From Acidobacteriota bacterium (lineage in GTDB: Bacteria; Acidobacteriota; UBA6911), in the NCBI GenBank assembly GCA_963664705.1, contig OY761556.1:2304001-2368000 (forward strand): 64,000 nucleotides of DNA, written 5' to 3'. Positions 1 to 64,000 of this stretch are shown here, piece by piece (positions within the stretch are counted from its first letter, which is position 1; the number at the start of each line of letters is the position of its first letter). Position numbers and translations under genes: made by a program. Below the pieces are notes generated by a model. That model was not told where the DNA came from and made no database searches. It saw only the letters and a program-made list of their open reading frames with translations.

Positions 1-1
1 C

Positions 2-361
2 TCGCTCGCCAAGCAGGGTCCCGGTGAAACGATTGCAGGATATGCCACGGAGAAATACCTTCTTCAGGGCCCCATGGAAATGGAAATTCATTCTGCGTCC
101 GCACTCAAAATCCCCTCGGCTTATTACGACATCATGAAGATCCGGATGCCGGCGAACCCGCTGTTCGATATGGGCAAGATGATCGAGGAAATGAAAAAGA
201 TCAACGGCATCCCGCTCAAAACCGTCACCATTATGCGTATGATGGGGCAGGAAATGAAGACCACAAAGGTTGTCACTTCTGTTGACAAGGGCTCCATACC
301 GGCTTCCATATTCGAGGTGCCGGCAGGCTACAAATCAGTTCCATTCAAGATTGGCCAATAA
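2..361 (+). CDS. DUF4412-like domain protein, C-terminal part (5' end outside window)
   Basis: Frame is open from base 2 (SLAKQGPGETIAGYATEKY...GIPLK...SIFEVPAGYK). 'ETIAGY' and the terminal 'FEVPAGY' are typical of DUF4412. Confidence 0.7.
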   Translation, partial: SLAKQGPGETIAGYATEKYLLQGPMEMEIHSASALKIPSAYYDIMKIRMPANPLFDMGKMIEEMKKINGIPLKTVTIMRMMGQEMKTTKVVTSVDKGSIPASIFEVPAGYKSVPFKIGQ

Positions 362-410
362 CCAAGCTGGGAGCGCCTGCCTGGTTGCAAAAAGGCGCAC
401 CCGAATGGGA

Positions 411-455
411 GCCTTGGAGTGCGGTGGCAGGCCGCCGCACTCCAAGGGCTTCGCC
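411..455. repeat. REP-like palindrome (short copy of a family also at 15871-15958 and 18083-18166)
   Basis: CCTTGGAGTGCGG (412-424) and CCGCACTCCAAGG (435-447) form a perfect 13-bp inverted repeat between convergent genes. Confidence 0.75.
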
Positions 456-457
456 AG

Positions 458-2980
458 CTATAAAGCACGCACGCGTTCTTCGAGGTCCTGCGCGATACGG
501 GCGGCATCCGTGTCCGATTCATACCGTACCGGAACTCCTATCCGGACTCTGACGCGCCCCGGCAAAGCAAATATTCGTTTTTGCCTTCTCATCTCGAACA
601 ATCCGTCAATTCGCATGGGAACAACGGGCACACCAAGTTCTGCGGCCAGAATTCCAATTCCTGTCCGGAATGAATCCATATTGCCATCCTGGGTCCGTTT
701 CCCTTCCGGGAAGACGAGTACGGACCAACCGCGGTCCATGGATTCTCCCGCAAAGGAAAAACTCCCTCGAAAACCGCTTTTCTGCGGCAACGGAAAGACA
801 TTAAACAAGGCAACAACAAGGCCGCAGGCCAGTCTTTTCATCCAGCCTCGCAGCCGTCCCTCCCGTGCGGGTGGATGCCGCATCTCCTGCAGCATTTCGC
901 CGTTCATTGCCACTGCAACCCGATGTCGCAAACGGAATGGGAGCGCGGCCAGAATGAACCCGATATCAACCCTGGTGACGTGATTGGAAAGCAACAGGAG
1001 CGGTCCGCGCAGTTTTCTCAGATTCCCGCGTCCCTCAATCCGCGGGGAGGCCAACATGTGCGTTGCCGGCCAAACCAGCAGATAATAGACCCAGAGCCGG
1101 AACCAGGTTACCGGGGCCTTCTGAGCCCATTTCGAATAGGCAACCGCTTCTGGTGGCACAGGTCGATGCAGCATCCGATCGAGATCTCCAACCGTCCGCG
1201 CGGTCGCGAGAGCCGATTCATCCAAATCCACCTGAAACCGGTCTTCGAGTACGCTGAGCAATTCCACTCTTTCGATAGAGCTGAGATTCAGGTCAATGCT
1301 CAGATCTGTCTCGCTCCCAATGCGACCGATCTGTCGGCCGGTAATCTCGCGGATCAGAGCTGCGAGCATACCGGGGCTGTGTTCTTTCTGGGCGGCATCA
1401 GATAATTGCGCCTGAACGAAATCATGAATTGCAGGCATCTGTGGTTTTTGAGTGGAAGTCCTTGGAAAATCATCCTCGGGCCAAACAAACCAGCATCGAA
1501 CCTGCTGATGCTGCGCCAGCAATAGATTGGTTCGTCGGACTATGGCTTCCGGAGAGTGGTTTCCGGGACGGAGCACCAGGACCGCACAGGGTTCTGCATT
1601 CCCATTTTTTTCCGCTCCCAGCACAACACAGTCTCGCACCTCCGGCTGACGGCGAAATTCGACTTCCAGGTCTTCGGGATAAACATTCATCCCCTCGGCG
1701 GTCACAATCATGCTCTTGCGACGCCCTTTGAAATACAGGTTTCCCCGGGAATCCAATGCTCCGATATCGCCGGTATGAAACCAACCGTCCTCACCTGACA
1801 CCGGCCTGTTCTCCGATCCCTGCACATAACTCTTGGCAATGCTGGCACCACGAACAAGTATTTCTCCATCCGGAGCAAGCTTTAGTTCCCGTCCGGGCAG
1901 GACTTTTCCGATGGATCCCTTTCCCAATTTCATCGGATGATTCAGGCTGATCAGTGAAGTGGTTTCGGTAAGGCCATACCCTTGAATGACGGCAAACCCG
2001 AGCCGGCCCCAGAATTGCTCCGTATCCGCACTGAGGCTGGCACCGCCGGAAATCAACGCCCAAAATTTCCACCCCAGTTGATTGTGAATGCCGCGGAAGC
2101 GCCACCAACGGCGGAGAAAATGCTCTTCCTCGGCCGCCTTGAATTGCCGGACAAATGCATCCGAAGCCATTTTTGCTTTCAGATCGTGCTCGAATTTATC
2201 GCGAAGACTGTCCAGAATTCTGGGCACAGCAATGAGAACGGATATTTTCTCGCGTTTTATTGTACGGACAATTTCCGTGGGATTCAGGCTGTCCTGAAAA
2301 ACCACAACGCTTCCCAATATCTGCGGAATGAACAAACCGAGGAACTGTCCGAACACATGGCTGAGCGGCAGGAGATTCAAAAAGCGCAGCGGGTGAACGA
2401 CTCTCTCATATTTCAGGTATTTGCGAATTTCCCGATCAAGCGGCTCCAGATTTGCGAGAACATTCCGGTGGCTCAGAACCACACCCTTTGGAATTGCTGT
2501 GGTTCCAGAGGTAAAAACGATCTCCACAGGGTCTGAAGCCTTCAAGATTTCGGTCGGGAAAGGCTCCGAAGAATGGAGTGCCAGTAATTCAGATAATGAA
2601 TCCAGCAGGAGGGTTGGACACGCAGCCTCCGGCATCTGAAGATCTCGAGAGCGAATGCAAAGCCTGGTATCCGTCTGCAGACAAACGCGGTGTACGAATT
2701 CCGAAGAAGCGGCGCGATCCATTGGCACAACAATGGCGCCCCGCAGGATACATCCGAAGAAGCAGACTGCCCACTCGGGAGAATTATCGCCCCAGAGGAT
2801 GATCTTGTCTCCAGGGCCAATTCCCCTCTTGAGCAACTCCCTCGCCAATTGACGGCTGGCTTTTCCGATCTGCCGGTAGGACCATCGCTGGATTCGATAG
2901 CCACGCCGGATCACGTACGCTGTTTCGTTGCCCCGGCCATAGAAATTCTCTACGATCTGAGCCAGCGTTGGTTCTTGCAT
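458..2980 (-). CDS. AMP-binding acyl-CoA/ACP ligase - acyl carrier - PlsC-type acyltransferase fusion
   Basis: FTSGTTAIPKGV, GYGLTE and WFHTGDIG (AMP-binding); DLNLSSIERVEL (carrier-domain Ser); SNHVTRVD and FPEGKRT (LPLAT). Confidence 0.9.
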   Translation of the reverse strand: MQEPTLAQIVENFYGRGNETAYVIRRGYRIQRWSYRQIGKASRQLARELLKRGIGPGDKIILWGDNSPEWAVCFFGCILRGAIVVPMDRAASSEFVHRVCLQTDTRLCIRSRDLQMPEAACPTLLLDSLSELLALHSSEPFPTEILKASDPVEIVFTSGTTAIPKGVVLSHRNVLANLEPLDREIRKYLKYERVVHPLRFLNLLPLSHVFGQFLGLFIPQILGSVVVFQDSLNPTEIVRTIKREKISVLIAVPRILDSLRDKFEHDLKAKMASDAFVRQFKAAEEEHFLRRWWRFRGIHNQLGWKFWALISGGASLSADTEQFWGRLGFAVIQGYGLTETTSLISLNHPMKLGKGSIGKVLPGRELKLAPDGEILVRGASIAKSYVQGSENRPVSGEDGWFHTGDIGALDSRGNLYFKGRRKSMIVTAEGMNVYPEDLEVEFRRQPEVRDCVVLGAEKNGNAEPCAVLVLRPGNHSPEAIVRRTNLLLAQHQQVRCWFVWPEDDFPRTSTQKPQMPAIHDFVQAQLSDAAQKEHSPGMLAALIREITGRQIGRIGSETDLSIDLNLSSIERVELLSVLEDRFQVDLDESALATARTVGDLDRMLHRPVPPEAVAYSKWAQKAPVTWFRLWVYYLLVWPATHMLASPRIEGRGNLRKLRGPLLLLSNHVTRVDIGFILAALPFRLRHRVAVAMNGEMLQEMRHPPAREGRLRGWMKRLACGLVVALFNVFPLPQKSGFRGSFSFAGESMDRGWSVLVFPEGKRTQDGNMDSFRTGIGILAAELGVPVVPMRIDGLFEMRRQKRIFALPGRVRVRIGVPVRYESDTDAARIAQDLEERVRAL

Positions 2981-2998
2981 GTCTTCTCGAAGAGTTTG

Positions 2999-3559
2999 TC
3001 AGATCGGCCGAACGTCGGAAGCATCGATCTCCACGGAAACAGCCTGTCGAATCAGATCGACCTGGATAACGAAGCGGAATCTCCCCCGCTTCTCAACCAG
3101 CAGTCCATGGATCCCTTTCAAAGGGCCGGCGGTCACCTCTACACGCGTGCCGATCTGCATATACGGATAGGGATCGACCGCAATGCTGGATTCCAGGAAC
3201 TTTCTTACATATTCGATCTGCTCATCGGGGATCACGTCGGCGTGCCCTTCCAGTCCGACAAACCTGACAGCTCCGGGAATGTTAAGGATCCTGAAGCGGT
3301 TTTCAGGAGAATCCACATGATTTACAAAAATGTATCCGGAGAAGAGTGGAATCCAGATCCTTTTTTTTCTGTCCTTCCAGCGGCTGAGCACTTCGCGCAT
3401 GGGAAGAAACACTTCAATATTCCTATCCGTTAGTTCGCCGAGCATCTTCTTTTCGAAACGACTGCGGGTATACAAGGCAAACCATTGAGATTTCCGAATA
3501 TTCTGTTCAGCGGTGTTTACAAGCGCATGGTCGACGGGATGGTCAGGTTTGATAATCAT
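2999..3559 (-). CDS. UpxY/LoaP/RfaH-type NusG-paralog transcription antiterminator
   Basis: WFALYTRSRFEKK...PLFSGYIFV NGN domain and C-terminal KOW (GTRVEVTAGPLKG). ATG at 3559 chosen; the ORF is open to 3616. Confidence 0.88.
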   Translation of the reverse strand: MIIKPDHPVDHALVNTAEQNIRKSQWFALYTRSRFEKKMLGELTDRNIEVFLPMREVLSRWKDRKKRIWIPLFSGYIFVNHVDSPENRFRILNIPGAVRFVGLEGHADVIPDEQIEYVRKFLESSIAVDPYPYMQIGTRVEVTAGPLKGIHGLLVEKRGRFRFVIQVDLIRQAVSVEIDASDVRPI

Positions 3560-3793
3560 TTTTCCCGAAACTGCGACGAAAATCCATTCGATCCCCTGAA
3601 TGGAATGGAAATCCAACTTTGGCTAAGGCCCTGAATCAGGGCGTTTCGATTTCGCGTTGACTATAGCCGCTGGCCCCGGCACTGTCAAGTTGACACTCGG
3701 TATCTATTTGATCCTTTGAGTCTTCGGGACTTCAGGTTAAACTCAAATGCTTGTGAGTCGCTTGTGTTTTCGAGTGCGGTGGAGGTTGTTTTG

Positions 3794-4762
3794 ATGCCGG
3801 TGATTGTGGATGCCTTTGATGTGAATGCCCTGGTAACTGCGGCGGGGGTTATCCGAAAAGGGGGACTGGTCGCGTTCCCCACCGAAACGGTGTATGGGCT
3901 TGGCGCCGATGCAAGCAATCCTATCGCGGTAGCCGGGATTTTCGAAGCGAAGGCGCGACCCAAGATTGACCCTGTAATCGTCCATGTCTCAGATCCGGCC
4001 ATGGCCGCAAAATATGGAATATTTCCTCCAGCAGCCCTGCCCCTGATGAATCACTTTTGGCCGGGCGCTCTTACCTTGGTTGTACCCAAAACAACGGCGG
4101 TGCCGTCCATTGTCACCGCGGGTCTCGACACCGTGGCGATACGTGTTCCATCCCACCCGGCCGCGCTGGCATTCCTGCGAGCCTGCGGCTGCGCCATCGC
4201 CGCCCCCAGCGCCAACGCATTCGGATATGCCAGCCCGACCACAGCCCAGCATGTTGCAGAAAGCCTGGGAAACAAGGTTGATCTGATTCTGGATGGCGGT
4301 CCATGCTCGATTGGAGTGGAATCCACCATTGTTTCGCTATCCGGCCCTATTCCCGCAGTTCTGCGCGCAGGAGGCGTTCCGGTTGAGGAACTCTCCTCGA
4401 TCGTGGGAGAAATAAGGGTGCTGATCGGGACGGAGGAGCGGCCTGTGGTACCGGGCCAGTTGAGGCGGCATTATGCCACGCGCACGCCGCTGGAGATCGT
4501 GGATGAAAACGCTGAAGTGTTGAATCCATCCGAACAAATTGGGCTGCTCTGCCTGGTCGAACCTGCAAATCGATTACCCTATAAAGCCATAGAGATTCTT
4601 TCGCCCTCCGGCAATCTTCGTGAAGCCGCGGCCAACTTCTTTGGTGCACTTCGGCGACTGGACGCTTTATCCCTGGATAGAATTATTGCCAGGCCACTGC
4701 CGCAGCAAGGGCTGGGGCTTGCCCTCATGGATCGTCTGCAGCGAGCCGCAGCCCGAGAGTAG
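3794..4762 (+). CDS. sua5: L-threonylcarbamoyladenylate synthase, Sua5 type
   Basis: GGLVAFPTETVYGLGADA, AAPSAN, GVESTIV, C-terminal SUA5 domain (PGQLRRHYA); SD GGAGG at 3781. Confidence 0.93.
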   Translation: MPVIVDAFDVNALVTAAGVIRKGGLVAFPTETVYGLGADASNPIAVAGIFEAKARPKIDPVIVHVSDPAMAAKYGIFPPAALPLMNHFWPGALTLVVPKTTAVPSIVTAGLDTVAIRVPSHPAALAFLRACGCAIAAPSANAFGYASPTTAQHVAESLGNKVDLILDGGPCSIGVESTIVSLSGPIPAVLRAGGVPVEELSSIVGEIRVLIGTEERPVVPGQLRRHYATRTPLEIVDENAEVLNPSEQIGLLCLVEPANRLPYKAIEILSPSGNLREAAANFFGALRRLDALSLDRIIARPLPQQGLGLALMDRLQRAAARE

Positions 4763-4896
4763 TTCTCATGCCGCCAGGTATTGTTTGTATTTCCTTGCGG
4801 TGGAGGAGCGCGAAAACTCGTGCTAAGATCGAGAGGATGTTTGACTGTAACGTTCTTGAAACCCACGAAGCTCACGAGCGGCACCGAAGATAAACC

Positions 4897-5829
4897 ATGG
4901 CTCATTCCATAGGAACTCCCTTTTTCTGGACTTCATTCATTGTTGTAGTTTTGTTTCTGCTTTCTCTGGACCTGGGAGTCTTCCACCGGCACGCCCACGC
5001 GGTGACAGTACGGGAGGCCACGCTCTGGAGCATCGTGTGGATTATCCTCTCATGCTCATTTGGAATGTGGGTTTACGGGAATTTCGGAAAGCAGTATGGT
5101 CTGGAGTTTTTTACAGGGTATCTGATTGAGTATGCCCTAAGCGTCGACAATGTTTTCGTCTTCATCATTATCTTCAGCTACTTCGGTGTCCCATCCAAGC
5201 TCCACCATCGTGTTCTTTTCTGGGGAATCCTGAGCGCGCTCCTGATGCGGGCCACATTTATCATTGCGGGCGCGGCCCTCATCAGCTCGTTTCACTGGAT
5301 TCTGTATATCTTTGGGGCATTCCTGGTTTTTACCGGAATCAAGATTCTGAAGCAGGGAGATGCCGAGGTGGAACCGGAGCGGAATCCTGTGGTGAAGCTC
5401 TTTCGGCGGATTGTACCCATGTCCTCCGGCTATGAATCGGGCAGGTTCCTTACAAGACAGGGGGGTGCCACCGTGGCAACGCCGCTGGCATTGGTGCTCG
5501 TCACTGTTGAAGCCACAGATCTCGTATTTGCCACGGACTCCATCCCGGCAATTTTCGGCATTACGAGAGATCCTTTTATCGTCTACACCTCGAACATATG
5601 CGCGATTCTCGGGCTGCGCTCCATGTATTTTCTGCTTTCCGCTGTGATTCGCAAATTCACCTATCTGGGAATCGGGCTCGGAATTGTGCTGATGTTCATT
5701 GGGCTCAAGATGCTTGCAAGCGGTTTTTACGTGGTACCGATCGGATTGTCACTTGGGATCGTTGCCGCGATACTGGTTGGATCGGTGATGGTGTCACTTC
5801 TTTTCCCGGCCAAAAACCAGGAATCGTAA
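4897..5829 (+). CDS. TerC/Alx family membrane protein
   Basis: GYLIEYALSVDNVFVF, HRVLFWGIL, DLVFATDSIPAIFGIT.DPFIVYTSN motifs; multiple transmembrane segments. Confidence 0.93.
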   Translation: MAHSIGTPFFWTSFIVVVLFLLSLDLGVFHRHAHAVTVREATLWSIVWIILSCSFGMWVYGNFGKQYGLEFFTGYLIEYALSVDNVFVFIIIFSYFGVPSKLHHRVLFWGILSALLMRATFIIAGAALISSFHWILYIFGAFLVFTGIKILKQGDAEVEPERNPVVKLFRRIVPMSSGYESGRFLTRQGGATVATPLALVLVTVEATDLVFATDSIPAIFGITRDPFIVYTSNICAILGLRSMYFLLSAVIRKFTYLGIGLGIVLMFIGLKMLASGFYVVPIGLSLGIVAAILVGSVMVSLLFPAKNQES

Positions 5830-5862
5830 GGCAGAATTTTACAAAGCGGGATATATCCCAAT

Positions 5863-5889
5863 CGTGGTGGAATGGGTCATTCCACCACG
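5863..5889. terminator. Hairpin between convergent terC and mglA
   Basis: CGTGGTGGAATG-GGT-CATTCCACCACG, perfect 12-bp stem. Confidence 0.6.
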
Positions 5890-5910
5890 GAATTAAGAAA
5901 CCGGTGATTC

Positions 5911-6498
5911 CTAGGCGCTTTTTCGGAGCTCGACCAGAACCTGTCGCGCCACGGCTTTCAGCGTCGTCAACACGCCCACACCCTGAGGTGCAACCGCCTC
6001 AATGACCGGCTCCCCTTTAACCTGGAGTTGACGCGTCAGCTCGTCTGCAGGCATTGCATTCGGCATATCGCGCTTGTTCAACTGCAGGACATAGGGGATT
6101 TTCTGAATATCAAATCCCTGTTCCTGGAGATTTTCGGTCAAGTTGGAGAGAGATTCCAGATTCGCATCGAAGCGCTCCTCCTGGGAATCCGCCACGAATA
6201 CGACGCCGTCTACTCCCTTCAAGATAAGCTTGCGGCTGGAGTCATAGAATACCTGGCCCGGAACCGTATACAGGTGGAAACGTGTGCGGAATCCACGAAT
6301 CTGTCCGAAATCAATCGGAAGGAAATCGAAAAAGAGTGTGCGCTCGGTCTCGGTGGCAAGAGAAATAAGCTTGCCTTTGTTCTCATTGCTCGTGATCTGG
6401 TACACGTACTGCAGATTGGTCGTTTTCCCTCCCAACCCGGGTCCGTAGTACACAATCTTACAGTTGATTTCCCTTGCTACATAATTTATGAAGGTCAC
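5911..6498 (-). CDS. mglA: MglA small Ras-like GTPase
   Basis: REINCKIVYYGPGLGGKTTNL, ETERTLFFDFLP, TVPGQ, NKRD. Confidence 0.95.
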   Translation of the reverse strand: MTFINYVAREINCKIVYYGPGLGGKTTNLQYVYQITSNENKGKLISLATETERTLFFDFLPIDFGQIRGFRTRFHLYTVPGQVFYDSSRKLILKGVDGVVFVADSQEERFDANLESLSNLTENLQEQGFDIQKIPYVLQLNKRDMPNAMPADELTRQLQVKGEPVIEAVAPQGVGVLTTLKAVARQVLVELRKSA

Positions 6499-6523
6499 CG
6501 CTCAATCCTTCAGTCAAAGTAGA

Positions 6524-7045
6524 TTAATATTGCCTTCCCAGCAACTCTTCGATTTCCTCATCGCTGAATTGCGGAATACTCATCACATTCTCAGCTTTTT
6601 CAATCCTGCGCTGGAAATCCCGGATGACGTCTTCCAACAGCAGCGTTGTGCGTTTGCACTTGTATCGAACCAACCCGGAGGATGCCGTTGCATCAAAAAC
6701 GAGCACGAGCGAAAACCGCTTCAGCAGATCGGAAATAAAGATACTGCGCCGGCTTCCTTGATGGACGAGAACAGAAAACTCCCGTTCTCCAACTATGTTT
6801 GCCAGGCCATCGGTAGCCGCAAGATTGGCGGCTGCCAGCGAAGCCAAGGCTGTGTAATCGATGTTGTCTGCAGGCCCTGAAATGACGATGGGCTGACCAC
6901 TTCGACTGATCAGCAGCACCAGTTGAGCCCGTAACTCACTCTGCATCTTGGTGAGGATCGCATGAATACGCTTGAACTCAGCCTCGTGCAGATTGAAATT
7001 ACTTGAGTTCATATCCGTATTGCTGGGCGAAACCGTTGAGTACAT
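6524..7045 (-). CDS. mglB: MglB roadblock/LC7 GTPase-activating protein
   Basis: ALASLAAANLAATDGLA..VGEREF, LGLVR-like motif, acidic C-terminal helix FSDEEIEELL; directly upstream of mglA. Start may be 7012. Confidence 0.88.
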   Translation of the reverse strand: MYSTVSPSNTDMNSSNFNLHEAEFKRIHAILTKMQSELRAQLVLLISRSGQPIVISGPADNIDYTALASLAAANLAATDGLANIVGEREFSVLVHQGSRRSIFISDLLKRFSLVLVFDATASSGLVRYKCKRTTLLLEDVIRDFQRRIEKAENVMSIPQFSDEEIEELLGRQY

Positions 7046-7259
7046 AAGTATTTAGCCCATCCTTGCCATGTCAGTGCCGGCAATTGGCGCAGGCAGGCTC
7101 CTTTACCTGCGGCCTGAGGCTCCTCAAAAGCGGAGTATTCAGTTAAAAAGATCTTGCGCTTGACTTATCGGCTGTATTTTCGTAATAATCACGTCAAAAT
7201 TTTAGGATCGATGATCTATAGAGACAAGTTATTTGCCTTTATGGATTTATAGGATATTG

Positions 7260-8072
7260 ATGGCGAGGGCTCTGGCAAACAAAAAAACCGCAGGACAAAA
7301 AGCGCAGAAGGTTGTCCGTCCCGCACCAAAGGCAAAACCGAAAAAAGCCTCAAAACCTTCACCGAGCAAATCGTTGAAAGTTAAGGGACTTACGGCGAAA
7401 CCAAAGTCCAGGGACGCGGCGGCTGCTGCTAAAGATACGTCCCCCGCCAAACAGAAGTTTATTCATAAGGAAAGCATGATAATGGAAGTGGAATCCGGTA
7501 AGGCCGCATCGAGGACAGCGGCTCCTTCTGCCCTTGATGCAGCCCCTCGCCTGTTGCGTCACACCAAGACAACGTCGGCCGCGCTTGCCCTTCTGGAAAA
7601 GGGCATTGAGCTGATCTTTCAAAAGGAGTTTAAAAAAGCCAGGACTGAACTCAAGGCCCTCGTGGAAACATACCCTGGCGAGCTGGATATTCTTGCACGG
7701 GCCCGCAGCTATATCCAGATCTGCGATCGAGAGGAAGCGGCACAGAAAAAGCAATCCATCTCCACCGATCAAATGTATACGCTGGGCGTCCTGGAGCACA
7801 ACAAGGGCAACTACGATGCAGCGATTACCTATTTTCGCCAATCCCTTGAAAAACACCCGGGAGCAGATTACATCTATTACTCCGTGGCCGCTTCACAGGC
7901 GATGAAGGGAAATGCGGTTGAATCGATTGAAAATCTCCGCAAGGCCGTTGAACTGAATGAAGACAGCCGCATCTACGCTAAAAACGACAGCGATTTCTCC
8001 TCCCTGCAGGCTAGAAAAGAGTTTGCGGAGTTGGTTGGGATCACCCCTGTTCCGGGTACCGAACCGCAATAA
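7260..8072 (+). CDS. TPR protein with Lys/Ala/Pro-rich N-terminus
   Basis: Low-complexity AKP-rich first ~100 aa, then TPR helices (YTLGVLEHNKGNYDAAITYF; YYSVAAS...NLRKAVELN...AKNDSDF). Confidence 0.8.
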   Translation: MARALANKKTAGQKAQKVVRPAPKAKPKKASKPSPSKSLKVKGLTAKPKSRDAAAAAKDTSPAKQKFIHKESMIMEVESGKAASRTAAPSALDAAPRLLRHTKTTSAALALLEKGIELIFQKEFKKARTELKALVETYPGELDILARARSYIQICDREEAAQKKQSISTDQMYTLGVLEHNKGNYDAAITYFRQSLEKHPGADYIYYSVAASQAMKGNAVESIENLRKAVELNEDSRIYAKNDSDFSSLQARKEFAELVGITPVPGTEPQ

Positions 8073-8108
8073 CAATTCCGAGGACTGACTTAGCCCAGCG
8101 GATCCGCC

Positions 8109-8519
8109 ATGATCAAGTGTAAAAATTGCATTAACTGGCTGGATGAAAGTCTGGAGCAAATCCAGGCAGATCAAAGCAACCGGCCCCATGTCTTCATGGG
8201 ATGCCGGATCTTTGGCTTTCAGGAAAATAACGCGGAAGTGGAGAGCTGCGAATATTACGTTCTCAGCGAAAACCTCTTTACCATTTGCAGCTCTTGCCGC
8301 ATTACGGTTCCCAAAGTCTGTGTTTCCCTGGGAGAATGTGCCAACTGCACAGATACGGATCTATTCTGCGTCGATCACTGCCTGGGAGATGAGAACAGAA
8401 AATACTGCACTCATTTTGTCCGGTTGAATACTGAAGGACTTCAGCTGATCGACGGCGACAATAATGAAGTGTTCGATCTGTTCCCTTCGATAGGAATGCC
8501 CGGCAGTCAAAAACCCTGA
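8109..8519 (+). CDS. Cysteine-rich hypothetical protein (12 Cys), probable metal-binding
   Basis: 136-aa ORF with CKNC, CSSC, CANC and CVDHC; fills the gap between the TPR gene and cysE. Confidence 0.7.
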   Translation: MIKCKNCINWLDESLEQIQADQSNRPHVFMGCRIFGFQENNAEVESCEYYVLSENLFTICSSCRITVPKVCVSLGECANCTDTDLFCVDHCLGDENRKYCTHFVRLNTEGLQLIDGDNNEVFDLFPSIGMPGSQKP

Positions 8520-8534
8520 GCTGCCGAAATATTC

Positions 8535-9473
8535 TCAAATCACCCAGTTGATATCGCCATCCTGGAGAGTCCCGACATTCAGCCCGCCTCTCCCCTGCGA
8601 AATTGAGCTCCCCGGCGGCACGCTCTGGGTGAGCCAGACATTGCCTCCAATGACTGATCCCGCGCCAACGGTAATCCGGCCCAGAATGGTCGCACCGGCA
8701 TAAATCACGACGTCATCTTCGATGATCGGGTGTCGATCGATGCCCTTGATGGGAGCCCCCTTCTCATCTAACGGAAAGCTCTTCGCACCCAATGTCACTC
8801 CCTGGTAGATGCGCACGCGCTCGCCAATAATGGCCGTCTCTCCGATCACCACGCCGGTCCCATGATCGATGAAAAAGCTTTTGCTGATTCTGGCCCCGGG
8901 ATGAATATCAATGCCGGTGGCGCTGTGCGCGTTTTCGCTGATGATGCGCGGAATGATGGGAACGCCCAGCTTATACAGTTCATGCGCTACACGATGATTG
9001 GTTATTGCAAAGATGCCGGGATAGCAAAAGATGGTTTCACTGGGACTCTTGGCGGCTGGATCTCCCGCGTATGCCGCCTCAACGTCATGGGCAAGCAGCA
9101 TCATGATATCCGGAACGCGGTCCAGGAATTCCGCGGTTATTTTTTCTGCCCTTCCCGCGCACTGCTCTACTCCAAGATGATCCTCACATGCGAAACAGAA
9201 TCCCCGGCGGATCTGCTCCTGCAGCCCGAGCGCCACGTGATCCAGGATCGCGCCCGTCCTGAAAAATATGCCTTCTTCGCTGTATTCGGATAGCCCGAAA
9301 TAGCCGGGAAACAGGACCGCGCGCAATTGCTGCATGATTTCGAGGCAGCTGTCCCGGGAAGGCAATTCCACCCTGCAGGATCTTGGAGCGTCCGGATGAA
9401 AAGAGAGGTTTCTGCTGGCCAGAACCATCCGGCTGGCAACGGCTTCAATGTGATACTTCCCCTTTATGCTCAT
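8535..9473 (-). CDS. cysE: Serine O-acetyltransferase
   Basis: AYAGDPAA, TGIDIHPGA, FFIDHGTGVVIGET, IYQGVTLGA, RHP hexapeptide repeats. Confidence 0.93.
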   Translation of the reverse strand: MSIKGKYHIEAVASRMVLASRNLSFHPDAPRSCRVELPSRDSCLEIMQQLRAVLFPGYFGLSEYSEEGIFFRTGAILDHVALGLQEQIRRGFCFACEDHLGVEQCAGRAEKITAEFLDRVPDIMMLLAHDVEAAYAGDPAAKSPSETIFCYPGIFAITNHRVAHELYKLGVPIIPRIISENAHSATGIDIHPGARISKSFFIDHGTGVVIGETAIIGERVRIYQGVTLGAKSFPLDEKGAPIKGIDRHPIIEDDVVIYAGATILGRITVGAGSVIGGNVWLTQSVPPGSSISQGRGGLNVGTLQDGDINWVI

Positions 9474-9628
9474 CGATGCAGCCTCCTGACTGCGTAATCA
9501 AGGCAGTCCTACATCTAATTGTATCCGAGATGTGGAAAGTCAAAGAAGAAGCAAAACCATATCGACCGCCGCTGGAACGAGCAGGCACCAAAAGCTGTGT
9601 CCCGTAACGATGAGGCGGTCCAGGGAAT

Positions 9629-12600
9629 CTACGATAGCGAATAGTAGGCTTCCGGTATTATGGTCGAAGATTGCCCGGAGCTTTTCGCCGTTCCATGATA
9701 TTCCTGAAGCGTGCGAACGCTCAGCTTTTCGCGCCGCAAAGTGCGGATGGCATTGGCTGCCGCAGCCGCCCCCGAAAGCGTTGTGATGCAGGCAACGCCC
9801 CATTGTGTGGCGGCACGTCGGATGGATTTTTCATCCGATTGAGACTGTTGCCCGAGAGGTGTATTGATAATCAAACCAATCTTTTTGCTCTTGATCAAAT
9901 CGATGACATTTGGCCTGCCCTCTCCAGCCTTGAATATATGGTCCGCCCGCACACCCTTGGAGGTCAGGAATCTATGGGTGCCGGTCGTTGCCAGCAGGAG
10001 GAACCCCAGGCTTTCAAAATCCCTGGCAATCGGCAGAAGCGTCTCTTTGTCGCTGTCGTTGACGCTTAAGAATATCGTACCGCTTTGCGGCAGGCGCAGC
10101 CCTGCCGACAGTTGCGCCTTGGCAAATGCACTGCCAAAGCTGTCGGCCACGCCCATCACTTCCCCGGTGGATTTCATTTCCGGGCCGAGAATCGAGTCCA
10201 CGCCCGGGAAACGACTGAATGGGAAAACGGGCGACTTCACAAAGCAGTGACTTACCTTTAACTCCTCTGTCAATCCCAGATCCCGCAGCTTTTCGCCCGT
10301 CATAACGCGCGCGGCAATCTTGGCAAGCGGAATTCCGGTGGCCTTGCTTACATAAGGTATTGTTCGAGAGGCACGGGGATTTACCTCCAGGACATACACG
10401 ACATCCTTTTGAATCGCAAACTGGATATTCATCAGTCCAACGACGCGCAAAGCTCTTCCCAGCTTTTCGGTGAATCGTTTCATTCGATCCAGCAGGGTAA
10501 GGTTGATCATTACCGGGGGCAGTATGCATGTGCTGTCACCGCTGTGGATACCAGCCTGTTCGATATGTTCCATCACACCCGCGATGATCACCTGCTCGCC
10601 ATCGCAGACGGCATCCACATCGTATTCGAACGCATCCTCCAGAAATCTGTCGATCAGAACCGGCCGCTCCGGAGACACCTCCACGGCGGAGGTCATATAC
10701 TCATCCAGGGAAGCCTGATCGTATACGATGGACATTGCACGCCCGCCAAGCACATACGACGGACGAACGAGCACTGGATAGCCGATCTCGGCGGCAACCT
10801 TGCGTGCATCTTCCAAACAAAGCGCCGTCCCATTTTGAGGCTGAGGGATTTCCAACTCCGCCAACAGTTGGCCAAAGCGCTTGCGGTCTTCGGCAAGATC
10901 GATCCGCTCCGGAGATGTACCGATAATCGGAACTCCGGCCTCCTGCAGTTTGAGCGCAAGGTTCAGCGGCGTCTGTCCTCCGAACTGCACGATGACGCCG
11001 TCCGGTTTTTCCACCGCGACAATCTCCATCACATCTTCAAACGTCAGCGGTTCAAAGTACAACCGGTCCGATGTGTCGTAGTCCGTGGAAACGGTTTCCG
11101 GGTTGCAGTTCACCATGATCGTCTCGAAGCCGATCTCATTCAGCGCAAAGGAAGCGTGGCAGCAACAATAGTCAAATTCTATCCCTTGACCAATGCGGTT
11201 GGGTCCACTCCCCAACACCATGATCTTCTTTCGGTCGGATGGATTCGCCTCGCACTCGCTTTCGTAGGTCGAATACAGGTAGGGAGTGTGGGACTCAAAC
11301 TCGGCAGCGCACGTATCGACGCGCTTGTAGACCGGTCGCACGCCAGTCTTATGTCGAAGCTCCATGACCTGGATAGCTGTTGGGTTGCCCTCGCTGGAAG
11401 GGGCCAGGAACTCGGAAATATTCTGGTCCGAAAATCCAGAACGCTTGCACTCCCGGAGAAGATCGGACGGCAGATTGGCAAGGGTGTGCGTCGACAGCTT
11501 TTTCTCGAGATCTACGATCTCCCTTAGCTGATTCAAAAACCAAAGATCGATCTTTGTCTGTTTGTGAATCTCCTCAATGGAACGACCGCTGGCTAAGGCA
11601 TAGTGTATATAAGCAAGCCGCTCCGGGAATGGCGTCTGGAGGAAACGATCCAGGCGCTCGGGAAATATTTTCTCGGAAGCCAGGCTCTTTCCTTTTTCTA
11701 GAGAACGGACGCCCTTCATCAAAGCTTCTTTAAAGGTCCGCCCGATTGCCATGACCTCCCCGACCGACTTCATCTGGGTTCCCAGAGTAGGATCAGCCTC
11801 TTTGAATTTCTCAAAGTTCCATTTGGGTATCTTGGCAACAACATAATCGATCGTCGGCTCAAAACTCGCGGGAGTTTTCTTGGTTATATCGTTCGGAATT
11901 TCATCCAGCGTATATCCGACGGCAAGCTTTGCCGCAATTTTTGCAATCGGGAAGCCGGTCGCTTTGGACGCAAGCGCGGAACTCCTCGATACTCGCGGAT
12001 TCATTTCGATGACGATTATTTCGCCGGTCGCCGGATTCACAGCGAACTGAATATTGGATCCGCCGGTTTCAACCCCGACTTTGCGAATAATGCGGATCGC
12101 AGCGTCGCGCATCAGCTGATACTCTTTGTCGGTAAGAGTCTGGGCCGGCGCGACAGTAATGGAATCGCCGGTATGCACGCCCATCGGATCAAAGTTCTCG
12201 ATCGAGCAGATAATTACAACGTTGTCCGCCAGATCCCGCATCACCTCCAGCTCAAATTCTTTCCAACCGATAAGAGACTGCTCAACCAGAACCTCATGCA
12301 CGGGAGAAATATCGAGCCCTCTGGAGATAATGGCTTCATATTCCTCCATGTTGAATGCGGTACCGCCGCCGAAACCACCGAGGGTAAAGCTGGGTCGAAT
12401 AATCGCAGGAAGGCCGATGGTTGCCAGATATTCCTTGGCCTCTGCGAGGCTCTTAACCACACGCGACCGAGCGGACTGCAGCCCGATCTCCGTCATCGCA
12501 TCCTTGAAAAGCTGTCGATCCTCGGCTACTTCCACCGCATGCAATTTTGCGCCAATCATCTCGACGCCGTATTGGGCCAGCACGCCGGATTTGGCCAATT

Positions 12601-12901
12601 CGACCGAGATATTCAGTCCAGTCTGCCCTCCCACGGTTGGCAGCAAAGCATCGGGGCGCTCCCGCGAGATAATCGCCGCGACCGATTCCGCTGTCAGCGG
12701 TTCGATGTAGGTGCGATCCGCAAGATCCGGATCGGTCATAATGGTCGCGGGATTGGAATTCACCAGGACTACATCAAAACCCTCGCTCTGGAGGGATTTG
12801 CAGGCTTGAGTACCCGAATAGTCGAACTCGCAGGCTTGTCCAATCACGATAGGACCGGAGCCGATGATAAGAATTTTGCGGAGATCAGTGCGTTTAGGCA
12901 T
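9629..12901 (-). CDS. carB: Carbamoyl-phosphate synthase large subunit
   Basis: Start [30 protein letters not shown], duplicated ATP-grasp domains, MGS domain; 8-nt overlap with the carA stop. Confidence 0.98.
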
Positions 12902-13997
12902 TACGTTTCCGGAACTCCAACATGAGTTGTTTAAACTCTTCAAACAGATAGTGCGAATCGTGCGGACCAGGAGAAGCTTCAGGGTGATACTGTACGGAAA
13001 ATGCGGGAATACTCCGATGGCGTATTCCCTCCAGCGTCTGGTCGTTCAAATTTATGTGCGTAGCCTCAACCTTGCCCGCATCCAGTGAGTCGGGATCGAC
13101 CGCGAACCCGTGATTCTGCGCTGTTATTTCAACCCGACTTGTAGCAAGATTCTTCACAGGCTGATTGCCGCCGCGATGTCCGAATTTCAACTTATAGGTC
13201 TTGCCGCCGAACGCCAATCCCATCAATTGATGCCCGAGACATATCCCGAACACCGGGATTCGGCCTAACAGCTGTCGGATATTGCGGATCGCATATTCCA
13301 GGGGTTCCGGGTCGCCGGGCCCATTCGAGAGGAATACTCCGTCAGGATTTTGAGCGAGTACGTCCTCCGGGGAGGTCAAGGCCGGGACGACCGTGACATC
13401 GCACCCAACCCGCGCCAGGTTCTCCAGGATATTTCGTTTTATACCGTAGTCATAGGCTACGACTTTGAATCGGTTCGGAGCTTCGCTTCCGGCCGGGCAG
13501 GTATAGGCGGATTTGCATGTCACCGAGGACGCCAGATCACAACCAAGCATGCTTCTGGCAGATCGGGCTCGCTGAATGAGAGTCTCGGGATCAAGGTTAT
13601 CGGTGCTGATGATGCCGCGCATTGCGCCTCGATTGCGGATATGCAGGACGAGAGCGCGGGTATCCACCTCCGATATGCATACAATTCCGTGACGCTTCAG
13701 GTAAGCCTCCAGCGATTCGCTGGAGCGCCAATTGGATGCAATGGCGCTGAATTCGCGGGCAACAAAACCCTCGACATAGGGACGGCCAGATTCCTCGTCG
13801 GCTGCGTTGGTTCCATAATTGCCGATATGGGGATAGGTCATGACAACAATCTGACCGGCATAGGACGGATCCGTCAGGATTTCCTGATAGCCGGACATGG
13901 AGGTGTTGAAAACAACTTCCCCAACCGTCTCCCCTACGGCGCCAAAGCCCCGTCCCGCAAACGTACAGCCATCTTCCAGTGCTAGAATCGCTTTCAT
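12894..13997 (-). CDS. carA: Carbamoyl-phosphate synthase small subunit
   Basis: [47 protein letters not shown]. Confidence 0.98.
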
Positions 13998-14083
13998 TTG
14001 ATCAGGAATTTACCCAGAGTGAATGGTGTCGGCTCTGCAGCCTCACCGATGATGCTAGTCACAAACGACACCGCCAATTTCGA

Positions 14084-14656
14084 TTACTCAACCGGACCAA
14101 CGCGTGATACGGGCCAGTAGCTGAAGATAGCCTTGCCATAAATCAGATCGTGTTCCACAAATCCCCAGCTACGACTATCATTGCTTGAATTGCGATGATC
14201 GCCAAGAACGAAATATTGTCCCGTGGGAACGACCACCGGGGAATATGACTTCAGATCCATGAAGTCAGGGTTCAAATAAGGCTCATTCACCTTGACCCCA
14301 TTGATAAAAACGGTTCCAAACCGGATTTCTACTTTGTCGCCGGGAACCCCAAGGACCCTTTTGATAAACGATTTGCTGCGATCACGGGGATACCAGAAAA
14401 CCACGACATCCCCTCTATGGATATCCGCAAACCGGTAGATAAACCGATTCACAAAAATCCGCTCCTGGTCGACAAGCCGCGGCTGCATACTCGTGCCTTC
14501 TACTTTCACCGGCTGGACTACAAAAATAACGATGAAAATCGCTATCGCGAAGGCGAGGAGGATGTCACGGAACCAGGACCTTAATTCAAAGACCAATTTA
14601 AAACCGCCATCCCGTTGCGGTTCGGCCTCTGAAGCGCTTTTTTCGTTCATCTCCAA
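14084..14656 (-). CDS. lepB: Signal peptidase I
   Basis: VEGTSMQP (Ser), FIKRVLG (Lys), GDHRNSSNDSR. Confidence 0.95.
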   Translation of the reverse strand: MEMNEKSASEAEPQRDGGFKLVFELRSWFRDILLAFAIAIFIVIFVVQPVKVEGTSMQPRLVDQERIFVNRFIYRFADIHRGDVVVFWYPRDRSKSFIKRVLGVPGDKVEIRFGTVFINGVKVNEPYLNPDFMDLKSYSPVVVPTGQYFVLGDHRNSSNDSRSWGFVEHDLIYGKAIFSYWPVSRVGPVE

Positions 14657-14821
14657 ACGTGCTTTTCCCCGATCCTAATATCTGCAGGCACAAAACTTTA
14701 TGCTACCAGACAGAATATTAAAACCCAAATATGGATATTCAGCAAGACCTGATCTACGTCTAAGTGAGATTTAACTTCATCCGGACCAAAACCACGCGGT
14801 AATTGCATATTCGTCCGACCT

Positions 14822-15766
14822 TTATCCCCCAATTCCGTGCAGATCCGGTCGCGCCCGCGGGATATCGATTCGATCCAAATCATTGAGAGCAATAACGTTT
14901 GGAAATAAACAAGACGCCTCGGACAGATGTTGTTCCGGATTAGCGTAGCGCTGGGAGAAATGGGTCAGCGCCAATTGGCGTGCAGCCGCCTCCTGCGCCA
15001 CACTTGCGGCATCTTCGGCCGTGGAATGTCGGTAAAAGTCCGCCAGATCCCGATGCTCCGACGTGTAGGTGGCCTCCATCAGGAGGAGATCGGCATCTCT
15101 GGCCAATTTTATCGCGCCCTCACAAGGCTGTGTGTCCATAACAAAAGCAAAAGCGCTGCCCGGGCGCGGGGCGGAGACACTTTCCAGCGAGACCAATCCC
15201 CTGTCGGTCTGAATGGAACCTCTGCGCCTCAGTTCACCGACCGCCGGACCTCGAATCCCCGCCATTTCCAGCTTCTCCGGGATGAATCGTCTCCCGGGCA
15301 ATCCAGCAACCCGGTATCCAAGAGTAGGAACAGAGTGCTTCAGCGGATGTCCCCACAGTACAGACTCGCCGGAACGATTCAATTCACTCAATTCCTCGGT
15401 CATTTCAATCGGATGATAGATGATCTCGATCTGCGGCTCGTAGATGGAGGCCGCACAAAGCCGGTCCACATAAACCTGACCGCTCTGCGGGTAGTAGAGG
15501 TGCACCGGATGCCGGCAGTTGTCGAGAGACAATCTTTGCACAATGCCGGCCAGCCCCAGGCAATGATCTCCGTGAAAATGGGTGATGCAAATGTGATGGA
15601 TGGAACTCGCCGAAATCCCGGCCAGGGTCATCTGTCGTTGAGCTCCCTCGCCTGGATCGAACAGATATCCTATCCCATCCCAAAGCAACATATAGGCATT
15701 GTGGCTCCGTTCCCGTGTCGGCACCTGGCTGCTGGTTCCAAGGGCAATCATTAGACGACCGCTCAT
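14822..15766 (-). CDS. rnz: Ribonuclease Z (MBL fold)
   Basis: LGTSSQVPTRER, DPGEGAQRQ, THFHGDH, EATY...HST, LTHFSQRY. Confidence 0.9.
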   Translation of the reverse strand: MSGRLMIALGTSSQVPTRERSHNAYMLLWDGIGYLFDPGEGAQRQMTLAGISASSIHHICITHFHGDHCLGLAGIVQRLSLDNCRHPVHLYYPQSGQVYVDRLCAASIYEPQIEIIYHPIEMTEELSELNRSGESVLWGHPLKHSVPTLGYRVAGLPGRRFIPEKLEMAGIRGPAVGELRRRGSIQTDRGLVSLESVSAPRPGSAFAFVMDTQPCEGAIKLARDADLLLMEATYTSEHRDLADFYRHSTAEDAASVAQEAAARQLALTHFSQRYANPEQHLSEASCLFPNVIALNDLDRIDIPRARPDLHGIGG

Positions 15767-15870
15767 CTCACATCCTTTCGAAATTCCAGGTAGATTATGC
15801 CATTTTGAGCCGCAGCATCAGCGCCAGGAAGCGAAATCCGCTGCCGGAAATGCTATATATCATTTGCCAC

Positions 15871-15958
15871 GGGCGATGCCCTTCGGCGTGCGGTAGCTTG
15901 CCACGGCCTTCGGCTTTTATGGTTTTCAAAGGCGGCAGCGGGATGCCGGCGCTCCCAA
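15871..15958 (-). repeat. ~85-bp REP-like element (full-length copy)
   Basis: Reverse complement aligns with 18083-18166 (shared GGCAT..CGCT.CCG.CTTTGAAAACCAT...GC.ACCGCAC...AAGGGC). Confidence 0.7.
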
Positions 15959-16033
15959 TAGGCTTCATTCCAGGCCGCTGCAAATAATCCTTCGGCACTC
16001 GCAGCAGGCGCATACCGCATGGGACGCAAACCC

Positions 16034-16061
16034 TTGCTTTCCAAGCCCCTGCTGCTATAAT
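16034..16061 (+). promoter_or_regulatory. Putative sigma70 promoter of the radical SAM gene
   Basis: TTGCTT-N16-TATAAT with TGn extended -10, 65 nt before the ATG. Confidence 0.6.
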
Positions 16062-16126
16062 GACAGGTTTTTGTTTACAACCAAACTGCAGAGTGAGAAA
16101 AAGCTGCAGAGTAGTCTGGAAGAAGG

Positions 16127-17473
16127 ATGCCGGTGAAAATCGTAGTTCTTAACGCAAGTCGTCAGAAAAACTGTACCCTCAAAGATGTTGCCGGAGGGTT
16201 CGGAACCGTTTTTACAGTGGGCAAATCTCCGTTCGCAAAGCTCCTGGAAGTGGCAAAGCGGCGGATTGCAGCCATTCCGAACATCACGCTCGCATACCTG
16301 GATTCGATCCTGTCCGCAAACGGCGCATCGGTAAAGGTTCTGGACGTGCGTCGATCGGATCAGCTGATTCCCGCCGATCTCTATCTGATCTCTTCATCGA
16401 TAGTGGACTGCAATCTGGAACGAGAGCTTGGGTCTTACGCAAAGAGCCATTTTGGATCCAAAGTCGGCTACTTTGGGCCTTTTGCGGCAATGGTACCCGA
16501 GTTTTATGGCGGTTCTGCCGATTTTGTCGTTAAAGAGGAAATTGAAAACATTGCACCTGCTCTGGCTCATGGAGAAATCCCTGAGGGAATCGTGTCCGCC
16601 GGGTTTGTACAGGATCTCGATTCGCTCCCCTTCCCCAGCTGGGATCAATTTGAAATTCAGAAATTCCGGTACCAGATTGTTACGAACAAAGGAATTACGC
16701 TTCCAATGCTGGGGAGCCGTGGCTGCCCCTATACGTGCAATTACTGCCCCTATCTCGTCAACTCAAAATATCGGGTTCGCAGCCCCGAGAGCATTGTCGA
16801 CGAAATCCGTTATCTCTCGGCCAGGTACAATATTCGAGGTATTGCATTCCGCGATCCCAATCTGACATTTGACAAAAACAGGGCCCGTGAGTTCTCGGAA
16901 CTACTGCTGAAATATAACCTGGATATCCGTTGGGGCTGTGAAGCGCGAACCGATTGCCTCGATCCGGAATTGGTGGACCTGCTGTTCCGTTCCGGGCTGC
17001 GCAGCATCGAGGTGGGAGTGGAGTCCGCCAACCACAATGTGCTGCGTGGCAACCAGCGAAAAGCCATTGCCAAGCCGCAACAGGAAATGATCATTGATCA
17101 CTGTCACAAGCTGGGCATTCGGGTCATCGCGAACTACACGTTCGGGCTGCCCAACGATTCAACCGAAGGCATCCGGGAAACGATACGGTATGCAAAGAGG
17201 TTGAATACGTTTGCCATTCAGTTTACGGTCACGACGCCCTATCCCGGCACTCAATTCTATGAGGCGGTCAAACACCGGATTTTTGAAACCGATTGGGAAA
17301 AATTCAACGGTTGGACAAGCGTTTATCAGCATCCCGCGATTTGTTCTGCCGAACTTCATCGCCTGCGGGAGTTCGCCTACGTCTCCTATCACCTGCGGCC
17401 GCGATACGTCTGGCGGTTCTTGCAGTCGACCATCCTGCACCCGCTTCTGTTTCCGGAGCCGCGCGGAGCATAG
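16127..17473 (+). CDS. B12-binding-type radical SAM protein (class B methyltransferase-like)
   Basis: DLDSLPFP, SRGCPYTCNYC (CxxxCxxC), RSPESIVDEI, GVES, TPYPGT. Confidence 0.85.
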   Translation: MPVKIVVLNASRQKNCTLKDVAGGFGTVFTVGKSPFAKLLEVAKRRIAAIPNITLAYLDSILSANGASVKVLDVRRSDQLIPADLYLISSSIVDCNLERELGSYAKSHFGSKVGYFGPFAAMVPEFYGGSADFVVKEEIENIAPALAHGEIPEGIVSAGFVQDLDSLPFPSWDQFEIQKFRYQIVTNKGITLPMLGSRGCPYTCNYCPYLVNSKYRVRSPESIVDEIRYLSARYNIRGIAFRDPNLTFDKNRAREFSELLLKYNLDIRWGCEARTDCLDPELVDLLFRSGLRSIEVGVESANHNVLRGNQRKAIAKPQQEMIIDHCHKLGIRVIANYTFGLPNDSTEGIRETIRYAKRLNTFAIQFTVTTPYPGTQFYEAVKHRIFETDWEKFNGWTSVYQHPAICSAELHRLREFAYVSYHLRPRYVWRFLQSTILHPLLFPEPRGA

Positions 17474-17490
17474 ATTTTTCAATTGGGGAA

Positions 17491-17982
17491 TCAGCGGTAA
17501 GCTACCACCAGCTGAAGCGCGAAGGAGCAGGATCCCATTTCAACTCCCACGTCCAGTCTTTCTGCATCTTTGGGAGCGCGCATGGAGTAGTGGGTTCCCT
17601 GGACAATTGAAGGGATGGAGATTTTGATCAGGTCGTCATCCCCGCTGCAGGCGAACTTCTTCAAGCCCCCGGCAAGCATATTAGACATTTCGCCGACCGC
17701 ATCCACGACAATATCATCGACCGCATCAAAGCTCATGCCCACGAGATTCCCCGCAAGTCTGCAGGCATCCTGGGGAGTCAAATGCATGGCCACAAATCCT
17801 GAAATTTTTCCGCCAAACCCGACCATGGCAGACAATCCGGTAGGAACAGCTGCGCTGTGGTCCCACGGAAAAACGTGGCTCTCGCAACTGAGCATTGTTC
17901 TGGCGATGCCGTTCAATATGTCTTCGAGGCCCTTTTCGAGGTCAAAAGGCGTGATCCCGCCTGCGGCCGCAATGCTCATCAT
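17491..17982 (-). CDS. cheX: Chemotaxis phosphatase CheX
   Basis: AMVGFGG.ISG, DAVGEMSNMLAG (ExxN), ISIPSIVQG. Confidence 0.88.
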   Translation of the reverse strand: MMSIAAAGGITPFDLEKGLEDILNGIARTMLSCESHVFPWDHSAAVPTGLSAMVGFGGKISGFVAMHLTPQDACRLAGNLVGMSFDAVDDIVVDAVGEMSNMLAGGLKKFACSGDDDLIKISIPSIVQGTHYSMRAPKDAERLDVGVEMGSCSFALQLVVAYR

Positions 17983-18015
17983 GAGACTCCTTCTGTAAGC
18001 AATTCATGTGTCTAT

Positions 18016-18043
18016 CTATCGCCCAAATTATTACCCGACGTTA
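18016..18043 (-). promoter_or_regulatory. Putative sigma28 (FliA) promoter of cheX
   Basis: TAAC-N16-GGCGATAG on the minus strand, ~35 nt upstream of cheX. Confidence 0.55.
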
Positions 18044-18082
18044 GGCATTCCCGCCGCCAAACACAAAAAGTTCACCGGCGAT

Positions 18083-18166
18083 TTTGGAGTGCGGCATTTC
18101 GCTTCCGGCTTTGAAAACCATGGAACGGAGGAAGATGGCCAGCCACCGCACTCAAAGGGCCTTGCC
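18083..18166 (+). repeat. ~85-bp REP-like element (full-length copy)
   Basis: TTTGGAGTGCGG...CCGCACTCAAA terminal inverted repeats; homologous to 15871-15958 and 411-455. Confidence 0.7.
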
Positions 18167-18222
18167 TCGGAAAAATATACAGGCAGAACCCAATTTTTCA
18201 GCTATACACTGCACACCGCAGG

Positions 18223-18250
18223 TAAAGATCCGATCTCCTATCGTCGATAG
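18223..18250 (+). promoter_or_regulatory. Putative sigma28 promoter of the hypothetical/HD-GYP/GNAT operon
   Basis: TAAA-N16-GTCGATAG, 32 nt before the ATG at 18283. Confidence 0.65.
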
Positions 18251-18282
18251 AGGATATAGCCCAACGGAGAAGATGGAGAGGG

Positions 18283-18618
18283 ATGATCGAAAAGCAGGCG
18301 CAGTGCAAAAGCGAGGGTAAAGCAGGCGGTGGCGGGGAAACTTCTGTGCCCGGCCTGAACAACAACCTCGAATTCATGGGCAAGCAGCTGCATGTTCAGA
18401 CCGAACGCATCAGCTTCCCGACCCCCCGGGTCGTAACCGAGGTGTTCAGTAATGGACGGGTTGTTTTTTCGAAAAAGTCTGAAATCCCGATGAGCGGTGC
18501 AGAATTGCAGGATTTCGCCACAATTGAAGAGTTGATGCGCACGCAGCATCTTCAGACAATTCGCGAAATAGAGGAAAAACAGAAGCGTATCCTTAGCTCG
18601 GCACCGGTGCGTAAATGA
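18283..18618 (+). CDS. Hypothetical protein (GxNxN...HVQTE...LMxxQH pattern)
   Basis: 111 aa, SD GGAG, ATGA overlap with the next gene. Confidence 0.75.
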   Translation: MIEKQAQCKSEGKAGGGGETSVPGLNNNLEFMGKQLHVQTERISFPTPRVVTEVFSNGRVVFSKKSEIPMSGAELQDFATIEELMRTQHLQTIREIEEKQKRILSSAPVRK

Positions 18619-19739
18619 TTATGAGCCAGCAGCAGTCACCAGATCGTATCCTCATTGTTGACGACGAGGATAACATGCGCTCGGTGCTTCTCCGGCACCT
18701 GGAGGAGGAGGGGGCGGAATGCGTCGCCTGTCCCTCGGCCATTGATGCCCTCGACGAGATGAAAAAGCGGCCGTTCTCGCTTGTCATCAGCGATGTGATG
18801 ATGCCGGGAATGTCAGGGATGGAATTCCTTCGGCTGGCCAAGAAGGAGGATCCCGAGACTGCCTTTATCATGATCACGGGCCTCATGGACATCAATACGG
18901 CCATTGATTCTCTCCGGATAGGAGCTTGTGACTTCATCACAAAGCCATTTGAATTGCCGGCTATCAAACGTGCCGTCGATCGAGCCCTGGAAAACAGACG
19001 GCTGCTTATCGAAAATCGACGCTATCGGGGCGAATTGGAGCAGAAGGTACGAAAACGGACCTATGAACTAAACGAAGCCCTGCATGACGTGGAAGAAAGC
19101 TACAAAATCACGCTCGAGGCCTTGGTAACCGCCCTGGATGCGCGAGAACACGAAACGCAAGCCCATTCGCAGCGGGTGCGGGAGTACACTCTGACCCTGG
19201 CCCATCAACTGGGGCTCAAACATGACGATCTCATACAAACAGGCCGTGGAGCGCTTCTTCACGACGTTGGAAAGATCGGTGTGCGCGACTCCATTCTTCT
19301 GAAGCCGGGCAAACTGAACGAGGAAGAATGGGTTGAAATGCGAAAGCATCCCCAAATCGGGTACAATATATTGCAGAGTATAGAATTCCTGGCTCCTGCC
19401 GCGGAGATCGTATTATGCCACCAGGAGCGATGGGATGGGAAAGGATATCCCAACAGACTGGCAGGCATGGATATCCCGCTTGGAGCTAGAATTTTCGCGG
19501 TTGTTGATACGATGGATGCAATGACGAGCGATCGTCCATATCGAAAAGCGATGTCCTTTGATGCGGCGCTCAGTGAAATACGCGCCTGCTCTGGAACTCA
19601 GTTCGATCCCGATGTTACGGAAGCGTTTCTATCAATACCGGTTGCATCCTGGATTGCCATCCACGATTCCGTTAACCGGTCGCATCAGAATCAGGATTGC
19701 TTTGGTCTTCTATGTCCGATCTCCAATATCTCCCGATAA
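18615..19739 (+). CDS. REC + HD-GYP response regulator (RpfG-like c-di-GMP phosphodiesterase)
   Basis: ILIVDDE...SDVMMPGMSG...KPF receiver domain; HSQRV, LLHDVGK, HQERWDGKGYP, DAMTSDRPYRKA. Confidence 0.93.
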   Translation: MIMSQQQSPDRILIVDDEDNMRSVLLRHLEEEGAECVACPSAIDALDEMKKRPFSLVISDVMMPGMSGMEFLRLAKKEDPETAFIMITGLMDINTAIDSLRIGACDFITKPFELPAIKRAVDRALENRRLLIENRRYRGELEQKVRKRTYELNEALHDVEESYKITLEALVTALDAREHETQAHSQRVREYTLTLAHQLGLKHDDLIQTGRGALLHDVGKIGVRDSILLKPGKLNEEEWVEMRKHPQIGYNILQSIEFLAPAAEIVLCHQERWDGKGYPNRLAGMDIPLGARIFAVVDTMDAMTSDRPYRKAMSFDAALSEIRACSGTQFDPDVTEAFLSIPVASWIAIHDSVNRSHQNQDCFGLLCPISNISR

Positions 19740-20652
19740 GCTATCTGGAAGAAAACCAGCTCTTGCCTCTCATGTATGAGGAGGAAGGCGCCTGGATGGC
19801 AGACCTGTGCTGGGATTACGCTTCGGTCCGGCAGATTCTCTCATCATTTGTGCGCAAGAAACTCCTGCCTGGATACGCGGCCGTAAGCCAAAACGAAGCC
19901 ATCGCCTACACCTATTTCCTGGTGAACCAGACCAAGGGAATCATTGGAGCGATGTATGCATCCAAGCTCAGGTATTCCCAGGAGGCGGTTGACGAACTCA
20001 TCTCTCTGACCGTCGCAAGCCTCAAGGACACGCCGAATATCAAGCGGGTTGAAGCTCAGATTATGCCTTTCAATAACTTGAGCTCACAGCAGCCTTCGTG
20101 CGTCACGGATTCAATTTTTATCCACGCTATTTCCTGGAAATGGATTTACGGAAATATCGTGAGAATCCGGATTCAACGCCCTTCGAGAAGATCATCCCAT
20201 GGTCATCCGCATACCTGATGCAAGCTGCAGAAATGAGCCTGCTCAGTTACCGCAATCAGACGGATGCCGAGATTTGCGAAGACTACTCAACCCGGGACGG
20301 CTGCGAAAGCTATCTACGCAGCCTTGTGGAAAACCCCGGTTGCGGCGTTTTTATGCCCGAAACATCGTTCATGGCATTGGACAGACAAGGCGCCCTGTGC
20401 GGATTTCTCATCTGCTCACGGATTTCATCCGGCGCAGCCATGGTCCCCCAGATCGCAGTGCACCCCTCCTATCAGGGCCGCGGCGTGGGAAATACGCTCA
20501 TGGATTATTCGGTCGAACAACTCAAAACGCTGGGATTCCGCAGCATCAGCCTCACCGTCACCAAGAAAAATCGCCGTGCCTTCGAATGGTATCAGCGCCT
20601 GGGATTCCGGATCCGAAAGGACTTCGGGGCCTACGTCTGGCAGAGAATCTAA
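19712..20652 (+). pseudogene. Tandem GNAT acetyltransferase interrupted by a 1-nt frameshift at ~20077 (pseudogene or sequencing error)
   Basis: The ORF from 19712 loses sense after MPFNN; the -1 frame continues LELTAAFVRHGF...QIAVHPSYQGRGVG...AFEWYQRLGF. Confidence 0.75.
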
Positions 20653-20747
20653 TTTCGAATTATGAATGATGCATGGACACATTCGTTCGGGCTATGCACG
20701 CCGTGCGTGCCGCTCCATTCGAAATTCGTCATTCGTCATTCGTAATT
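20651..20747. repeat. Inverted arrays of heptamer repeats (CATTCGT/ACGAATG type)
   Basis: AATTTCG-AATTATG-AATGATG ... CATTCGA-AATTCGT-CATTCGT-CATTCGT-AATT between convergent genes. Confidence 0.6.
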
Positions 20748-21563
20748 TTATTTGGGTTCTACTGCCGCAGCTGCGGGATTGAGGACCACCAAATCGACGC
20801 GACGATTACGGGCCTTCCCCTCCGGTGTATCGTTTGGAGCGGTTGGATGGTATTCGCCATAGCCGGCGGCTGAAAGCTGTTCAGGCGAGAAACCAAGACC
20901 ATCGATCAGGTAGGAAATCATTACGGTGGCCCTGGCGGTAGAAAGCTCCCAGTTCGAGGGGAATTTGGAATTGCGGATCGGCACATTATCGGTATGACCT
21001 TCGATTCGCATCTGGTTGCCCAAATTCACCAGAGCTCCGGCAATATTCAGGAGTAGTGCCTTACCTTCGGGTTTGATCTGTTCGGAGCCGGAATCGAAGA
21101 TCCCCGCTTCTCCAAGGGTAATAATCAAGCCGCGCGCATCAATGTGCAGTTTTACTCTGTCCTTGAGGAGTTCAGAATTCAGCATGGTTTCGATATGCTT
21201 TTTAAGCTGGGTCAGGCCTTCTCCGTTCAGCGTTTCCTTCTTCGTATAAGCGCCTGCGCTGCGCAAACGCTGCAGCTCTTTCAGCTTGTCACCGCGCAGA
21301 TCCACGCTCTTCAGCAGCTCGCGTGAAGTGGGATTATCTCCGGTCCCCGGATTCAAGGTCAGGGTGGAGCTTCCACCGGCAAACAGGTTGCTGTCAAAGG
21401 AAGCCTTCATGGAAGTGACCATCTTGCCGTACTTCTGGGCATCCACGGTCGAAATTGCATACAGCGTGGTGAAAAATGCAAACAGCAAAGTGATGAAATC
21501 GGCGTACGACACCAGCCACCGTTCGCTGCCGCCCTCTTCTTCCTCGTGCTTTTTCTTTCTCAC
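20748..21563 (-). CDS. motB: Flagellar stator MotB
   Basis: ERWLVSYADFITLLFAFF, OmpA-like IEGHTD..NWELSTARA..RNRRV; GTG directly after the motA stop. Confidence 0.95.
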   Translation of the reverse strand: MRKKKHEEEEGGSERWLVSYADFITLLFAFFTTLYAISTVDAQKYGKMVTSMKASFDSNLFAGGSSTLTLNPGTGDNPTSRELLKSVDLRGDKLKELQRLRSAGAYTKKETLNGEGLTQLKKHIETMLNSELLKDRVKLHIDARGLIITLGEAGIFDSGSEQIKPEGKALLLNIAGALVNLGNQMRIEGHTDNVPIRNSKFPSNWELSTARATVMISYLIDGLGFSPEQLSAAGYGEYHPTAPNDTPEGKARNRRVDLVVLNPAAAAVEPK

Positions 21564-21564
21564 C

Positions 21565-22395
21565 TTACGCAGCCCTCTTTTGAGCAGCCCCACCGTCAGG
21601 CTTTTCTTCCTGTTCTTTGCGGCTCAGATAACTCTTCAGCTTGTCTTCTATCAGTCGCGGATTCTCGCCTTCAAGAATGGAGATCACGCCCACAAGCATG
21701 ATTTCCTTTGCAACCATATGCTCTTTCGACTTCAGCTTCAGCTTTCCGGACATGGGTAAAAAGAGAAGGTTGGCTGAACCGACACCATAAACCGTAGCGA
21801 CAAAGGCTACGGCAATCCCGCTCCCCAGTTTGCTTGGATCCGACAGATTCTCCATCACATGGATTAGGCCCAGAACGGCGCCCAGAATTCCAACAGTGGG
21901 CGCATATCCACCGGCCGCCTGCCAAAACTTGATCGGTTGTTCGGCCTCTTCTTCCAGGTTTGAAATCTCGAGTTCCATGGTTTCACGAAGCACTTTGGGT
22001 TCTACCCCATCCATTGCCATGGTGAGCGCTTTCTTGAGAAATGGATCGGAGATTTTCTGCGTATCCGATTCCAGCGAGATGACCCCCTCTTTTCTTGCCT
22101 TATTGGCAAGGCGAATGATCTCCTGGATTACTTCCCGGTTGTTGACCTTCGGATCCAGAAAGACCTGCACAACGGTCTTTATGCTCGCAATTGCAACGGA
22201 AAGCTGGAACTGCAGCAGGCATGCGCCCAGTGTTCCGCCCCACACAATAATGGCTGCGGTTGGCTGCATAATGGAACCGATGCTGCCGCCTTCAATCGCC
22301 TGTCCACCCAAAATGGCGACCCCGGCAATCAGCAGTCCCAAAAACGAAGCCAGATCAATCGACTTCTTGCCCGCGCTCCCTGAGTTGTCGCTCAT
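21565..22395 (-). CDS. motA: Flagellar stator MotA
   Basis: ARKEGVISLE, GGYAPTVGILGAVLGLI, AFVATVYG, EGENPR. Confidence 0.95.
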   Translation of the reverse strand: MSDNSGSAGKKSIDLASFLGLLIAGVAILGGQAIEGGSIGSIMQPTAAIIVWGGTLGACLLQFQLSVAIASIKTVVQVFLDPKVNNREVIQEIIRLANKARKEGVISLESDTQKISDPFLKKALTMAMDGVEPKVLRETMELEISNLEEEAEQPIKFWQAAGGYAPTVGILGAVLGLIHVMENLSDPSKLGSGIAVAFVATVYGVGSANLLFLPMSGKLKLKSKEHMVAKEIMLVGVISILEGENPRLIEDKLKSYLSRKEQEEKPDGGAAQKRAA

Positions 22396-22591
22396 ATTCT
22401 ACGTTTATCAATCCGGAAATCAGGCGTCGATAATGCACAATCTTCTGGATGATCGATGACATGCTTTCTGTAACCACGACCTTTTCGCTGTTGGTCATGG
22501 TGAGCACCGTATCCGGAGTCTCTTCGATATATTGAATGAGATCCGCGTTTACGGCGATCGGCGCCTTGTTTATCTTAGTCAGTAGTATCAT
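22355..22591 (-). CDS. flbD: Flagellar FlbD/SwrD family protein
   Basis: MILLTKIN..IAVNADLIQYIEETPDTVLTM; located upstream of motA. Confidence 0.88.
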   Translation of the reverse strand: MILLTKINKAPIAVNADLIQYIEETPDTVLTMTNSEKVVVTESMSSIIQKIVHYRRLISGLINVEYERQLRERGQEVD

Positions 22592-22622
22592 GCCGTTATT
22601 CGGGCTATACCGCCCTCGTCAT

Positions 22623-22650
22623 ATATCGTCAGGACAGGCTCTATCCCTTA
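22623..22650 (-). promoter_or_regulatory. Putative sigma28 promoter of flbD-motAB
   Basis: TAAG-N16-GACGATAT on the minus strand. Confidence 0.65.
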
Positions 22651-23363
22651 GTTTCTCTCTCCTGAAACATGCCAAGCGCAAAGGGAATATAATCGCTCAG
22701 CGGCAGCGGACTATCGCCTTCCGGCAGACAGCCCAACAAAAGGCTCATCGAAGCAAAATCATCGGGAGTGTCAACCGTGACCCGTATCTGCGGATATCGC
22801 AAACTTTCCGGAGCCGCCAGGAAGGAGACCCTGAATTTTTCGGGATTTTCCTTGATGTGCAAAGTAACGTGTTCCCGATGCGGCGGAGCCACGGCCATTT
22901 CGTGGGATCTGGCCAAAGCCTGCGCCCTGCAGGCTTCCGTGGCGGCGCCATAAGGAAGGTCCGTCTCCACACAGTAATCGAGATGCTCCAGGCGGAGCTG
23001 GCGAATGATGCGGGAAGCTGACCCGATGTCGATTAAGGGATTATCGGCTGTTGCCCGAATGATGATCTCCGGCCTAAATTGCCGCGAGGCTTCATGGAAT
23101 CTGCTCAAAACATCCGATTCCGCACCCCGGAAGACCAAAACTCCCAGACGGCTGGCTTCTTCGGCAACGCAGTCATCCTGGGAAAGGGATGTGGTGAGAA
23201 CGGCTACTGCGTCAATTTCCGGGACTGCCCGCAGTCGTGAAACAGCCCTTTCAAGAATGGATTTTCCCTGTATCGGCTTCAGCACCTTCCCAGGCAATCG
23301 CGTACTTCCCATCCTCGCCTGAAGGAATGCCATAACGTCATACGAGCCGGCTTGATCGGACAT
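22641..23363 (-). CDS. Cytidylyltransferase, SpsF/PseF-like
   Basis: QARMGSTRLPGKVL, RATADNPL, REHVT, RVTVDTPDD. Confidence 0.88.
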   Translation of the reverse strand: MSDQAGSYDVMAFLQARMGSTRLPGKVLKPIQGKSILERAVSRLRAVPEIDAVAVLTTSLSQDDCVAEEASRLGVLVFRGAESDVLSRFHEASRQFRPEIIIRATADNPLIDIGSASRIIRQLRLEHLDYCVETDLPYGAATEACRAQALARSHEMAVAPPHREHVTLHIKENPEKFRVSFLAAPESLRYPQIRVTVDTPDDFASMSLLLGCLPEGDSPLPLSDYIPFALGMFQERETKG

Positions 23364-24557
23364 TCACTTCCCACCCTTCACGGCATCGCGCAAAACCTCG
23401 CACACAGCGCTTACCTGTTCATAGGTCATACTCGGAAAAAGAGGCACTGTCAGGATGCGCCGTCCCAGGGCTTCAGTGTTTTCCAGGGCATGGCCGTCTC
23501 TCGCAAGACCGCGATAAAAAGAAAACTGGTGAATGGGAGGATAGTGAATGCTGGTCTGAATCCCCTGATCGCGCATAAAGCGCATAACCTCCATGCGCGA
23601 AACATTTTCACCAAGAACAACCGTCATCAGATGGCAGGCAGGATCCCCGCCATAGTTAGCAAATGGAACGGCCCAATTTTCATCCGCCCCGAGAATTTCC
23701 CGATACCATCGCACGCGCTCTCTTCGAAGGCGGTTCCAGTGATCCAACGACTGCAGTTGGACATGCAGCAGCGCCGCCCGGAGGTCATCCATGCGATAAT
23801 TGAAGCCCGGCAGGCTGACATCGTAGGAAAAGGAATGTCCCTGGAAACGATGCCATGTCAACGAATCCATGCCATGAGATCGAAGCAGACGAAGCTTTTT
23901 AGCAAGATCTTCGTTGTCCGTTACAAGGAGCCCTCCTTCGGCACAGGTGAGATTTTTATTCCCGAAGAAACTGAAGCAACCGATGTCGCCCCAGCAACCG
24001 CACTGTTTCCCGTTCCATGTTGCTCCGGGTGAGTGGGCAGCATCCTCCACGATCCACAGACCGTGACGGCGTGCAACATCCGCGATAGCGTCCATATCGC
24101 AGGCATAGCCCCCATAGTGCATCGGGCAAATGCAGCGCGTCTTCGGCGTTATTGCCTTTTCAATCGTTTCCGCGGAAACAAGGGGGATTTCAAGAGAGTG
24201 CACATCCGCAAACCGGGGAACGGCACCTGTATGCAAAATCGTATTTGCCGCAGCCACGAAGGTAAGCGACGGAGTGATCACCTCGTCGCCAGCGGCGATT
24301 CCCAGGGCTACAAACGCAAGATGAAGCGCTGCAGTCCCATTGGCAACTGCAATGGCATGCCGAACGCCCATCCGACTTTCAAAAGCTCTTTCCAGTGCAT
24401 CAACTTCCGGCCCGCTCGTCCACCAGCCGGAACGGAGAACCGCCGTTATCCTTTGGACCTCGTCTTCCGACCAGTTCAACTCGGATAGCGGAACCCGCCA
24501 CTCATGCGACTTGGAATTCTGCAGCCCTGGAGCTGTATTCCATTTGGGCAAGCTCAT
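23364..24557 (-). CDS. DegT/DnrJ/EryC1/StrS PLP sugar aminotransferase (PseC/LegC-like)
   Basis: AVANGTAALHL, EDAAHS, FSFFGNKNL.CAEGG, GFNYRM; start uncertain (see findings). Confidence 0.92.
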   Translation of the reverse strand: MSLPKWNTAPGLQNSKSHEWRVPLSELNWSEDEVQRITAVLRSGWWTSGPEVDALERAFESRMGVRHAIAVANGTAALHLAFVALGIAAGDEVITPSLTFVAAANTILHTGAVPRFADVHSLEIPLVSAETIEKAITPKTRCICPMHYGGYACDMDAIADVARRHGLWIVEDAAHSPGATWNGKQCGCWGDIGCFSFFGNKNLTCAEGGLLVTDNEDLAKKLRLLRSHGMDSLTWHRFQGHSFSYDVSLPGFNYRMDDLRAALLHVQLQSLDHWNRLRRERVRWYREILGADENWAVPFANYGGDPACHLMTVVLGENVSRMEVMRFMRDQGIQTSIHYPPIHQFSFYRGLARDGHALENTEALGRRILTVPLFPSMTYEQVSAVCEVLRDAVKGGK

Positions 24558-25218
24558 AATCCTCGCGCCGTCCTATATCGAGCCAATAATCGTGTGAATG
24601 ATATCCTGCGATCTTCTCGCCCTTTTGCAGCAGAGTTTTGACCAGTTCCGGAAAATCAAGGTACTGTCCTTTGGGGATATACCTCAGCACGTGCGGCTCA
24701 TAAACGTACACGCCCATGCTGACCTTGAAGCTGTAAACCGGCTTTTCATCGTACGCGATCAATTCGCCGGTCTCATTGGTGTTTAACACGCCGAGATCGA
24801 TTTTGACGTCTTTCTGGTGCATCGCAATGGTCAACGCGGCGCGCTGAGTTTTGTGATGTCTGACAAGATCCTGATAATCAAGCGTGGTAAGTATGTCGCC
24901 ATTCATAACCAGAAACGTATCATTGAGTCCCGGAATCATCGACAGGGAGCCGGCCGTGCCTAAAGGCTGCTTTTCCCTGAAATACTCAAGACTGATCAAT
25001 CCCGGAATATTCCGATGCCCATTTTGGAAATAGGCTTCTATCAATTCCCCCAGATGTCCCACGGACAGCAGAATGTCGCCAAAGCCCTGCCGGGTCAGTT
25101 GACGAATGATGATCTCCAGGATGGGGCGATCACCGATCGGCACTAGCGGCTTCGGAAATATGGTGGTGTAAGGAGCCAACCGGGTTCCCTTTCCACCCGC
25201 CAGGATCACAGTTTGCAT
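24502..25218 (-). CDS. Sugar-phosphate nucleotidyltransferase
   Basis: VILAGGKGTRLAPYT..PKPL, PLGTAGSL, MNGDIL, WLDIG. Confidence 0.9.
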   Translation of the reverse strand: MQTVILAGGKGTRLAPYTTIFPKPLVPIGDRPILEIIIRQLTRQGFGDILLSVGHLGELIEAYFQNGHRNIPGLISLEYFREKQPLGTAGSLSMIPGLNDTFLVMNGDILTTLDYQDLVRHHKTQRAALTIAMHQKDVKIDLGVLNTNETGELIAYDEKPVYSFKVSMGVYVYEPHVLRYIPKGQYLDFPELVKTLLQKGEKIAGYHSHDYWLDIGRREDYELAQMEYSSRAAEFQVA

Positions 25219-25263
25219 AGGGTCACCGAAAATCCGGAACAAATGGTTAAAAACTAGACTGCA

Positions 25264-26265
25264 CTAATTCCGCGCCACAGCCTTCCGCTCTTCCCTGGCG
25301 GCATCAACAGGAAGAAAAACAGCCGACTCATAGCACGCCATGATGAGTCCGTCCGTAAACTTCCCGATGCATGGGCGCACACGCCTTCCCCGGCGCAGCT
25401 CAATAAGCCATAGCGGGAAATCGGCGCCGGCGGCAATCGTAAGCGGAATCCCGCCGGAAAAACGAGGATTCACCTCAAAAATCGTCGCTTTTTCGCCATC
25501 GACCTTCATCTGGATGTTCGCCGGACCTCGGATTTCAAGAGCCTGCGCGGCTCTAACGGCCAGGTCAATCATGCGCGGACTATTGACGGTCTGTCCTCTG
25601 TCTGTAACACCGGACCGGATCACCATGCGTTCTCTCGGAACAGCACTGATCGCTTTCCCCGAAAAATCAACCAGGAGGTCCACGGTATATTCTTTCCCGC
25701 TCAGAAATTCCTGAACCACCGGGTCCGGGACATATTCGAGGAAGAATTTGAGCTCCCGCTCATCCTTTATGGTGTAGGCACCCACGCTCCCGCGTCCGCT
25801 GCGCGGCTTCAAAAACAGGGGGTACTGGAGCTTCGCATCCTTCAATTGCCCAGGCATCCAGGTACGGGCAAATGGAATACCGCGCGATGAAAGGAAACAG
25901 GCTGTCTCGTATTTGTCGTTACAGATCAGGTTTGTTTTTTCCCCTGAGACAGCGACGCGAATGCCGGTAGCAAGAAATTCCTCGGCATGCCTTCCGAAAA
26001 GCGGCAGCTCGTCATCAATCGTAGGAATCAGCAAATGGATACGCTCACGAAAACAGATCGATTTGATGATTGGTATGTACTGCGGATCAGTAGTCAGCGG
26101 CACAATATAGTGCTTGGATCCGAAATACAGACCCGGGCTCAAACGACTCATGTCCGTTGTGATCACATTACCCTTCAAGCCAAGCCGTTTCAGTGCCTGG
26201 CCAAATCCCTGTATCAACGGAACACGACGGCTCGCGGCCGTAATCAGAATGTTCATTTCACGCAT
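25264..26265 (-). CDS. ATP-grasp protein (PylC/carbamoyl-phosphate-synthase-like small family)
   Basis: MNILITAASRR, CNDKY, LKPRSGRGS, VQEFL.GKEYTVD, FEVNPRFSGG. Confidence 0.85.
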   Translation of the reverse strand: MREMNILITAASRRVPLIQGFGQALKRLGLKGNVITTDMSRLSPGLYFGSKHYIVPLTTDPQYIPIIKSICFRERIHLLIPTIDDELPLFGRHAEEFLATGIRVAVSGEKTNLICNDKYETACFLSSRGIPFARTWMPGQLKDAKLQYPLFLKPRSGRGSVGAYTIKDERELKFFLEYVPDPVVQEFLSGKEYTVDLLVDFSGKAISAVPRERMVIRSGVTDRGQTVNSPRMIDLAVRAAQALEIRGPANIQMKVDGEKATIFEVNPRFSGGIPLTIAAGADFPLWLIELRRGRRVRPCIGKFTDGLIMACYESAVFLPVDAAREERKAVARN

Positions 26266-27400
26266 GGCGTCTTCTCCGGGCATGAATTTCCTGCGTCTCC
26301 ACACCCCGCTCCATTTTTCTTAAATTATCGGATTCTGTTTGTGATTGACTGGTGGGTTCCAGATCCTCCCATTGCAGGATTGTGTCCTTCCCTATATTCC
26401 GGCGGGCTTTCATACCGATGAGTTTGTCCCAATAGCGGGGCTCCAGTCCGCTTCCGGGGCGTTTGCAGGTCAACATCGTCGCGGTAATGCTCTGCTGCGC
26501 TCGAATATCGGCGGCAGCGACAATACTTCGGCGTCCGAACAACCGGCTCGCCTCTTCTACATCTGAAGGTTTCTTCCTTCCATCTCCCAGCCCGGCTTCC
26601 ACTTCCCTGAGGCTTTGGACCAGCAGCTTCAGATCCCTGGGATCCATGCTGGCTCTGTGATCCGGACCAGGCGCATTTTTATCAAGAGTAAAGTGCTTCT
26701 CTATCAGAACCGCACCTAAAGCCACTGAAACCAACGGCAGGGTAATTCCCTCACTGTGGTCCGACAGGCCCACGGGCAATTCGAAGTAGGATTCCAGGGT
26801 TCGGATTGCACGAAGGTTCATCTGGTGCGCGGCCGCCGGATAAGCGGACACGCAGTGCATCAGGAGAATTTCCTGCGCGCCGGAGGATCGTAGATTATAG
26901 ACGGCATCGGCCACTTCACTGAGAAACGACATCCCGGTTGAAAGCAGAACGGGCTTGCCTTTCGAGGCGACGTGGCGCAGCAGCGGAACATGGGTTAAAT
27001 CCGCAGAGGCTATCTTGAACGCCGGCACGCCGATCGAGTCGAGGAAATCAACGCTTTCTTCATCAAATGGAGTGGAGAAGAAAATGATCCCCCGCTGATC
27101 GGCATATTTTTTCAGATGTTCCTGGTCTTTCCAGCTCAATTCCAGGCGGCTCAGCATTTGATACGCAGATTCGGATCCATCCGCCTGCTGTGCATAACGG
27201 TCGCTGGATGCGATGAGCAGCCGGTCCACTCGATAGCTCTGAAATTTTACGGCATCTGCGCCGGAATCCACCGCGGCATCAATGAGCTTTTCAGCCTGTT
27301 GAACACTGCCGTCATGATTGATCCCGATTTCTGCAACAACAAAAACTCCGGATGTCGAACCGATTACCCTTTGACCAATCAAAATATCCGTCTCTTTCAT
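26258..27400 (-). CDS. Nonulosonic acid synthase (NeuB/PseI/LegI family) with SAF domain
   Basis: AEIGINHDGS, GADAVKFQ, FKIASADL, HCVSAYP, GLSDHS, IEKHFTLD, KRPGSGL. Confidence 0.93.
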   Translation of the reverse strand: MKETDILIGQRVIGSTSGVFVVAEIGINHDGSVQQAEKLIDAAVDSGADAVKFQSYRVDRLLIASSDRYAQQADGSESAYQMLSRLELSWKDQEHLKKYADQRGIIFFSTPFDEESVDFLDSIGVPAFKIASADLTHVPLLRHVASKGKPVLLSTGMSFLSEVADAVYNLRSSGAQEILLMHCVSAYPAAAHQMNLRAIRTLESYFELPVGLSDHSEGITLPLVSVALGAVLIEKHFTLDKNAPGPDHRASMDPRDLKLLVQSLREVEAGLGDGRKKPSDVEEASRLFGRRSIVAAADIRAQQSITATMLTCKRPGSGLEPRYWDKLIGMKARRNIGKDTILQWEDLEPTSQSQTESDNLRKMERGVETQEIHARRRRHA

Positions 27401-27412
27401 CTCCGTCCAACC

Positions 27413-28090
27413 TCAATTGATCTGCTGCAAAATTTGTGGCAACTCGTGCAATGTATCGATAACAAACTCCGGCGCTTCCTGATTCGTGACGCGTATCTGA
27501 TCCTCACTCCATGAACGACTGCGTATCTGGACAGCGCGCATCCCGATCCCATGGGCGCCCCGGCAGTCCTTCTCCGGATTGTCCCCAACAAAAATAGCCG
27601 TGTCCGGACTCACGTTCAGATTTTCCAGCATCATCGAAAACGATATCGGATGAGGCTTCTGCTTTTCGGAACCGTATTCCCATGTATAGATGATGTGGTC
27701 GCAGACATCCCGCAATCCGAGCGCCAGGACCTTTCGCCTCTGCACCTCGGGTAAACCGTCCGTAATGATTCCAAGCTTGTGAGAGCGATGAAGCCGCTCC
27801 AACAATTGCAGATACCCCGGCAGCAGCTCGATCGATGGCGTGTGCTTTCGATAAATCTCGACCAGTTCCGTAATGGATAGGGAGACCGCAGTCAACCTCT
27901 CCAACAGAACCGGAAAAACCATTTGTCTCCCTGACATTTCCAATGTCCTGGCCATGGTGGCAAAGGCTGCCTCAAACTCACAGCAACCCATGCTTTCCAG
28001 ATGCCGCGCCACAGCTCTATAGCCGCTTTTCACATAATCCTTTTCGATGTACAACGTATCGTCCAGATCAAAGACCAAGGCTTGCAGCAT
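27413..28090 (-). CDS. HAD family hydrolase
   Basis: VFDLDDTLY, GIITDG, KPHP, FVGDNPEKD; SD GGGAGG. Confidence 0.88.
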   Translation of the reverse strand: MLQALVFDLDDTLYIEKDYVKSGYRAVARHLESMGCCEFEAAFATMARTLEMSGRQMVFPVLLERLTAVSLSITELVEIYRKHTPSIELLPGYLQLLERLHRSHKLGIITDGLPEVQRRKVLALGLRDVCDHIIYTWEYGSEKQKPHPISFSMMLENLNVSPDTAIFVGDNPEKDCRGAHGIGMRAVQIRSRSWSEDQIRVTNQEAPEFVIDTLHELPQILQQIN

Positions 28091-29165
28091 TGGCCCTCCC
28101 ATCGGATGCGCATGCATCGCACTGGATTGTCTGCCTGATAATCTGGGCAACGCGATCCGCACCACAACCGTCCACTAATCCTCGTCCCTGTGCTGACAAT
28201 TTCGTTCTTTTGCCGATATCGGAATTCAGCGATGCCATAGATCGCGAAAGGCGGACCGGATCCAATTCATCGCCCAAACCCAAATCGATGCAGGCACCTT
28301 TGGCCGCAAGAGTGGTAATGGTTCGCTGCTGCAGATCGTCATAGGAAAGAGCCGCAAGAGGAGTTCCTGAGGATAACGCTTCGTATGCGGAAAGCCCTCC
28401 GGCGGTGATTGCAACATCGGATCTGAAAAGAAGCTCCGCCAGCTTTTCCGACTCCCAGCGAAAATGGAGGGGACTCCAGTCGCGTTCAGCCAGTGAGGTC
28501 TGCCCCCAGTCGACAAAACCGGGAATGCCGATCACCTCGAGCTCCTGTCCCCACATTTGCAATCCTTCAAGAACGGTGGGAAAGTATTTGCTGGAGTTCC
28601 CTCCCCCCAGATTCACAAATACAGTTCCGATCTGCTTCCGGATCGGTTTCGGCCTTTTTCTCAAAGCGCGGTAGGCCGGGCCAAGAACCATAAAATCCAT
28701 CCCGCTGAACAGTTTGTGGCTTAAAGGAAAATCCCTGGCGCAGGCCGGAACCACGCTGCCGTCTATGGCAATATCCGAGCCGACCGGACTCAGGCCAAGG
28801 TCATGCATACTGATTACCGGAACACGGTGAGCCCTGGCATCGGAAATCAGAAGATCCAGGCCTTCGGTAATTCGAGTGTCGATCAGGATTCCGGCCGGAA
28901 GTGGCAATAAATCCCAGGCCCTGCCGAGTCCGCTGCAAACAAAGTCCCATCCCTCTTTTGAGATTTCTCCACTCGCAATCTCATCGCCACGGTCCAAAAG
29001 AAACAGCGGCTGGCAGTAGTCCCGAAGAATTTCAGCCAGGGCCAAGCATCTGCGCAGGTGCCCAAAGCCGATTTGCGGTCCGGCAGATGTGCGCACCCAT
29101 AGTGTTGGCATGGGGCGGATAGCTTCCGTTACAACTGTCAGAGTTTTGGCACTACGGCTCATCAT
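28068..29165 (-). CDS. PseG/SpsG-like UDP-sugar hydrolase (GT-B fold)
   Basis: IGFGHLRRCLALA, VNLGGG, AITAGG.SAYEAL, LVDGCGADRV; start may be 29111. Confidence 0.8.
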   Translation of the reverse strand: MMSRSAKTLTVVTEAIRPMPTLWVRTSAGPQIGFGHLRRCLALAEILRDYCQPLFLLDRGDEIASGEISKEGWDFVCSGLGRAWDLLPLPAGILIDTRITEGLDLLISDARAHRVPVISMHDLGLSPVGSDIAIDGSVVPACARDFPLSHKLFSGMDFMVLGPAYRALRKRPKPIRKQIGTVFVNLGGGNSSKYFPTVLEGLQMWGQELEVIGIPGFVDWGQTSLAERDWSPLHFRWESEKLAELLFRSDVAITAGGLSAYEALSSGTPLAALSYDDLQQRTITTLAAKGACIDLGLGDELDPVRLSRSMASLNSDIGKRTKLSAQGRGLVDGCGADRVAQIIRQTIQCDACASDGRANAASLGL

Positions 29166-29191
29166 ATGACAGGCCTTTGACTGCGACTGCC

Positions 29192-29815
29192 CTACTGGGC
29201 GGTGTTTACCTTTTCCGCGACAATCTGAAACATTTCTCTCCAGACCGGCACAAGCGGGCAGATTTCGTACTGAAGCAAGTCGGAAATCAGAACGTAATCC
29301 CGCCTTTCCTGCGATTCAATCAACTGCCGGAGAATCGTAATAAACCGCTGATGATATTCGGACGCGGAAACCCCTTGAATCAGGGTACCATCATAATTAA
29401 TTTGGAAATTCGCTTTCAATTTATCGAGGAGAAGATTCAACCAATAGAGCCCCTCATAGAGCTGTCGAAGGCTTTCGAAGGCTTCCGGGCCTGGCGAGGC
29501 CTGGAAAGTATCTGAAAGTGAAGGAATTGCCGTTTCCACCCGATACAAATAGTCCAGGGCTTCGCCGATGGAGTCATGGGCAATATCCTGGATTGTTCCG
29601 GTAAAGATGTCGACTCGATTGCGCGATTCGATCTCGCTTTGGAGATTGAATTGCTCGCTGGAATCGGGCATCAGGGGAAGACCGTCAATTTGAATTTGTC
29701 TGATGACGGTATTCGGAGGAAGGTGAATGGATTCCACGTGCTTGAGTACCTGGTTAAAGGAACAGGCCTCTGTTGGTATTGCTATTTCCTGGCTATCGAG
29801 AAAATACCTGGTCAT
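29192..29815 (-). CDS. Hypothetical protein heading the glycosylation operon
   Basis: ~207 aa helical protein with C-terminal ESQERRDYVLISDLLQYEI; SD-like GAAGGG; directly downstream of a sigma54 motif. Confidence 0.7.
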   Translation of the reverse strand: MTRYFLDSQEIAIPTEACSFNQVLKHVESIHLPPNTVIRQIQIDGLPLMPDSSEQFNLQSEIESRNRVDIFTGTIQDIAHDSIGEALDYLYRVETAIPSLSDTFQASPGPEAFESLRQLYEGLYWLNLLLDKLKANFQINYDGTLIQGVSASEYHQRFITILRQLIESQERRDYVLISDLLQYEICPLVPVWREMFQIVAEKVNTAQ

Positions 29816-29864
29816 TGGTTTCCCTTCTGCATGCAGCCTGTTGCCGCACGACCACTTAGTGCTA

Positions 29865-29880
29865 TGCAAATTACAGGCCA
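29865..29880 (-). promoter_or_regulatory. Putative sigma54 promoter of the glycosylation operon
   Basis: TGGCCTGTAATTTGCA (GG-N10-GC). Confidence 0.7.
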
Positions 29881-29911
29881 AATAAAATTTTAAGGTTTTT
29901 TATTTTTCCGG

Positions 29912-29938
29912 TAATGTCCGACGGCAACCGGACGATAT
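29912..29938 (+). promoter_or_regulatory. Putative sigma28 promoter of flagellin 1
   Basis: TAAT-N15-GACGATAT. Confidence 0.65.
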
Positions 29939-30012
29939 GAAGCCACGGAAGTTGTAGATGACCGGAAGTCAAGAGGACCAAAAGTTCTCTACAACCGCCT
30001 CCCTAAGACACG

Positions 30013-30078
30013 GGGCACGGATGCCCACAAGTAGTCGAGGGAACCACATAACGCCCAAAAGAATTCACGGAGGAATTC
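30013..30078 (+). promoter_or_regulatory. Putative CsrA-binding hairpins in the flagellin 1 leader
   Basis: GGGCA-CGGA-TGCCC (30013-30026) and GAATTC-ACGGAG-GAATTC over the SD (30061-30078). Confidence 0.7.
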
Positions 30079-30081
30079 ATC

Positions 30082-30945
30082 ATGGGATCATTCAGTATTC
30101 TCAACAATATCGCCAGTATCTACGCGCAGAATCAGCTTCGTTCCACCAATTCCAGTCTCAACCAGACCATCAATCGTCTTTCTTCCGGCAAGCGCATCAA
30201 CACGGGCGCCGATGATGCCGCAGGCTTGATGATCGCGGATACGCTTCGCGGAAACCTGCGTGCCCTCGACCAGGCGCAGCGGAATGCCAACGATTGCATC
30301 AGCGTCGGACAGATCGCGGACGGCGCGCTCCAGGAAATCAGTAACCTTCTCACCCGTTCCATTTCGCTGGCAGAAGAAGCAGCAACGGAAACGGTTGACT
30401 CGACCGGACGCGCCTCGATCAATGCCGAGTTCAGGCAGATAGAAGCTGAAATCGCTCGTATTGCCCAATCGACCAACTTCAACGGCGTAAAACTGTTCAC
30501 TTCGGCCGGCCTCAACGGCGACCTGAGCGTTTTCGTCGGCGATATTTTTGATACCAGTTCCATTGCGGTAACGATCAGCACGATTACCGCCACTGGCAGC
30601 TCTGTAACCGACCTCGGCGGAGAAAATCTTTCTCTGGTCGACCTGGCAACCCAGGCAGGTGCGCAGGGTGCCCTCGGAGTGATCAGGAACTCTCTGATTG
30701 CGGCCGCAAACGCTCGCGCCATCATTGGCGCCGGTTCCAACCGGCTTCAATCCGCGGTTCAGGTTATGCAAAGTCAATATCTGAATACGCAATCGGCCGA
30801 ATCAACTATTCGTGATGCCAACATGGCACTGGAGATTTCCAATCTCACAAAATATCAGCTTTTGTCACAATCAGGCATCGCAGCCCTGACGCAGTCGAAT
30901 GCGACGGGCGCAAACATCTCGCGACTCCTGCAGTCGATGGGATAA
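30082..30945 (+). CDS. fliC: Flagellin 1 (287 aa)
   Basis: RLSSGKRINTGADDAAGL, AQRNAND, IGAGSNRL, AESTIRDAN. Confidence 0.95.
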   Translation: MGSFSILNNIASIYAQNQLRSTNSSLNQTINRLSSGKRINTGADDAAGLMIADTLRGNLRALDQAQRNANDCISVGQIADGALQEISNLLTRSISLAEEAATETVDSTGRASINAEFRQIEAEIARIAQSTNFNGVKLFTSAGLNGDLSVFVGDIFDTSSIAVTISTITATGSSVTDLGGENLSLVDLATQAGAQGALGVIRNSLIAAANARAIIGAGSNRLQSAVQVMQSQYLNTQSAESTIRDANMALEISNLTKYQLLSQSGIAALTQSNATGANISRLLQSMG

Positions 30946-30983
30946 ATCTCGCCCAACCCGGGACAGATTTGTAGTGGCGGACG

Positions 30984-31025
30984 CAAAGCGGGTCCTTTGA
31001 AAGGGGGGGCCCGCTTTGATTTTTT
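30984..31025 (+). terminator. Intrinsic terminator after flagellin 1
   Basis: CAAAGCGGGTCCTTT-GAAAG-GGGGGGCCCGCTTTG followed by a T tract. Confidence 0.75.
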
Positions 31026-31761
31026 GCGCAGGCATTTCGTCAATGCATTATTGCATTGCATCGTTACTTCTTCGCCAGCGATCAGATTTTGAAATATCCT
31101 CCCTCCCTGCCCTCTTCCGTTTTTACATCAAACACTAATTGAAGCTCTCCACTATTCGCTGTGGCATCAGGCATCACCCGAAAGCTTTGTCATAGGGCCA
31201 GTCCATGAATAGCGCTTGTACCATTTTTCGGGGCCGGACGCACGGATACGAGGCGCTGCAATGCCTGTTATGCCCGGGCATCGTCTAAACGCGGATGCGA
31301 AGCATTGCCTGTCCGCTGATCGCGCTGTTCGTTTTTTCCATGAAACCCCGCATTCTCACCGCTTGTGTCTTGTCACAGTGGCTGGAGATCTGTAGCAAGG
31401 AAATGCTATTCATCGACAGGCCATTAACCATGATGAACGTATGGCTCCAAATGCAAGATGCCTCCAGGAGACCGAGTGACCCGATGCAGTCTGCGGCCAT
31501 CCGATAAGCGCATTCATGGATTTTCATGCCGCATGACACTGGCAGGCTCAACATCACATTCATATTATTTCTATTTTCCTATTTCCTATATTCTTATTAT
31601 GTTACTTCTGCGCACGGTCCCACAAACTATTTTGTGCTATGCTTTGCATCGTCGGGTCCAATTGACGCTCAACATTTCTCTGAACAATCTTTCTCCAGAA
31701 CCTCGCCTTCCTTGGGATCTGCATCTGAGGAATATCCGGATTATTCCCCGCCATGAAACGA

Positions 31762-31788
31762 TAGAATTCAGGACGTTATTGCCGATAT
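31762..31788 (+). promoter_or_regulatory. Possible distal sigma28 promoter upstream of flagellin 2
   Basis: TAGA-N15-GCCGATAT. Confidence 0.45.
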
Positions 31789-31916
31789 GGGGTTATGGAC
31801 AAGGCGGGAATCTGGGACACAGCAACATTATGAACTCGATAAATCCCATGGATGATTTCAAAATTGCTATTTTTCAATTTTTTTCTCGCTTCCGCGTATT
31901 TACTGCATTTTTCCGC

Positions 31917-31943
31917 TAATATTCATCACCCATCTGTCGATAA
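31917..31943 (+). promoter_or_regulatory. Putative sigma28 promoter of flagellin 2
   Basis: TAAT-N15-GTCGATAA. Confidence 0.7.
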
Positions 31944-32083
31944 GCAGCTTGAATCAAAAAAATAAAGATGAAAGCCCCGACGGGGTATCAGTTCGCATAG
32001 CGAAATATTTGTTCGCCGAGCGCAACTGAATTCCGGAGAGGCATTACGGATATCATTACTTCGGATTCAAGGAGGAATTCCAA

Positions 32084-32950
32084 ATGGGTGCTTTTAGTGC
32101 TCTTAACAACGTATCTGGTTTGAATGCACAGAATAACTTAACCACAAACAACGTTAACCTGTCTCGTACATTACAGCGCTTGTCTTCAGGTAAGCGCATC
32201 AATTCCGGTGCGGATGATGCCGCCGGGTTGCAGATTGCAGACAGTTTGCGCGCCAACACGTTCGCCTTAAACCAGGCCGTACGTAATGCAAATGACGGCA
32301 TTTCGGTATCACAGATTGCTGACGGAGCCCTTCAGGAAATCACCAACCTGCTGACCCGTTCTGTAACACTGGCGGAAGAAGCCGCAACGGAAACCGTGGA
32401 CTCCGTAGGCCGCGCATCGTTGAACAATGAGTTCACCCAGATCGAGGCTGAAATTGCCCGTATCGCGGGTCAGGCCAATTTCAACGGCACCAGCATCTTC
32501 AATTCCAGTGCTACCACGACACTGAACGGAAGCCTCAGCATTTTCGTCGGTGACATGACCGGGGCGAGTTCCATTTCCGTTACCATCAATTCCATCACCA
32601 CATCCAGCAGCACGGTTACCAACCTCGGCGGCGCCAACCTGACCGCGGTGGATCTCACGGGCCAGGATGCGGCAGCAACCTCGCTGACTACCATCAAGAA
32701 TGCCCTGAACGGAGTGTCCAACATGCGGGCGAGCATCGGTGCCGGTATGAACAGACTCCAGTCGGCAGTATCCGTGTTGCAGACCATTTCCCAGAACACG
32801 CAATCTGCTGAATCAACGATTCGGGATGCAAACTACGCAGAGGAGGTATCGAACCTCACCAAGTTTCAAATCCTGTCACAATCAGGTATGGCCGCTCTAG
32901 CGCAAGCGAATTCGAGCAGCCAGAGCATACTCTCCCTGCTCCGCGGATAG
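32084..32950 (+). CDS. fliC: Flagellin 2 (288 aa)
   Basis: RLSSGKRINSGADDAAGL, AVRNANDGIS, IGAGMNRL, AESTIRDANYAEE, ILSLLR. Confidence 0.95.
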   Translation: MGAFSALNNVSGLNAQNNLTTNNVNLSRTLQRLSSGKRINSGADDAAGLQIADSLRANTFALNQAVRNANDGISVSQIADGALQEITNLLTRSVTLAEEAATETVDSVGRASLNNEFTQIEAEIARIAGQANFNGTSIFNSSATTTLNGSLSIFVGDMTGASSISVTINSITTSSSTVTNLGGANLTAVDLTGQDAAATSLTTIKNALNGVSNMRASIGAGMNRLQSAVSVLQTISQNTQSAESTIRDANYAEEVSNLTKFQILSQSGMAALAQANSSSQSILSLLRG

Positions 32951-32962
32951 TATTCAAACCAG

Positions 32963-33011
32963 AAAAACGGAGGGGCTCGTTAAATGGAGGAACGGGCCCC
33001 TCCCGTTTTTT
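32963..33011 (+). terminator. Intrinsic terminator after flagellin 2
   Basis: ACGGAGGGGCTCGTT...AACGGGCCCCTCCCGT followed by a T tract. Confidence 0.75.
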
Positions 33012-33104
33012 ACGGCCATCCCTTCATTCCAGACGGCAATATTTCCTAGCGCATCCCTCCTCGGTTTTCGGTTTCGCAATACTATTCCTTCCCCAATATT
33101 TTCT

Positions 33105-33131
33105 TAAGCCCAGATCGCCCCAAGTCGATAG
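33105..33131 (+). promoter_or_regulatory. Putative sigma28 promoter of maf
   Basis: TAAG-N15-GTCGATAG. Confidence 0.6.
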
Positions 33132-33206
33132 TGAGAGATAGAGTTCGCCTGCAAAGGCTTCTCCATTTGTGTTTTCCGGTTCGTAAAGAACCAAGGGCGG
33201 CGTTGC

Positions 33207-35057
33207 TTGAATCATTTTGATGCGAATATCAGTCTTCTTGAAAAGCGGCAACCGGAACTGGCGCGCCTCTTGCGCGGATTGGAATGCAGGAAGGTAAAGA
33301 TCTTCAATTCAGGCTGCGGCCTGCCAACCGCTTCCTATGAAAATGCGGGATCTGCGGTAGCGCTGCACAGCCGGTATGATCCTATCCGGGAAGCAACGCA
33401 GCGATTGAAAAGTCAATCCTATGCCGGTGCCGATTATTTCATTCTGCTTGGATATGGGCTGGGGTATCTGCTTGACGCCCTGGCCGGCCAGGTCCCTGGC
33501 GATGCCAGTCACTTTTTTATCGTTGAATCTGATCTCGAGATTCTGCGAGCTGCGCTCGAGGCAAGGGATTTATCGGGAATCCTGTCTCTTCCGCAAATTC
33601 ACTTTGCATGGCCGCCCTCCGGACCCGAACTGGCAGAACAATGGCAAAAGTTTTTTAACCCGGTTGAAGCCCAGCAAAGCACATTTCTGACGCACCTCCC
33701 TTCGGTATCCCTGAATTCGGATTTGTTCCGGTCTGCGGCGGAGATCATTCAGAGTCAGACCTTTCAAATATTCACGGATATCAACACCCTGGTCGCCAAG
33801 TCCCAGACATTTCTGGATAACTTTGTGCAAAATCTCTCGAGGGCTGCGAGCGCGCCCGGAATCATCAGCTATGCCGCTCGATTCCCTAAAATGCCTGCGG
33901 TAATTGTGTCCGCAGGACCCTCGCTGGATAAGAACATCCATGAACTGGTAGGCTTCGAGGACAGGGTTCTGATCATTTCGACCGACACTGCCTTGAAACC
34001 GCTGCTGGCGGCCGGCATTGAGCCTCATTTCATTTTGACCGGGGATCCGACTTATGCAAACTATCAGCATCTAAAGGGGGCTCGTTCCAATCAGGCAATT
34101 CTCGTGGCGGAAGCAACCTGCTATCCGGAATCGTTCGCCGAATTTGAAAACAAGACAATAGCCTGCACCTTTGAAAATTCGTCGCTGCGTTCGCTTTCCG
34201 ATCTCCTTGGCAACAAGGGAACTCTTCGCGCCTGGGGCTCCGTCGCGACCATGGCCCTTGATTTCGCCCTTCTGCTTCGCTGCGATCCCGTCATATTTTT
34301 GGGGCAGGACCTGGCACACACCGATGGCAGGATCTATTGTTCGGGAATTCATTTTGAGGAGGAGTGGTTTGCCGGGATTGGTGATCCGGATGCCTGGAAA
34401 ACAAGGATGAACAGCCTCCGGGCGGATCGCCGGACTGTAACCATTGATGATATCCATGGCAATCCCGTTGAATCCACCGACAAATTGACTTCCTATTGGA
34501 ACTGGATCACAAAGGAAATTCGAAACAATCCCAAGGTTCATTTCATCAACGCAACGGAAGGCGGCATCCTTCGGGACAAGGTGGAAATAGCAAGCCTCAA
34601 GGAAGCCCTGTACCGACATGGCACCAGGGATCTCGATCTTCGGCAACAGGTGCGCACCATCTTTGAGGAAGCCAGGGCGAAATCTCTCCTCTATCCTGGG
34701 GTGAACATATCGATCCTTTCGGACGAAATGCTGTCGCTGCAGGGAATCATCCGCTCAGGCTTGCAGCTTTGCACTGATAAAGAGACCTGCCCTGCCCATG
34801 AACTGCATGGCAAGCTCGAGGCCTTCAAGGAATCGATTTACCGCAATTCCCATCTTGCCCCGCTGCTCGATTGCCTTAATCAGATGGGGAATATTACCTT
34901 TCTTCGAAAACAGCGATCTCTCTGCCGCCAAGGCGTTGAGGGGACATCAATTCCCGAGATCAAGTCCTGCTATGCAGACTATTTCAACTCCATCCGGGAA
35001 GCCCTGGCCAAGATCGAGCGTGCCCTGTGGCAGATTGAAGCCAATCTCTGCGCCTGA
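33207..35057 (+). CDS. maf: Motility-associated factor (Maf/DUF115) flagellin glycosyltransferase
   Basis: LHSRYDP..EA, GYGLGY, VIVSAGPSLDKNI, IFLGQDLA, INATEGG; directly downstream of the flagellins. Confidence 0.88.
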   Translation: MNHFDANISLLEKRQPELARLLRGLECRKVKIFNSGCGLPTASYENAGSAVALHSRYDPIREATQRLKSQSYAGADYFILLGYGLGYLLDALAGQVPGDASHFFIVESDLEILRAALEARDLSGILSLPQIHFAWPPSGPELAEQWQKFFNPVEAQQSTFLTHLPSVSLNSDLFRSAAEIIQSQTFQIFTDINTLVAKSQTFLDNFVQNLSRAASAPGIISYAARFPKMPAVIVSAGPSLDKNIHELVGFEDRVLIISTDTALKPLLAAGIEPHFILTGDPTYANYQHLKGARSNQAILVAEATCYPESFAEFENKTIACTFENSSLRSLSDLLGNKGTLRAWGSVATMALDFALLLRCDPVIFLGQDLAHTDGRIYCSGIHFEEEWFAGIGDPDAWKTRMNSLRADRRTVTIDDIHGNPVESTDKLTSYWNWITKEIRNNPKVHFINATEGGILRDKVEIASLKEALYRHGTRDLDLRQQVRTIFEEARAKSLLYPGVNISILSDEMLSLQGIIRSGLQLCTDKETCPAHELHGKLEAFKESIYRNSHLAPLLDCLNQMGNITFLRKQRSLCRQGVEGTSIPEIKSCYADYFNSIREALAKIERALWQIEANLCA

Positions 35058-35106
35058 CCTCGCTGGCTCCGGATCTCCAGCCCGGCGGCCAACAATATAA
35101 AAGCAC

Positions 35107-35134
35107 TATTCCAACAAAGCAGGATTGTCGATAA
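35107..35134 (+). promoter_or_regulatory. Possible sigma28 promoter of fliD
   Basis: -10 GTCGATAA at 35127-35134; weak -35 TATT at 16-nt spacing. Confidence 0.45.
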
Positions 35135-35252
35135 GGCAATTGTCCCGAGCCTCATTTCAAGCGGGACAGAAGGCCTCGCGTGCCGTTGCACCGTGCCGCC
35201 TTCGGGCAATATCGTCAGGGTCACTCCAAAGTGAAAGGGCGCAACCTAGATC

Positions 35253-37238
35253 ATGGCTACATCATCATCCGTTAATGTCACAAACAGTGTTTTGGACGTT
35301 GGGTCGATTGTAGACAATCTTATTAATTACGAAAGCGCACCTGTCACCAACATGCAGAGTCAGGTGACAAAGCTGCAAAGCAAAGTCACCGCTTACCAGG
35401 CCCTGAATACAAAACTGTCCACGCTGTCCGATAAGTTGAACACAATGCTCTTCGGCAGCACGGCCGCACCTTTTGTTCAGCCATATTCATTTGCGGACAG
35501 ACTGTCGGAAAGTATTTTCTCCAAATGCAACGTGACATCATCCAGCGATGACATTATTTCCGCGACTGCGACCAACGCGACCATCAGCGGGTCGTATGCC
35601 ATCACAGTCACGGATCTGGCCCAGGCACAGGCACAGGCATCATCCGGATTTGCAAGTTCCTCAACAGCCTCGATCGGTACCGGAACGCTCACCATTAAAA
35701 GCGGAACCAAGGATGCCGTAACCATCTCGATCGGGAGCAGCAACAACACGTTGGTTGGCCTTCGGGATGCCATCAATAATGCCAACGCCGGAGTGACCGC
35801 GACGATCGTTAATGATGGATCCGCGACGCCATACCGTCTGCTTCTCCGTGCCAATGACACCGGAACGGCCAATACCTTTACCGTTACCAATAATCTTTCC
35901 GGAGGGCAGGCGCTGAACCTGGCGCAAACGCAGGCCGCGAGTGATGCCGTCTTTTCGGTGAACGGTCTCAGCATCACCAAAAGCAGCAATACTGTCTCGG
36001 ATGTCATCGACGGAGTATCCTTTACTTTAAAACAGAAATCCGCCAGCCCGGTTAATCTCAAAGTCGATAAGGACGTTGACTCCATTGTCAGTGCCCTCAA
36101 GGAATTCGTTACCGCCTACAATGCGGTCAGCAGCTACATCGGCGGACAGTTTGCCTATAACGCGGCCAAAGATACCGCGGGAGTTCTGGCCGGGGACGCC
36201 ACGCTGCGCACAATCCAGTCGAGACTCCAGTCTCCCCTCACACAATCCATAACGAACAAATTCACATCGTTTGGCGTGGCCGGGCGTGTGGGGCTGGAAT
36301 TCAATCGCGATGGCAGTCTCACATTGAATGAATCGGAGCTAAAGGAGGCCCTTGCCGATGACTTCGCCGGTGTGGCGGCACTATTCCTTGGGGATGGTAC
36401 GCCTTCCGGGGGCACGACAACCACGGATTCGCGAGTTAATTTCGACAGCAAGACCGCGGCGACGCAAAATGGGACTTATTCCATACAGGTCGACACTTTG
36501 GCTCAGCAGGCTTCCCTGCTGGGCGCGCAGATGCTCACAACACTGACCAGCGATGAAACGCTTACGATAACCGCTGGATCTGCATCGGCCGTTGTGCCCC
36601 TGCTGCAAAATGACTCGTTCTCAACAGTTCTGTCCAAGGTCAATGCGGCACTCTCGGCGCAAAATATGGCCGTAACCGCCTCCGATGACGGGACCGGGAG
36701 ACTCAAGATAGCAACCAATGATTTCGGCAGCCTATTTGATCTTACCGTTGTATCGAGCGGCAGCGGAGCGGATGGCACAACCGGGTTTGGTTCATCCCCG
36801 GTAACATCCACAGGAGTGGACATCGCCGGAAAGATCAATGGGCACGATGCCATCGGCAGTGGACTTTTCCTCACGGGAGCAGCAGGGCAACCCGAAGAGG
36901 GACTCAGTCTGCGAATTTCACAGACTTCAGTTGGAAATTATGGATCAGCGACGGTTGCCTCGGACACCAAAGGGACTGAAGGCGCCAGCGTGTTGATGAA
37001 TCTCTTTAGTGCCCTGGATGGGCTGACGGATCCCCTCTCCGGCCCGATTCAAAGCGCCACGGATGGTTTGAATCGGAATATCACCGCACTAAAAGACAAT
37101 ATAACCAGCTATCAGGCCCGGCTGGAGATACGAAGAGAGATTTTGACTCAAGCATACAACGAGGCGGATCAGGCATTGCGGCTGATGGCGGTAAAACAAT
37201 CCCAGCTGAGCAGCCAGCTCTCCTCCTTGTCAAGTTAG
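35253..37238 (+). CDS. fliD: Flagellar filament cap protein
   Basis: LDVGSIVDNL, GSYAITVTDLAQAQ, IRDAINNA-like motif, SNTVSDVIDGV, FVTAYN, LAGDATLR. Confidence 0.93.
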   Translation: MATSSSVNVTNSVLDVGSIVDNLINYESAPVTNMQSQVTKLQSKVTAYQALNTKLSTLSDKLNTMLFGSTAAPFVQPYSFADRLSESIFSKCNVTSSSDDIISATATNATISGSYAITVTDLAQAQAQASSGFASSSTASIGTGTLTIKSGTKDAVTISIGSSNNTLVGLRDAINNANAGVTATIVNDGSATPYRLLLRANDTGTANTFTVTNNLSGGQALNLAQTQAASDAVFSVNGLSITKSSNTVSDVIDGVSFTLKQKSASPVNLKVDKDVDSIVSALKEFVTAYNAVSSYIGGQFAYNAAKDTAGVLAGDATLRTIQSRLQSPLTQSITNKFTSFGVAGRVGLEFNRDGSLTLNESELKEALADDFAGVAALFLGDGTPSGGTTTTDSRVNFDSKTAATQNGTYSIQVDTLAQQASLLGAQMLTTLTSDETLTITAGSASAVVPLLQNDSFSTVLSKVNAALSAQNMAVTASDDGTGRLKIATNDFGSLFDLTVVSSGSGADGTTGFGSSPVTSTGVDIAGKINGHDAIGSGLFLTGAAGQPEEGLSLRISQTSVGNYGSATVASDTKGTEGASVLMNLFSALDGLTDPLSGPIQSATDGLNRNITALKDNITSYQARLEIRREILTQAYNEADQALRLMAVKQSQLSSQLSSLSS

Positions 37239-37266
37239 TGTCCTGCGATTTAAGAAGGAGCTTTTG

Positions 37267-37740
37267 ATGTCGGGATATCAGGCCTATGCACACCGGTACA
37301 AGGAAGTAGCAGTAAAAACGGCAAGCCCTCTTCAACTTGTGGTCATGCTTTATGACGCAGCCATCTGCAGCGCCCAGGAAGCGCGCCAACGGATAGAGAG
37401 CAAAGATATCGCCGGCCGGTCAATTTCCATCAATAAGTGCATCACCATCATTACCGAATTGCAGGCCTGCCTGAATTTGAAGGCAGGCGGTGAAATCGCC
37501 AACTCCCTGGATCGTTTGTATGACTATATGAAACGAAGGATCTTCAAGGCCAGTGTCGACCAGTGCTGCGAGCCGCTCCTTGAGGTTGAAAACCTGCTCG
37601 ACAACCTTCGGTCGGCATGGGTAGAGCTGGTCAATCAGGCTCCGGCCACGGCGACCAGCCAGCCGGTGCAGAATCGAAGCTTTATGACTCCTTCAGATCC
37701 AGTACCCAATAAACCCAGACCATTCAGCGTTTCGGCATAA
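37267..37740 (+). CDS. fliS: Flagellin chaperone
   Basis: TASPLQLVVMLYDAAI, GGEIANSLDRLYDY, LRSAW. Confidence 0.95.
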   Translation: MSGYQAYAHRYKEVAVKTASPLQLVVMLYDAAICSAQEARQRIESKDIAGRSISINKCITIITELQACLNLKAGGEIANSLDRLYDYMKRRIFKASVDQCCEPLLEVENLLDNLRSAWVELVNQAPATATSQPVQNRSFMTPSDPVPNKPRPFSVSA

Positions 37741-37746
37741 TAAGCC

Positions 37747-38178
37747 ATGGAAAACTTCGAAACCGAATTCAAATCCATTTCCCGGAACTATCGTGAAGTC
37801 GCCGCTATGCTTGTTCATCTTACTGAGACGGATGCGGAACAGTCCTCCAACCTGGCAAAATCTATTTTGGATAACCAGGACTGTTTGGACCGGATTGATA
37901 AGATGCATGCACAGGTAATTCAGATTTCAAGTCGCTGGAAAAAGGATCGCGCTAAGACAGATGCCAAGCGATGGGAGGAGATCGACCGCCTGGCGGACGA
38001 TGCCCTGCAGCAGGCTGTACGTTTGAATCAATTGTGCGCAATCACTGTCGACAAACTTCAATCCGCAAAAGATCAGTGCAGCGCTGAACTGATAGAAATC
38101 GGCAAAGGCGCCCGCTTTGTGAAAAGCGCAATTCCCTCCAGGAACAACTTCCCCAAATTTATCGATTCGATGTGCTGA
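37747..38178 (+). CDS. Hypothetical helical protein in FliT position
   Basis: Follows fliS by 6 nt; coiled-coil-like; C-terminal FPKFIDS resembles FliT/FlgN-type tails. Confidence 0.6.
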   Translation: MENFETEFKSISRNYREVAAMLVHLTETDAEQSSNLAKSILDNQDCLDRIDKMHAQVIQISSRWKKDRAKTDAKRWEEIDRLADDALQQAVRLNQLCAITVDKLQSAKDQCSAELIEIGKGARFVKSAIPSRNNFPKFIDSMC

Positions 38179-38245
38179 TGCGCATTGACCGGTTCCCATA
38201 TGGGATTTTTTTGGAGAATATGGAAGGCAGGAGGCAATAAACCGG

Positions 38246-39220
38246 CTATCTGGCGCCGGTAAGCTTGCGGCTGAAGGACTGCCAGGCTTTCGCAAAAGCT
38301 GAAACGGAAAAATCCCTGCCCACGCGAGCGCGAGCCGACTGTCCCATCGTAAAGGCTGATTCAGGGCTGCCCAACAACGATAGCACCCTCTCTCTCAGAT
38401 CTCTGGCATTCTCGGCCACGACCCCTTCACAACCATCGCGCACCGGAGAACTGGGACTCGCCAGCGTGGCAATCGGCATTCCCGTTGCCATCGCCTCGAG
38501 CAACCCCAGATTGTAGCCATCTTCGTAGGGATAAACCGGCGTATACAAATAGACTCGATAGGAACGCATCTGTTCTTTCAAATCGTCCCAACCATTGGTC
38601 ATGCGACTGCCCGCGAGCTCCGGATTGTTGCCAAGAACAAGATTGGGAATGCCCCGGCAAACCTCTTCATATGTTTCCCAGCCCATCATGACACCGCGGC
38701 TTTTCAGATGATTGCAGACTTGCAGGATGCCTGGTGTTTCCCCCTGATATCCCCCATAATCTTCAATATTCACCCCCGGCCGAATGACGATCCCGGGCAG
38801 TCCCCAGTCTTTTCGTTTGAGCTCTGAAATATATACAACGCGCGCTCCATAGGAGCGAAATAGCAAATCCAGTTTCTTCAGGTATTGATCCCGATCAATC
38901 GTGCTGTGATCCTGCAGCATTCGCCCGCTCAACGTTCCATGAACAAGGTATGCCTTCGGAAGGGCCAGGTCTTTTGCGTCCAGCAGGTCATGAATATTGT
39001 GTGCCAGGAACCAATCCCAGGAGCTTTCCCGCAAGGCTTCCTGAATCGAGGAATAGAGCCGTACATTGCCGGGCACTGGCCTTATCTGAGGATTCCAGTG
39101 CTTCGACGTTCCATGCTGAAGTTGAGGAGCAACAATTCCAAAGGTCCACGGAAGAGCAGAGGCCAGAAGGTGAAGATATGGCTGGTGCGAATTGAAGGTT
39201 AGAACACGCAAGGATTCCAT
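38246..39220 (-). CDS. Glycosyltransferase, GT-B (family 4-like)
   Basis: EDGYNLGLLEAMATGMPI (EX7E), VRDGCEG; TGATG overlap with the csrA stop. Confidence 0.85.
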   Translation of the reverse strand: MESLRVLTFNSHQPYLHLLASALPWTFGIVAPQLQHGTSKHWNPQIRPVPGNVRLYSSIQEALRESSWDWFLAHNIHDLLDAKDLALPKAYLVHGTLSGRMLQDHSTIDRDQYLKKLDLLFRSYGARVVYISELKRKDWGLPGIVIRPGVNIEDYGGYQGETPGILQVCNHLKSRGVMMGWETYEEVCRGIPNLVLGNNPELAGSRMTNGWDDLKEQMRSYRVYLYTPVYPYEDGYNLGLLEAMATGMPIATLASPSSPVRDGCEGVVAENARDLRERVLSLLGSPESAFTMGQSARARVGRDFSVSAFAKAWQSFSRKLTGAR

Positions 39221-39444
39221 CAACCCAGAAGTTTTTTAAGAATATCCGCCTTGGGTATTTGCGACTGGGAAGCAGCAAGGTTTTCGCGCTTAATGGATTC
39301 GTATACCTCGTGGCGGTGGACCGAGATATGACGCGGTGCGCTGATCCCGACCTTGACTGTGCCACTCCCAATGTTGAGGATCGTGACTTCTATTTCGTTC
39401 CCTATGATCAGGCTTTCATCTTTTTTTCTTGTGAAAACTAGCAT
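39220..39444 (-). CDS. csrA: Carbon storage regulator
   Basis: MLVFTRKKDESLIIGNEIEV...VKVGISAPRHISVHRHEVY plus C-terminal ENLAAS extension. Confidence 0.95.
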   Translation of the reverse strand: MLVFTRKKDESLIIGNEIEVTILNIGSGTVKVGISAPRHISVHRHEVYESIKRENLAASQSQIPKADILKKLLG

Positions 39445-39492
39445 CCGTGTCACACCTTCGAGGCGTCCAGGGCCCCGCGCTACGGGAACGAA

Positions 39493-39951
39493 TTATGCTC
39501 CCTGTACTTCTGCATCGTTTTGAACGCCGCCGCTCAACAGGGGATGCTTGACCGAATACTTGCTGTCGTGCAATATCACCTGCTTACCAAAACGGTCCTT
39601 TTCATTAATGACCACGGGAGCCATTAAGTTCACTGTGGCGCGCGTCGCATCGTCCGGAATGGTAGCAACGGCATACACGGTTAGATTGGTAGAGTCAGCG
39701 CTGTTGACATCTTCCATATCGGAATCCGCCAGGCGGAACTCGTATGTGGGATCCACGATGAAAGGATTGATGATGAAAAGAGAAATTGGAGGATCATCTA
39801 AGGCTTGAAGGTATTGGAATGGCTTTAACTCTTCCACGTCCAATACGGCAAACCGATGTATCTTCGGGAAGCCGGGCAAACCCTCCTTGAAATGAATGAC
39901 TTTGTCGTCCGGTACTTCCAAATCTCCAAAATTGACCGTATGGATTCGCAT
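39493..39951 (-). CDS. fliW: Flagellar assembly factor / CsrA antagonist
   Basis: T.NFG, FKEGLPGF, FQYLQ, INPF, TVNLMAPVVIN, GKQVIL, YSVKHP. Confidence 0.95.
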   Translation of the reverse strand: MRIHTVNFGDLEVPDDKVIHFKEGLPGFPKIHRFAVLDVEELKPFQYLQALDDPPISLFIINPFIVDPTYEFRLADSDMEDVNSADSTNLTVYAVATIPDDATRATVNLMAPVVINEKDRFGKQVILHDSKYSVKHPLLSGGVQNDAEVQGA

Positions 39952-40066
39952 TGTGCCTCAATCTAAAGCACGGATCATAGCCTCATTTTCCTGCGGCCCT
40001 GATCCGTGGGCAATATAGTCATCAATCGCCAAAATGCCGCTGCAACCGGCGGTCATTTTAGCCTTT

Positions 40067-40945
40067 TTAACCCAGAATGTCGAACAAGTTGCGTTGCGAT
40101 AAAATCGAGCTGCCGGCAGACAGCGCGGCATTCAGCGTCGTCTTTACCTGGCCGAGCTGCACCACGGCCTCTGTCATATCTGCATCTTCAATTTGACTTC
40201 TCCTGGCCTTCAGGTTCGTCTCCTGTTCCGACAGCCGCGTCTGAACGCTCTCAACCGTGCTCATGCTTGTGCCGATCTTCCCCCTGGCCAGCCCCAATTC
40301 CGCGTATGCCGATTGGAATTTTGTAAGCTCTGTCGCGATCGCGGAGGTGTCATTGGAATCGACCGCTGTCAGGAGTGAGCCGATAACGGTAAAAATAGCC
40401 GTGAAGGCTTCGGAGCCGGGGATGCCCGCCTGCACCTCTGTTCCCTCTTCAACCTGAACTTTGTTTTCATCACTGTCCCCGACATAGCTTACCGTATCGC
40501 CGGCGATTTTAAACGGAGCGGAATCGGAACTGGAACCGGCAAAAATGAATCGCCCCTTAATTTCGCTGTTTGCAAGAGACAGGACTTGGTCACGCAAAGA
40601 CCGGATTTCCATCGCAAGCGTGGCCCTTCCCTCATCGCCCAGGACTTCCGAAGAGGCCTGGCTCCCCTTGCTATATACGGAGGTAAGGAGACTGTTGACT
40701 TCGTTAAGGGCGGAATCGGCGGTTCCCAGGAAGTAGGAGACGGTCTGCGCGCTGGACTGGAACTGGTCAATATCCGCAGCGATATCGGTGAGCGAGAGGA
40801 GATCCGCGCTGGCAGACGGCGAATCGCTCAACTGCGTCAACAGTTTTCCACTGGAGATCTGACGGTTGAGCATGTTGTAGGTTTCGTTCAGATTGCCAAG
40901 ATCCGAAGTAAAGCCCCGATAAATCTCTGATTGTGTGATTCGCAT
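40067..40945 (-). CDS. flgL: Hook-associated protein 3
   Basis: MRITQ, QISSGK...SDSP, GRFIFAG, IEDADM, LFDIL. Confidence 0.93.
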   Translation of the reverse strand: MRITQSEIYRGFTSDLGNLNETYNMLNRQISSGKLLTQLSDSPSASADLLSLTDIAADIDQFQSSAQTVSYFLGTADSALNEVNSLLTSVYSKGSQASSEVLGDEGRATLAMEIRSLRDQVLSLANSEIKGRFIFAGSSSDSAPFKIAGDTVSYVGDSDENKVQVEEGTEVQAGIPGSEAFTAIFTVIGSLLTAVDSNDTSAIATELTKFQSAYAELGLARGKIGTSMSTVESVQTRLSEQETNLKARRSQIEDADMTEAVVQLGQVKTTLNAALSAGSSILSQRNLFDILG

Positions 40946-40954
40946 AGTCTTGAC

Positions 40955-42322
40955 CTATCCCAAAAGTTGCAGGATTTCGTCGCTGAGCGCCGACAATATG
41001 GTTGCATACCGGGCGCTCGCCTGATATGCCTTCTGATACTTGATGATGTTGATCGCTTCTTCATCCAGGTTTACACCCGCAAAAGAACTCCGCTGACTTT
41101 GCAACTGGTCCAATACGTTGTTTTGCGTCGTAACACTGTCGCTCGCAGTTTTCTCGTCCGTTCCGATGCGGGAAATCAGTGTCGCATAGTACTCGTTTAT
41201 GCTGGCCGCACCGAGCAGCTTTTCATCGATAATGGAGGCCAGCAGCTTGGCATTCTCGTTGTTGCCAACGCCCGTTCCTGAGGCCGCCGCGGCGACATCT
41301 CTCGGGTCTGTGATCGCTACACTCATGGTCCTGGCCGCACTCGTTGAGGAACCGCCCGCTAGCGGAACGAAAAAATTGCCGCCATCATCTCCATCGAGGT
41401 CGCTTCCTTCAGCGTGCTGTTCATTCACACGCGTGATGATTGTAGCCGCAAGATCATCCAAGGCAGAGAGATATCCGGAAATCTTGTTATCTCTCAGATC
41501 CAGGAGTCCACCCAGTTTCCCCGATTTCATCGAGTCGGTAACTTCGACGCCGTCCAGAAAGAGCCCCTGAAAAGCACCGCTGCCGGACGGAGATATTCCC
41601 AGAGAATGGCTCTGATCCGCGCATACGAGAATTCCGCCATTTGAGGTCGTCACGGTAATAGCGCCCGATTCGTTTTCAAAATAGGTCAGATCCGCAAGAC
41701 TCGACAATTGTTCGATCAATCCCTGTCTCGAATCCCGAAGCGTAAATTCATTCTCTGAATGCTGCGCCTGGGCAGTACTGATCTTGGCATTCAGGTCCGC
41801 GATTTGTGCGGTAATGGCATTGATATCGGTTACGGTATCTCCCACCATGCGATCCTGGGAGGTCTGAACCGCCTGGATGGTATTGTAGAGTCGCCGGAAT
41901 TCTCCGCTCAAAATTTCTGCCGAAGAGATGACCTTCATTCGGAGCGCTGTATCTTCCGGCGAACTGCTCAAGGCGCTAAAGCTGTTGAAGAAATCGGATA
42001 TTGCCTTCTGCAACCCGTTGCCGCTCCCCTGCAGGATGGCATCAATCTGCTGCAGCGCATTCGCCTCAACACTGGACTTCCCCAGCGCTTGCTGCTCCTG
42101 ACTGACGCTATAATCGATATAGCTGTTCCGGATGGCCCGTAACGTTACCCCCTGGATCCCCGACCGTACCCACTCATCCTGATTGGCGGTATACTCAATG
42201 TCCTGGCGTGTGTAATTCTGATTATTCGCGTTGGCAACATTCTTCTGGGTGATGGACAGACCGAACTGCTGCAGGGCAAGACCCTGTTGAACGGAATCAA
42301 GACTGCTCAGAATTGAAGACAT
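40955..42322 (-). CDS. flgK: Hook-associated protein 1
   Basis: NVANAN..YTRQ, FFNSF..LS, SGKLGGLL, GVNLDEEA...YQKAYQASA. Confidence 0.95.
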   Translation of the reverse strand: MSSILSSLDSVQQGLALQQFGLSITQKNVANANNQNYTRQDIEYTANQDEWVRSGIQGVTLRAIRNSYIDYSVSQEQQALGKSSVEANALQQIDAILQGSGNGLQKAISDFFNSFSALSSSPEDTALRMKVISSAEILSGEFRRLYNTIQAVQTSQDRMVGDTVTDINAITAQIADLNAKISTAQAQHSENEFTLRDSRQGLIEQLSSLADLTYFENESGAITVTTSNGGILVCADQSHSLGISPSGSGAFQGLFLDGVEVTDSMKSGKLGGLLDLRDNKISGYLSALDDLAATIITRVNEQHAEGSDLDGDDGGNFFVPLAGGSSTSAARTMSVAITDPRDVAAAASGTGVGNNENAKLLASIIDEKLLGAASINEYYATLISRIGTDEKTASDSVTTQNNVLDQLQSQRSSFAGVNLDEEAINIIKYQKAYQASARYATILSALSDEILQLLG

Positions 42323-42403
42323 AGTGATTATCCCAGCCGGTCAACGCGTTTGGTGTCGCGCAATAACATCATTACCAGCGACTAGGCAAAACAAATCCGG
42401 TGA

Positions 42404-42895
42404 TCAGGCCTGCCGGGAAAAAGTAGGTTGCACGGAAGGAATTTCCGCGAACAATCCGTTAGGCCGGTATGCGCCGGAAGCGTTGGAAAAAACCGCCAAA
42501 AGCCCTCTGGAATAGTGGAGGGAATGATCGATGAGTTTCCGGTTGCACTGGGTAATGGATCTCAGTTGTCTGACGAGGTGCCGGAACAGATCTGCTTGAG
42601 ACCTGATTTCCGGAGCAAGCGAGGGGTCCACTCTGTCGGCGAGTTTCCTAAGAGTAAATTCCTCTCGTGAAATCCGGAAAACATCCGCAAAGTGACTGCA
42701 GAGACGCGCCATTTCAATCTCCAGGCTGCGGAGCCTGGCACAGAGCGCATCCTCGACTTTGTTGCTTTCCAGAATGGCTTCAACACTGCCCTTTATCAAC
42801 AAGGCAGTCTTCTGCCGGGCATGCTCAACGAGATCGCGGTACAGTGTGATTTCCTCGCGAACAACTCCCAGGAGATCCGAGACCTGGTCGGCCAT
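42404..42895 (-). CDS. flgN: Flagellar export chaperone FlgN
   Basis: Helical chaperone between flgM and flgK; N.KLIDHSL...Y pattern. Confidence 0.8.
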   Translation of the reverse strand: MADQVSDLLGVVREEITLYRDLVEHARQKTALLIKGSVEAILESNKVEDALCARLRSLEIEMARLCSHFADVFRISREEFTLRKLADRVDPSLAPEIRSQADLFRHLVRQLRSITQCNRKLIDHSLHYSRGLLAVFSNASGAYRPNGLFAEIPSVQPTFSRQA

Positions 42896-42898
42896 TAT

Positions 42899-43123
42899 TC
42901 AGATCCTGAGATCGATGTGCATAGAGGATATGGAGTCATCGGTCTTTTGGGATGTATCGGATGGCGAACTGTCGACGTCTTCCTTTTTTTCGGATTGCGG
43001 TTTGGCAGTCTTCGGCTTTCGGGGTTGATCACCCCCCAGCCGCTCCTCGCGCCCAATCCTCTCCAGGAACGGTGAAACGACAAGATTCAAGAGACCAAAG
43101 TCATTTGACATGGCCATCTCCAC
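42899..43123 (-). CDS. Small hypothetical protein between flgM and flgN
   Basis: 74-aa ORF filling the gap (9 nt and 3 nt spacers), ends HIDLRI. Confidence 0.6.
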   Translation of the reverse strand: MEMAMSNDFGLLNLVVSPFLERIGREERLGGDQPRKPKTAKPQSEKKEDVDSSPSDTSQKTDDSISSMHIDLRI

Positions 43124-43132
43124 CTAGTCGAA

Positions 43133-43438
43133 CTAACCAATCTCGTCGATCAGGTTGCCTCCGATAATTTTTTCGGCGATTTGTTCCGCCTTGACATTGT
43201 AAGTGCCGCTCTCGATCTGGCTGCGAACCTGATTTACCCGATCTTCCCGAACATCCGGTGTGGACCGAATCATGTCCTCGATACGCGAGTATTCGAGACC
43301 CCGAGTCGACAGTTCAATTCTGTCCGAATCAGAACTCGTTTGTCCGCGTTTCTGAACACTCTCAGACTTCTGCGCAGAGTCGAGCCGCTGCACGCTCTTG
43401 TTCAAGCCTATCAAAGGGGTATTGCCGTTAATCTCCAT
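43133..43438 (-). CDS. flgM: Anti-sigma28 factor
   Basis: DRIELS, PDVREDRV..VRSQIESGTYNV...IAEKI. Confidence 0.93.
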   Translation of the reverse strand: MEINGNTPLIGLNKSVQRLDSAQKSESVQKRGQTSSDSDRIELSTRGLEYSRIEDMIRSTPDVREDRVNQVRSQIESGTYNVKAEQIAEKIIGGNLIDEIG

Positions 43439-43469
43439 ATCTATCCTCGAGAGATTACTCCTGAGTTGC

Positions 43470-43497
43470 TTATCGTCCCTTCGATAATAGCACTTTA
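43470..43497 (-). promoter_or_regulatory. Putative sigma28 promoter of flgM-flgN-flgK-flgL
   Basis: TAAA-N16-GACGATAA. Confidence 0.75.
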
Positions 43498-43519
43498 GCC
43501 TATATTACGGATTGTGGCT

Positions 43520-44410
43520 CTAGCCGCCTATTTTCAAGCGGCCCGGGCTCTGTTGTCCGTAAGGATTCGTTTGAGAATTCAACACCGCAAGGGGATCAAC
43601 CGGTGTTCCCATACGAATCACTTCAAAATGAAGATGAGGACCGGTGCTGCGTCCTGTATTACCAACAGTGCCCAGGTTTGTCTCTGAATTGACGACATCC
43701 CCGGCCTTAACACTAATCGTGCCCAGATGCCCGTAACGCGTTTGAACTCCATCCGCGTGCTGCACCAGGACAGTATTGCCATATCCGCTCATGTATCCGG
43801 CGGAAACTACAGTCCCGGGCAATGCCGATACCACCCTCATCCCCTCGGGAGCCGCCAGATCCAATCCCTTGTGGAATCGAGCCTGGTGGGAGATCGGATC
43901 CTTCCGCATTCCGAATGCGGAGCTTATGTGCGCATGCACCGGAAGCTGCAGATCCGAAATATCCTCCCCCTCACACAGCGGGCTCGGTTGTTCCGTAGTT
44001 GCGGGAGCCTTGGTTCCAGAACCTGCCTCGGTTTCCTTGGTTTGACCGGGCTCCGACACTTTGGCCGATTCCCTTTCAGAGAGGCTTTTATATATGAGGT
44101 CCGAAATACCGAGAGCACCCCGCCGAGACATGCTCAGCGATATTTCCTGATCAAAAAGATCCGTATAGATAGATTTCCCAAAACCGCCTTCGAACAGGCC
44201 GGACTCTTCAACCGTTTCACGCATCACCTTCAACAGCTGCGACAGAAAGATGGCTTCAAACTCCTGAGAGACCTTCTTCAGTTCATTCGAGTTCTTCGGC
44301 CCGGTCGAATTCTGGACCGCGCGAACCTTTTCCTCCAGATGCGTGCCGTTGGATGTCAGGATATCCGTCGGAACCTGGGTCAGTGGAGTTAAGGTTAGTG
44401 AATTCTGCAC
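43520..44410 (-). CDS. flgJ: FlgJ rod-binding domain fused to an M23 peptidase
   Basis: LKKVSQEFEAIFLSQLLKVMRET (rod-binding); FHKGLD (HxxxD), TRYGHL, GRSTGPHLHFEV (M23). Confidence 0.88.
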   Translation of the reverse strand: MQNSLTLTPLTQVPTDILTSNGTHLEEKVRAVQNSTGPKNSNELKKVSQEFEAIFLSQLLKVMRETVEESGLFEGGFGKSIYTDLFDQEISLSMSRRGALGISDLIYKSLSERESAKVSEPGQTKETEAGSGTKAPATTEQPSPLCEGEDISDLQLPVHAHISSAFGMRKDPISHQARFHKGLDLAAPEGMRVVSALPGTVVSAGYMSGYGNTVLVQHADGVQTRYGHLGTISVKAGDVVNSETNLGTVGNTGRSTGPHLHFEVIRMGTPVDPLAVLNSQTNPYGQQSPGRLKIGG

Positions 44411-44441
44411 GATCGTCTCGAATCAGTCGGTTTAAACAGGG

Positions 44442-45551
44442 TTAAATAACTTCCAACTCAGCCTGCAATGCACCCTGCGCTTTGATTGCCTGCAAAATTG
44501 CGATCACATCTCTGGGAGTCGCCCCGATGGAATTCAGCGCCCGGACAACTTCCTCTACGCTCGCCCCTTCACGCAAAGTGACGGCCTGTCCCTTCTCTTC
44601 CTTTACCGTAACACTCTCTTTCGGTACAACCGCGGTCTGGCCAGTGGACGAAAACGGCGATGGCTGGGATACCTCCAAAATCGTTCCCACCTGGAGCGAA
44701 AGTCCCCCGTGAATGATGGAGACCTCGGCAATCCGGACATCCTTCCCCAGAACAACCGTGCCGGTCTTTTCATTGACCACAACCCGCGCCGGAGAGTCGA
44801 CATCCATGGTTGCGTTCTCCACAACCGACAGGAATTCAATAACACGATTGCTGTAGCTGGCAGGCACATTGAACGCAATAGTGCGGGCATCGACCGGGTT
44901 GGCGACGCCGGCCTCTGACGCCTGGTTGATCGCACGGGCGGCCCTGAGCGCGGTGGTAAAATCGCTTCGATTCAACACGAGGTTGAACTTTGATTTCCCC
45001 ACAATATCCAAATTCAAATCAGACTCCACCAGCCCGCCATTCGGAATTCGTCCAACGGTGGGATGGTTCAACTGGACTCGACTATTCGCTCCTCCACCTG
45101 AATATCCGCCAATGGTTACCTCGCCCTGTGCCGCAACATAAACCTGTCCATTGGCCGCTTTCAGGGGGGTCCGGATCAGAACTCCGCCCTGCAGACTCTG
45201 CGCATCTCCCATGGAGCTTACGGTAACGTCGATATGGTTCCCCTGTCGGGCAAAGGGGGGCAAAACCGCCGTTACCATTACGGCAGCGATGTTCTTTACT
45301 CTTATCTTGTCCGCGGAAATAGTAATGCCGCTGCGCTGGAGCATATTGGCAAGCGCCTGCGTCGAGAATACTGTCTGGCTGCGATCGCCGGTACCGTTCA
45401 GCCCCACAATGAGCCCAAGTCCATTCAGCTGGTTATCGCGGACTCCTTCAATGCTCGCAACATCCTTGATGCGGCTTGCGGCCGATATGGATATTGGGCA
45501 TAGCCCCACCAGCACAATCGTCATGAAAAAATATGGCAGCTTCCGGAACAT
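44442..45551 (-). CDS. flgI: Flagellar P-ring protein
   Basis: RIKD..GVRDNQL.GLGL..GL.GTGD, KNIAAVMVTA, AIKAQGAL. Confidence 0.96.
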   Translation of the reverse strand: MFRKLPYFFMTIVLVGLCPISISAASRIKDVASIEGVRDNQLNGLGLIVGLNGTGDRSQTVFSTQALANMLQRSGITISADKIRVKNIAAVMVTAVLPPFARQGNHIDVTVSSMGDAQSLQGGVLIRTPLKAANGQVYVAAQGEVTIGGYSGGGANSRVQLNHPTVGRIPNGGLVESDLNLDIVGKSKFNLVLNRSDFTTALRAARAINQASEAGVANPVDARTIAFNVPASYSNRVIEFLSVVENATMDVDSPARVVVNEKTGTVVLGKDVRIAEVSIIHGGLSLQVGTILEVSQPSPFSSTGQTAVVPKESVTVKEEKGQAVTLREGASVEEVVRALNSIGATPRDVIAILQAIKAQGALQAELEVI

Positions 45552-45564
45552 GCGTCCTCTTTAG

Positions 45565-46269
45565 CTAAAATGGCAAAATTCCTGTGAGTATCTTGTATAG
45601 CCAGCCGGGATTGGTGGACTGACTTACAACGCCACGTCCCTGCACTCGAACCGACATCTGGGCAATGGACGAGGAAAGCACCGTATTGCCGGAGCTGACA
45701 TCTTCCGGGCGCACAACGCCGGTAAGATATACACTCTGGTTTTCATTATTGACGCGAATTTCCCGCATCCCCTCCACAACAAGGTATCCGTTTGGAAGGA
45801 CGTCGATGACCCTTCCGGTCAGAGTGGTTTCCAATGTAGTGGCACGCGTCGTGGAGCCTTTCCCTTCAAAGCTTGAGCTGGCTTTCCCGTTTGCCAGGTT
45901 GGGCAGTTCCTTAATTTTCCGCTCGAGCCCGAAAAGACTATCCATGCCTGCCGTGAGCGCCGTATCCCGCGAATTCTTTGCGTCCGCACTGGCCAACGCC
46001 TGCGTTGACTCGGAGACCACAATCGTCACCATGTCGTCGACAAAGCGGGCTTTGGGATCACGAAACAGATCTGAATTGGGTCCGTTCACCCAAAGTGATC
46101 CTTCCGCCGTCTTGGATTCAGCCCTTGTCTTGTGAGCACTCTCCACATAGGACCGCAGTTCCGTGGGATCCTTCACCTGGGCTTTGGTGGAAATGCAGCC
46201 TGCCGAACAGGCCGAAACCAGGATGAGCCCAACAATACTCAGAATCGAGTCCCTCATGCGATTATCCAC
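45565..46269 (-). CDS. flgH: Flagellar L-ring lipoprotein
   Basis: Lipobox SAGC, LFRDPKA..VDDMVTI, VLPNG.L..EG, GVVRPEDV, PGWL...LPF. Confidence 0.94.
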   Translation of the reverse strand: MDNRMRDSILSIVGLILVSACSAGCISTKAQVKDPTELRSYVESAHKTRAESKTAEGSLWVNGPNSDLFRDPKARFVDDMVTIVVSESTQALASADAKNSRDTALTAGMDSLFGLERKIKELPNLANGKASSSFEGKGSTTRATTLETTLTGRVIDVLPNGYLVVEGMREIRVNNENQSVYLTGVVRPEDVSSGNTVLSSSIAQMSVRVQGRGVVSQSTNPGWLYKILTGILPF

Positions 46270-46271
46270 TC

Positions 46272-47240
46272 CTATTGGATCTTCACCGACCCTGGACCAA
46301 CGACCTTCGCTTTCAAAGCGGTCGAGAACTCCAGATTGCGAACGACTATGGTTTGACCAAGCTTTCCGTCCTGCTCGGCTTTGGCGGAGGCAACCAACAC
46401 GATGCCGTTTCTTTCGAGACGAAGCTGTACCGTCTCGCCATGCCGCACAAGAAATGGGTCCGTAAAAGCTTCACGCGTGAACAGATCTCCCGGAGAAAAC
46501 CCTCGGCGCGAGACTTTCCCGATCAGTTCATCTGACTGTCGGATATAGGCATTGCGAAAATCCGCAATATCGACGATCGACTCCGCTATATCCTCGGAAG
46601 TGATTGCTATGTTGTAAGGAATTTTCCTGGCTGCAGTAAGAACCCTGGCACGAATGGAAATATCGACATTGATCCAGAAGGAGCGCTGCACTTTTTCTTC
46701 CTGGATAGCCTCGAAATTTACCAACAGCCTGTTTCTGCCGACCGCGGTTGTCCCCGGCCCAAGCCGCAGTTGCGTATCGCCGGGCGGCAGTTCAATTTCG
46801 TTCAGATTGCCGATGGCCCGGATCTCAATCTCGGCTTCTTTCCAAAGAGTCGTTGCGGTGATATAGCCCTTCAGTGCGCCCGCAATGTCATCCGGCCGGA
46901 GGTGCTTTCCCTGCCGTCTGATTTGAACCGCCGGAGCCCCCTCGAAAGACAGCCCGCCACGGACCAAGGAATTCGGGATTTTGGCGTAAATCTGCTGGCG
47001 GCTCCATTCGGAAATCTTGCCGAATTCAGGGGACGGTCCCAGCTCAACACGGCCCAAACGTCCTGCCGCGTCCGAATCAAGTCCATGAATATCTGCGATA
47101 TCGCCCAGACATATGACATCTGAGCCGACGGCAACATCCTGCTTCAGCGCAACCACCAGCGCGTGCGCGGCATTCAATGCCGGAGCAAACAGAATGATCA
47201 AAGCCAATACCGGCAAAACGAAACGTACTGCATGAAGCAA
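46272..47240 (-). CDS. flgA: P-ring formation chaperone
   Basis: Signal peptide, LGDIA, C-terminal SAF (LVRHGETV...AEQDGKLGQTIVVRN); start approximate (TTG after GAGGGG). Confidence 0.85.
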   Translation of the reverse strand: MLHAVRFVLPVLALIILFAPALNAAHALVVALKQDVAVGSDVICLGDIADIHGLDSDAAGRLGRVELGPSPEFGKISEWSRQQIYAKIPNSLVRGGLSFEGAPAVQIRRQGKHLRPDDIAGALKGYITATTLWKEAEIEIRAIGNLNEIELPPGDTQLRLGPGTTAVGRNRLLVNFEAIQEEKVQRSFWINVDISIRARVLTAARKIPYNIAITSEDIAESIVDIADFRNAYIRQSDELIGKVSRRGFSPGDLFTREAFTDPFLVRHGETVQLRLERNGIVLVASAKAEQDGKLGQTIVVRNLEFSTALKAKVVGPGSVKIQ

Positions 47241-47472
47241 GTTGCGAACACTCCCCTCACCCAACCCGATGCGGACAATACTGCGTGGCGAACAAGACAA
47301 GCCCGGAAGTATGCAAATTTGAAAGGGTGCATTCTCCCGGCGAATGAAGAAAGGGGTAAAGCGGAAACCGTTCACACCGGCTATATCTCGAGGAAAAGCC
47401 GATGCGTTCGGAAACGCAAAAGGGATTGGGCAAAGGGTGAGGAGAGAATTCGAAACTTGCCTCATAATACTC

Positions 47473-48261
47473 TTACCGAACAACGTTATTTGCCTGGGTA
47501 AACATTTCATCCGCGGTGCGGATTACCTTGGAGTTGGCTTCATAAGCCCGCTGGCTAATGATCATATTCACCATCTCCTCGACGACACTGACATTGGATT
47601 GCTCTACATATCCCTGGAGCAAGGTCCCCAGTCCGGTTTCTCCTGCAGTGCCGGTAACGGCATCACCGGAGGACTGAGTGGGAACAAAGAGGCTTTTGCC
47701 GATGTTTTCCAGCCCCGCCGGATTCTGAAATAGCGCCAACTCGATTTTTCCTACCTGCTGGGGTTGGGATTGACCGGACTGCTTTATCGATACGGACCCG
47801 TCGGATCCGATCGTGATTCCGGTCTGATCCTGCGGAATGGTGATTTGCGGTTCGAGCAGATCCCCTTCTGATGTCACAATGTTTCCATCGCGATTCAGGT
47901 GAAAGTTGCCATTCCTGGTATAGGCAATTTGCCCGTTGCTCTGGCGAACCTGGAAAAATCCTTGCCCCTGGATTACGAGATCCAGCGGATTTCCGGTCGA
48001 GGCAAAATCGCCCTGAGTAAAGATAATGTCCGTTGCAACCGCCTTGGTACCGAGTCCGACCTGCAACCCGACCGGGATATCGGTCGTTGCGGTATTGGCC
48101 GCACCCGCCTGTCGAATATTCTGGTAAAGCAAATCCTGAAACTGAGCTTTGCGCTGTTTGTATCCGCTTGTGTTGATGTTTGCGAGATTGTGCGCAATGG
48201 TATCGATATTCAGCTGCTGCGCTTCCATTCCGGTTGCAGCCGTACTCAGTGCTCTTAACAT
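47473..48261 (-). CDS. flgG: Distal rod protein
   Basis: MLRALSTAATGMEAQQ, YTRNGNF, EQSNVSVVEEMVNMI.SQRAYEANSK. Confidence 0.96.
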   Translation of the reverse strand: MLRALSTAATGMEAQQLNIDTIAHNLANINTSGYKQRKAQFQDLLYQNIRQAGAANTATTDIPVGLQVGLGTKAVATDIIFTQGDFASTGNPLDLVIQGQGFFQVRQSNGQIAYTRNGNFHLNRDGNIVTSEGDLLEPQITIPQDQTGITIGSDGSVSIKQSGQSQPQQVGKIELALFQNPAGLENIGKSLFVPTQSSGDAVTGTAGETGLGTLLQGYVEQSNVSVVEEMVNMIISQRAYEANSKVIRTADEMFTQANNVVR

Positions 48262-48270
48262 ACGGTCTCC

Positions 48271-49008
48271 CTATTTGCCCAGTTTCTCAATGGCTTTTGA
48301 ATTGATGTCATTCATCAGAAGACTCATGCTCTTCTGGATAGACTCGAATTGCCTCATGATCTCCACCATACGAACCAAGGATGAGACAGGATTGACGTTA
48401 GAAGTTTCCAGGTATCCGGATTTGACGGTTGCAGTGGATGGGCGCTCCGAAGCCTGGTCGCCCTTTACACGAAAGAGGGAGTTCCCTTCCTTTTCCAGTG
48501 TCGACAATTTGTCAAATGTGACAATTTTCAGACGATCCACTCTTGAGTTTTCAAGCAGGACCTCACCATCCGAGTTAATTTGAATCTTGCCGGGGCCCAG
48601 AGTAATGGGCTTGCCGGTGACTCCAAGCACTGGGCTGCCATCTGTGGTGGTAAGGACGGATTTTGCATTCAAATGCAGGCTTCCATTTCGCGTATAGCGA
48701 ACCCCCTGCGGCGCGTTCACTGCAAGAAAGCCATTGCCCTCCAGGGCAACATCCAGATCGCGATTCGTAAACGTAAATGAACTGCCGGCAGTATTTAGGG
48801 ATTTCCCAATCTGCACGGGTCGATTGATGGCCGATTCAAGCGTGGCGGCCTTGCCGGTTTGGTCCAGTGATTCCTCAAGCACAGAGATGAAGGTATTCTC
48901 CTCCTTGAACCCGGTCGTATTTGCGTTCGCCAGGTTGTTGGCGAGTACGTCCAGAGCCTCTGACTGAGCTTTGAGTCCTGTATACGCTGTATAAAGTCCG
49001 CTGTTCAC
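48271..49008 (-). CDS. flgF: Proximal rod protein
   Basis: SGLYTA, ANNLANANTTGFK, YTRNG, LETSNVNPV, RQFESIQK; GTG start with SD GAGG. Confidence 0.92.
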   Translation of the reverse strand: MNSGLYTAYTGLKAQSEALDVLANNLANANTTGFKEENTFISVLEESLDQTGKAATLESAINRPVQIGKSLNTAGSSFTFTNRDLDVALEGNGFLAVNAPQGVRYTRNGSLHLNAKSVLTTTDGSPVLGVTGKPITLGPGKIQINSDGEVLLENSRVDRLKIVTFDKLSTLEKEGNSLFRVKGDQASERPSTATVKSGYLETSNVNPVSSLVRMVEIMRQFESIQKSMSLLMNDINSKAIEKLGK

Positions 49009-49064
49009 TGGTTGATTCCTCTTGTTAATTAGCGCTCGCAGCCATTCCCAAGCACTCAATACCT

Positions 49065-49080
49065 AGCAACTTCCGTGCCA
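49065..49080 (-). promoter_or_regulatory. sigma54 promoter of flgF-G-A-H-I-J
   Basis: TGGCACGGAAGTTGCT, a perfect TGGCAC-N5-TTGC match. Confidence 0.85.
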
Positions 49081-49201
49081 CATTTTCCTATTTGCTATAT
49101 CCTGCATTTTCAAACATTTCCCGGCATTCATCCTGTCCGCTCTCTCTGCCAGTGTCATACAAATGGCAAATCTTGCCCAGTCGGCTGGGAAAGGATTGCG
49201 T

Positions 49202-50086
49202 TTAGCTGCCGCTCTCGTACCCAACGGCCATTGGGTCGTATTTGGTCGATTCCTGGCTATGGGCGACCGGGTGTGCAAACCGGAAGAAGTGGTGATGGGA
49301 TTCCGAAGGAAAATCCAGCCTCACCCAAATGAAATCCTGCACCAGTTCAGCCTGAATATCGAAAGCGCGGAGATTGATGGCCGTTGAGATAATCTCATTC
49401 CCGATTTCAACCAGCTCGCTGAGCGTATCAAAGGTCGGCACACTGGATAGGTCCAGATCTTCCGGCTCGTACCATTGCTCCAGGAGTCGATTGATGGCAG
49501 ATTGATCTCCGATGTATGTAACGATGCCCTTGCGGACCATGCGGCGAATGGCTTCCTGTGCATTGAAGTTGACCGGTGCCGAAACCGCAACTCGAAGCGA
49601 GGTCATTGAATCGTCAAAGCCCACCGGAACGAGCCCGGAGCATTTGGCCACCTTTCCAGGGATCATGCGCACAGCATCGTTTTTTGCCGCTGCGTTCTGC
49701 AGATTGATCAGGGGCAATCCGAATTGCTTGGCAAGCGCGGTTGTGATCTGATGTTCTTCGACAAAACCCAATCGAAGAAGCCACTCGCCGATGCGACCTT
49801 CTTTTCTTTCCGTCTGAAGTTGGATCGCCTGATCCAGTTGCTCTCGCGTAACAAAAGCGGTTTGCATCAGAATCGTCCCCAGTTTCGGCCTGGGAAAGGT
49901 GCGCATATTCCCGTGCTGCAATCTCCGCCACTTTTCTATCAGTTCAGTCTCACAATGAGCACGCAGGCACGCATCGCTGCAAAAGTCCTTGCCTTCATAT
50001 CTGGGAGGACGGCGACGATTGAGAAACAGGCTGAAATCGGATCGGATTTTTGCGCAATCTTTTCGATAACACTGATATTTAGACAT
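49202..50086 (-). CDS. Stand-alone MshEN (GspE/PilB N-terminal) domain protein with N-terminal Cys4 Zn-finger; putative c-di-GMP receptor
   Basis: C6-x4-C11...FC36SDAC40; tandem motifs KLGTILMQTAFVTREQLDQAIQLQ and RIGEWLLRLGFVEEHQITTALAKQ; no Walker A. Confidence 0.8.
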   Translation of the reverse strand: MSKYQCYRKDCAKIRSDFSLFLNRRRPPRYEGKDFCSDACLRAHCETELIEKWRRLQHGNMRTFPRPKLGTILMQTAFVTREQLDQAIQLQTERKEGRIGEWLLRLGFVEEHQITTALAKQFGLPLINLQNAAAKNDAVRMIPGKVAKCSGLVPVGFDDSMTSLRVAVSAPVNFNAQEAIRRMVRKGIVTYIGDQSAINRLLEQWYEPEDLDLSSVPTFDTLSELVEIGNEIISTAINLRAFDIQAELVQDFIWVRLDFPSESHHHFFRFAHPVAHSQESTKYDPMAVGYESGS

Positions 50087-50495
50087 ATTGTTTCACCTGC
50101 ATCTTGCCGGCGGAATAGCCTTCCCCGCCCGTGTATTTACTGAGGTTCAGGATCAGCTCAGCCTCTCCCACGGGAGCTTTGAGACGTTTCACGATATCTT
50201 CCAGAGGGACACCCTGGCGCGAAAGCGCCAATACCTGGTGCCGACGCTCCAGCGGAAGATTGGAATCATGCGAGGGGATGCTTAATTCCATAATCCGTTC
50301 TTCCATTTCTTCGAGGCGGCCGGAGGATTTCTTGTGCGACTGCATTTGTATCTCCGCCAGTTGGCTCACTGCGTCCGAAGCGCGCCGCAGTTCCTGTTCG
50401 AGGGTTTGAATTCGCTGAAGCATTTTTCTCATCGCGCTCCAGCAAAACCAGATACAACCGGCAACCGCGACAAAAACCAGGAAGGTATTTAGCAT
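50079..50495 (-). CDS. Membrane-anchored coiled-coil protein with C-terminal HTH-like motif (DUF2802/DUF6115-like)
   Basis: N-terminal TM, coiled coil, LSRQG...EDIVKRL..PVGEAELIL. Confidence 0.7.
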   Translation of the reverse strand: MLNTFLVFVAVAGCIWFCWSAMRKMLQRIQTLEQELRRASDAVSQLAEIQMQSHKKSSGRLEEMEERIMELSIPSHDSNLPLERRHQVLALSRQGVPLEDIVKRLKAPVGEAELILNLSKYTGGEGYSAGKMQVKQYV

Positions 50496-50524
50496 TCCGC
50501 TCTCCTCTGCAGACGCAGGCCAGG

Positions 50525-51388
50525 CTAACGATTCAGATTCGATGAGGCCTGGATTGCCGTCTCAATCTCCATTGCAAGTTCAACCAACACCGGCTCACCA
50601 AGTTTCAGGAACTCGGCCGATGTCTCCTTCTCCAGAACCAGTTTCTCATCTTTTGAGAAACCGACACCCAGCAGGGTCATGAACAAATCGGCCAGGTTGA
50701 TGATGCAAGCCAACTGCTTGTAGGTAGGGGCCGAGAGCGGATCATGATGAAAGCCGACAGCTTCTGCCAGTTGCGGTGGAAAATTCCATTTCCGGGCTAA
50801 TAGAGCGCCTACATGCGCATGGGAGAACCCAAACGATGTGAGCTCGAGATCATTGAAACTGCCATGTTTTCCATACACGGCGCTGATGATTTCGGTATAG
50901 CGGTCACGCAGGTTCTGCAATAAAACGGGCTTGCCGATATCGTGCATCAGGCCGCAAATCAAGGCTTCCTCCATGTCCTGGCCTCTGACTCTCCGCGCGA
51001 TCGCACGTGCAGCCAGGGCAGTTCCCCAGGAATGTTCAGCCATCAGCTTTGCACCCAGATCCTTGGCGGTCTGAAAGACCGACTCTACAGAGGCTGCCAT
51101 CAGGACGGATTTCACCGCATCCATTCCCAGGACGGTTATCGCATGGGAGACCGTGGATACTTCACTTCTCAGGGCATACATGGCCGAATTGACAATCCTC
51201 AGCATCTTGGCCGACAGAGCCTCATCCTTTGAAATCAATAACTGTAGTCTGTAAACCGAAGCATCCGGGTCCATCGCCAGCTCGAGTGCCCTCATGACGG
51301 TGGTCGGCATGGGAGGCAGGTCTGTCACTTTTGCGACAAGAGCATTGAGATTCAGTATTGGTTGAGGGTTGTTTTGAACAGTTGCCAT
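50525..51388 (-). CDS. HDOD domain protein
   Basis: LPPMP, LSAKMLRIVNSA, HAITVLG, GLMHDIGK, HAHVGALLARKWNFP. Confidence 0.92.
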   Translation of the reverse strand: MATVQNNPQPILNLNALVAKVTDLPPMPTTVMRALELAMDPDASVYRLQLLISKDEALSAKMLRIVNSAMYALRSEVSTVSHAITVLGMDAVKSVLMAASVESVFQTAKDLGAKLMAEHSWGTALAARAIARRVRGQDMEEALICGLMHDIGKPVLLQNLRDRYTEIISAVYGKHGSFNDLELTSFGFSHAHVGALLARKWNFPPQLAEAVGFHHDPLSAPTYKQLACIINLADLFMTLLGVGFSKDEKLVLEKETSAEFLKLGEPVLVELAMEIETAIQASSNLNR

Positions 51389-51450
51389 AGCCTGCTTTCC
51401 AGTCGGTTCAGGCGCGACCTGCGGATCCAGGGCGCGCGGTTCATCGATAT

Positions 51451-51759
51451 TTATCCAAGTGACCGAATGCGATCTGCGGTGCTTTCAACTTCAAGAATGC
51501 GCACGCCATAATTGCCTTCCACCATGACAACCTCCCCTTTGGCGATGGGCTTGCGGTTGACGATGATGGTCACTGGATCATTAACAGCCTTATCCAGCTC
51601 TATGACGGACCCTGCCCCGAGCTTCAAAATGTCACGCAGCTGCATTTCGGTGTTGCCAAAAGAAACAGCCACCGGCAACTCCACATCCAGCAACAGATCG
51701 ATGTTCCAGTTGCCTCCATTTTTCTGTGCCACCGATCCTTGTTCCCCCATATCTGTCAC
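51451..51759 (-). CDS. fliN: Motor switch protein FliN
   Basis: NIDLLLDVEL, LGAGSVIELDK, IAKGEVV...YGVRI; SD GGGAGG. Confidence 0.93.
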   Translation of the reverse strand: MTDMGEQGSVAQKNGGNWNIDLLLDVELPVAVSFGNTEMQLRDILKLGAGSVIELDKAVNDPVTIIVNRKPIAKGEVVMVEGNYGVRILEVESTADRIRSLG

Positions 51760-51777
51760 GCGAAACCTCCCTGCTCG

Positions 51778-52749
51778 TTAGGCAGTAATTCTGTTGGATA
51801 TTTCGAAAGCTCTTTTACCGCGCCGCTGCACAATCTTGCCGGCAAACTTGGCGATTCCGCCAACACACAGCAGTACCGGATCCCCAATTCGCTCATTGAG
51901 TTCAATGACATCGCCCACCGAAACCGTGAGCAGGTCGCTCATGGTCAGTTTCGAACTCCGGATTTCGCTTCCCAGTGGAAGCGCCACCGGCTTCATCAGC
52001 TCGGAAATCACGCCGGCCACGCTGCCTATTGCCTTTTGCCTTGGCGCATTCCACTGCTGATCGAATTTATTGCGCAGCATTTTGAGGATTCGGGATGGAA
52101 TACATATATTCATCATTCCCGAGTTCTCTCCCGATTTCACCTCGAGGTGCACAACAATCACCGCTTCGGCCGGAGATACGATCTGGAACATTTGGGACTT
52201 GGTGCCCTTCCCTTCGAGATAGAATTCCAGTTCTATGACCGGATGCCATGCCTCGCCCAAATCTCTCATCACAAGCTTGAGCACACCTTCGATGACGTTC
52301 AGTTCTATTTCCGTCAGATTACGGTTTTCGGTAAACGGCCGCCCGGGACCGCCCAGGATCATGTCGATCAGGGGCAGCACCAATGACGGATTCATCTCCA
52401 GCGCAATATTTCCATCCAGCGGACGCATTCCCAGACTCGCAAACAGCGTCGGATCGGAGAGCGACTTGATGAATGAGGAATAGGAAACCTGTTCAAGCGA
52501 GGAGATGCTGACATCTACGAAAGCCCGAAGGTATGCGGAGAGGGACGATGCGAAGTTGCGCCCGAAATGTTCGTGCAACAGGTGAATCGACCGCATCTGG
52601 TCCTGCGAAATCCTATCGGCACTATGGAAGTCGTAATTGGTCACCTTGCGTTCAGGCGGCTTTTCCGCCTGTTCGCCCAGGCTCAAGTCTTCCGTCGACA
52701 TTGCGGAAAACAGAGCATTAATTTCGTCCTGCGATAAAACTTTATCCAT
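51778..52749 (-). CDS. fliM: Motor switch protein FliM
   Basis: VLSQDEINALF, YDF, MILGG.G..RNLTEIE, C-terminal SpoA domain. Confidence 0.95.
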   Translation of the reverse strand: MDKVLSQDEINALFSAMSTEDLSLGEQAEKPPERKVTNYDFHSADRISQDQMRSIHLLHEHFGRNFASSLSAYLRAFVDVSISSLEQVSYSSFIKSLSDPTLFASLGMRPLDGNIALEMNPSLVLPLIDMILGGPGRPFTENRNLTEIELNVIEGVLKLVMRDLGEAWHPVIELEFYLEGKGTKSQMFQIVSPAEAVIVVHLEVKSGENSGMMNICIPSRILKMLRNKFDQQWNAPRQKAIGSVAGVISELMKPVALPLGSEIRSSKLTMSDLLTVSVGDVIELNERIGDPVLLCVGGIAKFAGKIVQRRGKRAFEISNRITA

Positions 52750-52767
52750 ATGCGAGCCCTTGTTGGC

Positions 52768-53538
52768 CTAATCCTGTCCGTTTACCTTCCTTAGCTTGGT
52801 CCGAAGCCGCAGCATTGCCTTGGTATGGAGCTGCGACACTCTTGATTCATTGACTCCGAGGACTTTTCCGATTTCCTTCATTGTCAATTCGTCAAAATAA
52901 TAAAGGGACACGACAAGACGTTCTTTTTTGGGCAAGGTATCGATCGCGGTGCTCAGAATCGCCTGGATCTCAGTCTTGTGAAAAACAAAAAACGGATCCA
53001 TCTGCGGCGCATCCGGTACATACTTCACCAGCGGCTCGCTGTTCTTCTCGTCATCCTGAGAGGATAGCTCCTGGAAGCTGCCGAGATTCAATCCCTTGAT
53101 TTGATCTACAAGTTCATAGAACTCTTCAAGTGAGATCTCCATTTCATCGCAGACTTCCTTATCCGTGGCGGGACGGCCCAGGCGCTGCTCGAGCTCCCGA
53201 TACACGCGTTCCAGGTCTTTGCTTTTCTTTCTCAGGGAGCGCGGCGCCCAGTCGAGATTGCGAAGGCTGTCAAGAATGGCACCCTTGATGCGCAGCTCGG
53301 CATAGGTCTTGAATTTCACGCCTCGGTTCGGATCGAATTTCTCGATAGCGTCCAATAAACCGAGAATTCCCGCGCTTACGAGATCATTCAGCTCGACATG
53401 CGATGGCAGTTTGGCGGAGATCCGCTGCGCGATGTATTTGATCTGCGGCAGATGCTCCAGAATAAGTTCGTCCCTTTCGGGATTGGCTGGGATAGGCGGT
53501 GCATACATTTTTTGTTGGCTCGACAATTCCTGCATCAT
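52768..53538 (-). CDS. fliA: RNA polymerase sigma28
   Basis: DLVSAGILGLLDA, FKTYAELRIKGAILDSLRNLDWAPRS, ESRVSQLH. Confidence 0.96.
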   Translation of the reverse strand: MMQELSSQQKMYAPPIPANPERDELILEHLPQIKYIAQRISAKLPSHVELNDLVSAGILGLLDAIEKFDPNRGVKFKTYAELRIKGAILDSLRNLDWAPRSLRKKSKDLERVYRELEQRLGRPATDKEVCDEMEISLEEFYELVDQIKGLNLGSFQELSSQDDEKNSEPLVKYVPDAPQMDPFFVFHKTEIQAILSTAIDTLPKKERLVVSLYYFDELTMKEIGKVLGVNESRVSQLHTKAMLRLRTKLRKVNGQD

Positions 53539-53835
53539 CGTATTCCTCTTGAACAGAGCCACCGTAACGGCCGGCTCCTAGGCTATTCAATTGGCTGTCA
53601 AAGTCTCCCTAAAGAGGATCAGAAGACTTGATGTCCATTCGAGATAATGGCAATGATTCTTGGCTATCGGGAGAGCATCCTTCCTGCTTGGAACGGGATC
53701 TCTCCGTTGGAGGTTGGCAGCGAGTCGGAGTGTATCGGCGACGGCCCGCATCGTATACAACTTCTGTACTGATCGCACCAGGATCCCTCCGAATCTCAAC
53801 TCGCGTGTTTCACTCGATCCTGAATGCGCGTTCAC

Positions 53836-54744
53836 TTAATTCACCCAGTCGTTTAGAAGTTTTTCCCACACCAGGCCATCGACAGCGGTTCCGGCACCTT
53901 CCTGCTGAGCCACTCTCCGCGCGAGCTCTCGAAAGCAACGGCTCGCCGGTGCGCTCGGAAACCGGTGGGTCACGAGCATCTGGCTCCGAACTGCCTGAGT
54001 GACGTGGGGATCTCTTTCGATATGGCCGAGATATTCTATTTCCCTGCTGAGAAATCGCTTGACCACGGAATTGATCTGGCAGAATACCTCGTGCGCATCC
54101 TCGGCTTGATCGACCGAGTTGATGAGCACCTGGACATGCTTGTCGTGATCTTCAGCCAGGATGATCTTGATAACGGCATAGGCATCGACAATGGCTGTCG
54201 GCTCCGGAGCGCTGACCACGATGACTTCCTGCGCTGAAAGGAGAAAGTGGATCACATTTCGTGAAATGCCTGCGGCGGTATCGATAATGAAATAGTCTGT
54301 ATCGGAATCCAGATTCGTAAAGCTCTCTACCAGGTGATTGCGCTGAGCCAGCGTCAATTCCGACATCCTCTGCAATCCGGAACTGGCTGGAATGATCTGT
54401 ATGCCTTTGGGGCCCTGAACCATGATCTCCGTCAGCGTCTTGTTGCCAAACAGCACATGCCCGAGGTGATACCGCGGAGTCAGCCCAAGAAGAACATCCA
54501 GGTTGGCCAGCCCGAAATCCGCATCCAGGACGACAACCTTCTTGCCCAGCTCCGACAGACTGACCGACAGATTGGCCACAACATTGGTCTTTCCAACCCC
54601 GCCTTTCCCACTCGTCACGGCAAGAATCTTCGGGCCTTTGCTCCTTGCCTTGAGCAATGCTCCTTTTGTATCCGACATACCCATGGAACGGGATTTTGTC
54701 TGCTGATTGCCTGCGGTACCGCGAAGCTGATAGGGAGGCGTCAT
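53836..54744 (-). CDS. flhG: MinD-like flagellar number regulator
   Basis: SGKGGVGKTN, DADFGLANLD, IDTAAGIS, PEPTAIVDAY; downstream of flhF. Confidence 0.93.
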   Translation of the reverse strand: MTPPYQLRGTAGNQQTKSRSMGMSDTKGALLKARSKGPKILAVTSGKGGVGKTNVVANLSVSLSELGKKVVVLDADFGLANLDVLLGLTPRYHLGHVLFGNKTLTEIMVQGPKGIQIIPASSGLQRMSELTLAQRNHLVESFTNLDSDTDYFIIDTAAGISRNVIHFLLSAQEVIVVSAPEPTAIVDAYAVIKIILAEDHDKHVQVLINSVDQAEDAHEVFCQINSVVKRFLSREIEYLGHIERDPHVTQAVRSQMLVTHRFPSAPASRCFRELARRVAQQEGAGTAVDGLVWEKLLNDWVN

Positions 54745-54747
54745 AAT

Positions 54748-56001
54748 CTATTCCTTTATTGCGCTCATGTTTGGGTTCAAAACAATGTCGATGATCCGGT
54801 CTTTCGGAACTGCATGAAGGTCGTCAGGTACCCTCTGGCCATTGCTGTAGTAAGAGAACGATTTCTGCGTCCGAATCAACTCATGCAAAATCGGGCCCGG
54901 AGTGGAGGTTTCATCGAGCTTGGTAAACAACAGATGATCCGGATGGCACATTTCGAAACGGTCGATCATTTCCCTCATATCCGACTGCTTGGTTGCCGCA
55001 CTTAAAACAAGATGCCTCTCGATAAATTCGGATTCGCTGAGGTAGGAAGCCAAGCTGCGCATCTGCTCCAGATCTCGTGGTCCGTGCCCTGCGGTATCGA
55101 TCAGGATGTAGTCCCGCTGGGAGTTTTCGCTGATAGCCTGCGGCAACTGGGATACCTGGTCCACAAAACGGAATGGAATTCCCATCAGACCGGCATAGGA
55201 GCGCAGCTGCTCAACGGCGCCAATCCGATATCCATCTGTTGTCATAAGAAGCACCCTTTTCTTCTGCTGCAATGCGAGACGTGCGGCAAGTTTGGCAATC
55301 GATGTCGTTTTTCCGACACCCGTCGGTCCAAGAAAGGTAACCACCTTCTTGGCCGGCATGCCGTTTAACGTTGAAGGATCGGCTAATAAGGCCTGTGCGG
55401 CCTGTGTTACCGATTTGACCAACGCCGTGCGGCTCCGTCGCTGCCCTGCCGTCAGGCAGTTCATAGCTGTCTTGAGCAATTCGCATGCCAAAGAAGCGTC
55501 AATGCCGCAATTAATTAATTCCTGATAAAGAGAAGCCGGGATGCGCCCCTTGACAGGCAGTTCAGACTCGGAGGAAACCGGCTTTTGTATCGGAGGTTCT
55601 ATCCGGGCAACCGCGATCCTTTTTTTTGCTTTTGCCGTTTTGGCCTTTGTTGCCGCCTGGTTTCGGATCTGCGCAGGAGAATATGTCTGTGGCTCTGCTT
55701 CTTCGGCCTGGGCTTCGCATCTCAATTGTCCCGGAATCACCAACGGCGGAATGATCAGTTCGTCAGGATCTCTCTCGAGCGACGCTGCCGCATTTCCAAT
55801 TTCATGACTGGGAGCAAATACATCGATCCCATCGCTATCATCGATGGCAGCTACGACTTCGAATCCGGACGAAGTCCCCCAAACTCCGGAACGTCGCGGG
55901 ATTTCTTTGGTGGACAGGAGCAGAGCATCGGGACCCAGGTGGGCTTTGACCTGCCGCAGTGCTTCTGCCATTGTTTTGGTATAGAACGTCTTGATCCGCA
56001 T
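54748..56001 (-). CDS. flhF: SRP-type GTPase FlhF
   Basis: MRIKTF...EAL..VK..LGPDA, GPTGVGKTTS, DTAG, TKLDET, GQRVPDD. Confidence 0.95.
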   Translation of the reverse strand: MRIKTFYTKTMAEALRQVKAHLGPDALLLSTKEIPRRSGVWGTSSGFEVVAAIDDSDGIDVFAPSHEIGNAAASLERDPDELIIPPLVIPGQLRCEAQAEEAEPQTYSPAQIRNQAATKAKTAKAKKRIAVARIEPPIQKPVSSESELPVKGRIPASLYQELINCGIDASLACELLKTAMNCLTAGQRRSRTALVKSVTQAAQALLADPSTLNGMPAKKVVTFLGPTGVGKTTSIAKLAARLALQQKKRVLLMTTDGYRIGAVEQLRSYAGLMGIPFRFVDQVSQLPQAISENSQRDYILIDTAGHGPRDLEQMRSLASYLSESEFIERHLVLSAATKQSDMREMIDRFEMCHPDHLLFTKLDETSTPGPILHELIRTQKSFSYYSNGQRVPDDLHAVPKDRIIDIVLNPNMSAIKE

Positions 56002-56002
56002 T

Positions 56003-58087
56003 CTAAATCACCATTCCAAGAGAAAGGACCCGAATGCTCGGGGGAATTTCGCTGTGCGAAAGAATCGCAACATTCGGTAGAAATCGTTCCAGTAATTGGC
56101 GTACGTGTGAACGAACGGTCGGAGAACAAAGCACGACCGGGTTCCCGCTGCTCCCCGCAGTATCGAGAACGCGACGGAAACGCGCCATGATGTCCTTGGC
56201 CTGACGCGGTTCCAATGCAAGGTAGGAACCCTGGTCGGAATGCACCACGCCATCCGCAAGGTTCTTTTCCAGATCCGGACTGATCGTGAATACAGGCAGA
56301 TCGCCGTCTTCCGTCTGGTAGGGTTTGCAGATGGAACGGCCAAGAGATTGACGGCAATACTCCGTCAAGGCAGTGACATTCTTCGTATAAGTACCGTAAT
56401 CAGCCAGTGTTTCCAAAATTGTGACGGCATCGCGGATGCTGACCCGTTCCTTGAGCAGATTCTGGAATACTTTTTGAACCTCTCCCACCGAGAGAACTTT
56501 CGGAACCAGCTCTTCAACAACCTTTGGATGAGTCTTCGACACGGTATCCAGAAGGTTCTTGGCTTCCTGTCGGCCGAGCAGCTCATGCGCCTGTGATTTG
56601 ATGATTTCGGTCAGATGCGTTGCCAGCACCGTTGCGGGATCCACCAGCGTGTATCCGGCAAGCTGTGCCCGCTCACGATCCTGCGACTTGATCCAGCGAG
56701 CTTGCAGCCCGAACGCCGGCTCAACCGTGGCCATCCCTGGAACCTCTTCGCGGGCCGTTCCCGGATTGATTGCCAGCAGATGATCCTGAATCAGTTCTCC
56801 GCGGGCAATCTGAACGCCTTTGAGCAGAATCGCATATTGCCGGGGATTCAACTGAAGGTTGTCGGTAATGTGTACCGGCGGAACAACCAGCCCCATTTCA
56901 AGCGCAATCTGCCTGCGAATGGATTTGATTCTATCGAGGAAATCTCCGCCCTGGCTCGCATCAACGTACCGGATCAAGCCGTAACCCATCTCGATTCCAA
57001 GCAGATCCACCTTGAGTAGCCCTTCGATCTTGTCTTTGGGCTTCTCGGCCTCCGCCTTTTCCAGTTTTGCCTTCTCCAGAGCAGCCGTTTCATCGATCCG
57101 GGCATTCCGTCTCCGATAGGCCAACACCGCCGTCGCGCAGCCCAGGACGAAAAATGGAACAAAGGGCAGGCCTGGCACGAGACTGAAGAAAAACAGGAAG
57201 CCCGAGCCAATCGCGATCGGTATGTGATTGGTAAACAACTGCCGGACAACATCCTCTCCGAGATTGGACTCCGAGGCCGCCCGGGTTGTGATGATACCGC
57301 CGGCAACCGAGATCAGCAGCGAAGGGATAGCAGTCACAAGACCGTCACCAATCGTCAAAATCGTGAACCGCTGGGCTGCCTCCGTTAACTCCATACCGTT
57401 CTGAAGAACACCGATCAGGAACCCGCCGATAATGTTGATCGTCATGATGATCATGCTGGCAACAGCATCGCGGGCCGTAAAACGAATCGCGCCGTCCATA
57501 GCTCCGTAAAACTCGGCTTCTTTGGAAATCTGCTCCCGGCGCGCTCTCGCTTCCGTTTCGTTGATGATTCCGGCGTTCATGTCCGCATCGATCGCCATCT
57601 GCTTGCCTGGCATGGCGTCCAAGGTGAAGCGGGCGGACACTTCCGAAATACGGATGGAGCCGTGGTTGATGACCATGTATTGAATGGCTATGAGGACGAG
57701 AAATACGACAATACCGACAAAATAATTGCCTCCGACCACAAACTGCCCGAAGGACTGGATGACCTTCCCTGCCGCATCTTCGCCTTCAGCCCCGTTTAAG
57801 AGAATCAAACGGGTTGAGGCAACGTTCAACGCCAGGCGGAACAGGGTGATGATGAGGAGAAGTGATGGAAATACTGAAAAATGTACAGGTTGCAGTATGT
57901 ACATTGAGACCAGCATGACAATAATCGACAGCGTGAAATTCAAGCTGATCAGGAGATCCATGACGATGGTGGGCATAGGCAGCACCATGACGATCAGGAT
58001 TCCCATCACTCCCACGGGGATAACTAAATGAAGCTTACCGAGGATATTTGAAAGGTTTGGAATTGCGGTATCTTCTGCAACACTCAT
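56003..58087 (-). CDS. flhA: Flagellar export gate protein
   Basis: FRLALNVASTR, EVSARFTLDAMPGKQMAIDAD, FYGAMDGA. Confidence 0.97.
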   Translation of the reverse strand: MSVAEDTAIPNLSNILGKLHLVIPVGVMGILIVMVLPMPTIVMDLLISLNFTLSIIVMLVSMYILQPVHFSVFPSLLLIITLFRLALNVASTRLILLNGAEGEDAAGKVIQSFGQFVVGGNYFVGIVVFLVLIAIQYMVINHGSIRISEVSARFTLDAMPGKQMAIDADMNAGIINETEARARREQISKEAEFYGAMDGAIRFTARDAVASMIIMTINIIGGFLIGVLQNGMELTEAAQRFTILTIGDGLVTAIPSLLISVAGGIITTRAASESNLGEDVVRQLFTNHIPIAIGSGFLFFFSLVPGLPFVPFFVLGCATAVLAYRRRNARIDETAALEKAKLEKAEAEKPKDKIEGLLKVDLLGIEMGYGLIRYVDASQGGDFLDRIKSIRRQIALEMGLVVPPVHITDNLQLNPRQYAILLKGVQIARGELIQDHLLAINPGTAREEVPGMATVEPAFGLQARWIKSQDRERAQLAGYTLVDPATVLATHLTEIIKSQAHELLGRQEAKNLLDTVSKTHPKVVEELVPKVLSVGEVQKVFQNLLKERVSIRDAVTILETLADYGTYTKNVTALTEYCRQSLGRSICKPYQTEDGDLPVFTISPDLEKNLADGVVHSDQGSYLALEPRQAKDIMARFRRVLDTAGSSGNPVVLCSPTVRSHVRQLLERFLPNVAILSHSEIPPSIRVLSLGMVI

Positions 58088-58140
58088 TTCTTTTTCCGGA
58101 TCCCCTAAAAGTTCTTTTCTGTCGCTCGGGCATAGGAAAA

Positions 58141-58156
58141 TGCAAATCGCGTACCA
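58141..58156 (-). promoter_or_regulatory. Putative sigma54 promoter of the flhA-flhF-flhG-fliA-fliM-fliN operon
   Basis: TGGTACGCGATTTGCA (GG-N10-GC). Confidence 0.75.
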
Positions 58157-58212
58157 CTTTTCAAAATAGACTGTAGAGAATAGGAAATATGGCCGAAAAG
58201 AATGGGTTTGGG

Positions 58213-59283
58213 TTACCGGAGGAAGGCGTTCTTTGCCTTGTAAACATAAGCAAGGATTTCAGCTACGGCTTTATACAGGCTGGCGGGAATATATTCGCCG
58301 ATTTTGACCGATTTATACAAAGTACGGGCCAGCGGCCGGTTTTCCACCATGGGAATACCATGGTCTTGTGCCAACTCCTTAATTTTGAGCGCCAAAAATC
58401 CGACACCTTTGGCGACTACCTTGGGAGCCTCCATGGCATCCATTTTGTAAGAGAGGGCGATGGCATAGTGGGTGGGGTTTGTGATAACGACATCCGCTTT
58501 CGGAACGTCTGACATCATGCGCTTGCGGGACATCTCGCGCTGAATTCTGCGGATTCGACTTTTGGTGGTCGGGTCCCCTTCCGTCTCCTTGAATTCTTCT
58601 TTTACTTCCTGCTTCGTCATCTTCAGCCCTTCGGTAAAGCGATACCGTTGGAAGAAGTAATCCGCTATGGCGACGACAACAAGCAGGACAGCGACGCGTA
58701 TAAAAATCTCATAGCTGATCGTTGTGGTCCAATGAAACAGCTTCCGGACATCCATCAAGACCAGTTGAGGATACAGGGACAGGTGCTTGGCTATTACCTG
58801 GTAGCAGATCACGGAGACCGCGGAAAGCATGATCAGGCTTTTGGCCAGTTCCACCGATCCGTTTTTGGAAAAAATCTTCTTCACCCCGTTCTTGGGGTTT
58901 AGCTTTTCAAAGTGAAACCCCAACGGCTCGGTTGTAAACAGGAATCCTCCCTGAAGAAGGTTGGATGTGAGGGAGAAAACCAATACTGCGAGGAGAATCG
59001 GCACCAGGACCATCGCAACTCGGAGCGAAATGCCGTTCAGGAGGCCGCTCAGGTAAGTGATCGAAGGATCCGCAGGAACGTGGAAGTTAAAGCTGTGCAG
59101 CATCTCATTTTGGAGTGTTTTGAGGAAGGTCTGTCCGAAATAGGTCAAGACCAGGAGACCGCACAGAAGGACAGCGGCGGCAGAGACCTCCCGGCTGCGC
59201 GCAACCTGCCCTTTCTCACGGGCTTTCTCAAGGCGCCGCCTAGTAGGTTGTTCTGACTTGTTGTCGGTACTGCCGCTCATCAA
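58213..59283 (-). CDS. flhB: Flagellar export switch protein
   Basis: KAREKGQVARS, KMTKQEVKEE.KETEGDP, NPTH cleavage motif. Confidence 0.97.
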   Translation of the reverse strand: MMSGSTDNKSEQPTRRRLEKAREKGQVARSREVSAAAVLLCGLLVLTYFGQTFLKTLQNEMLHSFNFHVPADPSITYLSGLLNGISLRVAMVLVPILLAVLVFSLTSNLLQGGFLFTTEPLGFHFEKLNPKNGVKKIFSKNGSVELAKSLIMLSAVSVICYQVIAKHLSLYPQLVLMDVRKLFHWTTTISYEIFIRVAVLLVVVAIADYFFQRYRFTEGLKMTKQEVKEEFKETEGDPTTKSRIRRIQREMSRKRMMSDVPKADVVITNPTHYAIALSYKMDAMEAPKVVAKGVGFLALKIKELAQDHGIPMVENRPLARTLYKSVKIGEYIPASLYKAVAEILAYVYKAKNAFLR

Positions 59284-60066
59284 TTACCCCTGTACAGCGC
59301 GCACGAGCGAAAACAATGTCCCGTGCAGCGCGGAGTAAACTCCTTCCAGGTATCTTGGAAGAAAGTAGAATGAGAAGCTCAGGCACCCAAACCCGATGAG
59401 GGTCTTCAGCGGCATCCCCACAATCAGTATGTTGATTTGCGGAGCTGCGCGCCCAACCACTCCCATGACAACATCCGTGATCACTGACACGGCAATGACA
59501 GGACCGGCAATCCGAATGCCGATAACGAGAAGCTCGCCGGTGAGTCGAATAATAAACTCCATCAGGGATGCGTGAAGATGGGCACCGCCAACGGGCAACA
59601 GGGTAAAGCTCTGATTGACAGCAAGCAGAAACCAGTGATGCCCATTGATCAAAAGAAAAAACAGGAGGCCCAGATAATTCTGCAAAAAGGAAAAAACCGA
59701 CGACTCCACCTGGGTCTGCGGATCGATGACATTAATCAAAGAAAAGCCCAGCTGAAAGGAAACAACCTGCCCGGCAAACTGAAACCCCGCAAAAACACAC
59801 ATGGCTGCAAATCCAAGGAGAACTCCAAACAATATTTCGCCGGGAAACAGCGTCACCATATTGCCGAGATCCATTTCAGCGGGAATCGATCGGAGTGGCA
59901 GCGATGGGGCCAAAACAAAACTGGCAACAAGCGTAAAAGCAATGCGAACGGAGGCGGGGATTGTCTGACTGCTGAAGAGCGGGGCCAGAATCATGATCCC
60001 TGAAATGCGCAGAAGCACAATCAGAAAACGAACGATTTCGGCATCAGAAAAAAGGATAGGAGCCAT
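59284..60066 (-). CDS. fliR: Flagellar export protein
   Basis: LRISG...APLF, AGQ...QLGF....DP, NGHH, RAAPQINI..VGMPLK. Confidence 0.94.
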   Translation of the reverse strand: MAPILFSDAEIVRFLIVLLRISGIMILAPLFSSQTIPASVRIAFTLVASFVLAPSLPLRSIPAEMDLGNMVTLFPGEILFGVLLGFAAMCVFAGFQFAGQVVSFQLGFSLINVIDPQTQVESSVFSFLQNYLGLLFFLLINGHHWFLLAVNQSFTLLPVGGAHLHASLMEFIIRLTGELLVIGIRIAGPVIAVSVITDVVMGVVGRAAPQINILIVGMPLKTLIGFGCLSFSFYFLPRYLEGVYSALHGTLFSLVRAVQG

Positions 60067-60099
60067 TCTTAGGAACTCGCATTCCAAAAACGGGATGCA

Positions 60100-60369
60100 T
60101 CAACGAGCAAATCGCTCCAAATGTCCATACAGCTGTGTTGTAAACGACAGCAGGGTGCTCAGCATCCAAGGCAAAACGAAAAGGAATGTCACAAACACGG
60201 CAATGACCCTGGGAACAAAAGATAAGGTCATATCCTGGATTGAGGTTACCACCTGAAAAATGCTTACCAGAACACCAACCACAAGAGAAACCACCAACAG
60301 CGGCCCACTCACCATCAGTGTTATTTGAAGCGTATCCTTGGCAAGTTTGAGTACCATTTCCGGGGTCAT
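60100..60369 (-). CDS. fliQ: Flagellar export protein
   Basis: VGVLVSIFQVVTSIQDMTLSFVP...PWML. Confidence 0.95.
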   Translation of the reverse strand: MTPEMVLKLAKDTLQITLMVSGPLLVVSLVVGVLVSIFQVVTSIQDMTLSFVPRVIAVFVTFLFVLPWMLSTLLSFTTQLYGHLERFAR

Positions 60370-60415
60370 TAAAAATTCTCCATATGCCTATGGCCCGGGT
60401 AAAATCCGGGCTTCC

Positions 60416-61186
60416 TCAATAGAAACTCCGTACCAGGGAACCTATGATCAGGTTCCATCCATCCACCATCACAAACAGAAGAATCTTGAAAGGAGTGGAT
60501 ACAAGGGCCGGCGGGAGTTGCATCATCCCCATCGAAAGCAAGACGGAAGCAACCACCATGTCTATGACGAGAAATGGAATAAACAGCACGAAGCCGATAT
60601 TAAAGGCTGTTTTGAGCTCCGAAATCATAAAACTCGGGATCACGACCCGCATCGGCAATTCCTGCGCATTCTTGGGTTTTGGCATTTTGGCGATGCTCAT
60701 GAACAATGCCAGGTCTTTTTCGCGCGTATAGCGCAGCATGAATTGACGCAGAGGCACACTGGCCTGATCCAGCGCCTGCATTTCCGTGATTTTCCCATTC
60801 AGCATGGGTTGCAGCGCCTCCTGATTCATTCGATCTGCAACCGGTTGCATGATGAAATAGGTAAGGAACAGGGACAGACCGATGAGCACCTGGTTTGGAG
60901 GCATGGTCTGCGTCCCAAGAGCCTGCCGCAGGAAATGGGATACAATGATCAGTCGAGTAAAAGAAGTAACGGAAACAAGAATCGCGGGGATTACCGACAG
61001 GATTGTCAGCAGAACGAGAATCTGCATTGGCGTTGTAAGCCCGCCTTTGCTTGCTCCCCCGCCAATCCTGAGTTCCACGCCGGAAAAGTCTGCGCCAAAA
61101 GCCGTCTGAGCTGATAATAGGGTCATACCCAGAATGGCCAGGAGCAGAATCTTCACTGCAAATCGATGGGACTTCTTCATATTCAT
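60416..61186 (-). CDS. fliP: Flagellar export protein
   Basis: TSFTRLII, LRQALGTQ..PPNQVL, ISELKTAF, MGMMQLPP, VDGW. Confidence 0.96.
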   Translation of the reverse strand: MNMKKSHRFAVKILLLAILGMTLLSAQTAFGADFSGVELRIGGGASKGGLTTPMQILVLLTILSVIPAILVSVTSFTRLIIVSHFLRQALGTQTMPPNQVLIGLSLFLTYFIMQPVADRMNQEALQPMLNGKITEMQALDQASVPLRQFMLRYTREKDLALFMSIAKMPKPKNAQELPMRVVIPSFMISELKTAFNIGFVLFIPFLVIDMVVASVLLSMGMMQLPPALVSTPFKILLFVMVDGWNLIIGSLVRSFY

Positions 61187-61208
61187 TGCCGGTTACCCGC
61201 GATCAAAG

Positions 61209-61832
61209 CTATGACCGTTCCAGAGCTTCACGCAATTGGCGCATCTTCACCCGAAGATCATCGGGCAATGGATGAGCTGCCTGCTGAATAGAATGGCGAT
61301 TTTTTTCCACCTCAAACAGGTTGCGGAACGGCGCTCCGGCTCCCTTCTTGGAGGTGCCTTTGGAAGGCGCAGGCATTTCTTCCGGTTCCGATAGTAAGGA
61401 CACCGGGTCCGGCAGCATGGCCAGCAGGTTGATCTGATGAGGCGTGTTGCCGACGAGGTATCGACTATTCCCTACTTCAACCAGGGAAATGGATCGCCGA
61501 TCCCCCATTCCCAGCGTTTCGATTATTTTCAGATTTCTCTGAGAGGCCGGTTTATTGAAGTACCGCGGTGCGAACCTTTTGACGCCAAAGAAAGCGCCGA
61601 GCATCAGGAAGACCACCAGGCCCATTCCGCCGATTGTTCTCATGATCGGGAACTGCATGTCTGCTACTTTGGTATCCGGGATCGTCGATACCGGGGAGGG
61701 ATCCGGCACAGGCACGGTGGCTTCTGCGACAGCCTTGGTTTCCGGCGCAGGCGAGGAAGGGGTGGCGGCCTGCACACAGACAGGTAATGCCAACAGCATA
61801 CATATCACAAGGTTTCGCAAATGTACTTTCAC
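61209..61832 (-). CDS. fliO: Flagellar biosynthetic protein FliO
   Basis: TM followed by LKIIETLGMGDRRSISLVEVG....LVGNT..QINLL; upstream of fliP. Confidence 0.85.
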   Translation of the reverse strand: MKVHLRNLVICMLLALPVCVQAATPSSPAPETKAVAEATVPVPDPSPVSTIPDTKVADMQFPIMRTIGGMGLVVFLMLGAFFGVKRFAPRYFNKPASQRNLKIIETLGMGDRRSISLVEVGNSRYLVGNTPHQINLLAMLPDPVSLLSEPEEMPAPSKGTSKKGAGAPFRNLFEVEKNRHSIQQAAHPLPDDLRVKMRQLREALERS

Positions 61833-61842
61833 AATAATCCTC

Positions 61843-62130
61843 CTATCTCCCGGTATAAAAATCGGTCAATCGAATTCCGGTAGAACCTTCAAGCTTGATC
61901 ACCTCGCCCGAGGCAACCAGCGTCCCATTCATCAGTATGTCCACGTTTTCACCCGCCGATTTTTCCATTTCTATCAGCGAGCTTGGCTCGAGTTGCAAAA
62001 TATCGCGAACCCTCATGGATCGAGTGCCAAGCTGGATGGATATCCTTATGGGCACGTCTCCAAAAAACTGCATTTCCTCAAACGCGCTTCGTCCTGAACT
62101 TTTATCGACTTCACTGGGACTGTCTGACAT
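61843..62130 (-). CDS. fliN: Second FliN (SpoA domain)
   Basis: DVPIRISIQLG, ILQL..SSLIEMEKSAGE.VDI..NG..VASGEV, GIRL. Confidence 0.88.
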   Translation of the reverse strand: MSDSPSEVDKSSGRSAFEEMQFFGDVPIRISIQLGTRSMRVRDILQLEPSSLIEMEKSAGENVDILMNGTLVASGEVIKLEGSTGIRLTDFYTGR

Positions 62131-62147
62131 ACACCAACCTCGGATCT

Positions 62148-62678
62148 CTAGAGTTGAACAACGAAATCGACGATGTACACTTCCAGAACTTTTGTTTCCG
62201 GAGAAATGGTGTTAATTTTGGTTCGAATTTCATTTCTGAGCAGTTCCTTTCCTTCCGGACTCAGCACCTGCTCGGCCTTTTTCGAAGTCAATAAAGAGAT
62301 TATGGTGTCCCGTATTGCGGGGATGGCGGCCCCCTTTTTCATTTCCTCATTCGGTTCTTTTGCCAGACCGAGTTGAAACGTTGCCTTTACAAAGCGGACC
62401 TCGTCCGTATCCGCAAGATTCAGCAGGAAAGGATCGAGAGCAATCGTCGCTTTCACCTCTTCTTTTTCGGGCGCCGGTTTCGCCTTGCTTTCCGCCTTCG
62501 CTCCCCTGGCGTGAAACACCACATAGGCGGCAGCTCCGCCTCCCAAAACCAGAACTAACAGCCCGATCAGCATAAAGAGCTTCTTTTTCGATTTAGCCGG
62601 GGCTTCTTCGCCGGTTTTGTTTTCAACGATAGGCTTATCCATCTTTTTGGTTTCCGATTTCGCAGCAGCATCAGCCAT
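62148..62678 (-). CDS. fliL: Basal-body protein FliL
   Basis: KKKLF..TM GGGAAAY, LDPFLLNLAD, IRDTIISLL, EGKELLRNEI, DFVVQ. Confidence 0.93.
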   Translation of the reverse strand: MADAAAKSETKKMDKPIVENKTGEEAPAKSKKKLFMLIGLLVLVLGGGAAAYVVFHARGAKAESKAKPAPEKEEVKATIALDPFLLNLADTDEVRFVKATFQLGLAKEPNEEMKKGAAIPAIRDTIISLLTSKKAEQVLSPEGKELLRNEIRTKINTISPETKVLEVYIVDFVVQL

Positions 62679-62719
62679 TGATCAGTTCCTCCATGCACAG
62701 ATCACTCGGGATACTGCAA

Positions 62720-62735
62720 TGCAACTCATATGCCA
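62720..62735 (-). promoter_or_regulatory. sigma54 promoter of fliL-fliN-fliO-P-Q-R-flhB
   Basis: TGGCATATGAGTTGCA. Confidence 0.8.
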
Positions 62736-62974
62736 GTAAGTGGATTTTGCTGGATTGAAGACGGGAATACTTTCGATGATTGGAGTACGGCCTGTGAACG
62801 AGGGCGACGGGGAGCCGCCCCAACTTATAACTTTATGTATTTAAACAGTTTGGTCTGAGAGTCACAAATGACGGCACCTGGAGACACATTGAGTATTGCG
62901 ATAGCACGGTCGCGTCAGCGCTCTCAATCAGAATAGGAACTGAAGGTTTCAGTGCGGTTTGATCGTCATTGGTG

Positions 62975-64000
62975 TCAAACATGCTCGATCGATTGACAAA
63001 TTTCTGACTCCTCAGTCAAGAGTCTGCCTTCATCGGCGAAGCATGCCTGGTTTTTCCCGTTGCGCTTGGCCTCGTACATAGCCTCATCGGCGCAGGAGAT
63101 GATCTGCCGTGGTTCCAGCAGATTGAAGGTAGAACAGCAGGAAACTCCGATGCTGATGGTCCGATGAACGTGGCCGTCCGGAATGAGAAACGGATACGCC
63201 ATAAAGGCGGCCCGGAGATTCTCCGCGACTCTCGCGGCGCCGGCTGAGTTTGTCCGCGGCAAAAGAACCGTAAACTCCTCGCCTCCATAACGAGCGACGA
63301 AATCGGTCACCCGAAGCGACCGTCGAAGAAGGGAGCCCGCCTGACGCAGGACTTCATCCCCAGTCTGATGTCCGTGAATATCGTTGATCTGTTTGAAATC
63401 ATCAATATCGATCATCAGACAGCTCAATACCTCTCCATAGCGGCGAACCCGGGCCACTTCCATTTCAAGCTGTTCAAACAGCCTGCGTTTGTTAAAAAGC
63501 CCCGTGGATTCGTCAGTATGGGCCAATTCCTGAAGTTTGAGATTCAGCTGCGTCAGCCGCATCTCATGATCCCGGAGCCGGGCGTTGGCGGTCGCCAGCT
63601 CCTGGCGCGTGAGCACGTTATCCAATGATGACGAAAGATGGGCCGCCACCAGCAGTCCCAGGTGGTACTCAAGCTTATCAAAACGGTTTGAATGATTGGA
63701 TACCAACTCCAGGCAGCCAAGCGTCCTCCTCATTGCGGTAAATGGAAGTATCATCACCGAACGAGGGAGCGTCGCCTCGGCCGCGCCGGAAAACCTGCGA
63801 ATTTTCCTCGACGCCTGAGTATCCGGAACCCACAATGGCGCTGCGGACCGGATAACCGCTCCGGTAAGGCCACTGCTTAGCGGGATCAGCTCCTCACTTT
63901 TGGGAATACGCGGGCCGGCGAGGCGAATACGCCGATATTTGGATCCATCGACAATGCAGAGTCGTATGGGATCATCCGGGAAATAAGCTTGAAAATAGGT
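62975..64000 (-). CDS. GAF-GGDEF diguanylate cyclase (5' end outside window)
   Basis: Frame open to base 64000; TDESTGLFNKR, DIDDFKQIND.HGH..GD, I-site RVTD, RYGGEEF. Confidence 0.92.
   Translation of the reverse strand, partial: TYFQAYFPDDPIRLCIVDGSKYRRIRLAGPRIPKSEELIPLSSGLTGAVIRSAAPLWVPDTQASRKIRRFSGAAEATLPRSVMILPFTAMRRTLGCLELVSNHSNRFDKLEYHLGLLVAAHLSSSLDNVLTRQELATANARLRDHEMRLTQLNLKLQELAHTDESTGLFNKRRLFEQLEMEVARVRRYGEVLSCLMIDIDDFKQINDIHGHQTGDEVLRQAGSLLRRSLRVTDFVARYGGEEFTVLLPRTNSAGAARVAENLRAAFMAYPFLIPDGHVHRTISIGVSCCSTFNLLEPRQIISCADEAMYEAKRNGKNQACFADEGRLLTEESEICQSIEHV

Follow-up and report, generated by a model that had tools for sequence, protein, structure and literature searches.

What an MshEN protein might be doing at the end of a flagellar switch operon is the question raised by one reading frame in the window, the whole 64,000-nucleotide stretch of DNA analysed here. 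Most of what is known of MshEN concerns its role as c-di-GMP input for the motors of pili and type II secretion, and the flagellar adaptors for this signal that have been described are mainly PilZ proteins; MotI is a PilZ-type flagellar c-di-GMP brake. The original prediction had seen in this frame a candidate c-di-GMP effector of the flagellum outside the PilZ family. The gene and its parts are laid out as follows.

49202..50086, minus strand: finger-MshEN gene, 294 aa, with a four-Cys finger, MshEN_N, MshEN_C and half of a PilB N2 domain, without ATPase
49967..50071, minus strand: four-Cys finger, C6-x4-C11...F35-C36-S-x2-C40, with a basic-aromatic insert; putatively zinc-binding
49724..49885, minus strand: MshEN_N, two 24-residue c-di-GMP motifs, residues 68–121 (NF053729; model against 5HTL)
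49460..49723, minus strand: MshEN_C/T2SSE_N subdomain, residues 122–209 (PF05157, 47.1 bits)
49274..49441, minus strand: C-terminal alpha-beta-beta-beta domain, residues 216–271, first half of the PilB/GspE N2 domain with W254-x-R256 kept (profile and model)

Architecture and descent of the finger-MshEN protein

The frame starts with an ATG at 50086 and, as had been noted, overlaps the upstream membrane protein gene by 8 nt (stop codon at 50079–50081). The original prediction had also described two tandem 24-residue MshEN motifs, the first with K for R and A for G, and these were recovered at residues 68–91 and 98–121, the two substitutions being K68 and A77. Motif 1 shows a further departure (I88 for L), motif 2 carries R98, G100 and Q121, and the spacer between them is 6 residues and not 5. 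The HMM scan that had been suggested gave matches above cut-off to both the curated NCBIfam c-di-GMP motif model NF053729 (48.7 bits against 38, E 4.6e-13, residues 68–121) and Pfam MshEN PF05157 (47.1 bits against 23.1, residues 122–209). The lack of an ATPase was likewise confirmed, PF00437 having no match in the Pfam scan and the protein ending at 294 aa, while TIGR02538 reached 58.6 bits against a cut-off of 675.65. A PilZ domain was absent from the same Pfam scan.

The C-terminal domain (residues 216–271) had been overlooked. With the single sequence, a weak alignment already continues beyond MshEN to the beginning of PilB N2, and a profile of 75 family sequences (A3) matched PilB 5zfr residues 7–232 in one stretch through position 260 (E 1.3e-40). 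Only the first helix and three strands of N2 are present, with W254 in 74/75 and R256 in 71/75 family sequences. Homology thus covers the first ~230 PilB residues, and the protein stops within N2.

A structural model built from A3 (pLDDT 91, pTM 0.85) replaced an earlier one from 42 close sequences, which had a pTM of 0.59. It has the four-helix MshEN_N and alpha/beta MshEN_C fold of ligand-bound MshEN 5HTL (TM 0.81, rmsd 2.7 Å; in a second comparison Z 17.7, rmsd 2.6, 138 aligned), and its best structural matches are ligand-bound MshEN and PilF. Residues 121–170 of EpsE (1p9w) match model residues 223–271 (Z 4.4, rmsd 2.2, 49 aligned). By its motifs and predicted fold, the protein is to be placed with the MshEN receptors and is not a PilB/GspE ATPase. 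Many fold alignments run from residue 30 to 271 with ~74 aligned, which we read as a composite of the finger and the C-terminal domain: the finger hairpin and helix are predicted to pack on the C-terminal sheet to form one domain, with MshEN inserted between.

In MshEN the ligand is contacted by Gly11/Gly40, two Leu triangles and Gln32/Gln61 (PMC5013675, available part), for which the equivalents here are G70, G100, L69/I114/L118, L84/I88/I99, Q91 and Q121. Family sequences retain G70 in 74/75, G100 in 73/75, Q91 in 67/75 and Q121 in 75/75, and the whole hydrophobic/Gly/Q121 core is present in 70/75 at a mean column identity of 24%. An extended consensus in an excerpt of PMC11731258 allows R, K or L at the motif start, and K68 and R98 agree with it at the two motifs. 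Position 68 is R/K/L in 40/75 and Pro in 28/75 family sequences, strict R/K at both motif starts together with both Gln occurs in only 19/75, and P0169 and P0206 are clearly degenerate (2/75). Lys at motif position 1, also found in PilF GSPII-B, is compatible with tight binding, PilF GSPII-B having an affinity of 6 nM, and Chloracidobacterium PilB is cited as binding at 53 nM (both from the available part of PMC11731258). The MshEN_C Asp is missing, with A170 in the place of PilF D266. This residue (D108/D266) is auxiliary, being dispensable in MshE (PMC5013675, in part), and D266A merely weakens PilF binding, to 27 nM or ~4-fold (PMC11731258, in part). Two residues before motif 1, R66 is present in 59/75 and matches MshE Arg7 of the basic patch. 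Judged from its sequence, the 294-aa protein very probably binds c-di-GMP. The host genome has 17 GGDEF matches; GGDEF content is no discriminator, being found in 72/72 genomes with and without the gene. One GGDEF domain lies within the flagellar cluster between flgE and fliL (63047–63523, minus strand) and is a possible local source of c-di-GMP.

The N-terminal cysteines had been described as a TRASH-like finger, possibly gated by metal or redox state. The cysteine pattern is present (C6 and C11 in 74/75, C36 and C40 in 75/75), but no TRASH or YHS model matched, and the gating proposal found no support: the cysteines look structural, because they are this widely kept and the finger packs on the C-terminal domain in the model. 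The pattern C-x2/4-C...[FYW]-C-S-x2-C holds in 35/35 rows of alignment A8, which excludes one locus (L060) whose sequence misfits it. Family profiles matched some A8 rows (Metallothio_Pro 5/35, best E 3e-4; VATC 2/35; zf-FCS 1/35, E 0.11; YacG 1/35) and none matched the 294-aa protein itself. Searching PDB sequences with the finger profile returned only E above 0.1, and an atlas search with residues 1–60 gave no usable match; with the whole protein, Acidobacteriota clusters were matched. No treble-clef entries appeared in the fold lists, the whole-model searches being filled by other domains, and the finger may still be a treble clef. Its insert has a net charge of +2 or more in 70/75 and W/F in 69/75. 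An amphipathic helix in the insert was considered and rejected (mean hydrophobic moment 0.575 against 0.603 shuffled, with 277/300 shuffles as high).

We found 237 homologs among 861 candidates, the best 120 of the 237 being 61–84% identical and mostly 294 aa, and a profile search of representatives yielded more full-length members at 19–55% identity. The dN/dS ratio was 0.12 against 0.125 for fliM in one clearly unsaturated pair, the remaining 20 pairs being saturated, or almost so, at synonymous sites. A quick tree placed 54 family rows (a subset of the 75) on one side and 23 ATPases on the other with support of 98. It is extremely unlikely that the gene is a decaying remnant of a truncated pilB/gspE, a fate which the original prediction had named among its possible refutations. 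The homology to PilB that breaks off inside N2 would fit such a remnant, but length is constant in the best 120 of 237 homologs, dN/dS is low, the N-terminal finger is new and its profile matched no ATPase-length frame in 301 genomes, the gene keeps a fixed position across about 12 families, and an intact PilB is encoded elsewhere in the host genome (G000:C1:3265144-3266880, L225). On this comparison of sequences, the protein is derived from PilB by descent and is an old, maintained truncation. Fused longer forms were absent from a search with A3 at E 1e-30, a threshold that was too strict, and an A1 search for them returned 11 ordinary PilB/GspE-type proteins covering ≤67% of the query, which is weak evidence.

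Two further observations concern these sequences. In host PilB the first motif position is Gln and the place of MshE Gln61 is taken by Lys, as in two relatives, so that it appears to have a poorer c-di-GMP site than the flagellar paralog. A frameshift interrupts the gene in one genome (L023, G017); as flgG, flgF, flhF and flhA are frameshifted in the same assembly, sequencing error is the likely cause.

The flagellar locus and its distribution across the phylum

The finger-MshEN gene is set among the following features.

48271..49008, minus strand: flgF, downstream neighbour (Pfam rod families)
49065..49080, minus strand: perfect sigma54-type site before flgF (consensus scan)
50079..50495, minus strand: small membrane protein, 138 aa, DUF6115/DUF2802 type, FipA-like, the overlapping upstream gene (PF19610, 28.1 bits against a cut-off of 27)
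50525..51388, minus strand: HDOD protein, in some relatives only (PF08668)
51451..51759, minus strand: fliN, the most constant upstream neighbour (PF01052)
51778..52749, minus strand: fliM (PF02154)
52768..58087, minus strand: fliA, flhG, flhF and flhA, upstream in the run (names recognised from sequences)
58141..58156, minus strand: sigma54-type site with 1 mismatch before flhA, likely run start (consensus scan)

The gene had been described as the last of a flhA-flhF-flhG-fliA-fliM-fliN run. It likely does end the flhA...fliN transcript here, since a perfect sigma54-type site precedes flgF, but HDOD and DUF6115/DUF2802-like genes separate it from fliN. That site has a similar counterpart in 8/29 related loci, and other lineages have the gene continuing into flgF. 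A further promoter may lie in the 274-nt gap that precedes fliA; consensus scans for sigma70 and sigma28 sites gave nothing above chance. The membrane protein matched PF10975 (DUF2802) at 25 bits, under the cut-off of 33.5, and DUF6115 we take to be linked to SwrB.

Several other features of the region were recorded. Between 27426 and 62735 there are six sigma54-type sites (≤1 mismatch) against 2.2 expected, three of them preceding flgF, flhA and fliL, and an NtrC-like gene with a sensor kinase lies just outside the window (G000:C1:2378250-2380916). A second FliN-family gene is found between fliL and fliO (61843–62211, minus strand), and a FlgJ-like rod-binding domain is fused to a peptidase M23 domain (43520–44410, minus strand). 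Two related genomes have cheX-cheY-cheX after the gene in place of flgF (L016:10574-12080 and L017:10550-11995).

Across the phylum, the finger-MshEN family was detected in 42/301 genomes, all 42 belonging to the 68 genomes in which FliM matched strongly (E under 1e-20) and none to the other 233, the carriers being kin and not independent trials, in which gene order can persist by inheritance. These 42 comprise 38 full-architecture A3 hits, three short forms and one contig-end fragment; the 233 include one unpublished genome (G052), which no claim uses. The neighbourhood survey proposed earlier found fixed fliM/fliN linkage in 36/42, where the gene lies downstream of fliM-fliN on one contig, 0.07–3 kb from fliN where measured. 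Among the remaining six, one is split over two contig ends in matching order and five are elsewhere (L074, L087, L088, L075 and L226; families f27 and f80). Three of the five displaced copies are 228–235 aa long, lack the C-terminal domain and have degenerate motifs. In the other loci read, no pil or gsp cluster was seen by eye.

The same association was seen in the 31 near genomes, where 14 have the full form, 14/14 of these are FliM-positive and 12 have the two within ~3 kb on one contig, with 4 FliM-positive genomes lacking the family and 0/13 FliM-less genomes carrying it. A scan with alignment A4 recovered 382 relatives, and among the 80 matches listed, nearly all titled Acidobacteriaceae or Acidobacteria, 80/80 have fliN directly upstream. 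In four named loci (L135, L179, L188 and L192) the gene is kept with fliN although fliM was not detected there; elsewhere in these genomes FliM gave only a weak match in three cases and no match in the fourth. Named carriers are Edaphobacter modestus DSM 18101, Granulicella rosea DSM 18704 and Tunturiibacter species. Profiles A3 and A8 were built partly from counted loci, five of them found by looking behind fliM, so that their scores lack independence. The members of the first profile, A2, were picked on sequence grounds except for three loci, and later profiles gave no new full-length match outside FliM-positive genomes. The gene is an accessory and dispensable one and not a core flagellar part, since 26/68 strong-FliM genomes lack the family and no remnant was present in 11/11 gene-less loci examined. 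Mirror-tree distance correlations over 30 loci single out no partner (0.81 for fliM, 0.83 for fliN, 0.84 for fliA, 0.88 for flgG and 0.85 for flgF).

Two matches in FliM-less genomes were set aside, one to a finger-less 203-aa MshEN protein (G217) and one to a stop-broken 70-aa frame at E 4.6e-4 (G050). A different stand-alone MshEN protein of 203 aa, with no finger and a likely coiled-coil tail, is encoded in a FliM-less genome (L089:2487-3095), and short MshEN frames recur in family f32. Two of the displaced copies described above lie near the same glycosyltransferase-like gene.

Candidate partners and alternative roles

Our favoured reading, held at close to an even chance, is that this ATPase-less PilB derivative is a likely c-di-GMP-binding accessory regulator at the cytoplasmic face of the flagellum, most likely at the C-ring or export apparatus. 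Binding of c-di-GMP would move MshEN relative to the composite domain, and this movement would change the grip of the composite domain on a partner, which may be FliN/FliM or the export complex, so that assembly or rotation would be curbed at high c-di-GMP. The basic-aromatic finger insert could help to hold the protein at an anionic surface such as the membrane. As the gene is in a run with flhA, fliM and fliN, its product would be expected during basal-body construction, and the early basal-body genes around it speak for an effect on assembly or the switch. When the protein was modelled in complex with FliM, FliN and c-di-GMP, the score was 0.00 against a mark of 0.32, which counts neither way.

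The choice of partner is narrowed by family f40, whose loci lack the FipA-like gene, flhF and flhG, yet in which the gene still abuts fliN with its motifs intact, and no FlhF ortholog was found in 5/5 genomes. A partner must occur wherever the gene does; from f40 and the loci in which fliM was not detected, FliN/the C-ring, the export apparatus and FliA remain, and FlhF/FipA are excluded as a required partner. The host genome also encodes a YcgR-type PilZNR-PilZ protein unlinked to the flagellar cluster (G000:C1:2077211-2077921, L224), a conventional brake candidate. The finger-MshEN protein is thus at most a second route and does not replace the PilZ brake.

We know of no link between MshEN and control of sigma28-family factors. 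A c-di-GMP-gated regulator of flagellar transcription, binding FliA (sigma28), FlgM or a sigma54 activator and not the motor, would nevertheless suit the presence of fliA in the same run in 42/42 loci tested and in 71/80 named loci listed, as well as the basic finger insert. The best matches of the composite domain are RsbW/SpoIIAB-type anti-sigma chains (Z 5.7–6.3, rmsd 2.5–2.7, 74–81 aligned, 10–14% identity, discontinuous in the model), although Z ~6 at such identity is common among unrelated folds, and Pfam scans of the 294-aa protein and the family found no HATPase family. By analogy, a precedent for c-di-GMP control of a sigma28-family factor is RsiG, which c-di-GMP arms against WhiG (PMC7005675 and PMC12871210, both in part), an analogy that draws only on the middling likeness of our model to other anti-sigma factors. 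Many of these loci also contain FlgM, however, and the gene abuts fliN or the FipA-like gene and never fliA, and we consider a transcriptional role unlikely. It is more doubtful still that, together with the overlapping FipA-like membrane protein and FlhF/FlhG, the protein determines where flagella are placed or how many are made in response to c-di-GMP. The 8-nt overlap here, the small membrane-protein gene directly preceding in most lineages outside f40 and the binding of FipA (DUF2802) to FlhF (PMC11620751, available part) speak for placement, but f40 retains the gene at loci from which the membrane gene, flhF and flhG are absent, these three persist at loci that have lost the gene (L090, L091, L110, L111 and L113), and the DUF2802 match is under the Pfam cut-off.

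Two readings would take c-di-GMP or the motor out of the account. As a c-di-GMP-independent assembly chaperone or scaffold of the basal body, the protein would keep its motif for folding only, in line with the variable motif-start residues (Pro at position 68 in over a third of the family), the two degenerate members and the GGDEF counts, which do not separate carriers from non-carriers. XpsE, which does not bind, has lost contact residues and kept the fold (PMC5013675, in part); the Gly11/Gly40/Gln61 equivalents lost there are kept here in 73–75/75, and we regard a pure scaffold as quite unlikely too. Lower again do we rate a decoy between flagellum and pilus, in which the PilB-like N1 and half-N2 surfaces would bind PilM/PilB and dampen type IV pilus assembly. 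The protein keeps exactly the PilB docking parts, its model matching the 2bh1 and 7lkm complexes, and the genome has pilB-pilT-pilC and pilMNOPQ-like clusters (names recognised from sequence; PilB confirmed). Against this, identity between lineages is ~20% and the family branches separately from the ATPases in the quick tree, both of which count against a decoy because a decoy should track its own PilB, and none of the loci read has the gene next to pil genes. The regulator at the C-ring or export apparatus is the reading that we carry forward.

Relation to known systems and meaning

MshE (5HTL, Vibrio cholerae), PilF GSPII-B (8PDK, Thermus thermophilus) and PilB share with the 294-aa protein the same two motifs, contacts, subdomains and predicted fold. 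Unlike them, it has neither the ATPase nor the MshEN_C Asp, and has instead half of N2, a four-Cys finger and a place in a flagellar and not a pil or gsp operon. Non-ATPase MshEN proteins are known (NfrB, Bd2402, PA3740, FrgA and MshEN-CheX) and likewise use MshEN as a regulatory module outside pilus motors, and none is described in a flagellar operon or with a finger and half-N2 in the available part of PMC5013675. The PilZ brakes YcgR, FlgZ and PlzD (PMC9303241, in part) are likely alike in working as c-di-GMP adaptors on the flagellum, but their fold and motif are unrelated, whereas the finger-MshEN gene sits inside the basal-body operon. FipA (DUF2802; PMC11620751, in part) and SwrB resemble the upstream membrane protein in being small, single-pass and at the end of a flagellar operon. 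This likeness belongs to the neighbour and not to the finger-MshEN gene, which survives loss of the neighbour. In the literature searched, mainly open-access papers, we found no description of the finger-MshEN architecture or of an MshEN protein in a flagellar operon. New here are the derivation of the C-terminus from half of N2, the prediction of a composite domain, a count over the phylum that includes negatives and the removal of FlhF/FipA from the possible required partners.

Our broader proposal, put forward tentatively and with less than even odds, is that early in Acidobacteriota the c-di-GMP-sensing head of PilB lost its ATPase, gained a zinc finger that makes up a new output domain together with half of N2, and became part of the flagellar switch operon. 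A c-di-GMP switch outside the PilZ family, working directly on the C-ring or export gate, would thereby have arisen phylum-wide. If true, c-di-GMP could reach the flagellum by a second structural path, and the case would show clearly how a component of one motility machine is reused in another. Motility control in Acidobacteriota would also become approachable for the first time, the family being found in 42/68 of the flagellated genomes sampled.
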